Shown one piece after another: positions 1 to 64,000 of a DNA stretch of 64,000 bases; within the stretch, counting starts at the first letter, position 1; each line of letters begins with the position of its first letter. Under the pieces are notes generated by a model. The model saw nothing but the letters and a program-made list of their open reading frames with translations, searched no databases and was not told the DNA's origin. The position numbers and the translations under genes were made by a program. Origin of the DNA: an uncultured Chthonomonadaceae bacterium (lineage in GTDB: Bacteria; Armatimonadota; Chthonomonadetes; Chthonomonadales; Chthonomonadaceae); assembly GCA_963817895.1 (NCBI GenBank), contig CAWFQB010000014.1:480001-544000 (forward strand), read 5' to 3'.

Positions 1-1
1 C

Positions 2-187
2 GAGCGGCGCGTCCATCCCCCGTTCGGCGCGCATGGCGGCCGTCCGGGGCAATGCGGGCAAAATCGGCTGCAATTGCCGGGACAGGCGGAACAAACTCTC
101 CCCGGCAAATGGAGCGCGGACTGCCCCACCGATTCCCTGTTGACCCTGCGCACCCCCGGCGGCGGCGGCTGGGGTAACAAATCCTGA
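2..187 (+). CDS. Hydantoinase B/oxoprolinase family protein, C-terminal part (5'-truncated by window edge)
   Basis: Manual translation of frame 2 gives ERRVHPPFGAHGGRPGQCGQN...LPGK...LTLRTPGGGGWGNKS*; TPGGGG(W/Y)G is the family C-terminal motif. Confidence 0.8.
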   Translation, partial: ERRVHPPFGAHGGRPGQCGQNRLQLPGQAEQTLPGKWSADCPTDSLLTLRTPGGGGWGNKS

Positions 188-280
188 TAAGTCTATTAGC
201 GCGTTGTTCTTCTGTGGCGAGTAGAACACGGGCAGAAAACAAAGCGGAACGAAGTCTTCTGTTTGGCAATTTTTCCTGTG

Positions 281-745
281 TTACTCGTCTATTGTTTGTA
301 TAAAAGTGAGCGGATCAACAACAGTCATGTAGGGGTACAGACGTTTAAAATCACTGCTTGACCTGAGAACAAGCAGATGTTTGTCTCGCGTGACGAGAAA
401 ATCTACTTCCTCCTGAATTGCAAGATTCAGAATTTTCTCGTCATTGGGGTCACGCGGATATTGCAAATAGGGACGTATCACGGTTACGGGAGTTGTTTTC
501 AGGTCTATAATGCGCAGTATCAGGTTGGCTCGTTCGGGAGTAAGGAGTGGATTTTTTGCGATGACAACGGGGCGCGTAAGAACATCTGCATACTCTTCTC
601 GCACCTGCGGGCTGAGTGGCACAATAATTTTTCCGGCTGCCAACAAACGCAAACACGACGCAGCCGGACCTGCATTTGATATAGCGGATTGCAGCACGAC
701 ACCCGTATCAAATACCGCTTTTTTGCGATCAACAGGTTCGCTCAT
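281..745 (-). CDS. PIN-domain toxin (putative TA system toxin)
   Basis: AVFDTGVVLQS N-terminal motif and RDPNDEKIL...LVTRDKHLL acidic PIN motifs. Confidence 0.85.
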   Translation of the reverse strand: MSEPVDRKKAVFDTGVVLQSAISNAGPAASCLRLLAAGKIIVPLSPQVREEYADVLTRPVVIAKNPLLTPERANLILRIIDLKTTPVTVIRPYLQYPRDPNDEKILNLAIQEEVDFLVTRDKHLLVLRSSSDFKRLYPYMTVVDPLTFIQTIDE

Positions 746-1098
746 GATTTAGATGTTTGAGGGGCGCGGCGTTCCGCTCGATATTTAGCCACCTCGGTAT
801 CCACAAACTCTCCAATTTCTTCTTCTGTATGTCCCTGCTTATGGCTATATTCGTAAACGGGAGCCAGTATCTCGGCCAACATCGCGCTTAAATCTTCTTC
901 GGGCGATACTTCATCTGCAATCAGGCGCTCAATTCCCCTCTTCGCAACTGTTTCCTTCACAACCAACTCAGGAACAGTCTTCATTGTATCGTCATGTTTC
1001 GCGCCGCAGCATAGCGATTCCGATTCGACCACAGTGCCTTCATCCAGTTCGCTGTCATAGCCTGCTTCTATATCGGCTATTCCTTTTTTTTCTTTCAT
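742..1098 (-). CDS. Putative antitoxin of the PIN toxin
   Basis: Small acidic ORF with 4-bp overlap with the PIN gene; C-terminal EEEIGEFVDTEVAKYRAERR helix. Confidence 0.55.
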   Translation of the reverse strand: MKEKKGIADIEAGYDSELDEGTVVESESLCCGAKHDDTMKTVPELVVKETVAKRGIERLIADEVSPEEDLSAMLAEILAPVYEYSHKQGHTEEEIGEFVDTEVAKYRAERRAPQTSKS

Positions 1099-1350
1099 CT
1101 AAGAAACTCTCCCTTCTTTAAATTACTCTAATCGCAAACAGAAAGCCAGAAACTTCACCGCTCTCTTTTCTACTCCATTATAGGGAGAAAGGAGGAGAAT
1201 TGTCAACGAATTCAGCAAAAAATCTCTGGCGCAATTCAAGTTCGGGGATATACGGATAAAACCTTTTTTACATACTCCCGGCGGTTGAGAATAGAAACCA
1301 TAATCCCGCCCGGTTGCCGCGTTTTTATTTTCTGTCGCGTATAAAAGCGC

Positions 1351-2292
1351 ATGGAACACAGGCAAGACACCGAAACGCGCAGCTTTCTCTGGCAAAAACC
1401 ACAACTTGGCCTGGTGTGCATCACGACTACGGAACGGGTACGCTTTCGGACGATTACGCGAACGCGCCTGCTGCAATTTCCCGCGCATGAACGCTCGTTT
1501 TTGCTGTACCATCTGTATCAGGACAATTTGAACCGGCTGGCGGGCGCGCTGGAGTTTTGCGCCCAAAACAACATCGGCATGTACCGGCTGTCCTCCAACC
1601 TGCTGCCCTTTGCCGACGATCCCACATACGAGGACGCGCTGCTTGCCTGTTCGGAAACCCTTGCCGCGATTGGCGCGCGGGCGGATGCGTTACACATCCG
1701 CCTGCTGGCGCACCCGGAACAATTTATCGTGCTGAGTTCCGACAGTCCGCAAGTGGTAGCGAACAGCATCCGTTCCCTGCGCGGACACGCCCGTATTCTG
1801 GACATGATGAACCAGCCGCGCTCACACGCCTGCCCGCTGATTCTGCACGGCGGCAAAGGCAACCGGGCGGACGCCCTTGTTCGGACGATTGACACACTCG
1901 ACGAAACAATGCGGGCGCGGCTGATCCTTGAAAACGATGAGGATGCGTACAGCAGCCGGGAAATCTTGACCGTTTGCCGACGCGCGGGAGTTCCGATGGT
2001 CTTCGACGCGCACCATCATGTGTGCCATGAGAAACTCTCCAGTTATGAAGACGCAAGCGTGATAGAGATGTTCTGGGCGGCGCGGGAAACGTGGCCCCTC
2101 CCACAATGGCAAATTACGCATATCTCCAATGGGCGCGCGTTTTTCGCTGACACCCGCCACAGCGACCTCGTAACGCAAATACCCTCCGTATTCCGCTACG
2201 CGCCGTGGATAGAAGTGGAAGCCAAAGCCAAAGAGCAGGCCATCGCCCTGCTTCAAGCCCGCTGGCAAAGCAGGCTGCCAACAGCATTGTAG
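1351..2292 (+). CDS. uvsE: UV DNA damage endonuclease
   Basis: LGLVCIT, MYRLSSNLLP, HPEQFIVLSS, LENDE, FDAHHH, HSD and EVEAKAKEQA motifs of UVDE. Confidence 0.92.
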   Translation: MEHRQDTETRSFLWQKPQLGLVCITTTERVRFRTITRTRLLQFPAHERSFLLYHLYQDNLNRLAGALEFCAQNNIGMYRLSSNLLPFADDPTYEDALLACSETLAAIGARADALHIRLLAHPEQFIVLSSDSPQVVANSIRSLRGHARILDMMNQPRSHACPLILHGGKGNRADALVRTIDTLDETMRARLILENDEDAYSSREILTVCRRAGVPMVFDAHHHVCHEKLSSYEDASVIEMFWAARETWPLPQWQITHISNGRAFFADTRHSDLVTQIPSVFRYAPWIEVEAKAKEQAIALLQARWQSRLPTAL

Positions 2293-2385
2293 GGGCGCTG
2301 CTTGCCGCGCCCTCTTTCGCGAGGGGTTCAGCCCTTGATTGCGAAATTAAGCGATTGAGGAGGGTTCAGCAAGCAGAACCCCTAC
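2289..2385. repeat. GTAG-type REP inverted pair (overlaps uvsE stop codon)
   Basis: GTAGGGGCGCTGCTTGCCGCGCCC ... GGGTTCAGCAAGCAGAACCCCTAC; related copies at 27609-27710 and 28952-29088. Confidence 0.8.
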
Positions 2386-2429
2386 GATGTATTCTTTTCC
2401 ACGAGATTACAATTTATTTGCGCAAAGGG

Positions 2430-2459
2430 TTGACAGCTGCGCAGTGGCAACGGTATACT
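2430..2459 (+). promoter_or_regulatory. Sigma70-type promoter of the arg operon
   Basis: TTGACA (2430-2435), 18-nt spacer, TATACT (2454-2459). Confidence 0.75.
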
Positions 2460-2490
2460 GCTATTATCTTTTGAAGGATATGATGAATTT

Positions 2491-2559
2491 ATGTTAGCAT
2501 ACAACATAAACAGTTCTTGTTCGGCATCCAGCCGTCGCCGTCAGCGTACCGGTTTCTAA
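2491..2559 (+). CDS. Putative arginine attenuator leader peptide (MLAYNINSSCSASSRRRQRTGF)
   Basis: 22-codon ORF between promoter and argC with CGT-CGC-CGT-CAG-CGT; GAAGGA at 2473-2478. Confidence 0.65.
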   Translation: MLAYNINSSCSASSRRRQRTGF

Positions 2560-2648
2560 GCCCACGCTGCGCGGCGCAAGTCGTTTTGCTTCGCAATTGA
2601 AGGTCGTGGGCCAATCCGAGGACGGAGGCTTGCGGCTTTTTTGTTTTG
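2560..2648 (+). promoter_or_regulatory. Putative attenuator (alternative antiterminator/terminator pairings and U-tract)
   Basis: GCCCACG 2560-2566 can pair with CGTGGGC 2605-2611; CGCAAGTC 2575-2582 can pair with GGCTTGCG 2627-2634; followed by TTTTTTGTTTT. Confidence 0.55.
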
Positions 2649-2712
2649 TGCTTACCAGCCGCCGGTCACACTGCACCGCGCGGCTTTTATATTGAGTCTG
2701 GAAGGTGCTGTT

Positions 2713-3774
2713 ATGATTGATGTAGGAGTTGTGGGGGCGTCAGGGTATGGCGGCGGGGAATTGCTGCGCCTGCTGCTGCGGCATCCCGATGTGCAGGTGA
2801 CAGCCGCCGTATCGGAAACGTATGCGGGCAAGCCGTTGTCTGCGGCGTTTCCCGGCCTGACGAATACCCGCGCAGATCAACTGCGATTTGAAAGTTATGG
2901 CGACGGCAGCCGTATCGCGCAATGCGACGTGGTGTTTCTGGCGCAGGAAAACACCAAAGCCATGCAGACCGCGCCCCATCTGATTGAGGCCGGGTGCAAA
3001 ATCGTGGATTTGTCCGCTGATTTCCGGTTTCGCAGACACAGACACATACGCGCAGTGGTATGGCATGGCACACGCCTGTCCGCGCCTCAATGCCGAGGCC
3101 GTATACGGGATGCCGGAACTGAACAAAGAGGCCATTCGCAAGGCGCGGATTGTCGGGCAATCCCGGCTGCCACGCCACTGCGGGAATCCTCGCCCTCGCG
3201 CCCCTTATGAAGAACAATCTGATTGATGTAAACAGTATCATCATTGATCTCCAAAACCGGCGTATCGGGCGCGGGACGGGCGAAATTCAGCCTCGACTAC
3301 CACTTTCCTGAAATCAATGAGAGCGTGAGCGCGTACAAAGTTGCGGGGACGCACCGCCACACGCCCGAAATCGAAATGGCGCTTCAGCCGCTTACCAATT
3401 CGCCAACGCCGCTTGCCGTGACGTTCACGCCACATCTGATTCCCATGACGCGCGGCATACTGGCAACCTGCTATGCCACCTGAAAACAACCGGCAGGCGT
3501 AGCCGAATTGAATCAACTGTATACCGGCAATTTTATGCCGACGCGCCCTTTGTCGCCGTTGTGGAAGACCATTTGCCTGCCACAAAACACACGCTCGGCA
3601 CTAACGTTTGCCATCTTGCCGTCAGCGTAGACAACCGTAACAACCGCGTCACCGATTATTTCCTGTCTCGACAACCTGATTAAAGGCGCGGCGGGTCAGG
3701 CCATTCAGAACATGAACCTGATGTGCGGTCTGGAAGAAACCGCAGGATTGGAAGGGGGAGGGTTATGGCCGTAA
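2713..3774 (+). CDS. argC: N-acetyl-gamma-glutamyl-phosphate reductase (several frameshifts)
   Basis: [63 protein letters not shown] spread across frames. Confidence 0.95.
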
Positions 3775-4404
3775 TGATAGAAAAGGAGAAAAGGAGAAGA
3801 GGAGAAGAGGAGACAGGAGGAAATAATGAAGTAAATCTCCCCTCATCCCTCATCCCTCATCCCTCATCCCTACCTGTCTTCGTCCGACTTTACCGCCCCG
3901 AAGACTACCCTACTGTTCTGGCTTTGTGGGAAGAAGCGAAACTGCGCCCGTATCTGGAACACGGAATTAGAACGGCTGATGGGTTCGGGAGGCGGCGCGT
4001 TGGTTGCTGTCGCGCCGCAGACGAAAGACGCGGGCGGGCTTTCAGAAGATCAAGCTGGAGAGTTCAGGAACGAGCAAGTTGTGGGCGTTATTTTGTGGTC
4101 GCACAATGGCAGCGTGGGCATTTTGTGGCGATTGGCGGTTGCGGAACATCAGCGAGGGCGGGGCATTGCCACAAAACTTTTGGACAGGGCGGAGCAGGAC
4201 ATTTACGAGGCGGGATTGAGCGGCGTAACCCTGCTCACCCGCGTCACAAACACGGTCGCCAAAAGTATGTATACCAAACGCGGCTACAAACATAACAGCC
4301 CTCTGGAATTTTGGGGCAAAAAACTGTCCGAACCGGGAACAGAAATACCGAACACCGAGAACTCTCAACCCTCAACTTCGAGCGAGGAGCAAACATCGTG
4401 CTGA
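3774..4404 (+). CDS. GNAT N-acetyltransferase (frameshifted), coupled to argC and argJ
   Basis: RLAVAEHQRGRGIATKLL acetyl-CoA motif; TAATG overlap with argC stop; overlaps argJ start. Confidence 0.8.
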
Positions 4405-5620
4405 CGCAGTGGAAGGATGTGGAAGCGGGCGTTACGTACCCGGAAGGCTTTGTCGCGTCGGCGGTGCGCTGCGGCCTGAAAACGGCGGGCGCGGATTTGG
4501 CGTTGCTCGTCAGCGACACGGCGGCGACCGTTGCCGGCGTGTTCACCACCAACCGGGTGCAGGCCGCGTGTGTGCAGTATTCCCGGCGCGTAACCCGCAA
4601 CGGAACCGCTCGCGCTATCCTTATCAATGCGGGCAACGCCAACGCCTGCAACGGCGAACAGGGCGACCACGACAACCGGACACTGGCCGAATGGGTATCG
4701 CGTCACCTCAATATTCCGCCGGATTCGGTACTCACCGCGTCAACGGGAATCATCGGGCATCTGATGCCGATGGATAAACTGCAAGCCGGCATTGCCGACG
4801 CGGTTGCCAATCTGGACCGGGACGAGGACACGGATGAAGCCGTTGCCCGCGCCATTATGACGACGGATACCGTTCCCAAATTTCGCGCCTGCGACGCGGA
4901 CAGCGACCAATGGGTTGCGCCCATTCGGTTCGGCGGCATGTGCAAGGGCGCGGGCATGATCGCGCCCAACATGGCGACCATGCTTGCCTTTCTCACGACG
5001 GATGCCCGCCTGCCCGCGCCCCTGCTTGCAGGAAGCCCTGAAACGCGCCGTTGCCGCCTCGTTCAACAGCGTCACCATTGACGGCGATACCAGTACCAAT
5101 GACATGGGCCTGCTGCTGGCATCCGGTATGGGCGAGGGCGTGATCTCCGTACCCGGCCCCGCCTTTGAAGATTTTGTCGAAGCCTTAACCCGCCTGTGCA
5201 TCGAGCTTGCCAAAGCCATTGCCCGCGACGGCGAGGGCGCAACCAAACTGGCGGAAATTATCGTTCGCGGCGCGTTGACGGAAGCCGGGGCGCATACGAT
5301 TGCGAAAACCATTGCCGAATCGCCGCTCGTGAAAACTGCCCTGTTCGGCAACGATCCGAACTGGGGCCGGTTGCTCATGGCGGCAGGACGCGCCGGGCGT
5401 TCCCTTCGACCCGACCAAAATAGACGTGCAAATCGGCCCGCATCTTGTCTGTTCGCAGGGCGGCAGCGTGGAATTCGACCGCGATGGGGCGCATGATTAT
5501 CTGACACAAAAAGACGTGCAAATCGTGCTGGACTTGAATCAGGGCGACGAACTCGCCACCGTCTGGACGTGCGATTACAGCTACGATTACATCAAAATCA
5601 ACGCAGAGTACCACACGTAG
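4398..5620 (+). CDS. argJ: Glutamate N-acetyltransferase/ornithine acetyltransferase (frameshifted)
   Basis: NAGNANAC, STGIIG, IMTTDT, KGAGMIAPNMATML, DGDTSTND, DGEGATK, DPNWGR, C-terminal YIKINAEYHT. Confidence 0.95.
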
Positions 5621-5711
5621 GCAAAGGATGAAGGATGAAGGATGAAGGATGAGTAAAATATGCATCGACATTCATCATTCATCACTCATCATTTGCTTTT
5701 TGGTCAACACC

Positions 5712-6524
5712 ATGCAATTACGCTCATTTGGCTATCGTACCGATCTGATTTTCGCGCGCTTTGAAGGCCGCATTACGGATAAAGGCGACTATTTGGTAAT
5801 CCAAACGCCCTCCAATCCGACCTTTTACTGGGGCAACTTTCTGCTGTTCGCGCATCCGCCGCAACCGGGGGATTATGAACGGTGGACAAAACTATTCGCG
5901 CAGGAGATAGGATCGCCCGAACAGGTGGGACATATTGCTCTTGCATGGGATAATACAGCAGGCGAAACCGGCGAGGTCGCGCCCTTTCTGGCAGCGGGCT
6001 TCGAGTTAGATACCGCTGTCGCGCTGACCGCCCGGCAAGTACAACTGCCGCCGAAGTTCAACCCCGATGTACAGGTACGCGCGCTTGAGTCGGAGGAGGA
6101 TTGGGAAACCGCCCTGCAAAACCAGATTGTACACAGGGAGCCGAAGTACAGTCTGGAAGGCTACACGACATTTCGGCGCGCGAAAATGGCATCTTATCGC
6201 GCGATGGTCGCGCAGGGGTTGGGGCATTGGTTCGGCGCGTTTGTGAATGATGAAATGGCAGGCGATTTAGGGCTGTTTGTGGACAGTACCCAGCGCGGCA
6301 TTGGCCGCTTCCAATTCGTCACCACCTACCCGGATTTTCGCAGGCAGGGAGTTTGCTCTACCCTTGTTTACAAGGCCGCCCAATTCGGCCTTACTTCGAT
6401 GGGTCTTGAAACACTGGTGATGATAGCGGACGAAGACTACTTTGCCGCCCGTATCTACGAGTCGGTAGGATTTCAGCCCGCCGAACGCCTGACAAATCTG
6501 CAATGGGTTGCAAACACAAAATGA
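5712..6524 (+). CDS. GNAT family N-acetyltransferase
   Basis: TPSNPTFYWGN N-terminal motif; RFQFVTTYPDFRRQGVC; IYESVGF. Confidence 0.85.
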   Translation: MQLRSFGYRTDLIFARFEGRITDKGDYLVIQTPSNPTFYWGNFLLFAHPPQPGDYERWTKLFAQEIGSPEQVGHIALAWDNTAGETGEVAPFLAAGFELDTAVALTARQVQLPPKFNPDVQVRALESEEDWETALQNQIVHREPKYSLEGYTTFRRAKMASYRAMVAQGLGHWFGAFVNDEMAGDLGLFVDSTQRGIGRFQFVTTYPDFRRQGVCSTLVYKAAQFGLTSMGLETLVMIADEDYFAARIYESVGFQPAERLTNLQWVANTK

Positions 6525-6997
6525 ACTTAAAACAACCAATTCATCTGCGCGTGATGAGTCGTCCGGCATTGGGGCAAATGGCTGCGGACGAGCCGTTTAT
6601 CCTGATTTCCGTCACCGATCCCGGTTCCGATGAGGCGTTGGTTGCGGACACGCCGCTGTGTCGCGGAGTCCTGCGGCTGCAATTCGACGATGCCGAGTAC
6701 AAAGGACAAACCCCACGCGGCAAAACCCTCATCAGCAAACAGGACGCCGACGCCATACTCGCGCTCATACACCGGCATGTCATGGAAGCGCAGGAGCCGG
6801 TACATACGATCATTTGCCAGTGCGAAATGGGGCGCAGCCGCTCGGCAGGCATCGCCGCTGCCCTGTCCAAAATTCTGACAGGCGAAGACGCCCACTTTTT
6901 CAGCGACTACTACCCGAATCGTTGGGTATACCAAACCATTTTAGACCAACACGCCCAACATCAGGAAGCAACAACCTCTTCCCTGACTCGGAAGTAA
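6521..6997 (+). CDS. Predicted protein-tyrosine/dual-specificity phosphatase-like protein
   Basis: Cx5R active-site loop CEMGRSRSAG; ISVTDP and LQFDD motifs. Confidence 0.75.
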   Translation: MNLKQPIHLRVMSRPALGQMAADEPFILISVTDPGSDEALVADTPLCRGVLRLQFDDAEYKGQTPRGKTLISKQDADAILALIHRHVMEAQEPVHTIICQCEMGRSRSAGIAAALSKILTGEDAHFFSDYYPNRWVYQTILDQHAQHQEATTSSLTRK

Positions 6998-7016
6998 TCA
7001 AACTTCAGACTTCCTG

Positions 7017-7119
7017 AGAGCCTATTCCAATAGGCCGGGTACAGAGAACGTACCCGTCTGAGTAGCCTGCGGCTAAACGTCCTTCGGACGTAAATGCTTT
7101 TCCTACTGGGACAGGCTCT
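7017..7119. mobile_element. ~100-bp palindromic MITE-like element, copy 1
   Basis: Imperfect terminal inverted repeats GAGCCTATTCCAATAGG / CCTACTGGGACAGGCTC; closely similar copy at 20004-20105. Confidence 0.7.
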
Positions 7120-7145
7120 AAGCGCGACCAGCCCCCATACAACCG

Positions 7146-7196
7146 CCTCCCCTCTCCTGGCGCGTTGCGCGGCAAGGAGAGGGGCCGGGGGTGAGG
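7146..7196. repeat. CCCCTCTCC...GGAGAGGGG-GGGGTGAGG palindromic repeat (family A)
   Basis: Near-identical to 36214-36264; related copies at 12131-12169, 27571-27782 (interrupted) and 37416-37512. Confidence 0.8.
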
Positions 7197-7279
7197 TCAA
7201 GCATCCCGCCCAAATTTCCTGTATAATAAGAGCAGGGACTTGCAGGCAGACTGCATAACTATCAACAGGTACTCACATA

Positions 7280-8146
7280 ATGCTACAAATTGATTCCAGC
7301 GCTCATGCGTCCGTACTGATTGAAGCCCTGCCCTATCTGCGGCAGTTTTACGGCAAAACCATTGTCGTCAAGTACGGCGGCAACGCCATGATTGACGAAA
7401 CGCTCAAAGCGCAGGTGATGCAGGATATTGCCCTGCTGCATTACGTGGGGATACGGCCTATTCTGGTACACGGCGGCGGGCCGGAAATCAGCGCCATGAT
7501 GAAGCAGATGGGACATGAACCCGCTTTCGTCGGCGGTCTGCGCGTGACCGACGCCGAAACTATGGAAATCGTCGAAATGGTGCTGGCAGGCAAAACCAAC
7601 AAAGGTATCGTATCCCTTCTCAACAAACAGGGCGCAAAGGCCGTCGGCTTGAGCGGCAAAGACGCCAATTTAATACAAGCCTATAAAATGGAATCGCCGC
7701 AGGGTGATCTGGGCTATGTCGGTGAAGTGGCAAAAGTAAACGCGGAACTGCTCACCCTTCTTGGCGAACAGGGCTATATTCCCGTAATCTCGTCCGTCGC
7801 CATCGGACCCGACGGTGAAAGCTACAATGTCAACGCCGACCATGTTGCGGGACACATTGCCGCAGCCGTGCAAGCCGCCAAACTCGTGATTTTAACGGAT
7901 GTGGAGGGATTGTACGCCGATTACAGCGACAAGACAAGCCTGATTTCCGAAATGGACGCAGAACAGGCCGATAGCATGATTGCCAGCGGCGCGGCGGAAC
8001 GGGGCATGATTCCCAAACTGCAAGCTTGTATTGTGGCTGTAGAGGGCGGCGTACCCCGCGCCCACCTGATAGACGGACGCCTGCCACACGCCCTGCTCAT
8101 CGAAATCTTTACGGACGCGGGTATCGGCACAATGGTACACGCTTAG
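7280..8146 (+). CDS. argB: Acetylglutamate kinase
   Basis: VVKYGGNAM, VHGGGPEI, GLRVTD, YNVNAD, GMIPK, LLIEIFTDAGIGT. Confidence 0.97.
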   Translation: MLQIDSSAHASVLIEALPYLRQFYGKTIVVKYGGNAMIDETLKAQVMQDIALLHYVGIRPILVHGGGPEISAMMKQMGHEPAFVGGLRVTDAETMEIVEMVLAGKTNKGIVSLLNKQGAKAVGLSGKDANLIQAYKMESPQGDLGYVGEVAKVNAELLTLLGEQGYIPVISSVAIGPDGESYNVNADHVAGHIAAAVQAAKLVILTDVEGLYADYSDKTSLISEMDAEQADSMIASGAAERGMIPKLQACIVAVEGGVPRAHLIDGRLPHALLIEIFTDAGIGTMVHA

Positions 8147-8261
8147 GTTAGGTTGTTAGTTGTTAGGTTATCAGGTTGTTAGGTTGAGGAAAAAAGATAT
8201 ACATTACTAACCTAAAGACTTAACAACCTAACAACCTGCCTCTTGGAGTATTACAAAAAAT

Positions 8262-8946
8262 ATGGCACGAAAAAATACAATCGCGCGTGATTTTTTAGCG
8301 GCGTGTCTGACGTTTGCGCTGCTCACGGGCAGGGCTTCAACACTGAGCCGCGCCGATTCCCGGCAGAACGTGGATGAGTACGCCTATGCCGTTTCCGACG
8401 CGCCTGCGCGTGACGGCCATAACGATACCTACGCGGACGCGCTCACGAATGAACTGCACTGGGGACATTTTCCCATTCGTGTCGCGTTTACCAACAGCAT
8501 GAGCAGCGACCGCGAAAAACTCGATGAGATTGCGCAGCGCGGTTTCGCTCAGTGGGTCAAGGCGACGCAGGGCGAAGTAAAGTACGAAGTGGTTTCAACG
8601 CCCTCCCGCGCCGATGTGACCGTCACGTATGAGGTTGTTCCTGCCCGTCCGTTCACGGGCGGCAAACTTGGCACAACGGGTTTCAATTACAACAAAACGC
8701 GCCGCCAGTTGTTTCATGCGGATATGCACCTGAATGTATGGGAAGGCATGACGCGCCGCGACCTGGAACGCTTTGAAAACACTGCTGCGCACGAGTTCGG
8801 CCACGCGCTCGGCATCAACGGCCACAGCCCCAACCCCGATGACTTGATGTACTTCACATCATCGCAATCGGTGGACCGCGCGCGACCTGAACACGCTGGC
8901 CTGCATAGACGGCTTCAAACGCCAAAAGAAAGACATACCGCTCTAA
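8262..8946 (+). CDS. Matrixin-family secreted zinc metalloprotease (C-terminal frameshift)
   Basis: Signal peptide; HEFGHALGINGHS zinc motif and Met-turn DLMY; RDLNTL continues in another frame to a stop at 8946. Confidence 0.8.
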
Positions 8947-9036
8947 CTGTCGACCGGATTCAACTAAATCAACAGGATGCGCAAAACGCAATCAAGAAAT
9001 CCTGCCAAAACACGCTCATAAACAGATGGAGACGCC

Positions 9037-10303
9037 ATGATACTCGACCTTGAAACCTACTCTTCCCACCTTCAACCCCCTTCCGCAGGCTATTGCATAC
9101 GCCCGAAGTGGACGCCGCGCACATCATGCAGACCGACAGCGAGTATGTGCTTGGCACGTATGCGCGTCAGCCGATTGTGTTTGTGCGCGGCGAGGGCGCG
9201 CGTTTGTGGGACAGCGAGGGGCGCGAGTATCTGGACTTTCTGGCGGGGATTGCCGTTGTGCAGGTGGGGCATTGCCATCCGCGCATTGCCGCACGCCATC
9301 GCAAATCAGGCGCAAACGCTGATGCAGGTCAGCAACCTGTACCACAACGCGCTGCAGGCCCCGCTTGCCAAACGCTTGTGCGAACTCGCGGGCATGGAAA
9401 AGGCGTTCTTCTGCAATTCCGGCGCGGAAGCGAACGAGGCCGCGCTGAAAATCGCCCGCAAATGGGGCAAAGCAGAAACGCGGCAGCGACTGCTTTGAGA
9501 TCATCACGTTTCAGGGTTCGTTTCACGGGCGCACGATGGGAACCGTGACCGCAACCGCGCAGCCCAAATACCAGACGCCATTCGCGCCGCTTGTGCCCGG
9601 CTTCCACTACGCGCCCCTCAACAACCTTCACGCGCTCGACGACCTTATCAGCGAAAAGACCTGCGCCGTAATGATTGAGCCGATACAGGGCGAGTCCGGC
9701 GTCAATGTCGCGTCCCCGGATTTTCTCAATGGCATCCGCGCCCTGTGCGACGAGGCCGAAGTGCTGCTTATCTTAGACGAAGTGCAGTGCGGCATGGGGC
9801 GAACGGGACGCTTCCTGGCCAGCCAGCTCGCGGGCGTTCAGGGCGATATTGTCACGCTTGCCAAAGGCATAGCCGACGGCTTTCCGATGGGCGCGTGTTT
9901 GACGCGGGGCGAAGCCGCGCATACGCTTGTTCCCGGCGATCACGGCAGCACGTTCGCGGGCCAGCCGCTCGCCTGCGCCGCCGCCCTCGCCACCTTAGAC
10001 GTTTTGGAAGACGAGAACCTGATGCAGCGCGCCGAGCAGACCGGGCAGTATTTCCGCAACGCCTTGAACCAACTTCGCGCCGATTTCCCCGCCCGCATCA
10101 CCGAGGTGCGCGGACACGGTCTGATGGTGGGCGTCCAGTTCGCGCAGCCGGAAGCGAAGACTTTGTATCAAGGTTTACTCAAGGCGGGCATCATCGCCAA
10201 CGCGACCGGCGACTTTGTTTTGCGCTTCGTTCCCCCGCTCATCGTCACAAACGACGACTGTGACCGCGTTGTAGACACGTTGCGCGACTTGCTGCAAGCG
10301 TAG
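9037..10303 (+). CDS. argD: Acetylornithine aminotransferase (frameshifted)
   Basis: YLDFLAGIAV, FFCNSGAEANEAA, EPIQGESG, DEVQCGMGRTG, TLAKG, HGSTFAG. Confidence 0.93.
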
Positions 10304-10326
10304 CCAGTTTGTGGAGGAGATTTTCC

Positions 10327-11097
10327 ATGACAACCACCCTTGAAAAACCGATTGTTCAACAGCCGACTGTGGAGACTTCGCAAACTGAATCGCCCTTACC
10401 TGAAACGTTGCTGTCTGACCCGTTGCGCTTTGAGGAGCCGAGGCGCCGATTATGGACTCGCGCCGATTACCATAAGGCAGGCGAACTCGGCTTTTTCGGC
10501 ATGGAGGAACGACTGGAACTAATCAATGGGGAGGTGTGGAAAAAAATGAGTCCACAAGGAGCGCCACATGCTTTCGGCGTCGGGGTGGTCGCCGAAGTAT
10601 TACGCGGAGCATTTCCAGCAGGTTTCCACATCCGTGAGGAAAAGCCGCTTGTTTTAACGGACCTGACGGAACCGATTCCGGATGTTATGGCGGTTCGAGG
10701 AACGCTGCGCCAAAATCCCGGATTTGCAACTTCCGCTAATGCGGTACTTGTTGTAGAAATATCGGCGTCATCGCTCAAATTCGATCAAAATTACAAAGCC
10801 GAAGCGTATGCCCGGTCTGGAATCCCCGACTATTGGGTGCTGAACCAACGCGCCCGCCAGTTGGAAGTGCGCCGCGAGCCGGGACTGCTTGGCGATGGAC
10901 AATGGGGCTACCGTTCCCTGCAAATAGTGCTTGCGGATGGGCAAATTTCCCCGCTTGCCGCGCCACAAATTGTCATCAAAGTTGTCGATCTGCTGCCTAC
11001 CCTGTCGCAAACTTCCTCGGAGGCAACATCAGACGACAGCGCAGCAAACACAGCCGATTTACAGCCCAATGTGTCAGACCCTCCGCAGAATGATTGA
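10327..11097 (+). CDS. Uma2 (DUF820) family endonuclease
   Basis: ELINGEV, PIPDVMAV, VVEIS, KAEAYARSGIPDYWV. Confidence 0.9.
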   Translation: MTTTLEKPIVQQPTVETSQTESPLPETLLSDPLRFEEPRRRLWTRADYHKAGELGFFGMEERLELINGEVWKKMSPQGAPHAFGVGVVAEVLRGAFPAGFHIREEKPLVLTDLTEPIPDVMAVRGTLRQNPGFATSANAVLVVEISASSLKFDQNYKAEAYARSGIPDYWVLNQRARQLEVRREPGLLGDGQWGYRSLQIVLADGQISPLAAPQIVIKVVDLLPTLSQTSSEATSDDSAANTADLQPNVSDPPQND

Positions 11098-11108
11098 GAT
11101 AAAATCGC

Positions 11109-12090
11109 ATGGACGCCAACCAACTCCGACAATTAATTGAAGATAACGCCCACTCGTGGCGCAAGAAATCCGTTATCAGCCTGTTCGACTTTTCAACCGA
11201 ACAGATACGCGCCGCGCTCGACGTTGCGGCGGGGCTGAAACAGTACGACCTTGCCCGTGAGCGCAGCCTGTACTGGCAGTATCCGCGCACTCTCGCGCTG
11301 CTGTTTGAAAAACCCTCCCTGCGCACAAGGGTCAGTTTCGAGGCGGGCATGGCGCACCTGCACGGACAGGCCATTTACCTTGCGCCCGGTGACGTGGGAT
11401 TGGGAGCGAGGGAACCGGTTGCCGATGTGGCGGGCGCTCTCTCGCGGTGGGTAGACATCATCGCCGCCCGCGTGTTCAAGCACGAAACCGTTGAGGAACT
11501 GGCGCAGCATGGCACGATTCCCGTCATCAACGCGCTCAGTGACCGCGAACATCCCATACAGGCGTTTGCCGACCTGCTCACGCTTGCAGGAGCAGAAGGG
11601 GCCGCTCGGCAACAACCTGAAACTGGCGTATGTGGGCGACGGCAACAATGTTTTACACGCCCTTTTGCTCGCCTGCGCCAAAATGGGGGTAAACTTAAGC
11701 GCGGCCTGCCCTGCCGGTTACGAGCCGTCCGGCAATTATGTGCAGGAAGCCACCCGCATCGCGCAACAGACGGGCGCAAGCGTTGAGATTGTTGCCGACC
11801 CTGTTCAGGCTGTTCAAAACGCCGACGCCGTGTATACCGACGTGTGGGCCAGCATGGGACAGGAAGACGAAAAAGCTGCCCGGATGCAGATTTTCGCGCC
11901 CTACCAGATCAATACAACCCTGCTTTCCCACGCCAAACCGGATGTATCCGTTTTGCATTGCCTGCCCGCGCATCGCGGCGAAGAGGTTTCCGCCGATGTC
12001 ATGGACGCGCACAACACGGTTATTATGAATCAGGCGGAAAACCGGCTGCACACGCAGAAGGCGTTGCTGACGTTAATCTTAGGATTGTAA
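11109..12090 (+). CDS. argF: Ornithine carbamoyltransferase (frameshifted near 11590)
   Basis: FEKPSLRTRVSF, HPIQAFAD, YVGDGNNV, YTDVWASMGQE, HCLPAHRGEEV, QAENRLH. Confidence 0.95.
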
Positions 12091-12182
12091 GTAACTATTC
12101 AGCCCTATCTCGAAACTGATTTGAATAGTTCCCCTCTCCCAAACTTGGGAGAGGGGCTAGGGGTGAGGGCCTGAATAGTTAC
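12091..12182. mobile_element. 92-bp MITE with 12-bp TIRs and 8-bp target-site duplication
   Basis: GATTGTAA|GTAACTATTCAG ... CTGAATAGTTAC|GATTGTAA; encloses a family A palindrome. Confidence 0.85.
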
Positions 12183-12202
12183 GATTGTAATAAGGAGTTT
12201 TC

Positions 12203-13529
12203 ATGCGTAAGATTGTCCTCGTATATTCGGGCGGGCTGGATACGTCCGTGTGTATTCCGCTGATGAAGGAAGAGTATGGCTTCGACCATGTGATTACGGT
12301 CACGGTAGACGTGGGGCAGGCGCGGGAAGACATCGCGCAGGCCGAGGAACGCGCCCGCCGCTTTGGAACCGAACACTATACGGTTGACGCCCGCGCTCTG
12401 TTCGTGGAGCATTTCTGCTGGCCTGCCGTCAAAGCGAACGGCGATTATCAGGGCTATCCGATTTCAACGTCTATCGCTCGCCCGCTCATCGCCCTGAAAG
12501 CCGTCGAAAAAGCGCAGGAGTTGGGCGCGACCGCGTTCGGGCATGGCTGCACCGGCAAGGGCAACGATCAATTCCGCATCGAATACATCATGCGGACGCT
12601 GATGCCGGATGTCGAAATCATCGCGCCCATGCGCGAAGGCCGCAAAATGCCGGATGGCAGCCGATCTCCCTGGACCCGCAGCGAAGAGATCGAATACGCT
12701 AACGAACACGGACTGGACATTTCACAAACCACAAGCAAAATCTGGAGCATTGACGAAAACCTGTGGGGGCGCAGCGTGGAGGGCGGGCGATTGGAAGAGC
12801 CGAATTATGCGCCCCCGGAAGAGATTTACCAGTGGACACGCGGCCTTAAAGACTGCCCGGACGAGGCGCGGGAACTCACCATAGGCTTTGAAAACGGCGT
12901 ACCCGTCGCGCTGGACGGCAAAAAGTACGCTCCCTTCGATCTGGTCGTGGAACTCAATAAAATCGCGGGCGAAAACGGCGTCGGGCGCGTGGACATCATG
13001 GAAGACCGGATGCTCGGCCTGAAAGTGCGCGAAAATTACGAGTGTCCCGCCGCCGTCGTGATTCTGGCCGCGCACCGCGCGCTCGAAGCCCTCGTATGCA
13101 CCCAATCGGAACTGAAGTTCAAGAAATCGGTAGACGCGGAATGGGGCGAAATGGCCTATAAGGGGCTGTGGTTCGACCCGCTGAAGGAAGACTTGGAAGC
13201 GTTCATCAACAAGGTACAGGAGCGCGTTACGGGAACCGTCAATCTGCGGCTGGCGAAGGGCAACGCCATCATCGTCGGGACGAGCGAGCGAATTGGCGCT
13301 GTACAACGAGGATTTAGCCAGTTTCGACAGCAAAACGTTCAATCAGGCCGATTCGCTCGGCATTGTCAAAAATTACGGGATGCAGTCCAAACTCTACTTC
13401 CAGTTGAAGTACCCGGCGGGAGCCTTGCTTGCCGGCAACATGGAACAAAAATTGCTCGGCAGCCAACCCACCGCCCATGAGCAGGCCGATGCGGGCGATG
13501 CGGGCGCGACGGGCGATTACAGCGGTTAA
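12203..13529 (+). CDS. argG: Argininosuccinate synthase (frameshift near 13285)
   Basis: YSGGLDTS, HGCTGKGNDQFR, SIDENLWGRS, DIMEDRMLGLKVRENYE. Confidence 0.96.
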
Positions 13530-13559
13530 AACGACAGCGCCGATAGCAGAAGGTTGAAC

Positions 13560-14161
13560 ATGAAACGTATCTTCTCGAGCATGGGACTGAAAGAGGCTAT
13601 GCTGTTGATACCGGCGGCGCGTCTGACACCCTGGACTATAGACGCGCCGCCCTACCTGCCGAGTGAACCTCTAGCAGGAGTGGCTGCGACGCCTGCGCGT
13701 TTTCAATCAGACCAATTCGGAAGCCGCTAAAATACTGCTGATTGACACTCTGTTTGCCGAAATCGTGCCCAATTACGCGCATCTGAAGCATTTGGAAGGC
13801 AGCAGCCCTGGAATCGGCGTCCCTGACCGGTGTTGCCGATTATATCATTGCCCCGGATTATGCCTATATCACCACGCCTCTTTTATGTGTCGCGGAAGCC
13901 AAACGCGATGATTTTGTACAGGGACAAGCGCAGTGCATTGCGGAAATGATTGCCTGCCGGGACAACAATCGGCAGGAGGGGCATGAAACGGATGTATACG
14001 GCATCGTCAGCAACGGGCAAACTTGGCAGTTCTACAAACTCACCACACGGCAGGAGTTGTTTGAAACTGACCTGTACGTTACCAGCGATTTACCCAAACT
14101 GCTTGGCGCGCTGGACTATGTATGTGGCGAGTGCGCCCAAAACATTCCTCCGGCAGCATGA
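13560..14161 (+). CDS. Hypothetical PD-(D/E)XK nuclease-like protein (frameshifted)
   Basis: GVADY...AEAKRDD...GQAQCIAEMIAC...VYGIVSNGQTWQFYKL pattern across frames. Confidence 0.6.
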
Positions 14162-14299
14162 ACCAATGGTCCGGTTGTTTGGGCATAGCAGCCGAGCCAA
14201 TAGCGGAAAAAGCCTGTAGCATTACGCTGCAAGCCGCCCGTTCCCGAACCCGGCAGCCTCGCCCTGCTTGCGGGAATTGCCGTCAGGGACTTCCGTTGA
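14158..14299 (+). pseudogene. Orphan PEP-CTERM sorting-signal remnant
   Basis: ITLQAA(+1 base)VPEPGSLALLAGIAV encoded at 14221-14284, then cut by an inverted-repeat element. Confidence 0.6.
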
Positions 14300-14409
14300 T
14301 TAAATTGTTCCACTGAGCGTCCGCGCAAAACTGATTTTAATCTTTTGCGCGGCTGTGATAACGAAGTCCGTCTGCGCGGACTGGAACAACTATTTGTCCG
14401 TAAGTCCCT
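14285..14409. mobile_element. ~125-bp MITE-like element, copy 1
   Basis: TIR AGGGACTTCCG...TTGTTCCA / TGGAACAA...CGTAAGTCCCT; diverged copy at 36080-36203. Confidence 0.7.
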
Positions 14410-14450
14410 TATTCCATGTTTGCGGAACATGTTAATATCCGAAAATTCCT

Positions 14451-14483
14451 AAAACCCCATTCTTTGCCGGGAATGGGGTTTTT
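14451..14483. terminator. Intrinsic terminator, possibly bidirectional
   Basis: AAAACCCCATTC-8 nt-GAATGGGGTTTTT. Confidence 0.75.
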
Positions 14484-14719
14484 GTTATGGTGTTCATGTC
14501 TTATTTAACAGGTAGCGGCAAACAGGTGGCAGTGGTATAATGATAGAAATTGACAGGATATTCACCTGTTATCATCAGACCTCTTTCAGAAATTTACAGT
14601 ATGAGACAGGCTGAACGTGGTTCACGAAACCTTATGAAAAAGGGCAATCGTATCCAACTACCGGCGGGGAAGTGACGCTTGCAGTCACTACCTCTGAACA
14701 CGAGAGGAGTTTTGCAGCC

Positions 14720-16405
14720 ATGCCTCACCCCCGTTTACCTGCCATAATCCCGCAGCGTATGAACACAAATCGCCTGTCCGCGTGGGCGAAATTCCGGCGC
14801 GACGCGCGTCACCCGTCACGCGCAATGCCGTTCCGTCTGCTCTGCGCCCTGCTCCTGCTGACGTTTGCTGCCACCACTCAGGCCGCCAACATCAATGTTC
14901 CCGCCGACCAGAGTACCATTCAGGCAGGCATCAACGCCGCTGTGAATGGCGATGTCGTGATTGTCGCCGATGGAACCTACACCGGCGCGAACAACAAAAA
15001 CCTCGACTTCGGCGGCAAAAGCATCACCGTTCGCTCGGCAAGCAACAACCCGGCGCAGTGCGTCATTGACTGCCAACAGGCCGGAAACGGCTTCTACTTT
15101 CACACCCATGAGACGGCGGCGGCCACTGTCAGCGGCTTCACCATTCAGAACGGCTCCAGTCAGAACAGCACCTCGGGTTCAGGCGGCGGCGCGTACTGCG
15201 TAAATAGCAGCCCGACCTTCCAGCATTGCGTGTTCGCCAACAATACCGCGAGTTCCCTGGGCGGCGGACTGTTGTGCTTTTACGCCAATCCCACCGTGAC
15301 CTCCTGTGTCTTCCGCAACAACACGGCTAATTACGGCGGCGGCATGTACAACTATCAGAGCAATTCGGTGGTGACAAACTGCGTCTTCTACGGAAATACC
15401 GCCGCTTATAACGGCGGCGGCATGTACAACGATTCCACTGCCGCGCCCACCATAACTAACTGCACCATTTTTGGAAACTTCGCGAACGGCAGCGGAGTCG
15501 GAATGGTAAACAGCCCGGATAGCCCCGTGAAGGTGTACAATAGCATCATCGGCAACGGCGTCAACGGCAGTTTTGCTACTCTCAGCCATAGTGATGTGGC
15601 CGGTTATAACCTGGCGTCCACTCCCGACAACAACGGCAACTTCGACGCGGACCCGCTGTTTGTAAACTCCGCCAACGGCGACCTGCATCTTCAGGCCGGT
15701 TCGCCCTGCATAGATCGCGGTGACGATGCCGCGATTGCAGGCGTGACTACGGACCTAGACGGCAACCCCCGTATTGTCAACGCGCATGTAGACATCGGCG
15801 CTTACGAGTTACAGAACGTCGCGCCCATTCTGAACGCCATTCCAAACCAGAACGCGACGGCGGGCCAGACTTTCACATTCACCCCCACCCTGGCCCAAAA
15901 CAGCAATCATCCCCCGCTGACGTACTCGCTCGTGGGCGCGCCTACAGGCGTGGTCATCAACAACACTTCGGGACAGGTAAGCTGGACGCCCACCATTGCC
16001 GGCGTTTACACCTTCAGCATAAAAGTGACGGACACGGTCAACCTTTCGGACACCAAAACCATTCAGGTGACAGTGAATTCCGATCCAAATGGCACGGCGC
16101 GGGTGATTGTAACGGACATTGCGGCGCAGCGCGTCAGCGCCAATACGGTAACAGTCACGTTCACTCTGAGCGATTTGGGAACAGCGGCCCTGCAAAACGT
16201 GCGCGTGACGCGCGGCCTGCTTCGCTCGACGCAGGCGCAAACTCCGCTCCCCGGCCCGTTCGCGCTGGGCGCAGGCAATAGGCAGAGCGTGACCCTGACG
16301 TTCACGAGTACAAGCGCCATACCAGCGGGAACCACGCCATTCATCCTGAACGGTTCCTATATGGGCGGAACCTTCAGCACGGGACTGAATATCGCCGTGC
16401 CGTAG
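14720..16405 (+). CDS. Secreted right-handed beta-helix protein with choice-of-anchor Q-like and putative Ig domains (start uncertain)
   Basis: TIQAGINAAVNGD, repeated NCVFxxNTA-GGG units, DLHLQAGSPCIDRG...VDIGAYE, APTGVVINNTSGQVSWTP. Confidence 0.8.
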   Translation: MPHPRLPAIIPQRMNTNRLSAWAKFRRDARHPSRAMPFRLLCALLLLTFAATTQAANINVPADQSTIQAGINAAVNGDVVIVADGTYTGANNKNLDFGGKSITVRSASNNPAQCVIDCQQAGNGFYFHTHETAAATVSGFTIQNGSSQNSTSGSGGGAYCVNSSPTFQHCVFANNTASSLGGGLLCFYANPTVTSCVFRNNTANYGGGMYNYQSNSVVTNCVFYGNTAAYNGGGMYNDSTAAPTITNCTIFGNFANGSGVGMVNSPDSPVKVYNSIIGNGVNGSFATLSHSDVAGYNLASTPDNNGNFDADPLFVNSANGDLHLQAGSPCIDRGDDAAIAGVTTDLDGNPRIVNAHVDIGAYELQNVAPILNAIPNQNATAGQTFTFTPTLAQNSNHPPLTYSLVGAPTGVVINNTSGQVSWTPTIAGVYTFSIKVTDTVNLSDTKTIQVTVNSDPNGTARVIVTDIAAQRVSANTVTVTFTLSDLGTAALQNVRVTRGLLRSTQAQTPLPGPFALGAGNRQSVTLTFTSTSAIPAGTTPFILNGSYMGGTFSTGLNIAVP

Positions 16406-16607
16406 CGAATTCGGTTTGCAGTTTGTGACGAATACCGATGGAATTTCTGCCCGATGGCGCAACTTACATATAAACGCGCCATTCGGCAGAAATTCTGTGT
16501 TAAAATAATCTTTTCCATGAGCGCGAAACGGAGTCAGCAGTACCTATCGCCATTGCTCGGATAAAGCAGTTTCTTGAATCAAGTCGCCTGGCCTGAAAGG
16601 AACGTCC

Positions 16608-17213
16608 TTGCGTACTCAATTTCGTGTGTCTCGCCTCCTCTTGTCGCGCAGTTTCCTGTGCCTGTTTGTTTGCTGCCTGCTGCTGCGGGGCGGGACGGAG
16701 CGGGCGCAGGCGTCCGACATCAGAATCGTGTTTATGCCCGACACCAATACCGTGATGCAGGGGGATACCAATCCCATCAACTACACCGCCCTGTTCAGCA
16801 ACAATACCGCCACGGACCTGCTCATCACGGACGTCTCCGCAAATTCTATGGATCCCAACGTCGGCTTCAGTTACGGCTTTTTCAACGGCATAAACGGCAA
16901 TCCGTTTGAACTGACCGCCGGTCAACAAAATTTGCTGGTTCCAAACGTGATTTCCCTTAATCTTGATTCCACCGTTCCCGTGGGAACGTATACTTTTGAC
17001 GCTACCTTTACCGGGCGCAATTTCAGTGGAGGCAGTGAACGCGATCTGGGTACAGGAACGCTGCATGTCAATGTTCAGGCGGCGGGATCGCCCACGCCGG
17101 AATTCGGGTCCGTGTGGACATTAGGCGGACTGCTGCTGGCGGGCGGCATCGGCGCGTGGCGTCAGCATCGCCGCCGCCCGACAATATCCCGCGAGGCTCC
17201 CCATGCCGCCTGA
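16608..17213 (+). CDS. PEP-CTERM-type sorted protein with PEF variant signal
   Basis: Signal peptide; C-terminal TPEFGS + hydrophobic helix + RQHRRR; overlaps the exosortase start. Confidence 0.8.
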   Translation: MRTQFRVSRLLLSRSFLCLFVCCLLLRGGTERAQASDIRIVFMPDTNTVMQGDTNPINYTALFSNNTATDLLITDVSANSMDPNVGFSYGFFNGINGNPFELTAGQQNLLVPNVISLNLDSTVPVGTYTFDATFTGRNFSGGSERDLGTGTLHVNVQAAGSPTPEFGSVWTLGGLLLAGGIGAWRQHRRRPTISREAPHAA

Positions 17214-18111
17214 ACCGGCGACGGCTGCTCCAACATCGGCTACAGTGGATACAGAGCAAATCGCTCCGGCCACGCGCTCCCTGACGGCGGAGTGGCTGTT
17301 TGGCGCGCTGCTGCTTTTGCTGTATCTTCCTGTCGTGGTTCAAACCGGGCGACGGTGGTTCATGGCCGAGCAGTACGCGCACGGCATTTTTATCTTCCCC
17401 ATCGTTGGCGGCCTGTTGTGGCTGAAGCGCGACGCCATCCGCAATGCGTCCCGGCAGCCGAGCGCGTGGGGACTGCTGCCGCTTACAATGGGGCTGTTGG
17501 CGCAGACGGTCGGGCATTTACTGAAATTCGAGTTTCTGGCGATGCTGTCCCTCCTGCCCACCCTCGCGGGCGGCATCCTGCTGCTCCATGGCCCGCATTT
17601 ATGGCGCGTTGCGCGCTTTCCGGTCCTGTTTCTGGGCTTCGCCGCCAATCTGCCCATGCCGGTTCTAAACGGGCTAAGTCATGCCACGCAAAGCCTGAGC
17701 GCGACCGGCGCGGCAGCGATTATGAAATCTCTCGGCTTTGTCATCGCGCGGCAGGGCAACGCGCTGCATGTGCCCGGCATGACGCTGGAAGTGGCGGACG
17801 TGTGCAGCGGCTTCCGTAAACTGACCGCCCTTATCGTATTCGCCGTGCTGTACGGCTATCTGTATCCTATCGGCAGCCTGCGCCGACTGGGTCTGGTTCT
17901 GCTCATTGCGCCCATCGCCCTCCTCGCCAACATTGCCCGTTTGTGCGTTTTGGTTGCCGCCGCGACGTGGGGCGGGGCGCGGTGGGAAAGCGGGCTGCAC
18001 GGCCCTGCCGAATTGGCTGTCCTCGTCCTGGCGTTCGGGCTGATGGTGGCGACGGGAAGGAGAATGGGATGCGTTCGACCCCGATTTGCGCGCGACTCGG
18101 CCTGCTCCTGA
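17203..18111 (+). CDS. Exosortase
   Basis: Multi-TM protein; YAHGIFI, LEVADVCSGFRK (Cys), NIARL (Arg), LHG (His). Confidence 0.92.
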   Translation: MPPEPATAAPTSATVDTEQIAPATRSLTAEWLFGALLLLLYLPVVVQTGRRWFMAEQYAHGIFIFPIVGGLLWLKRDAIRNASRQPSAWGLLPLTMGLLAQTVGHLLKFEFLAMLSLLPTLAGGILLLHGPHLWRVARFPVLFLGFAANLPMPVLNGLSHATQSLSATGAAAIMKSLGFVIARQGNALHVPGMTLEVADVCSGFRKLTALIVFAVLYGYLYPIGSLRRLGLVLLIAPIALLANIARLCVLVAAATWGGARWESGLHGPAELAVLVLAFGLMVATGRRMGCVRPRFARDSACS

Positions 18112-18677
18112 TGCTGCTTGCGCTTGCCGCCAATCTGCTCACGCCTACGGGCGCGGCGCGGCGTCTGCCCCGCCCGGACGCCAGTGCCTTTCCCCGTCAC
18201 GCAGGCAAATGGCGCAGCGTTTCCGACCGTCCTATCCCCGAACTTACCGTGAAATCATTGCCGACCGCGACCCTGATTAACCGCATTTATGCCAACGCGC
18301 AGGGCGAGGCTGTGGAATTCACGCTGGTTTCCGCGGCCCGCGCCGAGGACGCCCACGACCCCGAAGCCTGCCTGCCCGGATGGGGCTGGACGCTGGAAAA
18401 TGCCCACTCTCTGACGCTCGACGGGCAGGTGATGCGTTCCGCCCATGCGCGGCAAAACGGGCAGGAGATGGATGTCCTTTTCTGGTGGGATGTGCCAAAC
18501 GCCCCTGCCACCCATTGGCTTTCGCGCCTGCAAGAGCTGCGCATTGAAACGCAGGGGCGCGGCTCGATCCTTGTCCGCCTGACCACTCCCGCCACTCCTC
18601 ACAGCGAAGCCTCCCTCCGCGCCTTCGCCCGCCAACTGCTTCCCGCCCTTGTCGTCTGGAAGCATGTGGGGAAATAA
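18069..18677 (+). CDS. Exosortase-associated EpsI family protein
   Basis: RIYANAQG, HDPEACLPGWGW, VLFWW, LVRL; follows the exosortase. Confidence 0.85.
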   Translation: MRSTPICARLGLLLMLLALAANLLTPTGAARRLPRPDASAFPRHAGKWRSVSDRPIPELTVKSLPTATLINRIYANAQGEAVEFTLVSAARAEDAHDPEACLPGWGWTLENAHSLTLDGQVMRSAHARQNGQEMDVLFWWDVPNAPATHWLSRLQELRIETQGRGSILVRLTTPATPHSEASLRAFARQLLPALVVWKHVGK

Positions 18678-18761
18678 AAAAGAAGATACGAGATACGAGA
18701 TACGAGTAGGAAAGGATCCATCCTTCATCCTTCATCCTTTGTTCAGGAACGGAACAAAATA

Positions 18762-19874
18762 ATGACATTTGATACCAATCAGCAAGATTTGAATATACAG
18801 GATGCGCTTCCCGGCGCGGTTACATCTCACTCATCCGACGCGGTAAGCGCTACGGACATGCTCAACGAGTATCTGCGCGAACCGTACCAGCAATTTGAGG
18901 TGTCACAGGATGTGCAGTCTTTACGTTTCCGTTTCCGTATGCCCGTCTGGTTGACAGTAACTTGCGCTTTCATACTGGGAGGGCTGATGGGCGTATTCGT
19001 GATGAAGCAGCGCCATGCGGCGGATAAAGTTGTCGTGACGGTCGGCAGTGAAACCATTCGCGCGCAGGATTTTTACAGCCGCCTGGAGGCCGCCGCCGGA
19101 CCGCAGGTACTGAAGCAGATGGTGGCAGAAACACTGACGCGCCAGTACGCGCAACAGCGCCATGCCTTGCCCACTCCCTCAGAAGTTCAGTCGCTGGCGG
19201 CGCAGATCAGCGCGCAGTCCGCCTTCGCTTCCTCCACGCAACATCCAATTACGCCGCAGGCCGCGCAGCAAATCGCCCAAACCGAAAGCCTTCAGGAGAA
19301 GTTGACAGCGCAGGGCGTTGAAGCCTCGGACTCGGAAACGCGCGCCTATTACCGATCACAAACCGACCCGCGCAATCCCAATGCCCGCTTTCTGCGTCCC
19401 AAATCTGTCCGCATAGCCGTGATTGTGACGCCCTCGGAAACGGAAGCGCGGGAGGCGGAAAAAGCGCTGGACGCGGGAACCCCCTTTGCCACTGTCGCGA
19501 AAACCTACAGCAAGGATCGCAGCGCGGCGCAGGGCGGTGAGATGCCTGCGTTTCAGCGCGGACGCACTCCCGCCCGACGGGTGCACGGTTTGGAAGATGT
19601 GATTTTTGGATTGAAACCGGGCCAGACAACGCGAGCGCAGAAAGTAGTGGGCGCGTGGTGGATTATGACCTGCCTGGAGAAAACGCCCGGAGAAACGCTT
19701 CCGTTCGCGCAGGCGCAGGCGCAATGCAGGCGGGAAGCGCGTCTGCTGAAAGCGCAGCGCGAACAGGGTGCGCGGGTGCAGGCGGATTTCGCGAAATTTC
19801 GCCGGAGTGTCCCCGTGCAGGTGTTCTGGGAACGCTACGCGGCTTCCGTCCAGGAGGAAGAAACAGGTTTGTGA
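18762..19874 (+). CDS. PpiC/PrsA-like peptidyl-prolyl isomerase
   Basis: One TM helix, SurA-N-like region, FATVAKTYSKDRSAAQGGEM rotamase motif. Confidence 0.8.
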   Translation: MTFDTNQQDLNIQDALPGAVTSHSSDAVSATDMLNEYLREPYQQFEVSQDVQSLRFRFRMPVWLTVTCAFILGGLMGVFVMKQRHAADKVVVTVGSETIRAQDFYSRLEAAAGPQVLKQMVAETLTRQYAQQRHALPTPSEVQSLAAQISAQSAFASSTQHPITPQAAQQIAQTESLQEKLTAQGVEASDSETRAYYRSQTDPRNPNARFLRPKSVRIAVIVTPSETEAREAEKALDAGTPFATVAKTYSKDRSAAQGGEMPAFQRGRTPARRVHGLEDVIFGLKPGQTTRAQKVVGAWWIMTCLEKTPGETLPFAQAQAQCRREARLLKAQREQGARVQADFAKFRRSVPVQVFWERYAASVQEEETGL

Positions 19875-20003
19875 CCCGCGCCGATACGCGAACAGCCTGC
19901 CGCTCCTTGTAGTTTAATGGCGCTGGCGCAGAAACACGTATTGCTGGCGTAAACAGGCGTTCCCGCCGCCCGCTATTTTCATCAGATTTACGGCCCCAGT
20001 TTG

Positions 20004-20105
20004 GAGCCTATCCCATTAGGCCGGGTACAAAGAACGTACCCGTCTGAGCGGCCTGCGGCCAAGCGTCCTTCGGACGCAAATGCAATCGCCTATTGGGATA
20101 GGCTC
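20004..20105. mobile_element. ~100-bp palindromic MITE-like element, copy 2 (supplies the amidohydrolase stop)
   Basis: GAGCCTATCCCATTAGG ... CCTATTGGGATAGGCTC; homologous to 7017-7119. Confidence 0.75.
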
Positions 20106-21445
20106 TTAATCGCTTTGGGGTTCGCGTTCTGAAAATCGTTTTGTAGTTTCCGCCTGTCCATCTTTTCGCCGTTTACAAATACCGCATGAATCTGGCGAAC
20201 GTTGCGAATATCCTGAAGCGGGTTCGCATCCAGCAGGACGCAATCCGCATAGCGTCCCGACTGAATAGTTCCCACCTCTTTTTCTTTTCGCAACACCTGC
20301 GCGGCGTAGCCCGTTGCGGATAGCAGCGCGTCTTTTGGCGTCAGTCCGGCCTCCGTTAATAGCTGTAGTTCGGCCAGCAGTCCGGCTCCCGGCAATACCC
20401 AGGGCGCGGGCGTATCCGTTCCGGCGATCAAACGCGCGTTGTTTCGTTTCAACTCCCTGATTAGTGACAAAAACTGTGTTCGGGAACGTCGGGCGCGGGC
20501 AAAATCCTGCTGTTTCCAGCCTTTGGTTCCGATAAACTCCCAGTACGGGTCGTGCCAGAAACGTTTCCAGCCATCAGGAACCGTTGCCCACCCGCCGTAG
20601 GTTTTGGCGGCTCCCGCCTGTCCCTGCCAGGGCAGAATGGCAACCGCAAGCGTGGGCGTAATGGCGACATGGTGACGGGTAATCGCGCCAATCAATTGCC
20701 GCGTTTTTGCGCCATTCAGATCTACTTCCGGTACGCCCGCAAACGTTTTGCCGTATCCTTCCGGCGTGTGGGGCGGCAGGACGCGCAGTTCCTGAAACAG
20801 CGTGGTAACGTGTTCCAGATTGTCAATGCCCTCGTTTGCCGCGAAACTCGGCAGCGTGGCTGCCAGATGCGCCGTCACGGGCAGGCCGCGACGGTGCGCC
20901 TGCGCGATCACCGCCCGCGTCACGTCCGGTTTCGCCAGCACATACAGTTTCACGCCATCCACGCCCTCCGCCTGCATCGTGTCGAGCAGTTGCGGAACCT
21001 CCCGCGCGTTTTTCACGGCCACTGCGCCCCACCAACTCGGCTTGCCCTCATCAATGTTGCGCCCCATCCAGTAGATGCGAGGTATGGCTTCCGATTTGCC
21101 GCGTTCCCGTAACGCCTGTATGGTTTTCAGGTTCGAGCCGACATCGCGCACACTCGTAACGCCGTACAGAACAAACGTTCCCGGCGTCAGAACCTCATCC
21201 AGATGGACGTGCATATCAATCAAGCCGGGTATCAGCCATTGGCCCCGCGCGTCCACAATCCGGGCGTCTGCCGGTATCGCAACCTGCCCTCGCCTCCCGA
21301 CCGCCGCAAATTTTCCGTTCTGCATCACAACAACGCCGTTACGAATGGGCGCTTTGCCCGTGCCGTCAAAGATATTTACCCCGATTATTGCCGTTGGCGC
21401 ATCCATGACCGGCAGCGTGAACAGCCTGCATCCAGGCGATAACAA
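20090..21445 (-). CDS. Amidohydrolase family protein (start uncertain)
   Basis: PGLIDMHVH, GVTSVRDVG, AGTDTP, GTIQSGRYADCVLL. Confidence 0.9.
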   Translation of the reverse strand: MLSPGCRLFTLPVMDAPTAIIGVNIFDGTGKAPIRNGVVVMQNGKFAAVGRRGQVAIPADARIVDARGQWLIPGLIDMHVHLDEVLTPGTFVLYGVTSVRDVGSNLKTIQALRERGKSEAIPRIYWMGRNIDEGKPSWWGAVAVKNAREVPQLLDTMQAEGVDGVKLYVLAKPDVTRAVIAQAHRRGLPVTAHLAATLPSFAANEGIDNLEHVTTLFQELRVLPPHTPEGYGKTFAGVPEVDLNGAKTRQLIGAITRHHVAITPTLAVAILPWQGQAGAAKTYGGWATVPDGWKRFWHDPYWEFIGTKGWKQQDFARARRSRTQFLSLIRELKRNNARLIAGTDTPAPWVLPGAGLLAELQLLTEAGLTPKDALLSATGYAAQVLRKEKEVGTIQSGRYADCVLLDANPLQDIRNVRQIHAVFVNGEKMDRRKLQNDFQNANPKAIKSLSQ

Positions 21446-21644
21446 GCAACATCCAGAGTGACATTCATTTTCCTTTCACTTCTGCGAGACTTTTTTGGAG
21501 GTGGAATTTTCAATGTAGCCCCTCCAACATTCCCCCGCAACATTACGACTTCCCCATCCGTAACAAAAACCGTTAGCCTACGTCTATATCTGTATCCGCA
21601 ACTTTGCCAACCCTCTCAATATGATTTATTCAGGAGCCGCATCA

Positions 21645-23872
21645 ATGCAATCCCGATGTTTGCTCATCGCGCTGGCCGGAACGTGCCTGCTGCCAACAGC
21701 CGTATACGCCGACTCGCCGGAAGAGCAACTTGCCGCCGCGTCCGCGCTGTATGACGCCCATAAATACGATCAGGCCGCGCAAAAACTGGATGATTTCGTC
21801 GCGCAAAATCCCAAACACGCCAAAGTGGGCGTCGCCGCGTTCGTCCTGGGCCGATGCCGAACGGAATTAAAACAGTATCCGGCCGCCATGGCCGCGTACA
21901 ACAAAGCCACTTACGACAAAGACCCTTCGATTGCAACGCAGGCGGAACTCGGACTGGCCGACGCCGCCATGCAGACCAATCAGTACGATAAAGCGGTCGC
22001 AGCGCTTCAGGAAGCCGTGAAAGGCTCGCTTGAAGCCGGAACAGGCCGCAGTCGCGTGGTACTGGCTTGGCGAGTCCGACTATAATCTCAAAAAGTACGG
22101 CGCGGCGCGGGACGCTTACGATAAAGTCGCCAACGATTTCAGCAAAACCGATCTGGCGTCCGGCGCGTTATACGGCGCGGGATTGTCGGCCTTGCAGGAC
22201 GGTAAGCCCAACGACGCCAAACAGCGCTTTCGCAGCTCTGGCGGACAAGTACCCGCGCAGCAATCAGCGAGGTTCCGCCCTGCTGTATATCGCGCAGATA
22301 GATTTGAACGCCAAAAACACGAATGGACGCGCGGCAGGAATTTGAAACCCTGCTGCGCGACCAGAACGCGCTGCAAAGCAATCCCGGCCTGCGCGCCAAA
22401 GCCGAAGACGGCCTGATTCAGTGCCTGCTGGAAGCCAAAGATTGGGAACACGCCGCGCCCCTGCTGGAAGTGGCTGTCAGCCGGTTGGGACAGGACGACC
22501 CGCAAAAGTACCGCGCCGCCATGAGCCTGGGCAATGCCCGCTATCAGCAGATGCAGTACGACCGCGCCCTCAACGCTTATCAGATCGCCGCGCAGTCCAA
22601 AGAGGATACGGTTGCCGCGCAGGGTTTGTACTGGTCGGCAAACGCCCAACTCGGCCTGAAACGTCCCAACGAGGCCGCCGCGCAGTTCGCGCAGGTCGTA
22701 TCCCGCTTCCCCAAAGACAAACTTGCCGCCAAAGCGCAACTACGCGCCGGGCGACGCGCTTTCCGAAGCCCAAAAACCTAAAGAGGCGACGGTCGCGTAT
22801 CAGGCGGTCGTGGACAAATATCCGCAGTCGCCCGAAGCGACACAGGCGCGTAAAAACATGGGCGATATGGTCGGTTCGCTGGACGATCCCGCGCAGATTC
22901 TTGACCGCCATCAAGAACGCGCCGCCTGAAGCGAAAAACAAAGCCATGCTGCGCGTGGCCCGTTTGTATCTTACCGGAAAGAAAACGCCCGAAGCTATCA
23001 CGGTCCTCAACGATCTGATTAAAAGCAACCCCGCGCCCGAAATCGGCGGGGAAGCGCAGTACCTGCTCGGTCTGGCGTACGACTCGCAGCAGAAAACCGC
23101 GCCTGCCGCCATCGCGCTTGCCGAAGCCACCCGGCTTACGCCCCACGCGACATGGGCATTGGACGCCGATACGCGCCTTGCGGAACTTTATCTCGACCTG
23201 AAACAGCCGGACAAGGCCGAAAAAGCCGCGTCCGCCGCCCTTGACCTGAAACCCGAAGAGCAGGCAGGGCAACAAATCCGGTTGACGCAAATACAGGCGC
23301 AATTGGATCAGAAAAAATGGGACGAGGCGTTTGCCAATTGCCAGACGGTTCTTGCCAATCATCCCACCGCGGAAACCACAGCGACGGCGCTGTACACCCA
23401 GGCCTGGGTCCGCGACAAACAAAACAAGCCCGATGACGCGCTTCTTCTCTGGGACAAACTCGCCAGCGAGTATCCCAAAAGCGAGTATGCAGCCGAGGCC
23501 CTGCTGCAACTCGGAGACGCGCGACTAAAGGCGGAAAAATATGCCGAAGCCCAGGACAAATACTCGCAACTCCTCACGAACTTCCCGAAAAGCCCTTACG
23601 CGCCCGAAGCCCGCTTCAAGCGGGGCAGCGCGCTGTTCAATTCTGGCAAACCGGAGGATGCGGCCGCTGATTTCCAAGCCCTCGCCGACGACAAAACGGC
23701 GGGCAGTTACCAGTCGGAGAGCCTGTATTGGGCGGGTGTCGCCCTTGATAAAGCGGGTAAAAAGGATCAGGCGATCCAACGGCTGACCGCGCTCGTCACG
23801 CAGTACCCGACTCACGCCCGCGTTCCCAACGCCAAAATTCGCCTCGCCGCGCTGAAAGCGGTGAATAACTGA
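21645..23872 (+). CDS. Large exported tetratricopeptide-repeat protein (several frameshifts)
   Basis: Signal peptide; many TPR units with YP/FP-x-S turns across four ORF fragments. Confidence 0.85.
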
Positions 23873-23977
23873 CAATTCAGGGAGTAGGGAGCGGGGAGTA
23901 GGACAATGCGCGACTTGAACAAAACCTTTCCTACAACCTACTCCCTAAAAACTACTCCCTCCTTTTGAGGAACCCGC

Positions 23978-24612
23978 ATGAAGTTACTCGACCTATTCAA
24001 CGAAGCCGACAAAGTGAAATATCCGCTCGGCCTGTTTTCTATTCTCGCGCTTGCAATCATACTGGAGCGCGTGTTTACCCTGTATGCGGCTGAAAACGCT
24101 GGAAGATCAGGCGTTCCTGAAATTGCAGGCCGGACTGGAAAGCGGCAACACCGGTATTGTCAATGATCCCCAACTCGCCGCCGCGCCCGTGACGCAGGTA
24201 ATGGGCGATAGTGACGACGCTGCGCGGGGCGAGTCGGGAGAGCCTGCTCAATGCATCCGAAGTGGCGATTGCGCAGCAGCGGTTGCGTCTGCGCCGCTAT
24301 CTCAGCACTCTGGCGACGATTGGCAGCACCGCTCCCTTTATCGGCCTGTTCGGAACCGTGCTGGGCGTGTTGGGCGCGTTCAAACAGATGGGCCAGGCGG
24401 GGCAGGGCGCGATGGAGGGCAGCGCGGTGGCAGGACAGATTGGAACCGCTCTCAGCGCGACTGCTCATCGGCCTGCTGGTTGCCATTCCCGCTGTTATCG
24501 CGTACAATTACTTAGTCGGCTTAGTGCACGGTCAATGTGCTGCACGTTTCCGGCCACGTTTCGCGCCTGCTTCCCCTGCTGGAAACACCGCATGATCTAC
24601 GCGCCGCCGTGA
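23978..24612 (+). CDS. MotA/TolQ/ExbB proton channel protein (frameshifted)
   Basis: [33 protein letters not shown]. Confidence 0.92.
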
Positions 24613-24642
24613 CCAACGGGCGGGCGCATCAGGAGGTTTGAC

Positions 24643-25062
24643 ATGCACGGCGGCAACAGCAACGAAGACGAGCCGATGGCGGAAATGAACCTGATTCCGC
24701 TCATTGACATTGCCCTGACCCTGCTCATTATTATGATGGTGACGACCGCGTTCGTGCGCAAGCCGGGCGTATCCCTGAAACTGCCGGAAACCACCACCCG
24801 CGAAGGCGCGGCGGAGATGAGCAAGGATCAGACCATCTATATCGGCCCTGACGAAAAACTGTACATGAACGGCAAACCCGTCAGCGATCAGGAAGTGGCG
24901 AACACGATGAAGCAGGTTGCCACTTCCAACAAGGAAGCGCGTATTCTTATTAAGGGCGACCGCGCCATCCGCTATGACCGCGTGATGAGCGTGTTCGACA
25001 TTGTGCGGCAGGCCGGCCTGACCCGCGTGGTTCTGCCGACCGATCCGAAACTGCCGCATTAG
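24643..25062 (+). CDS. ExbD/TolR biopolymer transport protein
   Basis: EMNLIPLIDIALTLLIIMMV; IKGDRAIRY. Confidence 0.92.
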   Translation: MHGGNSNEDEPMAEMNLIPLIDIALTLLIIMMVTTAFVRKPGVSLKLPETTTREGAAEMSKDQTIYIGPDEKLYMNGKPVSDQEVANTMKQVATSNKEARILIKGDRAIRYDRVMSVFDIVRQAGLTRVVLPTDPKLPH

Positions 25063-25200
25063 TTGTTAGTTGTTAGTTGTTAGTTGATAGCCGAACTACT
25101 CTGTTCTTCCTTCTCTTTGCGCGATTACAAGGGTTGCCCGTGCGCTGGTCTATCAACTCTCAACTAACAACTAACAACTCTGAAAGACTGGTAACACGAA

Positions 25201-26885
25201 ATGCGTATCGAACGCTGGTACTGGATCGTTGTATTCTGCGTGATTTCGCTGTTCGCGCACTTCAGTTTGAAGTATGTGCAGGCGTCGCTTGTTCCGACGG
25301 GACATGTCACTCCGGCTTCCACCAATCTGGAGGTGACGCTCGCGCCGCCGGACCCGGTTGCGCCTGCGCCCAGGGCGGTCGAGGCAAAGCCTGCGGAACC
25401 TACGCCCAAACCCGAAACGCCGGAGCCGAAACGGGAAGAAACCGTTACAGCGCGGACGCCTTCAGCGGAACACGACACCAACTTTCATAAGGCTGAAGAT
25501 ACGCGGCATGTGCGCCTGACCGCCGCTTCGCAGGAAGAAAATGCGCTGCCCGACATCAAGAAGGTCGCGCCTGATCCGGTCGGCGTTCAGGATGAGGATA
25601 AGATCACCAATGAAGCGCCACCGGCGGGGCTTCCCAACGCGCCCAAAAGCAACCTGTCGCCGCGCATCGCCAATAACGCGCCCAAAAGCCTGACGGTTCC
25701 CACGGAAGCGGCGGGCGGCGGTTCGTTCGCGCCCGACAAAACCATGACGGGCAAAAACGGCGCGGCGGGTCCTGAAAGCCCTGTGGAAGACGTGGTTTAT
25801 GCCGGGGGCGGGGCGGGGGGCGAAAACCTGCCCAAAGCGCCCGCCAAAGTGGGCGGCGGGGGCGGCAACTCGATTATGACGGTGGAAAACCTCGCTTGCG
25901 AAAGCGGCCATTCCCGAAGACAAACCCGGACTGAATTCAGGAACCGGGAGGCGGCGCGGGAACGGGCGGCGGGGGCGGCATCGGTTCGCGCATCGGCAGA
26001 AGCAACGGCACGCGCCAGAACGGATTGGACCGAATTGCCAGCCTGAACAGCAAACCGGGTAACGGCATCGGGGCGGGTTCGGGCAGCGGGCAGGGTACAA
26101 AGGCTCCCGGCGGCGGCAAAGGCACGGGCGCGGAAACGCCCGGAACCGGGGGCGAAGGCGCGGGTTACGGCAAGGGCGCGGGAATTGACATCGGCGAGGG
26201 CAAGGCCCCACACGGCGAAATGGCGGCCTGACTCGCGGCATTCCTTTTGGTGACATTGTGGGCATGCTGGGCAAGGGCAAACCGGAAGGCGGCGGCAGTG
26301 GCGGGCCGGGACGCGGAGGCGTTTTTGGACAGGCGCCGACGATACGGGGTGGCGGCGGCGGCAACATCCACATCATCTATCTGCTGGACACATCTGGCAG
26401 CATGAAAGAGTTCGGCAAGATATTCAAGGCTCAGGATGCGCTGAAGCGCGCTCTTGCAGAACTACGCCCCACAGATACGTTCAATGTGATGAACTTCGAC
26501 AATTCCGTCCATGTTTTTTCGCCGGATATGTTGTCCGCAACTCTGGACAATAAGACAGAAGGCGTTTCTCTACATTGATAACCTTCAGCTTGATCCGTAC
26601 ACCAACCTTTCCTCGGCCATGGAAAGGGCGTTGCAGGAGCCTGCGGCGACGCATATTTTCATTATGTCCGATGGTGAACCACACAGCGGCATTGAAGATT
26701 TTGAGCAGTTGAAAGCCTTCGTTCGCGCCAAAAACACGCGGGGGGTGGAGATTGACGCGCTGTTTCTGGGGCTTGGCAGACGCTTCGAGATTGGTATGCG
26801 GCTTCTCAGCGGCATTGCGAAAGAAAACAACGGCGCTTTCAGAGCTATCAACATGCTCGATGAGACTGTCATTCCGGGCAGATAA
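25201..26885 (+). CDS. Membrane-anchored Pro/Gly-rich protein with C-terminal vWA domain (frameshifted)
   Basis: N-terminal TM with SLFAH, Pro-rich then Gly-rich linkers, vWA MIDAS DTSGS...TNL...MSDG. Confidence 0.75.
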
Positions 26886-26977
26886 AGGGATCAGGATGTC
26901 AGGTATCGGGCAGCAGGTGAGTTCGCTGACCGGGCAAGTTTGATTCTCTACAACGACTTTTCGTTTTTGTGCTGATA

Positions 26978-27014
26978 AACAGCGCACAGCGCGTATATTA
27001 CGCTGTGCGCTGTT
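26978..27014. terminator. Stem-loop after the vWA gene
   Basis: AACAGCGCACAGCG-9 nt-CGCTGTGCGCTGTT. Confidence 0.55.
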
Positions 27015-27164
27015 GCTTTATGGAAAACACGTCTTTCGGGCAGGAACAAAACGCGGCAACATCGAATTGGTAAATTCATCGCGTTCAATCATAAAACAGC
27101 ATCCGAATACCGAACACCAAACACCGAATACCGAAATATCAAAATATGAGGAGATTCTTGTTCT

Positions 27165-27560
27165 ATGTCGCAGCAAACAATCTATGTCGTGGATGATGAG
27201 CCGCTGATTTCCCGTCTGGCGCAGGTAAATCTGGAACGCGCTGGCTACAAGGTGCTGACCGCTCTGGATGGTATGGAAGCCTTGCAGTCGCTGCAATCCG
27301 GGCAGGTGAAGCCCGACCTAATTTTACTGGACGTGATGATGCCGTTCATGGATGGTTTTGAACTGATGGACCAGTTGAAAGTGGATTTTCAACTGCAATC
27401 CATTCCCATCGTTGTAATGACGGCGCGTTCGAGAGATGAAGACATTCTGATGGGGAAAGAACTCGGAGCGCTACAGTACCTCACCAAGCCCATCAATCCG
27501 TCAGAACTGATCAGCACGGTCAATGGCATACTTAAACCCGCTGGCGAAGCCACGCCATAA
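27165..27560 (+). CDS. Single-domain response regulator
   Basis: VVDDE, LLDVMMP, MTAR, YLTKP. Confidence 0.93.
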   Translation: MSQQTIYVVDDEPLISRLAQVNLERAGYKVLTALDGMEALQSLQSGQVKPDLILLDVMMPFMDGFELMDQLKVDFQLQSIPIVVMTARSRDEDILMGKELGALQYLTKPINPSELISTVNGILKPAGEATP

Positions 27561-27583
27561 ACTATGAGTAGCCCCTCTCCTAG

Positions 27584-27743
27584 TAGTCCGTCAAGGTAGA
27601 ACAGTCAGGTAGGGGTTCTGCTTGCTGCGCCCTCTGCAAGCGGTTGCTGCGCCTTGTTTGAGGAGGGTTCCGCCAACGTTTGAGGAGGGTTCAGCAAGCA
27701 GAACCCCTACAACCGTACCCTAAACTTCTACGTTGACGAAGTA
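27584..27743. mobile_element. 160-bp MITE inserted into a family A repeat with CTAG duplication
   Basis: CTAG at 27580-27583 and 27744-27747; TIR CGTCAAGGTAGAA / TTCTACGTTGACG; empty site at 36217-36252. Confidence 0.8.
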
Positions 27744-27790
27744 CTAGCGCGTTGCGCGGCAAGGAGAGGGGTTAGGGTGAGGTAAATCTT

Positions 27791-28879
27791 TTAGCGGGCA
27801 GCCTGTTCCACTTTTGTGGGCGTTGCCTGTAGCGTAAACTGCTCGATAATGTTGCCATCCGGCTCGACGGCGCGGAGAGACATGGTATCGCCGTTCACGT
27901 TGATCTCGCAATGATGGTGTACCATTTTTGCCTTCTTGATGTAGGGCGTATCCGGTGTCACGCTGTACAGGGGAGCGCCGCCACCGCCTGATACCACATA
28001 CGTAATGCCATGCGCGACATGCCGCTGATAGTCGTGGTCGTGGCCGTTGAGAACCAACTGCACATGCCCCTCCTGCAAAATCGGTTCCAGCCGTTTGGCG
28101 CGTTCCAGCAACTCGGCGCGGCGTCCGGGCTTGTCCACACAGGTATGTACCGTATGGTGGAAGAATACAACCCGCCACTTCGCGTTTTGATGCGCCTGTA
28201 AATCCTTCTTCAGCCACTCCTGTTGCGCCGCAAATTCCGCTTCCGGGCGGTTGCTGTCCAGCGCGGTAAAGTGGACATTGCCGTAGTCAAACGAGTATTC
28301 CGCCGGGACGCCGAAATAGCGGAAATACGGCGCGCCCTCCCGCTCGTGGTTGCCCAGACTCGGATAGTACGCGGTTTCGCTTAACGCCTTGCCTGCCACC
28401 TGCCAGAACTCATCCCAGTGCGCCTCGTTGTTGCCGTCCGCCACCTGATCGCCCGTTTGTATCACGAAATCCGGCTTGAATTTGCTCATGCTTGCCAGCA
28501 CCGAAGCGTGTACCTGCGGCTGCGTTCGATTGTCGCCATACGCGACGAACTTGAAAGGCTGACTGACGGGCGCGGCCGTGATAAACCCGCCCGATTTTGT
28601 CGCGCCCTCGCACGTTACCGTGTACGCATAGCGCGTATATGGTTTCAGGCCGGACAGCAGAACGCGATGGTAGCGCGTCGGCGCAGCGTCCTTGCCCGCT
28701 GCTTTCCCATCCGCGAGTGTCACCGTTCCAGTCGTCGGCGTGTCGCTAACCCAACACACGGTTATGCCCGTCGCAGTCGGCATCATCAGGTACGGCCCCT
28801 TGTCAATCCCCGTCGCCTGAGCAACCCCGCACAAGACAAGAAGAAATACCACGGCTGCAATTTGAAACGAATTTTTCAT
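27791..28879 (-). CDS. Secreted purple-acid-phosphatase-like metallophosphoesterase
   Basis: FN3-like N-terminus; YGDNR, TGDQV, GNHE, GHDHDY, SGGGGAPLY. Confidence 0.9.
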   Translation of the reverse strand: MKNSFQIAAVVFLLVLCGVAQATGIDKGPYLMMPTATGITVCWVSDTPTTGTVTLADGKAAGKDAAPTRYHRVLLSGLKPYTRYAYTVTCEGATKSGGFITAAPVSQPFKFVAYGDNRTQPQVHASVLASMSKFKPDFVIQTGDQVADGNNEAHWDEFWQVAGKALSETAYYPSLGNHEREGAPYFRYFGVPAEYSFDYGNVHFTALDSNRPEAEFAAQQEWLKKDLQAHQNAKWRVVFFHHTVHTCVDKPGRRAELLERAKRLEPILQEGHVQLVLNGHDHDYQRHVAHGITYVVSGGGGAPLYSVTPDTPYIKKAKMVHHHCEINVNGDTMSLRAVEPDGNIIEQFTLQATPTKVEQAAR

Positions 28880-28952
28880 TATCACTCCATTCAAGAAGTT
28901 TCCATGAACTTCACTCGCCATTCTAGTTTACCGTCAAGGTACATGAGTTAAG

Positions 28953-29055
28953 TAGGGGCGTTGCTTGCTGCGCCTTTTTAGGGGCGTTGCTTGCTGCGCC
29001 TTTTTAGGGGCGTTGCTTGCTGCGCCTTTTTAGGGGCGTTGCTTGCTGCGCCTTT
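28953..29055. repeat. 4 x 26-bp tandem array of REP half-sites
   Basis: TAGGGGCGTTGCTTGCTGCGCCTTTT at 28953, 28979, 29005 and 29031 (last copy one T short), followed by an inverted REP. Confidence 0.9.
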
Positions 29056-29151
29056 GCTTGAGGAGGGTTCAGCAAGCAGAACCCCTACAACGCCCCTATC
29101 ATTCTACTTTGCCGCACAACGCGCTAAGATAAGTGCGGGGTGAGGTACAAC

Positions 29152-30138
29152 CTACGGCGTGAGTTTCAGCAGGTAGCTGTTCTTGTCATCGAAGTAGCAC
29201 GTCCAGACGGCGTGGGTTTTAGTGTCCACTGTCAGAGTGTGCGAACCTTTGGGAGTGGTCACTTTACCGAGCGATTTGATGCCGTCTTCCGTTTCCTGCG
29301 CGATGGAGATGGCGCCCTTGCAGGCGCAATAAATGCGCTGATTGCCCGGATCGAATGCGATCTGATCCACGCCCTTTTCAATGTCTATAGACGAGAATAC
29401 TTTGCCCGTTTTCAGGTCAATGGCGACCAGTTTGCCGTTGCTGCCTGCGGAAAACAACTTCTGCGTTTTGCCATCAATCGCCAGTCCATGCGGGCCGACA
29501 GCGGGCGCGGTATCGAAGGTTTTTTCCACTTTGTTCGTTGCGGGATCAATCACCTGAACCGTGCTGTTGCTTTTGATGTTCTGGTAGATGCGGTCGCTGG
29601 TTCGGTCATATTCCAGCTTTTCGGGCGCAGTCGGAATTTTCACCGTATCCACGATCTTCTCGGTTTTGGGGTCAATTACCCACACATCTTCGCCATCATC
29701 GTGGTCAGCGTAAATCATGCCGTTCTTCGGGCAGTACAGCACATCGTCTACCGGCCCGGTTACGGCAATCTCCCCGGTTTTCTTCAATGTGGCATAGTCC
29801 AAAATGACGACTTTGTGCTCCACGTCATCGCCTAAAAATATTTTATTGTCCCGGCGGTCAATGCCAATGCCCTGCGCGGTTCCCACTTCGGGCGAAGGCA
29901 GAGCCGTATCCGTTTTCAAATCCACAACGGCAACGCTTTTGGTTCCCTTGTGCGTGGCAAACACGCGCTGCCCGTTGCCATCCACGCGCATCCAGTCAAA
30001 ACCGCCCGCGCCGCCCGCAATCATAATCGGCTTGCCTGCGGTCAACACAGGCGCATCGGCAGGCGCGGCAAACGAGCGAAACGCGGCAACGCCCAACAGG
30101 GCGGCGGCAATCAATGTAACTTTTCGGTTTGAAAACAT
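29152..30138 (-). CDS. YncE-family secreted beta-propeller protein
   Basis: Signal peptide; GFDW, repeated VIDP/VVD blades, PHGLAID. Confidence 0.85.
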   Translation of the reverse strand: MFSNRKVTLIAAALLGVAAFRSFAAPADAPVLTAGKPIMIAGGAGGFDWMRVDGNGQRVFATHKGTKSVAVVDLKTDTALPSPEVGTAQGIGIDRRDNKIFLGDDVEHKVVILDYATLKKTGEIAVTGPVDDVLYCPKNGMIYADHDDGEDVWVIDPKTEKIVDTVKIPTAPEKLEYDRTSDRIYQNIKSNSTVQVIDPATNKVEKTFDTAPAVGPHGLAIDGKTQKLFSAGSNGKLVAIDLKTGKVFSSIDIEKGVDQIAFDPGNQRIYCACKGAISIAQETEDGIKSLGKVTTPKGSHTLTVDTKTHAVWTCYFDDKNSYLLKLTP

Positions 30139-30184
30139 GAAGTGTCCTTTGTTGTGTTAAGCTAATCGCGCGAACGATGTAATG

Positions 30185-30362
30185 TTACTGTTCGCCGCGC
30201 TTCTTGTGTTCGGCATTGAGGGCTTTCTGCTGCGCCGACATGCCGCTGTTCATCTCATCGCCGGGTTTATCCCCCATCTTTTGCGACGAACAGCCGGAAG
30301 TGATTATTGCGCAAAACAGAAGTAGAATCAGAGGGCGTAATCTTGCGACAGATTGAGTTCAT
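30185..30362 (-). CDS. Small lipoprotein (about 58 aa; 1-base frameshift at the start; not in the ORF track)
   Basis: M-TQSVARLRPLILLLFCAIITSG|CSSQKMGDKPGDEMNSGMSAQQKALNAEHKKRGEQ*; GGAG upstream. Confidence 0.65.
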
Positions 30363-30399
30363 AAGTTGTTCACTCCAGTACGAAGACGATGCAGGCGCA

Positions 30400-30440
30400 A
30401 GCGCGGCGTGGAAGCGAAACAATTTGCTTCCACGCCGCGC
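30400..30440. terminator. Strong hairpin downstream of the DUF1559 gene
   Basis: GCGCGGCGTGGAAGCGAA-loop-TTTGCTTCCACGCCGCGC. Confidence 0.6.
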
Positions 30441-30452
30441 TGATATTTGTCA

Positions 30453-31340
30453 TTACGGGGTTTCTGTCCAGTTGCCGGAGTAGAAGTCATGAACGGCCTG
30501 CTGGCAGGTTTCCGTTGCAGACTGAACCGGGTAGCCCCCGGCGCCGCCCAATGCCGCGTAGTCCGAAGGCGCATTGGGATCATAGCACCATTTAACCGCA
30601 TTCGCTTCGCTGGCGGGGCGGGCCGTCAGGCCAAAGCCGGCGTACTGCCCGGCTTGCATTTTGATGATTTTGGCGTGTCCATCCACAAAAGCGTAGTTCA
30701 GGTTTGTCATGTGCCGAATGGAGGCGGTATTCTTCGGGCCATCACTGCCACTGATGATGTTGTCCATTGCAATGGAGTAGCCGGGGGTATCGTAGGTATC
30801 CCCGAACGCCACGCAGTCGGCAGGAGCGGTGATAGCGGCAATCGCGCGTCCGGGGCGGGAGCCGTCCGGCAATTGCAGGGTCAGGCCATAGCCGCTGTCG
30901 CTGATCCAGCCGTCATTGTAGCCGTAGCCCTGAAGTCGCAGGCCGAGCGCGGCAGGATAATTCTGTGGCTTCGACGCGGCGCTGGCGGCGGTAGTGGTAA
31001 GCGCGCGGTCAGGACAGACCATCATTTGCCAGTTTTTCACATAAGGCTGTATGAGATTGAACCAGTACCCGCCCGATACGTACTTGCCGGTGGCATCCTT
31101 AACAGTTGGCGAGTTTTGCAGGGGCGTGGTTTCATCGAAATCCTGCGTGTACATGGCATACGCCAACCCGGACTGTTTAAGGTTGCTCAGGCAGGAAATG
31201 GCGCGGGCTTTTTCCCTCGCCTGCGCGAAGACCGGGAACAGGATAGCGGCTAATATCACGATGATAGCAATCACGACAAGCAATTCTATGAGAGTGAAGG
31301 CGCGAAGCGATGTTCGCGAAACCAATCCGGTACGAACCAT
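30453..31340 (-). CDS. Prepilin-type N-methylation / DUF1559 / H-X9-DG protein
   Basis: [53 protein letters not shown]. Confidence 0.93.
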
Positions 31341-31563
31341 GAAGCATCTCCTTTGAAAATACAGGCCAACGAAACGCGGCGTGTCTGCCGCCCTCTTTTA
31401 GTTTAGACTATGTGGTATTAAGGGCGTGTTAAATTTTCACTTTCGATTGTTAAGGTTCGATACATTGACATTGGCGGGCAACTTCTGTATAATGCGGGCA
31501 GGCGTTTTCACGCGAACTCATTTCAATCTTTTATCAACTTTTTCAACCTTTAGGAGAACCGCA

Positions 31564-32724
31564 ATGGCTATTATGACGGGCTTATCGGGCAATGAGATGT
31601 TTTGCCTGCACAAAAAGGGGCTATCCGCCGGGGATATGGTTATCGGCAACAGCGTGTATTCCATTGGTTTTATCGGCAGCGTGGGTTCGGGGTTGAAAAC
31701 CATGACGGGCGGCGAAGTGACGCAGATCACGAGCATCATACACGACGGACGCAAAAGTTCGTATGAGCGCATGGTGGCGGAAGCGGAGCGGCACGGCGGC
31801 ATTGGAATCACAGGCGTATCCAGTGAACTGGTGCAGCAAATGGGCAATGTGGAGTTTCTGTCCGTCGGGTCGTGCGTTCATCAGGAGGGCGCGAAATCGG
31901 AGAAACTGGGCTTCTCCTCCAGCGCGGACGGGCAGGAGTTGTACTGCCAGATGGATTCCGGATTCCGGCCCATCAAGTTCGTGTTCGGCAATGTCGCCTA
32001 TTCCATTGGCATCGGCGGCGGTATCGGGGGCATGTTCAAGAGTTTGCAGCGGGGTGAAGTGCCGCAGTATTCGCAGGTTTTCAATGAAACGCGCCATCTC
32101 GCGCTGATTCGGATCGCGGACGAAGCGCGGAACGCGGGCGCGAATTCCGTGATCGGGATTCAAACCTCCATCATTCCGTTCAAGGGGATGCAGGAGATGG
32201 TAATGATCGGCACAGCCTCGCACCATCCCTCGCTGCCGCCGGAGTATTCGCAGCGTCCGATTACCAGCGATTTGACGAATGAGGAGATGTGGAATCTGGT
32301 TCACATGGGTTATATGCCGCTGCAACTGGTGTTGGGGGTATCCGTCTACTCGCTCGGTTTCGTGGGCGGGCTGACCGCTGCGTTCAAGTCGCTGGGGCGG
32401 GGCGAAATCAACGAATTGACAACGCTGATCTACGAGGCGCGGGAAAACGCCATTGCTCGCATTGCCGCCGACGCGACCGCGTGTGGGGCCGACGATGTGG
32501 TAGGTATCAAAACCAACGTGTACCAACTTGGCGGCGGCCTGATCGAGTTCATGGCTATCGGAACCGCCGTAAAGCGCATCCCCGGCCTGACAACCGTAAC
32601 AGACCAATTGCCGCCACAGGCCATCATCAAGGACAAGGACACGTTTGTCAACACGGCGGAAACCGCGATTGGAACCAACCTTAACCAACAAACCGGGCGC
32701 TCGCCGGGCGGCGGTGGAGAGTAA
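31564..32724 (+). CDS. YbjQ/UPF0145 heavy-metal-binding multi-domain protein
   Basis: Three repeated units, each with GEV/GEI, R-x-x-A-x-x-R, GAxxVxG and GTA-like motifs. Confidence 0.8.
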   Translation: MAIMTGLSGNEMFCLHKKGLSAGDMVIGNSVYSIGFIGSVGSGLKTMTGGEVTQITSIIHDGRKSSYERMVAEAERHGGIGITGVSSELVQQMGNVEFLSVGSCVHQEGAKSEKLGFSSSADGQELYCQMDSGFRPIKFVFGNVAYSIGIGGGIGGMFKSLQRGEVPQYSQVFNETRHLALIRIADEARNAGANSVIGIQTSIIPFKGMQEMVMIGTASHHPSLPPEYSQRPITSDLTNEEMWNLVHMGYMPLQLVLGVSVYSLGFVGGLTAAFKSLGRGEINELTTLIYEARENAIARIAADATACGADDVVGIKTNVYQLGGGLIEFMAIGTAVKRIPGLTTVTDQLPPQAIIKDKDTFVNTAETAIGTNLNQQTGRSPGGGGE

Positions 32725-32879
32725 TTGAAAATCAGGGACTTCTACCCTCATCCGTCTAAAGCTTGCGGCCCGTCGTTCCACATGGAAACGACGGACCGCA
32801 AGAGTAGCGCGCTTCAACCGCATGGAACAGGCAGAACGGTTACAAACGGTTCCGGCCCACTCCATGCGCTCACTTGAAG

Positions 32880-33446
32880 TTACTTTTTCGTTGCTGCTAC
32901 GATTGGCGCGGCGGGGGCTTTCAGTTTGCTCTTGTCGCCGTCTTTTTTGAATTCCAGACTGACGGAATTCATGCAGTAGCGCAGGCCGGTGGGTTTGGGG
33001 CCATCGTTGAAGACATGGCCTAAATGCCCGCCGCACCGGGCGCAGATGACTTCGCTGCGTTCGCCATCCGCGTCCGTATGCGTAATGACATTGCCCTTGA
33101 TGGCCTCCTGATAAAAGCTCGGCCAGCCGGTTCCCGAATCGAACTTGGTTTTGGAGGTGAATAGTTCCAGTCCGCAGGCAGCGCAGTAGTACGCGCCCGT
33201 GTCCTCGTTGTGCCAGTATTTGCCCGTGAACGCCCGCTCCGTCCCCTTTTCGCGCAAAACGTCGTACTGCTCCGGCGTCAGGATTTTCTTCCATTCCGCG
33301 TCGCTTTTCGTTATTTTGGCGACTTTGCTGTCCGTAACCTTCCCTGCTTTCACTTTGCCGCTCTGCGCGTCGGCGTCGCGCGCGCATCCCCACGCCCCGA
33401 ACGCGCCCAGCACACACGCCACGCCCGCTATGTCACGATATCGCAT
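32880..33446 (-). CDS. msrB: Peptide-methionine (R)-S-oxide reductase with N-terminal export signal
   Basis: [36 protein letters not shown]; two CxxC. Confidence 0.95.
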
Positions 33447-33577
33447 GATAATATTGTTCTCCCTGATGTTCGGACTCAGACGACAAATGAACCGCCGCGC
33501 AAATCCCGTTGCCACACTTCTTTCAACAAACAAGTCCGTCCAAATGTTCCCTACATACCTGTACGCAGAAAAGATTC

Positions 33578-33958
33578 TCAACGTTTAACGACGCCCGGTA
33601 TCAGTTTGCGCCGCCGTTTGTGCAGGCTGACATAACAAAATTTCTCGCAGTCAACCGCTGCCTGTATTGCGCGTTCCGCCCCTTTGGGAATCAACAGGGC
33701 TGCGCCCGGACGCATCATGTAAACTTGCGCGTTCACCGTCACTTCACCCTGTCCTTCAATACCTATCAGAACAACATCCACTTCATCATTGATATGTGGA
33801 GCAATTTGTTTGCCCGGCCCCCACACCAGCAGTGTAATATCTAAATCTTCACACTCGCGCGCCCATTCCGGTCCCACGCCTACGCCCTCCCGGCAGCATT
33901 GGAGCAGGTCCACATAACTGGACGCATTATGCGATTTCACAAACTCGGCTTCAGGCAT
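33578..33958 (-). CDS. Cupin domain protein
   Basis: PHINDEVDV...GQGEVTV...IPKGAER. Confidence 0.75.
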
Positions 33959-33968
33959 TGTATATTCC

Positions 33969-34715
33969 TCAATCTTCTGCATTGTCATTTTGGAACGTGG
34001 CCCCGTTATCGGGAGAATTTTCTGTTTTAGCCACCGTCGGCGCGTCAACTGTTTGCGCAGGGAAGATTGCATTCAGCCGCTCAATGAAAATGGCAAGGCT
34101 TGGGTTTTCGCCGCCGTGCCGGTTCAACTCACGCTTTCGGCTGTACGGACGCGCTAATTCAGCGTAACGGCGAGGTTCCTTTGACTGTGGATTGATTGCA
34201 TGAAAATTCTTCTTTCTCAGGGCGCGATTAAGGACATCCAGACAGTTGAGGGGCTTCGCTTTTTCTTTGCCTTCGGCGTACAGGGGTAACAGCCAACATT
34301 CTGTAGTATCCACGGCAACCGCAAAAATGATTCGTTCGTGAAATCGGTTCCAGACCGTATCGCCGATTTTCTCCTGTAGTTTGGCAGCCACTCGCGCTGC
34401 GATTTCAGAGGGTGGTAGCAGTTTGCCCTCTTCATGCTTTGAAACGCCGAACTTGGGATCGTCGCACTGATCCGTATCTACTTGCACAACGATGTAATCC
34501 ACAAACGGAAAGGCTTCGGCAAACTTTGGAGAAGCGCAGTATTCTAGAACCAACTGCCAGTTGCTGAAATTCTCCACCTGATGTTTGTGGATGTTGTTGT
34601 AAACAGGCAAGAACGGGCGCGTATCAATCTCTTCAGGATCGAAAAATCCATCCAACACGGCCTGAATAACCTGCTGATCGGTTATGCCCTCGGTGATAAG
34701 TCCAAATATCGGCAT
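33969..34715 (-). CDS. TOPRIM-like hypothetical protein coupled to the AAA ATPase
   Basis: ITEGITD (E-G-x-x-D), VQVDTD (DxD), ECWLL. Confidence 0.6.
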   Translation of the reverse strand: MPIFGLITEGITDQQVIQAVLDGFFDPEEIDTRPFLPVYNNIHKHQVENFSNWQLVLEYCASPKFAEAFPFVDYIVVQVDTDQCDDPKFGVSKHEEGKLLPPSEIAARVAAKLQEKIGDTVWNRFHERIIFAVAVDTTECWLLPLYAEGKEKAKPLNCLDVLNRALRKKNFHAINPQSKEPRRYAELARPYSRKRELNRHGGENPSLAIFIERLNAIFPAQTVDAPTVAKTENSPDNGATFQNDNAED

Positions 34716-34717
34716 CT

Positions 34718-35941
34718 TCAGAAGTTGTCCGGCAGGCCGCCAAGATAGCCCCGTAAAAACGCTTCCGACAAACGAACGGTAGGCTGTTCAGGAGTGGGTT
34801 GTGGCGCGGCAACACGCTTTACCCGCGTATGCCCGCGCCGATTACGGGACACAACAAACAGTCGCTGCTGATCGTCCGTCAGGTCAAGCCCGTCCAAAAT
34901 AGCAGGATTGTGGGTGGTGAACACGACCTGCTTTGCCTTCTCTTCCGCGAGTTTCGCCAACTCCATCATCAGCTGACTGCACAGTTTGGGATTCAGCGAC
35001 GCATCTACGTTATCAATGGCAAAGAAAGAGGGCGTCTCTTTGCTGATGAACAGCGTAAAGTAGAACAGCAGAAACAAAAAACCCTCGTTCGCGCTCTTCT
35101 GGTCAAAAAACGAAAGCGCGCTATCCAGATACCGATCATGGATACGCAGGTAGCGTTCGGACGGCGACAGGTCACTGGCAATCTCGAAATCCGAAAACCA
35201 GTCTATGCACAGCAACCGTTTACGAACCTCCTCCAATCCCTCCTTATCCTGCGCACTCATCACCCGCAGCAGCTTGAACAGCCCCTCGCCCCGTATCCCC
35301 AACGGCTGTATCTGCCCCTCCTGTTCAAACGTCCGCAACGCAGAATTTTCCGGCGAGTACACAAGGAAATGTTGCAATTCAGTTGGGCCATACAATGCAA
35401 AAAGCAGATTTTTTGTAATCATTGACAGAACTTCGGTGTCGTGTGAATACTCATTCTCATCTTGCCGAGTCTTCTTTTCCATAATTACCTTATGTCGGTA
35501 GTAAGCTATGGCTATACCCATAATATCGTCTTCATCATATTTGGCCTCTAGAACATTCAAGCTAGATAGGAATTGTTTATGAGCAAAGCGATCCATTCTC
35601 TTCCATGAAACATAAGGGCGTTCGTTGTCTTTCTGAAGTGTGTAAGCATACACGTTGTTTTCATCATTCTTAAAAGATAGTTCTATATCCTTATCAACTG
35701 CTTCCTTGTCGAAAGCGGAACGCATAAAACGAGGGTCGTCTGATACACGAATACCCCGTGACGCCAGAAACTCGTTATCCAGTTTGTCGTTTGCCGCCGC
35801 CGAACCGAGTGCGAGAGCTTCCAGAATGTTGCTTTTGCCGGAACCGTTCGCGCCGATAAAGACGTTGATACGGCCCAATGCCAGCGTCAACTCCGTAATA
35901 GATTTGAAATTGCGTATTTCCACTTCTTCAATCATAGCCAA
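34718..35941 (-). CDS. ABC/AAA_21-type ATPase
   Basis: IRNFKSI, Walker A GANGSGKS, FAIDNVD, TTHNP. Confidence 0.88.
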   Translation of the reverse strand: MAMIEEVEIRNFKSITELTLALGRINVFIGANGSGKSNILEALALGSAAANDKLDNEFLASRGIRVSDDPRFMRSAFDKEAVDKDIELSFKNDENNVYAYTLQKDNERPYVSWKRMDRFAHKQFLSSLNVLEAKYDEDDIMGIAIAYYRHKVIMEKKTRQDENEYSHDTEVLSMITKNLLFALYGPTELQHFLVYSPENSALRTFEQEGQIQPLGIRGEGLFKLLRVMSAQDKEGLEEVRKRLLCIDWFSDFEIASDLSPSERYLRIHDRYLDSALSFFDQKSANEGFLFLLFYFTLFISKETPSFFAIDNVDASLNPKLCSQLMMELAKLAEEKAKQVVFTTHNPAILDGLDLTDDQQRLFVVSRNRRGHTRVKRVAAPQPTPEQPTVRLSEAFLRGYLGGLPDNF

Positions 35942-36079
35942 ACATCCCGTTCCTTGCCGTAACTTACGCCGCTATCATCCTTGTGATTCCACATTCCTGA
36001 TACGCTTTCCTGCTGCAAGATGATGTTCGCAAGTTTCAGGAGGAAATAAGAGGCATCAACACGAATCTTTCAATCTGAA

Positions 36080-36203
36080 AGGGACTCTCAAGGATTAAAT
36101 TGTTCCACTTGGCGTCCGTGCAATAACAATTTAATCTTTTCGCGCGGCTATGGTAACAAATTCCGCCTGCGCGGACTGGAACAGTTATTTTCGTGAGAAG
36201 TTG
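36080..36203. mobile_element. ~125-bp MITE-like element, copy 2
   Basis: Homologous to 14285-14409 (GATTAAATTGTTCCAC...CTGCGCGGACTGGAACA). Confidence 0.65.
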
Positions 36204-36213
36204 TAGGATACTG

Positions 36214-36264
36214 CCTCCCCTCTCCTAGCGCGTTGCGCGGCAAGGAGAGGGGCCGGGGGTGAGG
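36214..36264. repeat. Family A palindromic repeat (intact)
   Basis: CCCCTCTCCTAGCGCGTTGCGCGGCAAGGAGAGGGGCCGGGGGTGAGG. Confidence 0.8.
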
Positions 36265-36280
36265 TCCAAAGGAGACAACA

Positions 36281-37366
36281 ATGACAACAAAACGATGGAA
36301 TGGCAGCGCGATAGCCTGCCTGACAATGAGCATGGCAGCCATTGCGGGCGTACACATCAGCAACGCCCAAACGCCCGCGCAAGGTTCCGTTGTGGACACG
36401 TCCAAACTGGTTCCCTACACGCCGGAAGCCAAAGACGGCGATTACATCATTCAGCCGCCGTATGCGAAAGCGCCGGAACTGACCGAACGCGCGGATGTTC
36501 CCAAAGGCATGGTGTACCGCTTCACCATGAACTCGACGGACAGCAAAATCTATACGGGCATCGCCAAAAACGCGCCGGGACAGACGGTTCCCTACTCGCG
36601 GCGCGTGACCGTCTACGTTCCGAGCCAGTACGTTGCCGGGACGCCCGCGCCGTTCCTCGTGTCACAGGATAGCATGACGCAGGGCAGCATGCCTACCGTT
36701 CTCGACAACATGATTGCCGACCACCGCCTGCCTGTCATGGCCGCGATTTTTATTGACTCGGGCGGGGGAGACGCGCAAGGCAGCGAGCGCGGGCTGGAAT
36801 ATGACACGGTTTCCGGCAAGTACGCGGAGTTTATCGAAACGGAAGTTCTGCCCAAAATCACCGCCGATTACCATGTCACGTTCAGCAAAGACCCCAATGC
36901 CCGCATGACTATGGGCGGCAGTTCGGGCGGCGCGGCGGCGTTTACGATGGCATGGTTCCACCCGGAATGGTATCACCGCGTTTTGACCTATTCGGGAACC
37001 TACGTCAATCAGCAGTCGCCCCTCAACCCCGAATCTCCGCACGGCGCATGGGAGTACCACGAGCATATCATCCCGCAAAGCAAAGTGAAGCCTCTGCGCA
37101 TCTGGATGGAAGTGGGCGAAAACGACATCCGTTCCCACGACCCCGAATCCACCTATCACAACTGGCCGCTCTCGAACCAGCGCATGGCCGAAGTGTTGAA
37201 AGCCAAAAAGTACCACTACCAGTACGTGTATGCCGTAGGCGCGGGGCATGTAGACGGCAGAGTGGTCAACCAGACGCTGCCGCAGGCGCTGGAGTATGTC
37301 TGGAAAGGCTACCCCATCAAAGCCATGAAACCCGCGAAAACCGCCTCCGCAGCATTAACTCCGTAA
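36281..37366 (+). CDS. Secreted enterochelin-esterase-like alpha/beta hydrolase
   Basis: VYVPSQY, ERGLEYD, GGSSGG nucleophile elbow, GAGH. Confidence 0.85.
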   Translation: MTTKRWNGSAIACLTMSMAAIAGVHISNAQTPAQGSVVDTSKLVPYTPEAKDGDYIIQPPYAKAPELTERADVPKGMVYRFTMNSTDSKIYTGIAKNAPGQTVPYSRRVTVYVPSQYVAGTPAPFLVSQDSMTQGSMPTVLDNMIADHRLPVMAAIFIDSGGGDAQGSERGLEYDTVSGKYAEFIETEVLPKITADYHVTFSKDPNARMTMGGSSGGAAAFTMAWFHPEWYHRVLTYSGTYVNQQSPLNPESPHGAWEYHEHIIPQSKVKPLRIWMEVGENDIRSHDPESTYHNWPLSNQRMAEVLKAKKYHYQYVYAVGAGHVDGRVVNQTLPQALEYVWKGYPIKAMKPAKTASAALTP

Positions 37367-37379
37367 GAACCCCAAAGAT

Positions 37380-37518
37380 GAATAGCCCGGTTTCTAAGAG
37401 ATTACCTTGCCGGTTCCCCTTCTCCCAGGCTTTTTTGGGAGAAGGGGCTAGGGGTTGAGCAACATAAATAGCCCCTCTCCCAAGCTTTTTGGGAGAGGGG
37501 TTGGGGTGAGGGCTATTC
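37380..37518. repeat. Doublet of family A-like palindromes bounded by GAATAGCCC/GGGCTATTC
   Basis: Two CCCC(T)TCTCCC...GGGAGA(A)GGGG hairpins. Confidence 0.7.
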
Positions 37519-37575
37519 CCTCTTCATTTTCCTGATTCCCTCCCGATGCAACAGTTTATAGAAATGAGATCATCC

Positions 37576-38124
37576 ATGCGCTATACAAAATCTTCAACCC
37601 TTTGCCTGCTGCTTCCCGCCCTGATGTGCGGGATGGCGGCCACAACCCTGATGGTCGCGTCACCGGCGGCGCGCGCCGATACTGCGCCCACCAAAAAAGA
37701 CGCGCAGGCGTTATACGACAAACTTGGCGCGGTCCTCAAAAAGAAAGACATCAAAGCCATTGAAGCCCTGTCCACGCCCAAAACCGTGAACAAAACGGCG
37801 GATGGCAGAACGCTGGCTCGCGACGAATGGCTCAAATCCCTGGACGCTCAGTTGAAAGCGTTTACTACGTTGAACAGCGCGGTCTTCACCATAACCGGCG
37901 TAAAAATGGCGGGCGGAAATATGGTTGCGGACGGTTCTCTGCATCTTGTCGCCACCATAGCCGATCCCAACGGCAAGCCGCACAAGCTGGACGCCATAAA
38001 CAAAGAGCAGGATACCTGGACAAAAATCAACGGCAAATGGCTGCTGCTGATTTAGAAGGACCTTCCCGGCGGCGTCACGCTCATTGACGGCAAGCCCTTT
38101 CCCCCCGCCGTGCCAGGCAAGTAA
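37576..38124 (+). CDS. Secreted NTF2-like (DUF4440-type) protein with in-frame TAG at 38053
   Basis: Signal peptide; DTWTKINGKWLL; the frame continues after TAG as KDLPGGVTLIDGKPFPPAVPGK*. Confidence 0.65.
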
Positions 38125-38177
38125 ACAAGCGGCTTGAACGCCAATTCAAGCACACGTAGCCGCGCATGGGGGCAAAT

Positions 38178-39349
38178 ATGAAAAACCTCTTTCCGATACA
38201 TCTCCGACAATTGCAAAGCCCGCCGCTGATAGCCTGATTCCTCTTGTCGAGCAAGTCCGCAATCTGGTGCAGTCGGCGCGCATAAAGGCCGTCACGAATG
38301 TCAACTACCTGCAAGTATTAACCAATTTCGAGATTGGCCGCTGCATTGTCGAGCATGAGCAACAGGGCGCAAGTCGAGCGGAGTATGGCAAACAGATATT
38401 GGAAGCATTGGCCGAACGGCTGACGGCTGAATTTGGAAGAGGCTTTTCCCACACGAACATCAAACTCATGCGGAACTTCTTCCTGATGTATCAAGAACGG
38501 GTTCCACAGATTCGTCAGACAGTGTCTGACGAATTGCCTTCAGTCTACGATAATGTGTTTCAGGCATCAACTGACAGCCCATTTCCCTTTACGCTCAGTT
38601 GGTCACATTATGTACTCTTACTCGGCATCAGGAATGAGAACGAACGCCGTTTCTACGAGATCGAAGCCGTGCAAGCGGATTGGTCGCTTTCAGAATTAAA
38701 ACGTCAGTGCAACAGCGCCCTCTTCGAGCGGCTCGCTCTCAGTCGGGACAAGCAGAAAGTGCAGCAACTTGCCTGCGAGGGGCAGATACTCCAAAAGCCC
38801 TCCGACATGCTCAAGAATCCCTACGTTCTTGAGTTTCTCGGTCTGGCGGAAAATCTCGGCTACTCGGAAAGCGATATGGAAAGCGCGATTATCAGCAAGC
38901 TGCAAGCCTTCCTGCTGGAACTCGGCAAAGGCTTTCTGTTCGAGGCGCGGCAAAAGCGATTCACCTATGACGAAGACCATTTTTTCGTAGACCTTGTGTT
39001 CTACAACCGCCTGCTGCGCTGTTACGTCCTGATTGATCTCAAAATAGGCGAGATCACGCATCAGGATTTGGGACAGATGCAAATGTACGTTAACTACTTC
39101 GACCGCTATATCAAATTGAAGGACGAGAATCCGACTGTAGGCATCATCCTGTGCCAGAAGAAGCGTGACGCCCTTGTGGAGATCACCCTGCCGCGCGACG
39201 CCAACATTTTCGCGTCCGAATATCAGTTGTATCTGCCGTCCAAAGAAGACCTGCGCCGTCAATTGATGGAGTGGAGCGGCGCAAATACGGAAGCCGACAG
39301 CGAAGACTTGTCAACAGAACCAGAGAACGCCGCCACCGATGAAGCCTGA
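38178..39349 (+). CDS. YhcG / DUF1016 PD-(D/E)XK nuclease family protein (5' frameshift)
   Basis: RAEYGK, LSWSHY, KNPYVLEFL, FLLELGKGF, DLVFYNR, GQMQMYVNY. Confidence 0.92.
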
Positions 39350-39490
39350 AACCCTCCTCGCCCATTTCGACCAAATCGCCGATGCCCCAATACCATTCCG
39401 CGCCTGCGTCGTTTCATCCTCAACCTTGCCGTTCGAGACAAAGACGCGCCCCAAAATCCCAACGACGAACCCACGTCCATTCCTGTCTGC
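39339..39490 (+). pseudogene. hsdS: Truncated type I restriction specificity subunit (HsdS) N-terminus
   Basis: MKPETLLAHFDQIADAP / IPRLRRFILNLAVR...PQNPNDEP, then the resemblance ends. Confidence 0.65.
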
Positions 39491-39718
39491 AATACGACAA
39501 GAACAACCCAAACAATAATGCGCCAACAAGTTGAACCTTTCACGGGCTATGCCGTAAGGGTTATGTAACCACACCAACAGGCTCTCCGTATTGGGACGCC
39601 ACTCTTCTTTCAGTTCGCGGAAGATAGTGACAGCGCTGACACAGTCTCTCCGGCCTGCTTCATCCTGTCGCTATCAGAGCCAAACTCTCGCGGGGTATTG
39701 CGAAAGGACTGGTACGCT

Positions 39719-42207
39719 ATGAGTATTGGGCGCTTCTCTCCACTGTTGCGGCACACGCTATCCGCATTTCTGATGACGCTGCTGTTTGGCAGCCCGCTTG
39801 TGTCCGCGTGGGCCGACATTCCCGCCGTTCCCACGCAGCACAACGATAACGCTCGCACCGGAGCCAACCTTCAGGAGACCATTCTGACGCCTGCCAACGT
39901 CACGACGGCAAAGTTCGGCAAGCTGTTCACTCGCAATCTGGACGCCAACGTGAACGGCCAGGTGCTGTATGTGCCACATGTGAGTATCAACGGCGCGTTT
40001 CACAACGTTATCTATGCCTACACCTCCAACAACTCCAACAATTCGCCGTGCAGCCTGTACGCCTTCGATGCCGACGATCCCGCCGCTTCCGCGTTTCTCT
40101 GGCGGCATCAGTTCACCAATTCCGCGCAATGGACGCAGTGCGCTCCCGCCATTGACATTCAGAATCAGATCATCTATGTTCTGACCAAAGACAACAACGA
40201 TAACGGCGCGACCCGGATGCGCGCCCTGAGCCTGACAACCGGCGCGGAACTGCCCGGCAGCCCGATCACCGTTGCCGCTTCTGTTCCGGGAACGGGCGAC
40301 GGCAGCGTCAATGGCGTGGTCTCCTTCGATACCTCTCACGCCAACTGCCGGCCCGGTCTTCTGCTGCTCAACGGCGTGGTTTACTGCGCCTTCGCGCACA
40401 ATACCGACAGTTTCCCCTATCACGGCTGGATTTTCGGCTACCATTACGATGGGACTCAGTTCACGCAGTCCGCCGTGTTCAACACCTCCCCAAATGGCGG
40501 TCTGGACGGCATCTGGCAGGCAGGCAAGGGATTGTCCGCCGATCTGGACGGCAACATCTACTGTTCCATCGGCAACGGCACGTTCGATCCCGCCCATGGA
40601 AGCTACGGCATGTGCTATCTGAAACTCAGTTCGCCCAACCTGACCGTACTGGACTGGTTCGCCCCTTACGATGAGCAGGCGCAGAGCGATGCCGATAATG
40701 ACCTGGGCAATACCGGCCTTGTGGGTATTCCAGGAACCAACCGCCTTTTCGCCGGAGCGACAAAGTTCGGCACGGCGTTTCTGCTCGACTCGACCCATCT
40801 GGCGGATTCACGCCGAACGGCCCGGACCAGGTTGTGCAGCGCCTGAACAACATAAGCAACAATGACAATGTGGGACAGAACCCCATCGTGTGGGATGCTG
40901 GGACAGTCAAATACGCCTATGTATGGCCGAGCGGCTACCAGGCGCGGCAGTTCCGTTATGACACCACGCAAAATCAATTGAACCCGGCTGGAATATGGAA
41001 GCAAACCACCAATGCGACAAACGGCGGTTCGCTTACCGTTACCGCCAATGGCAATACGGGAGGCATTTTGTGGGCGGCGGACAATAATGGCGTGTTTCAT
41101 GCCTTTGATGCCACCGACCTCAGCAAACCGGAGTTGTGGAACAGCAGTCAAAACAGCGCGCGCGATTCGCTCGGCTCCGTGGGACACTTCCAGTTTCCCA
41201 CGGTTGTAAACGGCAAAGCCTACGTGCCGACCGGCGGAGCCTCCATTGCGGTTTACGGCCTGCTGCCTACCAATTCCGTGTCGCTTATCAACGGCAGTTT
41301 CGAGACGCCGAGCGTGGGCTACGGCGGGTATCAGTACAATCCGGGCGTCAGCAGCGGCTGGACGTTCGGCGGCAACAGCGGCATCCAGAGCAACGGCAGC
41401 GCGTGGGGCGCGTCCAATGCGTCCGATGGCGTCCAGACGGCCTTTTTGCAGGGCGGCAGCGTGAGCAGCATCAGCCAGAGCGTGACCTTCCCGGCAGCGG
41501 GCAACTACACGCTCACCTTCCAGGCGGCGCGGCGCTACAATCAGGCGCAGCCTCTTCAGTTCAGCGTGGATGGCGCAAACGTGGGCGCGACGATCACCCC
41601 GGCCAGCAGTTCGTTCCAGACCTTCACCCTCAACTTCACCGTCAGCGCGGCGGGAACCCACACCCTCAAACTTGCCACTACCGACGCCGCCGAAGATGTC
41701 ACCACCTTCATAGACCAGGTTAATCTTGCCGTCGCGTCTACAACCCCTATGCTGGCAAACGGCAGTTTCGAGACGCCGAGCGTGGGCTACGGCGGGTATC
41801 AGTACAATCCGGGCGTCAGCAGCGGCTGGACGTTCGGCGGCAACAGCGGCATCCAGAGCAACGGCAGCGCGTGGGGCGCGTCCAATGCGTCCGATGGCGT
41901 CCAGACGGCCTTTTTGCAGGGCGGCAGCGTGAGCAGCATCAGCCAGAGCGTGACCTTCCCGGCAGCGGGCAACTACACGCTCACCTTCCAGGCGGCGCGG
42001 CGCTACAATCAGGCGCAGCCTCTTCAGTTCAGCGTGGATGGCGCAAACGTGGGCGCGACGATCACCCCGGCCAGCAGTTCGTTCCAGACCTTCACCCTCA
42101 ACTTCACCGTCAGCGCGGCGGGAACCCACACCCTCAAACTTGCCACTACCGACGCCGCCGAAGATGTCACCACCTTCGTGGATCAAGTGGTTCTTGGTTC
42201 TCAATAG
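39719..42207 (+). CDS. Secreted PQQ-like beta-propeller protein with two identical DUF642-like sugar-binding modules (frameshift near 40800)
   Basis: HNDNARTGANLQETILTP, GIWQAG, PTVVNGKAYV; NGSFETP...QTAFLQ modules x2. Confidence 0.8.
41290..42177 (+). repeat. Intragenic 420-bp direct repeat (41290-41709 and 41758-42177)
   Basis: Copies appear identical by eye, offset 468 bp. Confidence 0.9.
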
Positions 42208-42253
42208 CGCGAGTGAACTGATCTGACGACCTTAGTTCAGGCGTCCACATAAG

Positions 42254-42299
42254 AAACCCCTTCTCCGATGTAGTAAAGACTACGCCGGAGAAGGGGTTT
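42254..42299. terminator. Bidirectional hairpin between convergent genes
   Basis: AAACCCCTTCTCCG...CGGAGAAGGGGTTT. Confidence 0.7.
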
Positions 42300-42320
42300 A
42301 TTTATGGAGATAAAAGCAGA

Positions 42321-44445
42321 TCACAGCTGCTTTTGCAGGGTCACGCAGTCCAGCCCGAAATACGTGGCCTTGCCTTTTGCCAGCGGGTTCGCGCCCGCAA
42401 CTTCGACGCGCAACAGCAGTTTGCCGTTTTGGGGCGTGAACGCTCCCAACTCTATCGGCCCGCTTGCCATTGGTTCCGCGCTGTACGCGTCGTAATCCGC
42501 GCCCGCTTTTTGTCCGTTGATGGCAAAGCGCAGAACCGCGTAATCAAAACTCTTTGTGCTGTACAGCGTCACTCTCACAGGCTCATTTCCGGGCGCGGCA
42601 ATTTCCAGTTCGATGTAATCCCCGACTTTCGCGGCCTGAACGAACAACTGTTTGCCGCCGCTCCAGCCGCCCTGCTTCAATCCTCCGCCCTGCGTGGAAG
42701 TTTGTACGCCGGTAGCCGTCGCGTGGATTGGCAGGGTCTCACATTCGATTGCGCCCGCTATCTGAATGACTCCCGGCTTGACGGGAACTGCGCGGACAGG
42801 CAAAACGGCCTCCTGCGGTTGCGGCAAACGGTTGTGTTTTGCGCCTGGACGGGCGTACCAGAAGGTCGCCGCCGCGTAATCCACCTGCGTATCCGCCCAG
42901 TTCCAGATTTCCATATCCATTTTCAGGCCAGTTCGCATGGGGATGCCGTCCAGCAGGCGCAGGCGGGACGTGGTCGTATAGCCGCGCCAGTCGTCACGGT
43001 CGGGCGTGTCGCGCATCGGCGTGGACAGAAACGGCGAACTGAAATACGTCGCCATTCCCCAGGCGTACCCGTAATAATCTTCTGTTCCCGTGCCGATGTG
43101 CGAGGGAAACGTTTCGCCATCCACATACACGCGCTCATCGCCCTCGCCGTACCACTCGCCAACAGGCGTGAACACGCTCAGGGTATCGCCCACGTAAACG
43201 CCCTCGCCCTGAATGTCAATGTAGTTCCAATCGGTATAGGGGCGCGTCTTGATATTCGACTTCGCCGTGCCAGTTGGCATGAAAATACAGGCTGCGGTCA
43301 TCCCAGTGCCAGGGCGCGGTTTCCGCCGATAATTTCACGGCAAGCGGCTTTGTCCCCATATTTTTGAGAGTAATGCGCCCGCTGCGCTGATACGGCATCA
43401 CCCATCGCGCCGTAAATTTGCCATCTTCGACCACGCTGCGATACCAGTCCTGAACGGCATGAAAGCGCGGCCCCGCGCCGAAGAAATCGCCAAGCGGACA
43501 CCACACCGTCTGCTCATCATCAAACGTTGCCTGCACAATCAGCGAACGGACAGCCTGCGGCGCGTCCTTCGGGTCAATCTCCACCTGCAAATGACGCGCC
43601 GCCCGCGACCCGCTTTCCAGTTCCAGCGTTTTCTCACCGCCCGGAGCAAGCAGGGTTGGCGCGTCCGGCTGTTCCACAGAATGTTTCCGGCCTACAGGTT
43701 CCGCAGAAGCGGATTGAGAACTGGACGCTAATAGACTGCCCACGCGCTCTATTGTGGGAGTCGCCGCCTTGAAATCGTCCATAGAAAACGTTTGCACAGC
43801 AGTACCGGGGGCATATGCCCGATAGTTGATGATGTAATAAAACGGCAGGCTGTCCAGCGTGATTTTGCAGTGTTTCGCGAAGGGGATAGGCAGGTACATG
43901 TCGCCCGCAATGCCGCGCAGGGTTTTGGGAGCCGTTTCCTTTTGCCTGCGAACGTTCGTATCATTCCACGCCACAAACGCGAACGGCGGCGGCACAAAGC
44001 CCCGCCCGCCAAGCAGGTCGTTGAACTTCGCGGCAATGGCTGGCTCGGTGTCGCCATCGAAATAAAAGCGGATGATCTGATTGTCGCGGTCAGCGAGGAG
44101 AGGCAGCCAGAAGCGCGTGATCGCTCCCGGCCCCGCATCGTCCATTATCACCCATTCTCGCCGTCCCTCGTGGACTTCGGTTCGGAGGAACTGTTCCAGA
44201 TCGTGATTGGAGTGCCAGGCAGCCCGGTTGCCGGGATCGCGCTTCTCAATATCGTGACTGCTCGCCTGTTTCAGCGTATAGGCAGGGGAAGGGCGTTTCG
44301 CCACCGCGTCACGATCAACCATTTCCCCCAGCAAAGACGTCAATGTCACGCGCTTCGGCGCGCTTCCCGCCCCTGCCGGCAACAAACTCGCAAGAATGCA
44401 ACCCATCAGCAGTACGCCCGGCACAATCCGTTTTAATAATATCAA
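42321..44445 (-). CDS. DUF2961 / GH172-like glycoside hydrolase (frameshift near 43260)
   Basis: GPGAITRFW, CPLGDFFG, WYGEGDERVYVDGE, GTGTEDYYG. Confidence 0.85.
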
Positions 44446-44461
44446 TTGCCCGCCTCCATCG

Positions 44462-45241
44462 TCAAGAATTATTTAGCCCCTGCTTCAGCCGCTTTGCAAT
44501 CTCGAGCGCATCGCCGGTCGCCGCGCCCAGGGCGGTATTGTCGAAGATGCACCACGCGGGACTGGATGGCAGCGCGTCTTTCAAATTTTGCGCCAGCGTT
44601 TTCAGGGATTCCTCGGAATAGGCCGAATAGTACATGCGTGGCGAACCGTGCAGCCGATAGTACGCCATGCCCCGCCACCCACCTGGCTTCGCCGCTTGCG
44701 GAACGGGCGCGGGATCGGCGGCGACACGGGCAATATGGAAGTCCATCAAAATCTGCGTCGCTTCCGTTCTGAACCAATCAGCGTGTCGGGGTTCACAAAC
44801 AACATTGCCCGCAAAACGTTCGCGCAGTTCGCTAAAGAATGATTGGGCAATTTGCGTCTCAAATCCCAGACTCGGCGGAAGCTGAACCAGCAACGGCCCC
44901 AACTTATCTCCCAACCCGGACACTTCCGCGAGAAAGCGCTCAAGTGGCGCGTCCGCGCCGACAAGTTTAAGCTGATGCGTGATCTCTTTCGGAACCTTGA
45001 CGGCGAAGCGAAAGTCTGCGTATACGGACGCCGCCCAACGCGCATACGTAGATTGACGATGCGGCCTGTAAAAAGAAGAGTTGATTTCTACCCCGGCAAA
45101 ACGCTGCCCGTAGCGCGTAAGATGCGTCCCCTCCTGGGGAAATTCCTCCGCGTACTCCTTTGGCAGCGACCAACCGGCCGTGCCAATATACACGGGAGAA
45201 TGATTCGCGCCCTCAATTGTGGCAGTCTGATCTATTTCCAA
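44462..45241 (-). CDS. DUF72 domain protein
   Basis: IGTAGW, VEINSSFY, QLPPS, EPRHADW, YYRLHG, FDN. Confidence 0.92.
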   Translation of the reverse strand: MEIDQTATIEGANHSPVYIGTAGWSLPKEYAEEFPQEGTHLTRYGQRFAGVEINSSFYRPHRQSTYARWAASVYADFRFAVKVPKEITHQLKLVGADAPLERFLAEVSGLGDKLGPLLVQLPPSLGFETQIAQSFFSELRERFAGNVVCEPRHADWFRTEATQILMDFHIARVAADPAPVPQAAKPGGWRGMAYYRLHGSPRMYYSAYSEESLKTLAQNLKDALPSSPAWCIFDNTALGAATGDALEIAKRLKQGLNNS

Positions 45242-45259
45242 TTTCCTCCCACAACCGCC

Positions 45260-46159
45260 TTATTTGGTTTTCCAGATTTCGGTAATGGGACGCGCCTTCC
45301 CGGTTGCGCCGAGCAGTGGCAGGCCATACATCTCTTCTATAGTTCGCAGCAGATTGTGATGATTGTACGTTTGCTTGTACACTCCGGGCTGAACCATTTG
45401 GCCTACCATAATGGTTGGGATATGGTTACGCGCCGGATTATAACGCAGTAAATGGTTGTCCTCATCCCAGGTGACGATGAGCAGGCTGTTGTGGGTTTTG
45501 GCCCACTCGACATACCCGTTGAGATGCTGCTGTAACCAGGTGTCGGCCTGCGTGATGCGCTGCGGATCGTGTCCATTGTGCATATCGTCCCACAGGTTGG
45601 GAATCACAAAGGCGACGGTAGGCAGGGTTTCGTAGCGCGTGGGGAACGCGGTAAGCGGCTGGCTGAACTGTGGGTCTACATCCGCAAAATCTACCCAGGG
45701 GCAGTGCTTGCGGGCATAGGAGGGTATTCTTACCGGAGCAAAGACATCGGGCGCTCCGACGCGCGGCAAGTCTTCCGCATACCCTCGAAACGTCAAACCC
45801 GCTTTTATCAGCGAACCGCCCAAACTGGGAACCGTCAGGCGCGTGGCAGGGACGCTATCATTCCATATCCCCTGATTGGAACCCGAAAAAATCTCAATAT
45901 AGTTGGGCTGGCTGGGATGGTGAAAAGAGAGGAAATCGGAGAACGACGCGCCCTGTTTCGCAAGAGAATTCAGATACGGCGCGGCGGCAGACCCGATGAT
46001 CTGACCATACGCCTTGTTCTCTTCAATCACCACAATCACATGGTCGGGTTTTGGCAGATGCGTTTGCGCCGCGCATGGAGGGGCGGAAAGGCGCAGCAAC
46101 AGGGTGAGGAGCGACAAGCGAACAAGCAAAAGGCGATAAATCGGCGGAGCAGTTTTCAT
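45260..46159 (-). CDS. Secreted phosphoesterase / acid phosphatase (alkaline phosphatase superfamily)
   Basis: HVIVVIEEN, HPSQPNY, RKHCPW, DDMH, TWDED. Confidence 0.88.
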   Translation of the reverse strand: MKTAPPIYRLLLVRLSLLTLLLRLSAPPCAAQTHLPKPDHVIVVIEENKAYGQIIGSAAAPYLNSLAKQGASFSDFLSFHHPSQPNYIEIFSGSNQGIWNDSVPATRLTVPSLGGSLIKAGLTFRGYAEDLPRVGAPDVFAPVRIPSYARKHCPWVDFADVDPQFSQPLTAFPTRYETLPTVAFVIPNLWDDMHNGHDPQRITQADTWLQQHLNGYVEWAKTHNSLLIVTWDEDNHLLRYNPARNHIPTIMVGQMVQPGVYKQTYNHHNLLRTIEEMYGLPLLGATGKARPITEIWKTK

Positions 46160-46351
46160 TCGTCCGTCAGCCTTTTGTGAGTAGTGGAATTGACAGGTTA
46201 TTTTCATAGCGTTTTGATTCCACATTCGGCAGGAGAATCCCTGCTTACGAGGCAACAATTGGCGACAAAGCGACATTCTCGCAGGAATTTGCGGTTACGG
46301 CATCGAACTTCGCTCCCATCACAACACCATTTTGAGGTTATCACATACTCT

Positions 46352-47332
46352 ATGAACCGACCACCCGCCGAATACGCGCTGCTATCCGCCGATGAACTGC
46401 GCTCGTTTATCACACAGGTATTTACGCATGTTTCCATGCCTGAAGAAAAGGCCGCTTTTCTCGCCGATCTCCTCGTTACGAACGATCTGCGCGGCGTTTT
46501 CAGTCACGGCACGCAGCAGACGCCCCGCTACGTCCAGCACTTCCAGCAGGGTGAATTGACGCCCACACCTGAAATTACCACGATTGCGGAAACGCCAACC
46601 ACGCTTGTTCTCAATGGCGGCGGCGGATTGGGCTATTTTTCCTGTCATCAGGCCGTGACGCGCCTGACCGTCAAAGCGCGAGAGTCCGGCATTGCCGTCG
46701 CCACCACGCGCAATCACGGGCATTTCGGCGCGGCGGGCATTTACGCCCGTATTCCGCTTGCGCAGGATTTCTTTTGTTATGTCACGTCGGGCCATCAGCT
46801 AAACCTGCATCCGGGCGATTTCGTCATGTCGGCGGCGGGCGGTTCCCCGATGGCCTTCGGTATTCCCACCGGAGAAGAACCACCCTTTGTCCTTGATTTC
46901 GGCGCTATCCACGATATGTACCTGGGGCCGGAAGCCATGAAGCCAATTCTGGAACTCGCGCCCAGTACCGTTCTGCGCAGTTTCGGGATGGGATGCGCCT
47001 GCCAGGCGCTTGGCGGGCTGCTGTGCGGCGTCCCGCTCGATACGGAACGGGCGCAGCGCCAGTGGCCGGGAGCCAATCAGGGCAGTTTCATGATTGTTGT
47101 GGACATCAGCAAACTGTTTCCGCTCGAACAATTCAAACACGAAATGGACGAATACGCGCGCCGGGTGCGGCAACTGATGCCCTTTTCGGGAGTGGAACAC
47201 GCGCGCCTGCCGGGAGCGGTGGAATGGGAACGCGAACAGCGCAGCAAGCAAGAGGGCATTCCAATCGGGCAGCAACACGCGGAAGCCCTGCGCAAGTTGG
47301 CTGTAGAATTTCATCTTCCGACGCCACTTTAG
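46352..47332 (+). CDS. Ldh_2 family oxidoreductase
   Basis: DLRGVFSHG, NHGHFGAAG, PFVLDF, RLPG. Confidence 0.85.
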   Translation: MNRPPAEYALLSADELRSFITQVFTHVSMPEEKAAFLADLLVTNDLRGVFSHGTQQTPRYVQHFQQGELTPTPEITTIAETPTTLVLNGGGGLGYFSCHQAVTRLTVKARESGIAVATTRNHGHFGAAGIYARIPLAQDFFCYVTSGHQLNLHPGDFVMSAAGGSPMAFGIPTGEEPPFVLDFGAIHDMYLGPEAMKPILELAPSTVLRSFGMGCACQALGGLLCGVPLDTERAQRQWPGANQGSFMIVVDISKLFPLEQFKHEMDEYARRVRQLMPFSGVEHARLPGAVEWEREQRSKQEGIPIGQQHAEALRKLAVEFHLPTPL

Positions 47333-47379
47333 AAACGTTAGCATCCAACTAATAACCTAATCTTCCGCAAAACCATCAA

Positions 47380-47480
47380 CGTAGGGACACATCTTGTTGT
47401 GTCCGCCCCCGGCAGAGAATAGCCCGCATACAGCCGGACACAACCGGACACAACCGGACATAACAAGTTGTGTCCCTACG
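47380..47480. repeat. GTAG-type REP inverted pair (second subfamily)
   Basis: CGTAGGGACACATCTTGTTGTGTCC ... GGACATAACAAGTTGTGTCCCTACG with internal CCGGACACAA repeats. Confidence 0.7.
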
Positions 47481-47529
47481 AGCGTTTGTTTATACATGAC
47501 TTGATTTAGAAAACCACACTCAAGAAGGT

Positions 47530-48792
47530 ATGAGGCAATCATTGGGTATTGAAACATCAAGACGAGAATTTGTGCAGGGATGCTTGATCTCTCCGTTGGC
47601 CCTTTCATCACTGCCAGGGGCAGAAGCGCAGGAGTTTGTTCCGGCTGCGCGTCCAAAACTGGCGGTAATTTTAACGCAGTACGGCGCGACCAGTCACGGG
47701 CTTTGCTACTGCACAAAATTTCTGGAAGGCAAGCAATTCGATGACCATTTTGAGCCGCCGCGCTGTGATGTGGCGGCGATTCATCTGATGGAAATCGCTT
47801 CCAACGACATCGGGATTGCCACCGCAAAGCAGCATAATGTGCCGATGTACCCCTCCGTAGCAACCGCGCTGTGTCAGGGCGGGGATACGCTGGCTGTGGA
47901 TGGCGTCGTGATTGTCGGGGAGCATGGAACGTATCCCCTTAATGCGAAGGGACAGCAGTTGTACCCGCGCCGGGAATTGTTCGATCAGGTTGTCAATGTG
48001 TTCCGACAGTCCGGGCGCGTCGTGCCGGTCTTCAACGACAAGCATCTGAGCTGGAACTGGACATGGGCCAAATACATGTGGCGAACCGTTCAGAACATGA
48101 AAATTCCCTACATGGCGGGGAGCAGTCTGCCGTTCTCGAAGTTTGAGCCGCTTGTTGCCCTGCCCCATCACGCGAAATTAGATCATGTTATCGCGCTCGG
48201 CTACGGCGGATTGGAAGCGTATGGCTTTCACGCGCTGGAAACGGGCCAGCATATCGTGGAGTGTCGGGCGGGCGGCGAGGTGGGGGTAAGAAGCGTGCAG
48301 GTTCTTTCCGGGCAAGACGTTTGGGACGCCCACAATGCGGGACGATGGCCTAAAGAGATTGCTGAAGCCATGTTCGCAGCCGTGAAACAACCGGCAGGCA
48401 AGCCCCAAACTTCCACAAACGATGTTCAAGCGTTCGATATCACTTACCGCGACGGCCAGCGCATGACGGTTTTGATGCTGAACGGCTACTCGCAGGAGTT
48501 CGCGTTCGCGTACCGGGTCAAGGGCGCATCGGAAATCACTGCCGCGTCCTACCGTTTGGACGACCCGCCCCGCTTAAAGCACTTTTCCGCTACAGTCCGC
48601 GCGCTGGAAGAGATGTACCTTTCCGGCAAGCCGACAGCGGCATCCGGCGAACGAACTTATCTGACAACGGGCATTCTCGCGTATGGCATGGAGAGTCATT
48701 ACAAAGGCGGAATCAAACTCGACACGCCCGACCTGAACATCGCGTACAAACCCATGCCCGTACCCGCCCACTGGAAAGAGGTCATGCGATAG
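47530..48792 (+). CDS. Conserved hypothetical, oxidoreductase-like protein with Tat-like signal
   Basis: SRREFV signal; LAVDGVVIVGEHGTYP, PVFNDKHLS, MAGSSLP, YGFHALE. Confidence 0.6.
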   Translation: MRQSLGIETSRREFVQGCLISPLALSSLPGAEAQEFVPAARPKLAVILTQYGATSHGLCYCTKFLEGKQFDDHFEPPRCDVAAIHLMEIASNDIGIATAKQHNVPMYPSVATALCQGGDTLAVDGVVIVGEHGTYPLNAKGQQLYPRRELFDQVVNVFRQSGRVVPVFNDKHLSWNWTWAKYMWRTVQNMKIPYMAGSSLPFSKFEPLVALPHHAKLDHVIALGYGGLEAYGFHALETGQHIVECRAGGEVGVRSVQVLSGQDVWDAHNAGRWPKEIAEAMFAAVKQPAGKPQTSTNDVQAFDITYRDGQRMTVLMLNGYSQEFAFAYRVKGASEITAASYRLDDPPRLKHFSATVRALEEMYLSGKPTAASGERTYLTTGILAYGMESHYKGGIKLDTPDLNIAYKPMPVPAHWKEVMR

Positions 48793-48844
48793 CGGGAAGA
48801 GGGGGATATATGTTCTCTGCATATCCAACGCAACGGGAGATGAA

Positions 48845-49717
48845 TCACCTTGCCCGGTTAAGATACATCTGGGCAAAGGCTACGAGCGCGAGGATGGCGA
48901 ACCAGAGCCAGCCCTGCCGCAGCCGTGACACATTCGTTACTTTATTCGACCACGCGAATATTGAAAACAGGGTGGCGACGGTTACGAGCAGGAGGAACTC
49001 GCGGGGCAAAACCCCCTGCCAGCACAAACCATACGCGCCCAGTAATCCTGTCCCCGTACACGCCATGCCCGCCCACTCTGCGCGAGGCGGGGCGATACGA
49101 TAACCAAGTTTGCGATCCCGTTCCCGCAGCAACACCCGTGACCGAGTAGACGCGCCCAGATGCAGGCTCACGAAAACCAGGTACCCCAGCGCGGTAACAG
49201 AATGGGTTCCCCACAACGCCCCACATTCCAGCCGTAAAATCGGGTTGAGCATCCCGCTCAATAACAGCACCGCCCACCAGTACCGCTTGCCCCGGATTGG
49301 CGGCATACAGTACGCTAATTGGCCGAGCGCCATCAGCAGGCACAATCCCCCTAATTTCAGCGACAAACACCCCGCGCTCGCGCATACGACACCGCACGAG
49401 GTCAGCAACAGCAGACGCATTTTTCGAGCCACCAGCATCTGATGCTCATGCATCAAATCGGTAGCTTCGTTAATGGCGTAAAGAATCGTCCACAGCGCGG
49501 CAGTGACAATCATCGTCAATCCCACGCCCGGCTGATTGAATTGCCCGCCCGCCATATAAACGCCCAAAGCCACCATGATCGGCGTTTTCGCGATTACCGG
49601 CAGACGGTGCGCAGGCAGCAATTGCGCCCACGTCGCGCGATTGGCATCCACCACAGCGTAGCTGTGCGCGTGGGATTCTAAGGAAATAGAAAAGGGGGAG
49701 AAGTTTTCGCTCTGCAT
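48845..49717 (-). CDS. UbiA-like prenyltransferase family membrane protein
   Basis: YAINEATD Asp-rich motif, YCMPPIRGKR, ERDRKLG; multi-TM. Confidence 0.6.
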   Translation of the reverse strand: MQSENFSPFSISLESHAHSYAVVDANRATWAQLLPAHRLPVIAKTPIMVALGVYMAGGQFNQPGVGLTMIVTAALWTILYAINEATDLMHEHQMLVARKMRLLLLTSCGVVCASAGCLSLKLGGLCLLMALGQLAYCMPPIRGKRYWWAVLLLSGMLNPILRLECGALWGTHSVTALGYLVFVSLHLGASTRSRVLLRERDRKLGYRIAPPRAEWAGMACTGTGLLGAYGLCWQGVLPREFLLLVTVATLFSIFAWSNKVTNVSRLRQGWLWFAILALVAFAQMYLNRAR

Positions 49718-49837
49718 TTGTAGCAGGATACCCGATGAAAGCCGTATTTGTGAAGAGAGGAGAAGAAGATACGAGATAGAGAGATACGAGATACAAGAAT
49801 GAATTCATCAACTCGTATCTCGTATCTCCTATCTTAC

Positions 49838-50932
49838 CTAACTGATTTTGGTCGTGCCGGTTGTAGTTGTCGTACCCGCAATCTGCTCCACTTCCACGTC
49901 TGTGCGGCGAACCGTGTCATGGACGGTTTCCGTGCGCTGTGTGGCTTCCTTGCCGACAACCACTTCCTCGACGATACGCGCTTCTTTGGCGACGACGGGG
50001 ACTTCCGCCGTTTCCGTAACTTCGATGACGCCCTCTTTGAAGGCCGCCATGTCGGAAGTGTTGATGGCGCGGTCTACGGGGCGGCGCTCAATCGTGACAT
50101 GCTCTTCACGCAGGTTGATGCTCTCCTGTACCGGCGTTTCCGTGACGCGGGTATAGACGCGGACGCCGCCACTCTGCACTTCCCGCTTGCCAAGCGCGAT
50201 TTGTTCCTCAATCACGGGTAGAACGGTTTCGCCCTGAGCATTTACGCGGCGTTCCGTATCCACAACTCCGAGATTTGCGCTGACGTGTTCGGTTGTGACG
50301 GGCGCGGCGGCAATGGTGGACGCGCGGACACGTTCGCGCTCTGCCGTCAGTTCTGCCGCGCTGTACGGCTGTAAATTCTCGTGAAAGCCCGTGTAGCCCG
50401 ACTGCTGATAATAGGAGGCCCGGTGATTGATGTCAACCGCGCCGTTCCGGTTCAGAACCTCGATTACGCTTTGCACCAGATTATCCGCTGCGGAAACCGT
50501 GACCAGCGTACCGCCCCGGCGTATGCCTTCCGCGAAGTAACCCGCATGTTCTTCTGGAACGCCCATATCGGTCAATGCGCCGAACAGACTGCCCGTTGTC
50601 GCTCCTGTTGCCGCGCCAACGCCCGCGCCCGTCAAACCGGCGACCAGCGGACCGGCTGCCGCAAGCGGGCCAAGTCCCGGTATCGCCAGCAAGCCCAATC
50701 CAAGCAGGATGCCGCCGATGCCGCCTGCGGTTGCGCCCACATTCGCGCCGTGTCCTGCCGGCGGCGTTCCATAATTCTTGCCCGCCGTGTCGCGCCACGT
50801 TGTATACTGATCGTTGGAGTTGTTGGCAACCACGCTGATGCTGCTTTGCGGCACGCCCATCGTTTCCAGTTCGCGCACGGCGGCTTCCGCCTGGCTGAAT
50901 TCGTCGAATAGTCCTATCACGGTCTGTGACAT
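49838..50932 (-). CDS. YsnF/AvaK (DUF2382) protein with N-terminal general stress domain
   Basis: AIPGLGPLAAAGP, EGIRRGG, EEQIALGKRE, LREEHVTIERRP, KEARIVEEV. Confidence 0.88.
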   Translation of the reverse strand: MSQTVIGLFDEFSQAEAAVRELETMGVPQSSISVVANNSNDQYTTWRDTAGKNYGTPPAGHGANVGATAGGIGGILLGLGLLAIPGLGPLAAAGPLVAGLTGAGVGAATGATTGSLFGALTDMGVPEEHAGYFAEGIRRGGTLVTVSAADNLVQSVIEVLNRNGAVDINHRASYYQQSGYTGFHENLQPYSAAELTAERERVRASTIAAAPVTTEHVSANLGVVDTERRVNAQGETVLPVIEEQIALGKREVQSGGVRVYTRVTETPVQESINLREEHVTIERRPVDRAINTSDMAAFKEGVIEVTETAEVPVVAKEARIVEEVVVGKEATQRTETVHDTVRRTDVEVEQIAGTTTTTGTTKIS

Positions 50933-50971
50933 GAGAGTTGCTCCTGTATTGTGTTGTGTATTGAGTTGTAT

Positions 50972-51002
50972 GTCCAGACGCCGAGCCTTTCGGCGTCTGG
51001 AC
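50972..51002. terminator. Hairpin between the two YsnF genes
   Basis: GTCCAGACGCCGA-5 nt-TCGGCGTCTGGAC. Confidence 0.5.
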
Positions 51003-51010
51003 GGCGCAAT

Positions 51011-51752
51011 TTAAATTTCCGAGGCCACTGCATTTACATCAGCCGAAACGGGCTGATTCGTGGCAAAACGTTCGATCTGCGCGTCTTCACGACGCAGAAT
51101 AACCTGCTGTGGCTGATGAATTTCTTCGCGCGTCATGCGAATGTGCAATTCTTCCCGCAGCATCAGGCGCTTTTCAACGACAAGCACCTCTTCCAGAATC
51201 GGGACAATCAGCACTTCGCCTTCGCGCCGCACTTCGGGGGGCGTGTCCATCACGCGATTTACCGCCACGCGCTCCACCTCAACACGGTCGGAAATCAGCG
51301 GCACATCTGCCGTCTCTTCGCGCTCGGTAACAGTCTTGGTGATGCGAACCTTACCCGTTTCCACGACGCGCTTTCCAATGGCAACCCGCTCTTCCGCAAG
51401 GGGAATCACGATTTCACCTTCAACCGAACGAGACTGATGTTCCAGTGCCTGAACTCCCGCCTGTTCGCTTATGATGTTGGCGGCAGTAACGCCGGAAGCC
51501 TGCCCCGTTGCGGTTGCAGTGAGCGTCGCCGAACCGGCGGAAGCTGTCAGGAACTCCGACAATGCGAACGGCAGGTAAAAGGAGCCATCGGCGCGGGCTG
51601 CCAGCACCGATTGCGGCACAAGCAGTTTTTGCCCGTTTTCCAGCCGTACTCCCACCATTCCATTTGCGTTGTTTTGAGCATCAGGCCAAGACTTCAACAA
51701 CGCCCCGCTGCCCGTTCGCGTCGGTCACAACTCTAGTATCCGCCTGATTCAT
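51011..51752 (-). CDS. YsnF/AvaK (DUF2382) protein (5' frameshift)
   Basis: IPLAEERVAIGKR, VPILEEVLVVEKRLMLREELHI. Confidence 0.85.
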
Positions 51753-51928
51753 GCTGGTTCCTTCCGGCTGCTATGCCTTTTTTCAGGTGAGGGTTGATGT
51801 TCGCGGGGCGGGCGTTTCACGCGATTGTTAATACCGCTTCGCCCACCCTGAACTTTCTGTAAACCGGTATGCAGACGCGAATGGCGGGCAGGGTGTTCCC
51901 TTAATGCAAGCAATCCTGCGGTTTGGTT

Positions 51929-52651
51929 TCAGGCATTGTCGAACATTTCAAGGGGTTTGTCTATATCGTCTTCGGGCGCGGGCTGCCAGTCCGGCGGCGT
52001 GACCGGGCCGTAAAGCGCGTGGGGATGCCCATCCCGATACGCCCATCCCTGATCGCCGTAACTCCAGTGCCAGAACTCGCTCGGATAATTGGTAATGCCG
52101 GTGGAAAGCAGCGCTTCCGCCATTATGTCGCGGTTTGTACGCGCCGTTTCAGACAGGCCGGACGCGCTAAACAAAGCCGAGTGCGGATCGTAGGGATCGA
52201 ACGGGCCGGTATGGTCAAGGGCGTTGCCATCGCTGTCGGCAAGCATTAAATCAACCGCCCCGCCCGTCGTGTGCGGCGGCGGAACCTGCTTGTTCAGGGG
52301 CGCGCTGAAACGGTTTACGGTTCGCGTCAACCGCGTTTCCGACCAATCGGGATGCAGGGTTTGAAACCGGGCGCGAACCGCCTGATACATCCGCCGCTGA
52401 ATATACGGAGCGCGCCAGCCTTCGATGATGGCAAGCCTGTACCCTGTCGGCAGATTGCGGTTCGCCTGACACAGTTTCTCCGCCATGCTCCGCCGCAGCA
52501 GCGTTTCGCGCCGATAGTGAAAACGCGCCTTATCCAGAATCAGTTCCGGGCAAAATTCCAGAAAGTTGACCAGTTCCTCGCCGTTTTCTACAATCTTGAC
52601 ATACCGCAACTGGCTGACCGGCTCCGCCGGTGAAATCTTCTCCGACCGCAT
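51929..52651 (-). CDS. M15 family D-Ala-D-Ala dipeptidase-like protein
   Basis: EGWR, PPHTTGGAVDL, YPSEFWHWSYGD. Confidence 0.88.
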   Translation of the reverse strand: MRSEKISPAEPVSQLRYVKIVENGEELVNFLEFCPELILDKARFHYRRETLLRRSMAEKLCQANRNLPTGYRLAIIEGWRAPYIQRRMYQAVRARFQTLHPDWSETRLTRTVNRFSAPLNKQVPPPHTTGGAVDLMLADSDGNALDHTGPFDPYDPHSALFSASGLSETARTNRDIMAEALLSTGITNYPSEFWHWSYGDQGWAYRDGHPHALYGPVTPPDWQPAPEDDIDKPLEMFDNA

Positions 52652-52699
52652 ACGCCACTCCTATCAAATACCACTGTTTCGCGGTTTCTATATCCTGAT

Positions 52700-53992
52700 T
52701 CACACTGCGCAGCGCAGGCCGAGGAAGCCCTGACGATACGTGGGAATGTACCAGTTGCGGAAACTTGCGCGCAGAACGACTTCCGCGCTGGCCCACGAAC
52801 CGCCCCGGCACACGTAATGGCTGCCGTCCATGTGGTCTTTGGAATAACCGTCGTAGGGGAACGCGGTAAAACCCGGATACGGCAGAAACGGCGTGCTCGT
52901 CCACTCCCACGCCCCGCCCGCCATACAGCACAAGCCGAAAGCATTGGCAGTACGATCTTCATCTACTGCGGCAGGAAAGCCCACTTTATTGCCGTAGTCG
53001 GCGCGGAAGTTCGCGCGTATTGTAGACCAGGGATAGCGGCGCATCTGTCCTGTAGTCGGTTCGTAACCGGCGGCGTACTCCCATTCGGCCTCGGTTGGCA
53101 ATCGTTTCCCTGTCCAGCGAGCGTAGGCGTTCGCTTCGTGCCAGCTGATACCTGTCACCGGTTCGCGGGGATGAATTCCGCGCGTTCCCCCCGCATAGAA
53201 GTAACCGTATCCTTTGCCGACAGGAAACCAGTATTCGGGATGCTTGATGCGGTACGCTTGTCGCCAGTTCCAGCCATCCGCCGTCCATAGCTCCTGCCGC
53301 TTGTAGCCGCCTTCGGCAATAAACCGCGCCCAATGCCCTGCCGTTACGGGCAATTTATCCATTTGAAAATCGGCAACCGTTACTTCGTGAACGGATTTCT
53401 CGTTATCGTAATCGTGCCGGTTGTCCGATCCCATCCAGAAGGTTCCGCCGGGAATAGCAATCGTTTCTATTGGTGGTGGCGTATCCCATACCAGTATTGC
53501 CGTTGCCGGGAGAAGTTCGGCGGGCGTGAACTGCTGCGAAAGCAACTGCCGCAATTCGGCTATAGTCTCCTGATGCTGACACTCGTGCTGCAATGCGAAC
53601 TCCCAAGCGTAGCCGTCCGCAAGCAGGGGTGAATTCGTTTCCAGATCAACCGCTTTGAGCGCCTTCACCACTGTTTTACGCGTAGCGAGTAAATAGTCTG
53701 TAATCTCTTTCCGCGAAGGCAGGTAAATGCGATTGTCTTTGGGGTTTTCGGGAATGTTGGCGAACAGGAAACTGTACTCTGGGTTACGCGGAGGTTGTTT
53801 CAGAGCCTTTGAGCAGACCCAGTATTCTTCAGTCATGCCGATGTGTCCGAAATGCCAGCCGATGGGACTGTAAAAGTCGTGTACCCGGACATTGAGATAA
53901 TCGTCGGGAACGGCTGCCAGCAAGTCCAGCGTCGTTTGCCGCGCGATTGTCAGTTTTTCGATGATCTCTCGCTTGCGCGTGGCCTGGCTCAC
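52700..53992 (-). CDS. egtB: Ergothioneine sulfoxide synthase (DinB + FGE-sulfatase domains)
   Basis: SPIGWHFGH, QHECQHQE iron ligands, RLPTEAEWE, RGGSW, FRNWY; adjacent to egtD. Confidence 0.85.
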   Translation of the reverse strand: MSQATRKREIIEKLTIARQTTLDLLAAVPDDYLNVRVHDFYSPIGWHFGHIGMTEEYWVCSKALKQPPRNPEYSFLFANIPENPKDNRIYLPSRKEITDYLLATRKTVVKALKAVDLETNSPLLADGYAWEFALQHECQHQETIAELRQLLSQQFTPAELLPATAILVWDTPPPIETIAIPGGTFWMGSDNRHDYDNEKSVHEVTVADFQMDKLPVTAGHWARFIAEGGYKRQELWTADGWNWRQAYRIKHPEYWFPVGKGYGYFYAGGTRGIHPREPVTGISWHEANAYARWTGKRLPTEAEWEYAAGYEPTTGQMRRYPWSTIRANFRADYGNKVGFPAAVDEDRTANAFGLCCMAGGAWEWTSTPFLPYPGFTAFPYDGYSKDHMDGSHYVCRGGSWASAEVVLRASFRNWYIPTYRQGFLGLRCAV

Positions 53993-55005
53993 GGCTTACA
54001 CTCTCCGTAACACGCGCTCGGACGCAACAGTAATTCCGCGAACCAGTGCCGTTCATCCTTCCAGCAGGACTGGATGCGCAGGCCAGCAGGCTGGCACAAA
54101 CGGGCCGCGCTGTCGAGGGTGTACTTGTGGCTGTTCTCCGTGTGTACGATTTCACCGGCGGCAAAGCGGTACGTGGTTTCTACCGCGTCAATCGTCACTT
54201 CCTGATTTCGCGTACTGACAAGGCGCATTTCGATACGGGACTGGTCGGCGACAAACGGGGCGTGGTGCTGAAAATCGTCCGGGCAGAAGTTCGCTCCCAA
54301 TTCAAGATTGATACGGCGCAGCAGGTTCTTGTTGAACTGCGCCGTGACGCCTGATGAGTCGTTGTACGCGGATTCCAGAACCGCGCGGTCTTTCACCAGA
54401 TCAATGCCCAACAGCAGCCTGTCTTCGCGGCGCATCACAGCCCGTAATCGCGCCAGAAATTGTGTGGCCTCTTCTCCGGTAAAATTGCCGATGTTGCTGC
54501 CCAGAAACAGAAACAGACGGGGGCCTTCGGTTTCGGGCAGAACGCGCAAAGCGTCGCCGTATTCCGTCGCCAGTCCGGTAATGGCAAGCGCAGGGTAAGC
54601 ATCAAGCAGGTCAAGGCACGAAGCGCGTAAAAAGTCGCCGGATATGTCAATGGCGGTATAATGCAGTGTGGGCTGCCGCTTCAGAGCGGCTTCCAGCAAT
54701 AATCGGGTTTTGTCCGAACTGCCGCTGCCGAATTCCACAATACTCAGCGGTAATTCAGGCTGCGACAAGCGGGCAGCGGAAACGATGCTGTATGCGTGTT
54801 GGCGCAAAATCGCGCGTTCCGTCCGGGTGGGGTAATATTCCGGCAGACCGCAGATTTGCTCAAACAGCCGCGACCCAACCGCATCATAAAAGAACCGGCA
54901 GGGCAGTTGTTTTTGCGACTGCGACAATCCCTCCGCCACCGCCGCGCAAAACTGCATTGCCGGACGGCTCGGCGGCACGGTAATAAAATCAAAACGAGAA
55001 TTCAT
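53989..55005 (-). CDS. egtD: L-histidine N-alpha-methyltransferase
   Basis: FFYDAVGSRLFEQI, PEYYPTRTE, EFGSGS, FLGSNIGN, AYND, HTENSHKY. Confidence 0.93.
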   Translation of the reverse strand: MNSRFDFITVPPSRPAMQFCAAVAEGLSQSQKQLPCRFFYDAVGSRLFEQICGLPEYYPTRTERAILRQHAYSIVSAARLSQPELPLSIVEFGSGSSDKTRLLLEAALKRQPTLHYTAIDISGDFLRASCLDLLDAYPALAITGLATEYGDALRVLPETEGPRLFLFLGSNIGNFTGEEATQFLARLRAVMRREDRLLLGIDLVKDRAVLESAYNDSSGVTAQFNKNLLRRINLELGANFCPDDFQHHAPFVADQSRIEMRLVSTRNQEVTIDAVETTYRFAAGEIVHTENSHKYTLDSAARLCQPAGLRIQSCWKDERHWFAELLLRPSACYGECKP

Positions 55006-55203
55006 GCAAACCATCGCTTTCCAGACCGCGTTCCACTTTTCGCCGCGCCAAACGACACCGGTAAAAAGACTTACATCAGCCCGAAGTAATTTGTTACTCA
55101 TACGTTTTCACGCCGCGCAACGCGATTTAGTTCCTGCCGCGCTCATACTAATATCTACAATTCAACGGAACTTAACCACTCATTCAGAAGCCGAAAGATA
55201 AAA

Positions 55204-56427
55204 ATGCAAGCCCAACGCCGAATACCGAACACCGAATACCGAACACCCATTCTGCTGGATGTTGAACGCGCCCGAAACGACACTCCGGCGTGTCAGAATA
55301 TCATTCACTTCAACAACGCGGGCATGTCGCTGACACCTGCGCCCGTGCAGGACGCCGTTTTTCAGCATTTGCGCCGGGAAGCGGAACGGGGCGGGTATGA
55401 GGCGGAGTTGGAAGCGCAGCCCGCTATCGAGCATACGTATGACGCCCTTGCCACACTGCTGAACTGCGGGCGGGAAGAGATCGCCATCACGGAAAACGCG
55501 ACGCGGGCATGGGATATGCTGTTTTATTCCCTTCCACTGCATCCCGGCGACCGGATTTTAACGGCGCAATGCGAGTACGGCAGCAACTACATCGCCATGC
55601 TGCAACGCGCCAAACAAACCGGCGCAAGCGTGGAAGCGGTTCCCAATGATGAAACGGGGCAATTATCGGTACAGCATTTGCGGCAAATGTTGGACGAGCG
55701 GGTGAAATTGATAGCCATGACGCACGTTCCGACGAATGGCGGACTGGTCAACCCGGCTGAAGAGGTGGGGCAGGTGGCGAAACAGGCGGGCGTGTTGTAT
55801 CTGCTGGACGCCTGCCAGTCCGTCGGGCAGATGCCGATAGATGTGCAGGCGATTGGCTGCGACATGCTCACGGCAACCGGGCGCAAATTCCTGCGCGGGC
55901 CGCGCGGAACCGGTTTTCTATATGTCAATCAGGCTGTTTTACCTCGGCTGGAACCGCCGTTTCTGGACATGCAGGCGGCGGAATGGATAACGCCAACCTC
56001 CTACCGAATACGCGAGGATGCCCGCCGCTTTGAAACGTGGGAAACCAACATCGCCGCGAAAATCGGTTTGGGCGCGGCGGTGCATTACGCCCTACAATGG
56101 GGATTGGAAGCGATTGAACAGCGCGTCACCAAACTTGCTTCTCTGTTGCGGCGGCAGTTGTCGGAACTCAGCGGCGTGACGGTACGCGATCAGGGGCAGC
56201 GACAATGCGGCATCGTCACATTCACCGTTGACGGCGCTACGTCCCTGCGCGTGAAAGAACATTTGACCGCGCGCAACATCAACGTCTGGACATCGCCCCA
56301 ACGCAGCACTCTGCTTGATATGGAAGCGCGCGGGCTGACGGATGTAGTCCGCGCTTCCATCCACTACTACAACACCGAAGCAGAAATTACGCGGTTCATC
56401 CAACATCTCGAAACTATTTCCAAATAA
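55204..56427 (+). CDS. PLP-dependent class V aminotransferase / C-S lyase (EgtE-like)
   Basis: HFNNAG, ENATRAW, LDACQS, ATGRKFLRGPRGTG, RASIHYYN; divergent from egtD. Confidence 0.8.
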   Translation: MQAQRRIPNTEYRTPILLDVERARNDTPACQNIIHFNNAGMSLTPAPVQDAVFQHLRREAERGGYEAELEAQPAIEHTYDALATLLNCGREEIAITENATRAWDMLFYSLPLHPGDRILTAQCEYGSNYIAMLQRAKQTGASVEAVPNDETGQLSVQHLRQMLDERVKLIAMTHVPTNGGLVNPAEEVGQVAKQAGVLYLLDACQSVGQMPIDVQAIGCDMLTATGRKFLRGPRGTGFLYVNQAVLPRLEPPFLDMQAAEWITPTSYRIREDARRFETWETNIAAKIGLGAAVHYALQWGLEAIEQRVTKLASLLRRQLSELSGVTVRDQGQRQCGIVTFTVDGATSLRVKEHLTARNINVWTSPQRSTLLDMEARGLTDVVRASIHYYNTEAEITRFIQHLETISK

Positions 56428-56441
56428 ATGCTCACTCCCCC

Positions 56442-56503
56442 TTGACAAATCCACTGCCACACCCCATAATACATCCGCAACCGATATATCCACTACGGAT
56501 ATA
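56442..56503 (+). promoter_or_regulatory. Promoter with tandem palindromic operators upstream of padR
   Basis: TTGACA 56442, CATAAT 56465; TATATCC-N5-GGATATA at 56485-56503 and degenerate TACATCC-N5-CGATATA at 56470-56488. Confidence 0.7.
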
Positions 56504-56538
56504 ATGTCTGATAAGTAGCCAGCAGATTGTGAGACAAT

Positions 56539-56922
56539 ATGACAACTCAACCTGAACCTGAAACGCTATTGCCACTGACGCCTGCCGTATTGCACATCCT
56601 GCTGGCTCTGGCGGATGATGAGCGTCATGGTTACGGCATCATGCAGGCAGTCAACGAACAAACGGATGGAACGTTGCGCATGGGGCCGGGGACACTGTAT
56701 GGCTCCCTGAAGCGGATGCTGGCAAGCGGTCTGGTGGAAGAAGCCCCCGAACGTTCCGATGGGGAACAATCGGATGCGCGCCGCCGCTATTATCGCCTGA
56801 CGAACTTTGGCAGCCGAGTTCTCAAGGCCGAAATGCGGCGCTTGGCGCATCTTGTCCACCTTCCCGCCGCGCAGCGCCTGCTCAATCAGGCGGAAGCAAA
56901 CCTGCTGAAAGAGAGTTGGTGA
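56539..56922 (+). CDS. PadR family transcriptional regulator
   Basis: HGYGIM, GPGTLYGSLKRM, RRRYYRLT. Confidence 0.93.
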   Translation: MTTQPEPETLLPLTPAVLHILLALADDERHGYGIMQAVNEQTDGTLRMGPGTLYGSLKRMLASGLVEEAPERSDGEQSDARRRYYRLTNFGSRVLKAEMRRLAHLVHLPAAQRLLNQAEANLLKESW

Positions 56923-56923
56923 A

Positions 56924-57490
56924 ATGAAGGCTCGCCTGCTGCAATTTTCCTGCGGTTTGTACAATCGCCTGCTATGCGCCTATCCTTCCGATTTCCGGCA
57001 GGAGTACGGAGATGAAATGCGGCAGGTGTTTCGGGACACTTGCGGGGATGCGCTGGCAGCAAAAAGGGCGTTGGGACTGCCGCAATTCTGGCTGCATATT
57101 CTGACTGACCTTATTGTTTCAGCCTGTAAGGAGCGTTTCACGGACATGGACAAAAAAGTCGTTTCAATGTATTTCCTGGCATTTGTACTGGGCTTGTTCG
57201 TCGGCTACCTTGACTTCCATAGCAAGGAGGTGCAGGGGCCGGTGCTGATTATCCTCGTCTTCACGTTCGTGTTCGGCTTTGCCTTGCCCTGTCGCGCCTG
57301 GCGTTGGGCCTTACTCATCGGGGCAGGCGTGCCGCTTTGCCACATTGTCAACGCGCTGCTCCAACTCCCGCCGCCCTATCCGGTGGAACCCAACGTATTC
57401 GCAACTTGCCTGGCTTTCATCCCGGCATTTATCGGAGCCTACATGGGAGTTGCTCTGCGCTGTCTCTTTCTTTCGCCTGCCTCGGCCTGA
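56924..57490 (+). CDS. PadR-associated membrane protein
   Basis: AYPSDFRQEYGDEM N-terminal motif followed by about 4 TM helices. Confidence 0.7.
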   Translation: MKARLLQFSCGLYNRLLCAYPSDFRQEYGDEMRQVFRDTCGDALAAKRALGLPQFWLHILTDLIVSACKERFTDMDKKVVSMYFLAFVLGLFVGYLDFHSKEVQGPVLIILVFTFVFGFALPCRAWRWALLIGAGVPLCHIVNALLQLPPPYPVEPNVFATCLAFIPAFIGAYMGVALRCLFLSPASA

Positions 57491-57516
57491 GCGGTAGTAT
57501 GAAAGTTCTTCCCTCT

Positions 57517-58245
57517 CTACTCCAACTGAAAGGAGAGGACGCCTTTTTCCTCGGTCAGCAGCGTGTTGAAAGTGTTGCGGTTGAAACCGCGCGGGAGTTT
57601 GATTCGCATCCGCATCAGGCGCGTGGCTCCCGAGACGCTTTTGTCCAGCGAACTTTGCCCTGCCTGCGATTGTACGCCATAAACAATAATGCCGTGCGCG
57701 CAGAGAACATCCAGTACACGGGCAGGGCCTCGGTCGTCCTCCTGTACCTCCACTTCCAGCAGGGAAATCGCCTGCCGCAGCTTGAACCAGGCTTCCATCT
57801 GCGTCAGAACCGTCAGCGTACTCAAGACGATCAGGGTTGCCACTACAGCCAGTTCGCCCAGACGCGGACTGGCTCCCAGCGCAATGCCGATAGCGGCTGT
57901 CACCCAGATACTCGCCGCCGAAGTCAGTCCCCGGATAGTGGCTCCCTCCCGAACAATGGCTCCGGCTCCCAGAAAGCCGATGCCGGAAACGATCTGCGCG
58001 GCGATATGGCCCGGATCGCCGCGCATCCCGCCCCGCACCCCCATACCGATTTCTACAGACGCCATTGTGATGACAGTGGCTCCCACGCTCACCAGAATAT
58101 GCGTCCTCATTCCTGCCGGGTTGCCATGCCATTCCCGCTCCGCGCCAATCAGCCCCCCGAATAAAACTGCCAGCAGCAGCGCCAATCCTTTGCCCCCGAT
58201 AGATACCGGGTCAATATGCAGCCCGAAGAACCAATCTGCTCCCAT
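57517..58245 (-). CDS. MgtC/SapB family protein
   Basis: IGAERE, AGMRTH, AAQIVSGIGFLGAG, GLTSAASIW. Confidence 0.92.
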   Translation of the reverse strand: MGADWFFGLHIDPVSIGGKGLALLLAVLFGGLIGAEREWHGNPAGMRTHILVSVGATVITMASVEIGMGVRGGMRGDPGHIAAQIVSGIGFLGAGAIVREGATIRGLTSAASIWVTAAIGIALGASPRLGELAVVATLIVLSTLTVLTQMEAWFKLRQAISLLEVEVQEDDRGPARVLDVLCAHGIIVYGVQSQAGQSSLDKSVSGATRLMRMRIKLPRGFNRNTFNTLLTEEKGVLSFQLE

Positions 58246-58427
58246 CCGGTTCGCTCCTCAATATCCGAAACATTGTCAACTCAGCGTGTTCATCCCATTG
58301 ACATTTTACGCCTGCCCGGTTTATACTACCCGCATCTTCATCTTTTCTTCTTAATCTTTCCTTAACATTGTGCCGCATTGTTAAGACAGGCTGCTTCCTA
58401 AAACGCGCTTTACGAAGGGAAACGCAC

Positions 58428-59503
58428 ATGAACGTTCACGATGCCACCACGCAGTACGAACAATGGCTTGCCGGCTACACGCCGCTGATACAGGCCGACC
58501 TTGATACAAAGCATCAGCAGATGAGCGCGGACGTGTTCTCGTTTCTGCGCGCCACCTACTACCGATGGGCGCAGGCATGGCCGGATACCTGCAAAGAAAT
58601 AGCGAACGCGCCCTCCGTTCTGGCGGTGGGCGACCTGCATCTCGCCAACTTCGGAACGTGGCGCGACCGGGAAGGGCGATTGTGTTGGGGCATCAACGAC
58701 TTTGATGTCTCTTCCCCCTGCCCTACGCGCATGACCCTGTTCGGCTGGCGGTCAGCGCGCTGCTGGAAATTCAGTCCGGGCATTTGAAACTGAAGCCGGA
58801 AGACGCCTGCGCCGCCATTCTCAGCGGCTATACAGACGGCCTCCAGACAGGCGGCAAGGCGTATGTGCTGGCCGAACAGCATGGCTGGCTGCGCGACCTT
58901 GCCGTAAGCAGCCTGAAAAAGCCGGAAGCCTTCTGGCAAAAGATGGACGCCCTTCCCAACATTACGGAATCCCTGCCGCAAAGCGCGAAATCGGCTCTGG
59001 AACAGGCGCTTCCCGCGCTCGACATACCCCACAAGGTAACGCATCGTACTGCGGGGTTGGGCAGTCTTGGGCTTCCGCGCTATGTCGCCATTGCGGAATT
59101 TGAGGACGGCAGGGTCGCGCGGGAAGCGAAAGCGATGGTTCCCTCTCCGTTTGTGTGGGCGAGCAACTCGCAAGTTCCGGTCGAATACTATTACGCCGCG
59201 ATTGTTTCACAGGCCGTTCGCGCCCATGATCCGTTTACGCAAATTCAGGGGAATTGGATACTGCGCCGCCTTGCCCCCGACTGCATCCGCGTGGAAATCA
59301 CAAGTTTACCGGATGCGAATACCGAAACTAACCTACTGAACGCGATGGGCAAGGAGACGGCAAACGTTCATTTGGGAAGCAAACAGGCTGTAGCCGCCAT
59401 TCAGCAGGATTTAGCAAGCCGGGGGCAGGATTGGCTGCTGCAAGCCGCATCTGCGATGACTGAAGTTGTTCAGCAGGACTGGCAGGATTGGAAAGCGGGA
59501 TAA
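58428..59503 (+). CDS. DUF2252 family protein (frameshifted)
   Basis: FLRATYY, GDLHLANFG, GINDFD, AGLGSLG, REAK. Confidence 0.85.
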
Positions 59504-59552
59504 GCCGAACCACAGCGCCCTCCACCGGCAAATAAATTGGCGACTGGAACTA

Positions 59553-60354
59553 TCACAAAGCGACCGGTTTATAGCGCAGCCATAATGCCAGATAGGGAGG
59601 CGCATACGCGACAAAATGATCCCACGAACCCGGTTCGGCGTTGCGTATCCGGGTAGAGGTGCTTGCTGTCGGAAACATGCAGCAACGTGAAGCCCAATCC
59701 AAGCAGGTTATTCAGCATATTCGCAAGCGTATGCCGGTACAAACGAGACTCGCGCACGTCCGGCAGGGGTTTGCAACTGCGGGCGTACACCCATTCCGGG
59801 TCGGGACTGACATACATCGCTTCATCCACATAGGGCGTTTTCAGCGCGTACCCCTCCCCGTTCCAATCCGCCGCGCTCATGCCGCACAAAAACGGGTTGT
59901 CGCCGGCAAGATAATAAATCCCGCCCGGACGCAAAACGCGCGCCACCTGCGCGAAGACGATACGAACATCCGGCACATAGCCAATGGAAAACGGCTGATA
60001 CACAATGTCGAAAGAAGCCGGAGTCAAAACCGACAGATCGCGCATGTCGCCCTGAACGGTGTTAATCTCCACCTGATAATGCGCCGCCGCCTGTTTGTCG
60101 CGTTCCAACTGCGCTTCGGACAGGTCGTAAACCGTAACCTCGGCCCCAAGCAGGGCAAAGGCTGCCGACTGCTGCCCGCCGCCCCCGGCAAGACACAACA
60201 CGTTTCTGCCTGCCACCTCTCCCAACTGCCCTTCCGCATCCAAAAACTCACGCGCTGTATCAGGGGTAAAATTTAAATTGGGACGGGTAAAGAGAGCATC
60301 GGCATCCGCAAGCGACTGCCACCGCTGAATGTTGTACCGCGCTATCTCATCCAC
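59553..60354 (-). CDS. Class I SAM-dependent methyltransferase (C-terminal frameshift)
   Basis: VLCLAGGGGQQ, QGDMRDL, RVLRPGG. Confidence 0.88.
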
Positions 60355-60431
60355 AGGGATTCTTTCCTTATCAAAGTTTTTCTTACTGCATTTCTTGGTG
60401 TTCTTGGCGTCTTGATGGTGAAATTTTCCCT

Positions 60432-61217
60432 TTATGCCGACGCGCCCGTATAGTGCTTCAGTCCGAAGCGCCAGAACGCGGAGGAGGCCAGCAATGCCAA
60501 CATTGCTACCACACAGGCGCCGGCAACAGCCGTCATGCCGATTTTGCCGGCAAGCGCCTGAGCGGGTACGGTGATGATGAACGCGACCGGCACGATATAC
60601 GTAAACGCCGTTCGCAGCCAGTTCGGATAAATTTCTATCGGGTAGCGGCCCGCTTCAAACGCCTGCCACATGATCTGTTCGATGTTGTCCACGCGAATAA
60701 ACCAGAAGGTTGTCGCAATCAGGCACAGCCAGAAGGAGTACACCACAACCGCCCCTGAAGCCATTGTCACCAGAAACGCCCCGCCCTCCTGCCACCCCAC
60801 CACAAGCGATAATTTTGCGACCGAGTACATCACCAGTCCCGCGCCCACCAGTATATTTGCCGCCTGCCAGATATTGATGGTTCGGAACGAGGCGAGAAAC
60901 TGCGCGTTGACGGGCTTTAACAGCACAAAATCCAGTGTGCCGTCGCGCACCTGCGCCATGATGTTGCGCATGTTCGGCGCGATAAACATCTCAATAAAGC
61001 CGTTCATCAGGTAGTAGACCGCAAGGAGGGCGAGAACCTGCGGCAGCGTCCAGCCTTTGATGTTGCTCGTGTAGTGGTACGCCAGCATCAGACCGCCCAT
61101 CGTGGTAATCAGGCCGAGCAGACTGGCGATAATGCGCGTAAAAAAGTCCGCCCGGTATTCCATATCCGTCTGGATACTGGTTCGGAAGAACACGGCCAGC
61201 AGTTTAAGATAGCGCAT
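60432..61217 (-). CDS. ABC-2 type transporter permease (DUF990-like)
   Basis: EYRADF, VRDGTLDFVLLKP, RYPIEIY, YTGAS. Confidence 0.88.
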   Translation of the reverse strand: MRYLKLLAVFFRTSIQTDMEYRADFFTRIIASLLGLITTMGGLMLAYHYTSNIKGWTLPQVLALLAVYYLMNGFIEMFIAPNMRNIMAQVRDGTLDFVLLKPVNAQFLASFRTINIWQAANILVGAGLVMYSVAKLSLVVGWQEGGAFLVTMASGAVVVYSFWLCLIATTFWFIRVDNIEQIMWQAFEAGRYPIEIYPNWLRTAFTYIVPVAFIITVPAQALAGKIGMTAVAGACVVAMLALLASSAFWRFGLKHYTGASA

Positions 61218-62269
61218 CAAACGCCTCCTGAACCCGGTTCTTCGGGGTTATTGTTGGCAAGGCGGCGCGCCTCTTCCTGATACCGGTTGAATCCCAATTC
61301 TTGAAACATGGCGATTATTCGGGGCAGGTCGAGGGATTGAACGCGGGCGGTATCCAACGCGAACGGCAGGTCGGCGTCCCGTTTCAGCGTGACCATCGCT
61401 TTGGAAATGGGCAGGAACTCGCGGGCTTTTTCCAGATTTTCGCGCTTCTTGCCCTTGATATGTTCCAAATTCGCCAGTACGCCCTCCATGCTGCCGAATT
61501 GCTGTACTAACTGCGCGGCGGTTTTCAATCCGATGCCCTCCACGCCCGGAACGTTGTCAACCGTATCCCCCGTCAGCGCCATCACGTCCACCACCTGCGC
61601 GGGCGTAATCCCCTTATCCGCCTGCAATCCCGCCGCGTCGCGGACAATGTCCGTATGCACGTCGAAGATGCTCACCCGGTCGCACAGCAGTTGTTCCAAG
61701 TCTTTGTCTTTCGACACGATCCGAATATGCACGTCCTGCTTATCGGGGTCATCCAAAATCTGCTGCACAAGGGTAGCGATCACATCATCGGCTTCAATTC
61801 CCGACTGCCCGATAATCGGGATACCAAACGCCTGAATCACCTGAAAGATGCGGTCTATCTGATATGTCAAATCATCGGGTGTGGCGCGGCGCGTCCCCTT
61901 GTACTCCACATACCGCCCGGTTTCCATCGCTCCCGCTTCCCCGGTCCCTTCCTCTTCTCCCCCGCCAAGTGGGTCTACCGGCCCGCCAAAAATTTCTTCT
62001 TGTTTAGGCAACGCAAACCCCGCATTGGCCGGATGCAATTGCAGGTATTGCAGATACAACTCATCCCGAAAGGTTCTTCCCGGCGCGTCAATGGCAACCG
62101 CGACATAATCCGGCTGAAACTTCGTCAGCATCTTCAGCAGCATGCCCGTAAACCCGAATACGGCATTGGTCGGCTCCCCCGTATCCGGGCTGAACATCGC
62201 CGTCCGAATCGCGTAATAGGCGCGAAACACCTGTGCGTACCCATCAATAATGTAAAATGTTTTTGGCAT
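61217..62269 (-). CDS. Stand-alone 5'-3' exonuclease (Pol I N-terminal-like)
   Basis: IIDG...RAYY, EADDVI, SKDKDL, GDTVDNVPGVEGIGLKTA; no polymerase domain. Confidence 0.9.
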   Translation of the reverse strand: MPKTFYIIDGYAQVFRAYYAIRTAMFSPDTGEPTNAVFGFTGMLLKMLTKFQPDYVAVAIDAPGRTFRDELYLQYLQLHPANAGFALPKQEEIFGGPVDPLGGGEEEGTGEAGAMETGRYVEYKGTRRATPDDLTYQIDRIFQVIQAFGIPIIGQSGIEADDVIATLVQQILDDPDKQDVHIRIVSKDKDLEQLLCDRVSIFDVHTDIVRDAAGLQADKGITPAQVVDVMALTGDTVDNVPGVEGIGLKTAAQLVQQFGSMEGVLANLEHIKGKKRENLEKAREFLPISKAMVTLKRDADLPFALDTARVQSLDLPRIIAMFQELGFNRYQEEARRLANNNPEEPGSGGV

Positions 62270-62467
62270 AAAATTTTCCGAACACATTGCGACTGAACCG
62301 CTGCGAACTTTGTTGTACGCGATTTGTTTGTACAATGAGGCGTTATTTACATGTAAACAGCGGCCTGCACTCGTCAAATTACCTTATAAAAGGTACAGAC
62401 GTACAACCCGCCGATGTCATATAATGCTTTTATCGGTTGGTCTGCTGTTACAGGAGGAGAGACGACG

Positions 62468-64000
62468 ATGACCAAACCACGCAAGACCACAGGCAGAACG
62501 CGACAGCCGAAAAAGAGTGACGCCTTGCCCGCGCCACAAAACTATGTGTTCTACGACCGCGGCGACACCTCCAAAGACACCCTGACGACAACTTTGTGGC
62601 TGGCTGCCGAGGCTCTGGTTCATCGGCTCTGCCCACCAGATGAAAGCCATTCCCCGGCCACCCACGCGGCTGCGAAGGATGGCATCATTGCCATGCTCGT
62701 AGATGATGTTGACGGCCTGCTTCGTATCATCGCGCAAATTCGCGATTGGAGCGATCATAGCCCCAACCACCGGGAGCTGCTGTCACAGATGGTTGCCGCG
62801 TATGGCGATGGCGAAATCCTGAAGGCGTTGTTCTGCCGCCTGTTCCCGGATCAGCCCGTCATGCGCCATCTGGACGCCGATAGTCGGCCTATTCTGTCGG
62901 ACCGGGAAGTAGAGATACTGCGTGAGGCGGCAGGCGACCGCTCCCACGAGGAGATTGCGGAGACGCTTGGTATCTCTCCTCAAACTGTCAACGCGCATTT
63001 CAAAAATATCTACGCCAAATTGGAGGTAAAGCGTCCCTTGCGAGCGGCAGCCCCGCGGTCGCTCTCGGCTATCTGGACATGAACGCGCTGGACTTCCTCG
63101 AAGCGGTCCGCGCAGGGTTCGTCGCATGATTTCAGCCTATTTCGCTATCTGGTTTCTAAATCGGATGGCAGACATAAGGCATTTGGCGAATATGGACTGA
63201 ATACGACAGCCGCTTTCGGACTGTTGCTTCTTGCCCTCAGCGGCGCGGCAGAACAAACAGCGCGCTATCATCTAACTCGCCCGGCGCTTTGGCGCGGCCT
63301 GATTTGCGAAACGAACGCAGCCGGCAATGTTGTCCGCTCGTTCGGCATGGACAGGCTATACAAAGCATCCGGTCTGACGGTCGCGCCGCCCTGTGCCGTC
63401 CGGCAGGGATTCATGTCCGGCAACCTGTTCGTTCTGAATAATTCTACTCCACAAAGCGGCCTGGGCTGTACTGAAATTGTGGAGTTCACGCCTGAAGGCA
63501 GGTTCGTACGCGCATTCATGGGCGGCAGGGACATGGAAACGCGCCTGACGTTAGGCCATGCGCTTACCTTCGCCGCCGATGGGTCTCTGCTGGCAGCCAC
63601 TGCCGGCCCCAGCCTGCGGTTCTGCAAGGGCGGCGCTATCGTTCAGCCCTTTGCCGGATGCGCGAGCGGCGTTTGCGTGGATACGGCAGGAAACGTTTAC
63701 GTGGCCCAGACAAGTTCTTTAGGCTGTGTCATCAGCAAGCACAAACCGGATGGAAGCCAAATCCTTACATTCGGCACGACCCCGGCAGGCATCAACTATG
63801 GCGGTATGGCCGTTGATTCCTGTGGATATGTCTACATTATCCGACGCGACTTGGATTGCTGTGAACTCAACATATACGATACGGAAGGAGTGCTACAAAA
63901 CACCCTGAACATTCAGGGCCTACACCCTGGAGTTCCTGCAATTGATGCGCAAGACCGTCTGTACCTTCCCTGTTCTCACACCAGTGATATCAAGGTATAC
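62468..64000 (+). CDS. LuxR-type HTH protein probably fused to an NHL/beta-propeller domain (frameshifts; 3'-truncated by window edge)
   Basis: LSDREVEIL...IAETLGISPQTVNAHFKNIYAKL; downstream open frame with GVCVDTAGNVYVA, GMAVDSCGYVY, AIDAQDRLY. Confidence 0.6.

Follow-up and report, generated by a model that had tools for sequence, protein, structure and literature searches.

A conserved leader upstream of argC in a 64,000-nucleotide stretch of DNA from an uncultured Chthonomonadaceae bacterium (hereafter the window) is very probably a ribosome-dependent transcription attenuator that senses charged Arg-tRNA. An original prediction, made from the letters of the window, had proposed this class of mechanism, namely Arg-codon leader-peptide attenuation of arg genes, and it proved to be well supported by conservation of the leader in relatives, by selection on its reading frame, by covariation of its helices and by the scarcity of ArgR.

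Transcription of the leader is predicted to begin at a sigma-70-type promoter on the forward strand (positions 2430–2459), the strand that carries the whole leader and argC. Its −35 element TTGACA (2430–2435), 18 nt spacer and −10 element TATACT (2454–2459) are as in the original prediction; they agree with the consensus at 11 of 12 positions and place the inferred start site near 2466. Two promoter-like sites were found against a shuffle mean of 0.4, and a comparable promoter lies upstream of the uORF in 22 of 28 leaders. The argC gene itself (2713–3774) begins at an ATG at 2713, is preceded by a Shine–Dalgarno sequence, GGAAGG (2700–2705), that falls outside the hairpins described below, and heads an arg cluster with the order argC–GNAT–argJ–GNAT–orf–argB–matrixin–argD–Uma2–argF–argG that extends to about 13,480; argH and argS are located elsewhere in the genome. 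The genome has a GC content of 57% and its assembly is 81% complete. Within the window (2713–13480) frameshifts interrupt argC, argJ, argD, argF and probably also argG; these are probably sequencing errors, and argC is intact in nearly all relatives.

Between the promoter and argC lies a leader peptide ORF of 22 codons (2491–2559) with a variable N-terminus, a conserved RRR(E/Q)R near its end and a stop codon that abuts segment 2 of the RNA (see below). The four clustered Arg codons that had drawn attention to this ORF are confirmed: the control run CGT CGC CGT (CAG) CGT occupies 2533–2547, with Arg at 2533–2541 and 2545–2547, and Arg is found at the four positions in 25, 29, 28 and 24 of 29 leaders. 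Arg runs alone are common by chance (in this genome 621 of 36,142 small ATG ORFs have four Arg in five codons, and six of the 621 lie behind a near-consensus promoter), so that the case rests on conservation in relatives. Taking the codon after the Arg run as an anchor and seeking an ATG 21–75 nt upstream of it, with one truncated leader (L019) left out, we found an in-frame ATG without an intervening stop in the Arg frame of 25 of the 28 leaders, compared with 0 and 2 in the other frames; when GTG and TTG starts are counted too, the figures become 28 as against 7 and 4. The nine-codon control window contains three to six Arg codons in all 29 leaders, and the preceding N-terminal codons have six Arg in 252. 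A stop codon follows 12–15 nt past the Arg run, just ahead of segment 2, in 22 of 29 leaders; in the other seven the ORF runs on through segment 2 and its translation would mask that segment equally. The segment 2 core in turn begins 17–20 nt past the Arg run in 28 of the 29. Judged by these comparisons of related sequences, the leader ORF is under selection as a reading frame.

Initiation on this ORF had been a source of doubt, as the Shine–Dalgarno-like GAAGGA (2473–2478) lies 12 nt ahead of the leader ATG. This caveat largely falls away: 17 of 28 leaders examined have a Shine–Dalgarno-like 4-mer, and in 12 of these 17 the spacing is 9–14 nt. A 5-codon ORF in another frame (2480–2497) begins just past GAAGGA and its stop overlaps leader codon 2; on its position it could compete for, or feed, leader initiation. 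The context of the leader stop is TAAG in the window and TAG in most relatives, and the extra A may be a sequencing error.

The choice of Arg codons is itself biased. Amongst the 132 Arg codons in the 29 leaders there are 77 CGT, 39 CGC, six AGG, six CGA, two CGG and two AGA, so that CGT accounts for 58% compared with about 14% in the long ORFs of this genome, and CGC for 39 of 132 compared with roughly 46%. Such a bias is what selective tRNA charging would lead one to expect in control regions, according to the available text of PMC1183508. ARAGORN returned candidates for the Arg anticodons GCG, TCG, CCG and TCT in the assembly, one GCG call looking spurious, but did not find the anticodon ACG there, and TadA was not identifiable by a deaminase search of the genome. 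A single contig (C3) carries 22 tRNA genes, including those with the Arg anticodons TCG and GCG.

The residues around the Arg run bear on an alternative explanation, in which the nascent RRR(E/Q)R peptide is an arrest peptide, comparable to SpeFL, TnaC or the fungal arginine attenuator peptide (AAP), that detects, within the ribosome, either arginine in its free form or ornithine or citrulline as its precursors, and operates the same RNA switch. The fungal AAP (Neurospora arg-2, yeast CPA1) is encoded by a uORF through which arginine controls an arginine-biosynthetic gene but, unlike the leader described here, it is eukaryotic, with a conserved peptide that stalls ribosomes in high arginine and blocks scanning, the reverse of the logic proposed here, and involves no RNA hairpin switch. 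Glu follows the Arg run in 25 of 29 leaders and Gly is found three codons on in 15 of 29, which exceeds what codon sensing would need, and SpeFL is, in the accessible part of 10.1101/604074, an Arg-codon leader able to sense ornithine. We nevertheless regard an arrest peptide as improbable. The peptide has no Pfam match, its length before the anchor varies from 11 to 25 codons, its N-terminal two thirds are free to vary and only RRR(E/Q)R and, in part, the Gly are conserved. The Glu/Gln codon is part of segment 1 and, in this genus, changes together with segment 2, so that RNA pairing can explain its conservation, and Trp codons replace Arg on the same scaffold before trp genes (see below). 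Salmonella orf34 and E. coli SpeFL do resemble our leader in being bacterial uORFs whose consecutive Arg codons sense arginine (PMC6386406, 10.1101/604074); as described in the available text of these sources they differ from it in controlling speF (ornithine decarboxylase) and in encoding a conserved arrest peptide of 34 amino acids that binds ornithine.

For codon sensing by a stalled ribosome, what matters is the RNA that follows the Arg run. Six segments can be recognised. Segment 1 (2536–2547), within the Arg codons, pairs with 2564–2576 of segment 2 (2560–2576) to form the 1:2 protector, and 2560–2566 of segment 2 pairs with segment 3 to form the 2:3 antiterminator. Segment 3 (2599–2612) also pairs with segment 4 (2627–2640), giving a hairpin capped by a 4-bp hairpin (2615–2626) and running into a U-tract (2637–2647); together these make up terminator 1 (2599–2647). 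Segment 5 (2657–2667) pairs with segment 6 (2675–2685) in a second terminator-like hairpin (2657–2693) with a U-run that is short in the window (2685–2688), but it can pair with segment 4 instead of segment 6 (helix 4:5). Helices 1:2, 2:3 and 3:4 overlap in bases and are thus mutually exclusive. The local hairpin at 2599–2640 (−22.7 kcal/mol) appears in the minimum free energy structure of all nine stretches folded and also in the alignment consensus; the folding z-score of the leader is −2.57, with 3 of 200 shuffles as stable. This hairpin and its U-tract are predicted to form an intrinsic terminator preceding argC.

The picture differs in part from that first proposed, in which 2560–2566 with 2605–2611 was the antiterminator, 2575–2582 with 2627–2634 was the terminator stem, and the two were mutually exclusive. 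The first pairing holds up: it is complementary and conserved, and because it removes the 5′ arm of terminator 1 it qualifies as a true antiterminator. The U-tract and the start of argC are likewise where they had been placed. As for the second pairing, the complementarity is present (eight pairs, one of them G-U; duplex values of −15.9 in the window and −18.8 in the related leader L035) but the terminator role was rejected: it is 62% paired across relatives, a level reached by 31 of 500 shuffles, cognate segments have no pairing advantage over non-cognate ones (2442 of 5000 permutations), and it uses the 3′ strand of the real terminator 1, whose stem is at 2599–2640. Nor are the two pairings mutually exclusive, for they cross but have no bases in common. 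In this genus alone, the 2575–2582/2627–2634 pairing may help to stabilise the read-through state. A caveat that the terminator stem has a long branched loop falls away with it, the true terminator being a compact hairpin, and two helices had been missed altogether, 1:2 (2536–2547 with 2564–2576) and the hairpin with a U-run at 2657–2688.

Alignment of argC upstream regions from relatives, which had been suggested as a check, shows both a conserved Arg-rich uORF and covarying stems. For 2:3, pairing reaches 94.1% in an unfitted MAFFT alignment, where 14 cells have changed on both sides and slid controls lie at 29–49%. For the terminated state, made up of 1:2, 3:4 and 5:6, pairing is 78.7% and there are 70 such double-change cells. 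In either case 0 of 500 shuffles did as well, although the relatives are kin and not independent, so that shuffle counts overstate significance and are not probabilities. Taken singly, 3:4 is 80.8% paired, 5:6 87.3% and 4:5 80.8%, 1:2 being the least conserved helix at 69%. Cognate segments also pair better than segments swapped between leaders, at 0 of 5000 each for 2:3, 3:4, 4:5 and 5:6 and 22 of 5000 for 1:2. Six control pairings served as a comparison; one was marginal (166 of 5000) and the other five did not exceed swapped segments. To follow single pairs we used a FastTree ArgC tree of 28 relatives, from which the window was left out on account of its frameshifted argC, and counted changes over 26 rows, leaving out L017 (deleted) and L024 (misaligned). 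The central A-U/G-C pair of 2:3 shows five and six changes per side, with six joint, and so counted its two sides have changed in concert again and again; in the terminator, each of the seven G-C cases retains a G opposite. In helix 4:5, 6 of the 26 rows carry an A-C mismatch that is not compensated, and the pairing of this helix may in part be a by-product of the GCGGC at the end of both segment 4 and segment 6.

Several positions in the leader are nearly invariant, as might be expected of an RNA that binds a protein or metabolite in the manner of a riboswitch or T-box, with the uORF incidental. That this genome has three T-box-like elements lends such an RNA some further credit. It is nonetheless highly unlikely to account for the leader: the conserved bases are those that need two pairing partners, there is strong selection on the frame with synonymous variation at the Arg codons, and neither a T-box nor any other Rfam family matches at the locus. 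Specifically, the T-box model RF00230 gave no match at argC and none in 1800–3200 at E up to 10, Rfam as a whole gave only three chance matches in 1800–3200, far below gathering scores, and no matches were seen in the 20 scanned of 60 phylum argC loci. The leader likewise has no sequence match to the Rfam leader families. The T-box-like elements (L001, L002 and L003, on contigs C1 and C3) score just under the Rfam cut-off and precede valS, ilvB and thrC; going by these matches, T-boxes and leader-peptide attenuation would coexist in this genome.

How the six segments could work as an attenuator is set out as follows. When Arg-tRNA is scarce, a ribosome would stall on 2533–2547 and block segment 1, leaving 2560–2566 free to pair with 2605–2611 once these have been transcribed and so to pre-empt terminator 1; the freed segment 4 would then pair with segment 5, pre-empting hairpin 2, and polymerase would enter argC. 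When arginine is plentiful, the ribosome would reach the stop codon (2557–2559) and cover segment 2, allowing 3:4 to form and transcription to end near 2644–2647; 5:6 would provide a further stop near 2690. In the absence of translation 1:2 would form, making termination the default.

We modelled this by folding growing transcripts with the ribosome footprint masked, the footprint extending about 12 nt past the codon (PMC4833913, in the text available). Such folding under a constraint, a check proposed in similar form at the outset, gives the three classical states. With a stalled ribosome masked, the probability of 2:3 is 0.98–0.99 up to a 3′ end at 2632; with the ribosome at the stop codon it is 0.0 and that of 3:4 is 0.97–0.99; and in the unmasked transcript, with no ribosome, 1:2 forms (0.95–1.0) and then 3:4. 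Seven leaders from outside the sample (see below) fold in the same way as that of the window. At equilibrium, once 2636 is free, 2:3 gives way to 3:4 (0.91–0.95) even when the ribosome is stalled, and 2:3 with 4:5 is less stable than the fully terminated fold by 4.8 kcal/mol. In the stalled state with a 3′ end at 2670, the combination of 2:3 and 4:5 has a probability of 0.61 under one mask and 0.02 under the other. Since the terminator wins at equilibrium, the model implies that the switch would have to be kinetic.

From the layout of the leaders we take termination to be the most likely output: the leader lies anywhere from about 10 to 777 nt ahead of argC, and the argC Shine–Dalgarno sequence is outside the hairpins. 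The same two observations count against a real ribosome-driven switch that acts mainly on argC translation, on mRNA stability or via Rho and not by intrinsic termination, as do the U-rich tails found after both hairpins in most leaders. The short U-run after hairpin 2 and the lack of a U-tract after 3:4 in some relatives (L046 and L049) speak for such an output, and there is a precedent in Salmonella orf34, whose Arg codons control Rho, RNase G and access to the RBS, without an intrinsic terminator, in the available text of PMC6386406 and 10.1101/604074. On balance there is very little likelihood that the leader works in this way.

ArgR/AhrC repression and T-box riboswitches are the usual controls of bacterial arg genes, arginine synthesis being taught as repressor-controlled, and the arg operons of E. 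coli have reportedly been tested for attenuation and found to be without it. The leader shares with these controls its target pathway and probably its physiological outcome; the differences are that a search for ArgR found none in this genome and few in the phylum sample, and that there is no T-box at argC. In the search for ArgR (PF01316), a further check proposed at the outset, there were 0 matches in this genome, with its 81% complete assembly, 1 in 61 order-level genomes and 0 in 44 high-quality relatives. Across the phylum there were matches in 2 of 151 genomes and 2 of the 134 high-quality ones, which is not proof of absence; the search was positive in 9 of 14 control genomes. The sole match among the 61 order-level genomes (L054, on contig C471 of genome G010) is on a short contig, next to a second, partial argC, and is either a transfer or a binning error; G010 also carries the leader, at its main argC. 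The attenuator would stand in for ArgR, apparently missing in this lineage, and would account for how arginine synthesis is controlled in a phylum whose sampled genomes yielded hardly any ArgR.

The mechanism of attenuation is itself textbook material. The Salmonella his attenuator has a C:D hairpin. Its other hairpins (hisL) are given as A:B, B:C, D:E and E:F in the available text of PMC4046918, and it shares with the leader described here a short leader ORF, clustered cognate codons and six alternating segments, such that stalling would favour 2:3 and 4:5, full translation or none would lead to the terminator, and the untranslated default would be termination. Differences from his, again within the text available, are that the control codons are three to six Arg and not seven His, that arg genes are controlled, that the phylum is another one and that 3:4 here also has a U-tract, so that two terminator-like hairpins stand in series. 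With the trp, leu, thr, ilv and pheA attenuators of E. coli and Salmonella, as covered by the accessible part of PMC1183508, the leader has in common product-cognate control codons, a biased codon choice and a stop codon at which a ribosome covers segment 2; the trp leader, however, has four segments and one terminator, in contrast to six segments and two terminator-like hairpins here. The attenuators listed in that part of PMC1183508 are trp, his, leu, thr, ilv and pheA, with arg not among them. Besides Salmonella orf34 and SpeFL, the closest case is the Pseudomonas carA leader, where attenuation is by pyrimidines (PMC4997734); for Cys, leader-peptide attenuation has been predicted (PMC8632094). 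Searches of the openly accessible full-text literature brought up no leader-peptide attenuator that acts on arginine synthesis in bacteria. The two-terminator relay and the Arg/Trp swap described below would be the newest features, and they are less certain than the sensing of arginine. An Arg-codon attenuator would fill a gap beside attenuation by Trp, His, Leu, Thr, Ile/Val and Phe. At about 250 nt, and with natural compensatory variants, the leader could also be put to use as a compact sensor of arginine or of Arg-tRNA.

The distribution of the leader was determined in a sample of 50 argC loci from 50 of 60 relatives. A leader is present within 600 nt of argC in 28 of the 50 loci (20 identified by pattern and eight by inspection) and a 29th lies 777 nt from argC (L057); by family, there are 23 in 32 loci of the window's own family, 6 in 16 of a sister family and 0 in 2 of a third. 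No leader was seen in 21 of the 50 loci, one of which has only 80 nt of upstream sequence. Two leaders (L014 and L027) are without 5:6. L017 has lost segments 3–4, between two similar short repeats, and L006 and L022 retain only a 5:6-like hairpin ahead of argC; in view of these remnants all three are apparent decaying attenuators.

A covariance model built from the 29 leaders was used to search 151 phylum genomes with strict filters. There were 19 matches at E up to 0.01, of which 13 scored at least 42 bits: that in the window itself, five in genomes used for training and seven in genomes new to the model. Each of the seven out-of-sample matches precedes argC, two of the ArgC being confirmed, and one distant family accounts for six of the seven; three weak matches (L070, L074 and L075) looked like chance and were discarded. 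Within this genome we found one covariance-model match only (150 of 1752 candidates being scored) and one nhmmer match, and saw no leader before trpE, argH or argS. When regions upstream of argC were taken from 60 more loci, all in other families, a script flagged six with a promoter, an Arg-cluster uORF and a U-rich tail, and three more Arg leaders were recognised by eye in ten of the 60. Arg leaders are thus seen in five further families (three of three loci in f14, one of one in f15, two of two in f25, two of two in f33 and one of one in f29), although just one of the 60 regions gave a clear covariance-model score. In most of the remaining 51 no promoter was seen near argC.

Four partial matches to the model, covering only 3:4 and 5:6, lie not before arg genes but before trpE (L068 and L069) and trpS (L071 and L072), in four other genomes belonging to other families of the phylum. 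Each has a promoter and a uORF with two or three Trp codons. That Trp codons are found before trp genes and Arg codons before arg genes suggests that the sensed codon tracks the downstream pathway on a similar scaffold. The broadest reading of these data is that, across much of Armatimonadota, a codon-swappable attenuator replaces ArgR, with Arg codons before argC and Trp codons before trpE and trpS, and that in it a stalled ribosome disables two serial terminators by strand relay, 2:3 freeing segment 4 to capture segment 5. On this view entire bacterial lineages would subject arginine synthesis, long an exception among the amino acid pathways, to classical attenuation. We advance this tentatively, at somewhat less than even chances. 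The tandem-terminator relay and the Arg/Trp codon swap would bear on how attenuators evolve. In L069 and L071 the hairpin unit appears to be repeated.

A degenerate pattern scan of species genomes matched at least 120 stretches, mostly by chance, and is uninformative on absence from other phyla. When 80 of the listed stretches were tested with the model, three scored, at 111–141 bits, in records labelled Chthonomonas, Chthonomonadaceae or Chthonomonadales, which we take to belong to Armatimonadota; two more leaders (L165 and L191) were recognised by inspection among the other 40 listed. In one named record with a leader, ArgC is 88% identical to that of the window over 84 residues. Named leader-bearing records may overlap the sampled relatives and are not counted separately. 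A soil metatranscriptome yielded a single 158-nt contig, at a depth of 3.8, with seven differences over 2497–2614; it runs into a relative's hairpin and apparent adapter letters and, as a single contig, cannot show expression, transcript ends or level. There was no coverage of argC in that metatranscriptome.

A second design of Arg leader is found before argC at five loci (L224, L242, L243, L255 and L256), where the uORF ends in RARR(G/K) and is followed by a single GC-rich hairpin with a U-tract; the leaders of f15, f25 and f33 have this shorter RARR motif and apparently a single terminator. Elsewhere in the window, an extended −10-like sequence, TGTATAAT, is present at 7220–7227, about 50 nt upstream of argB and behind repeat-rich DNA, and on sequence grounds may be a second, internal promoter ahead of argB. 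Upstream of the arg promoter (281–1098 and 1351–2292) lie a PIN-domain gene with a small upstream partner, the two forming a toxin–antitoxin-like pair, and uvsE.
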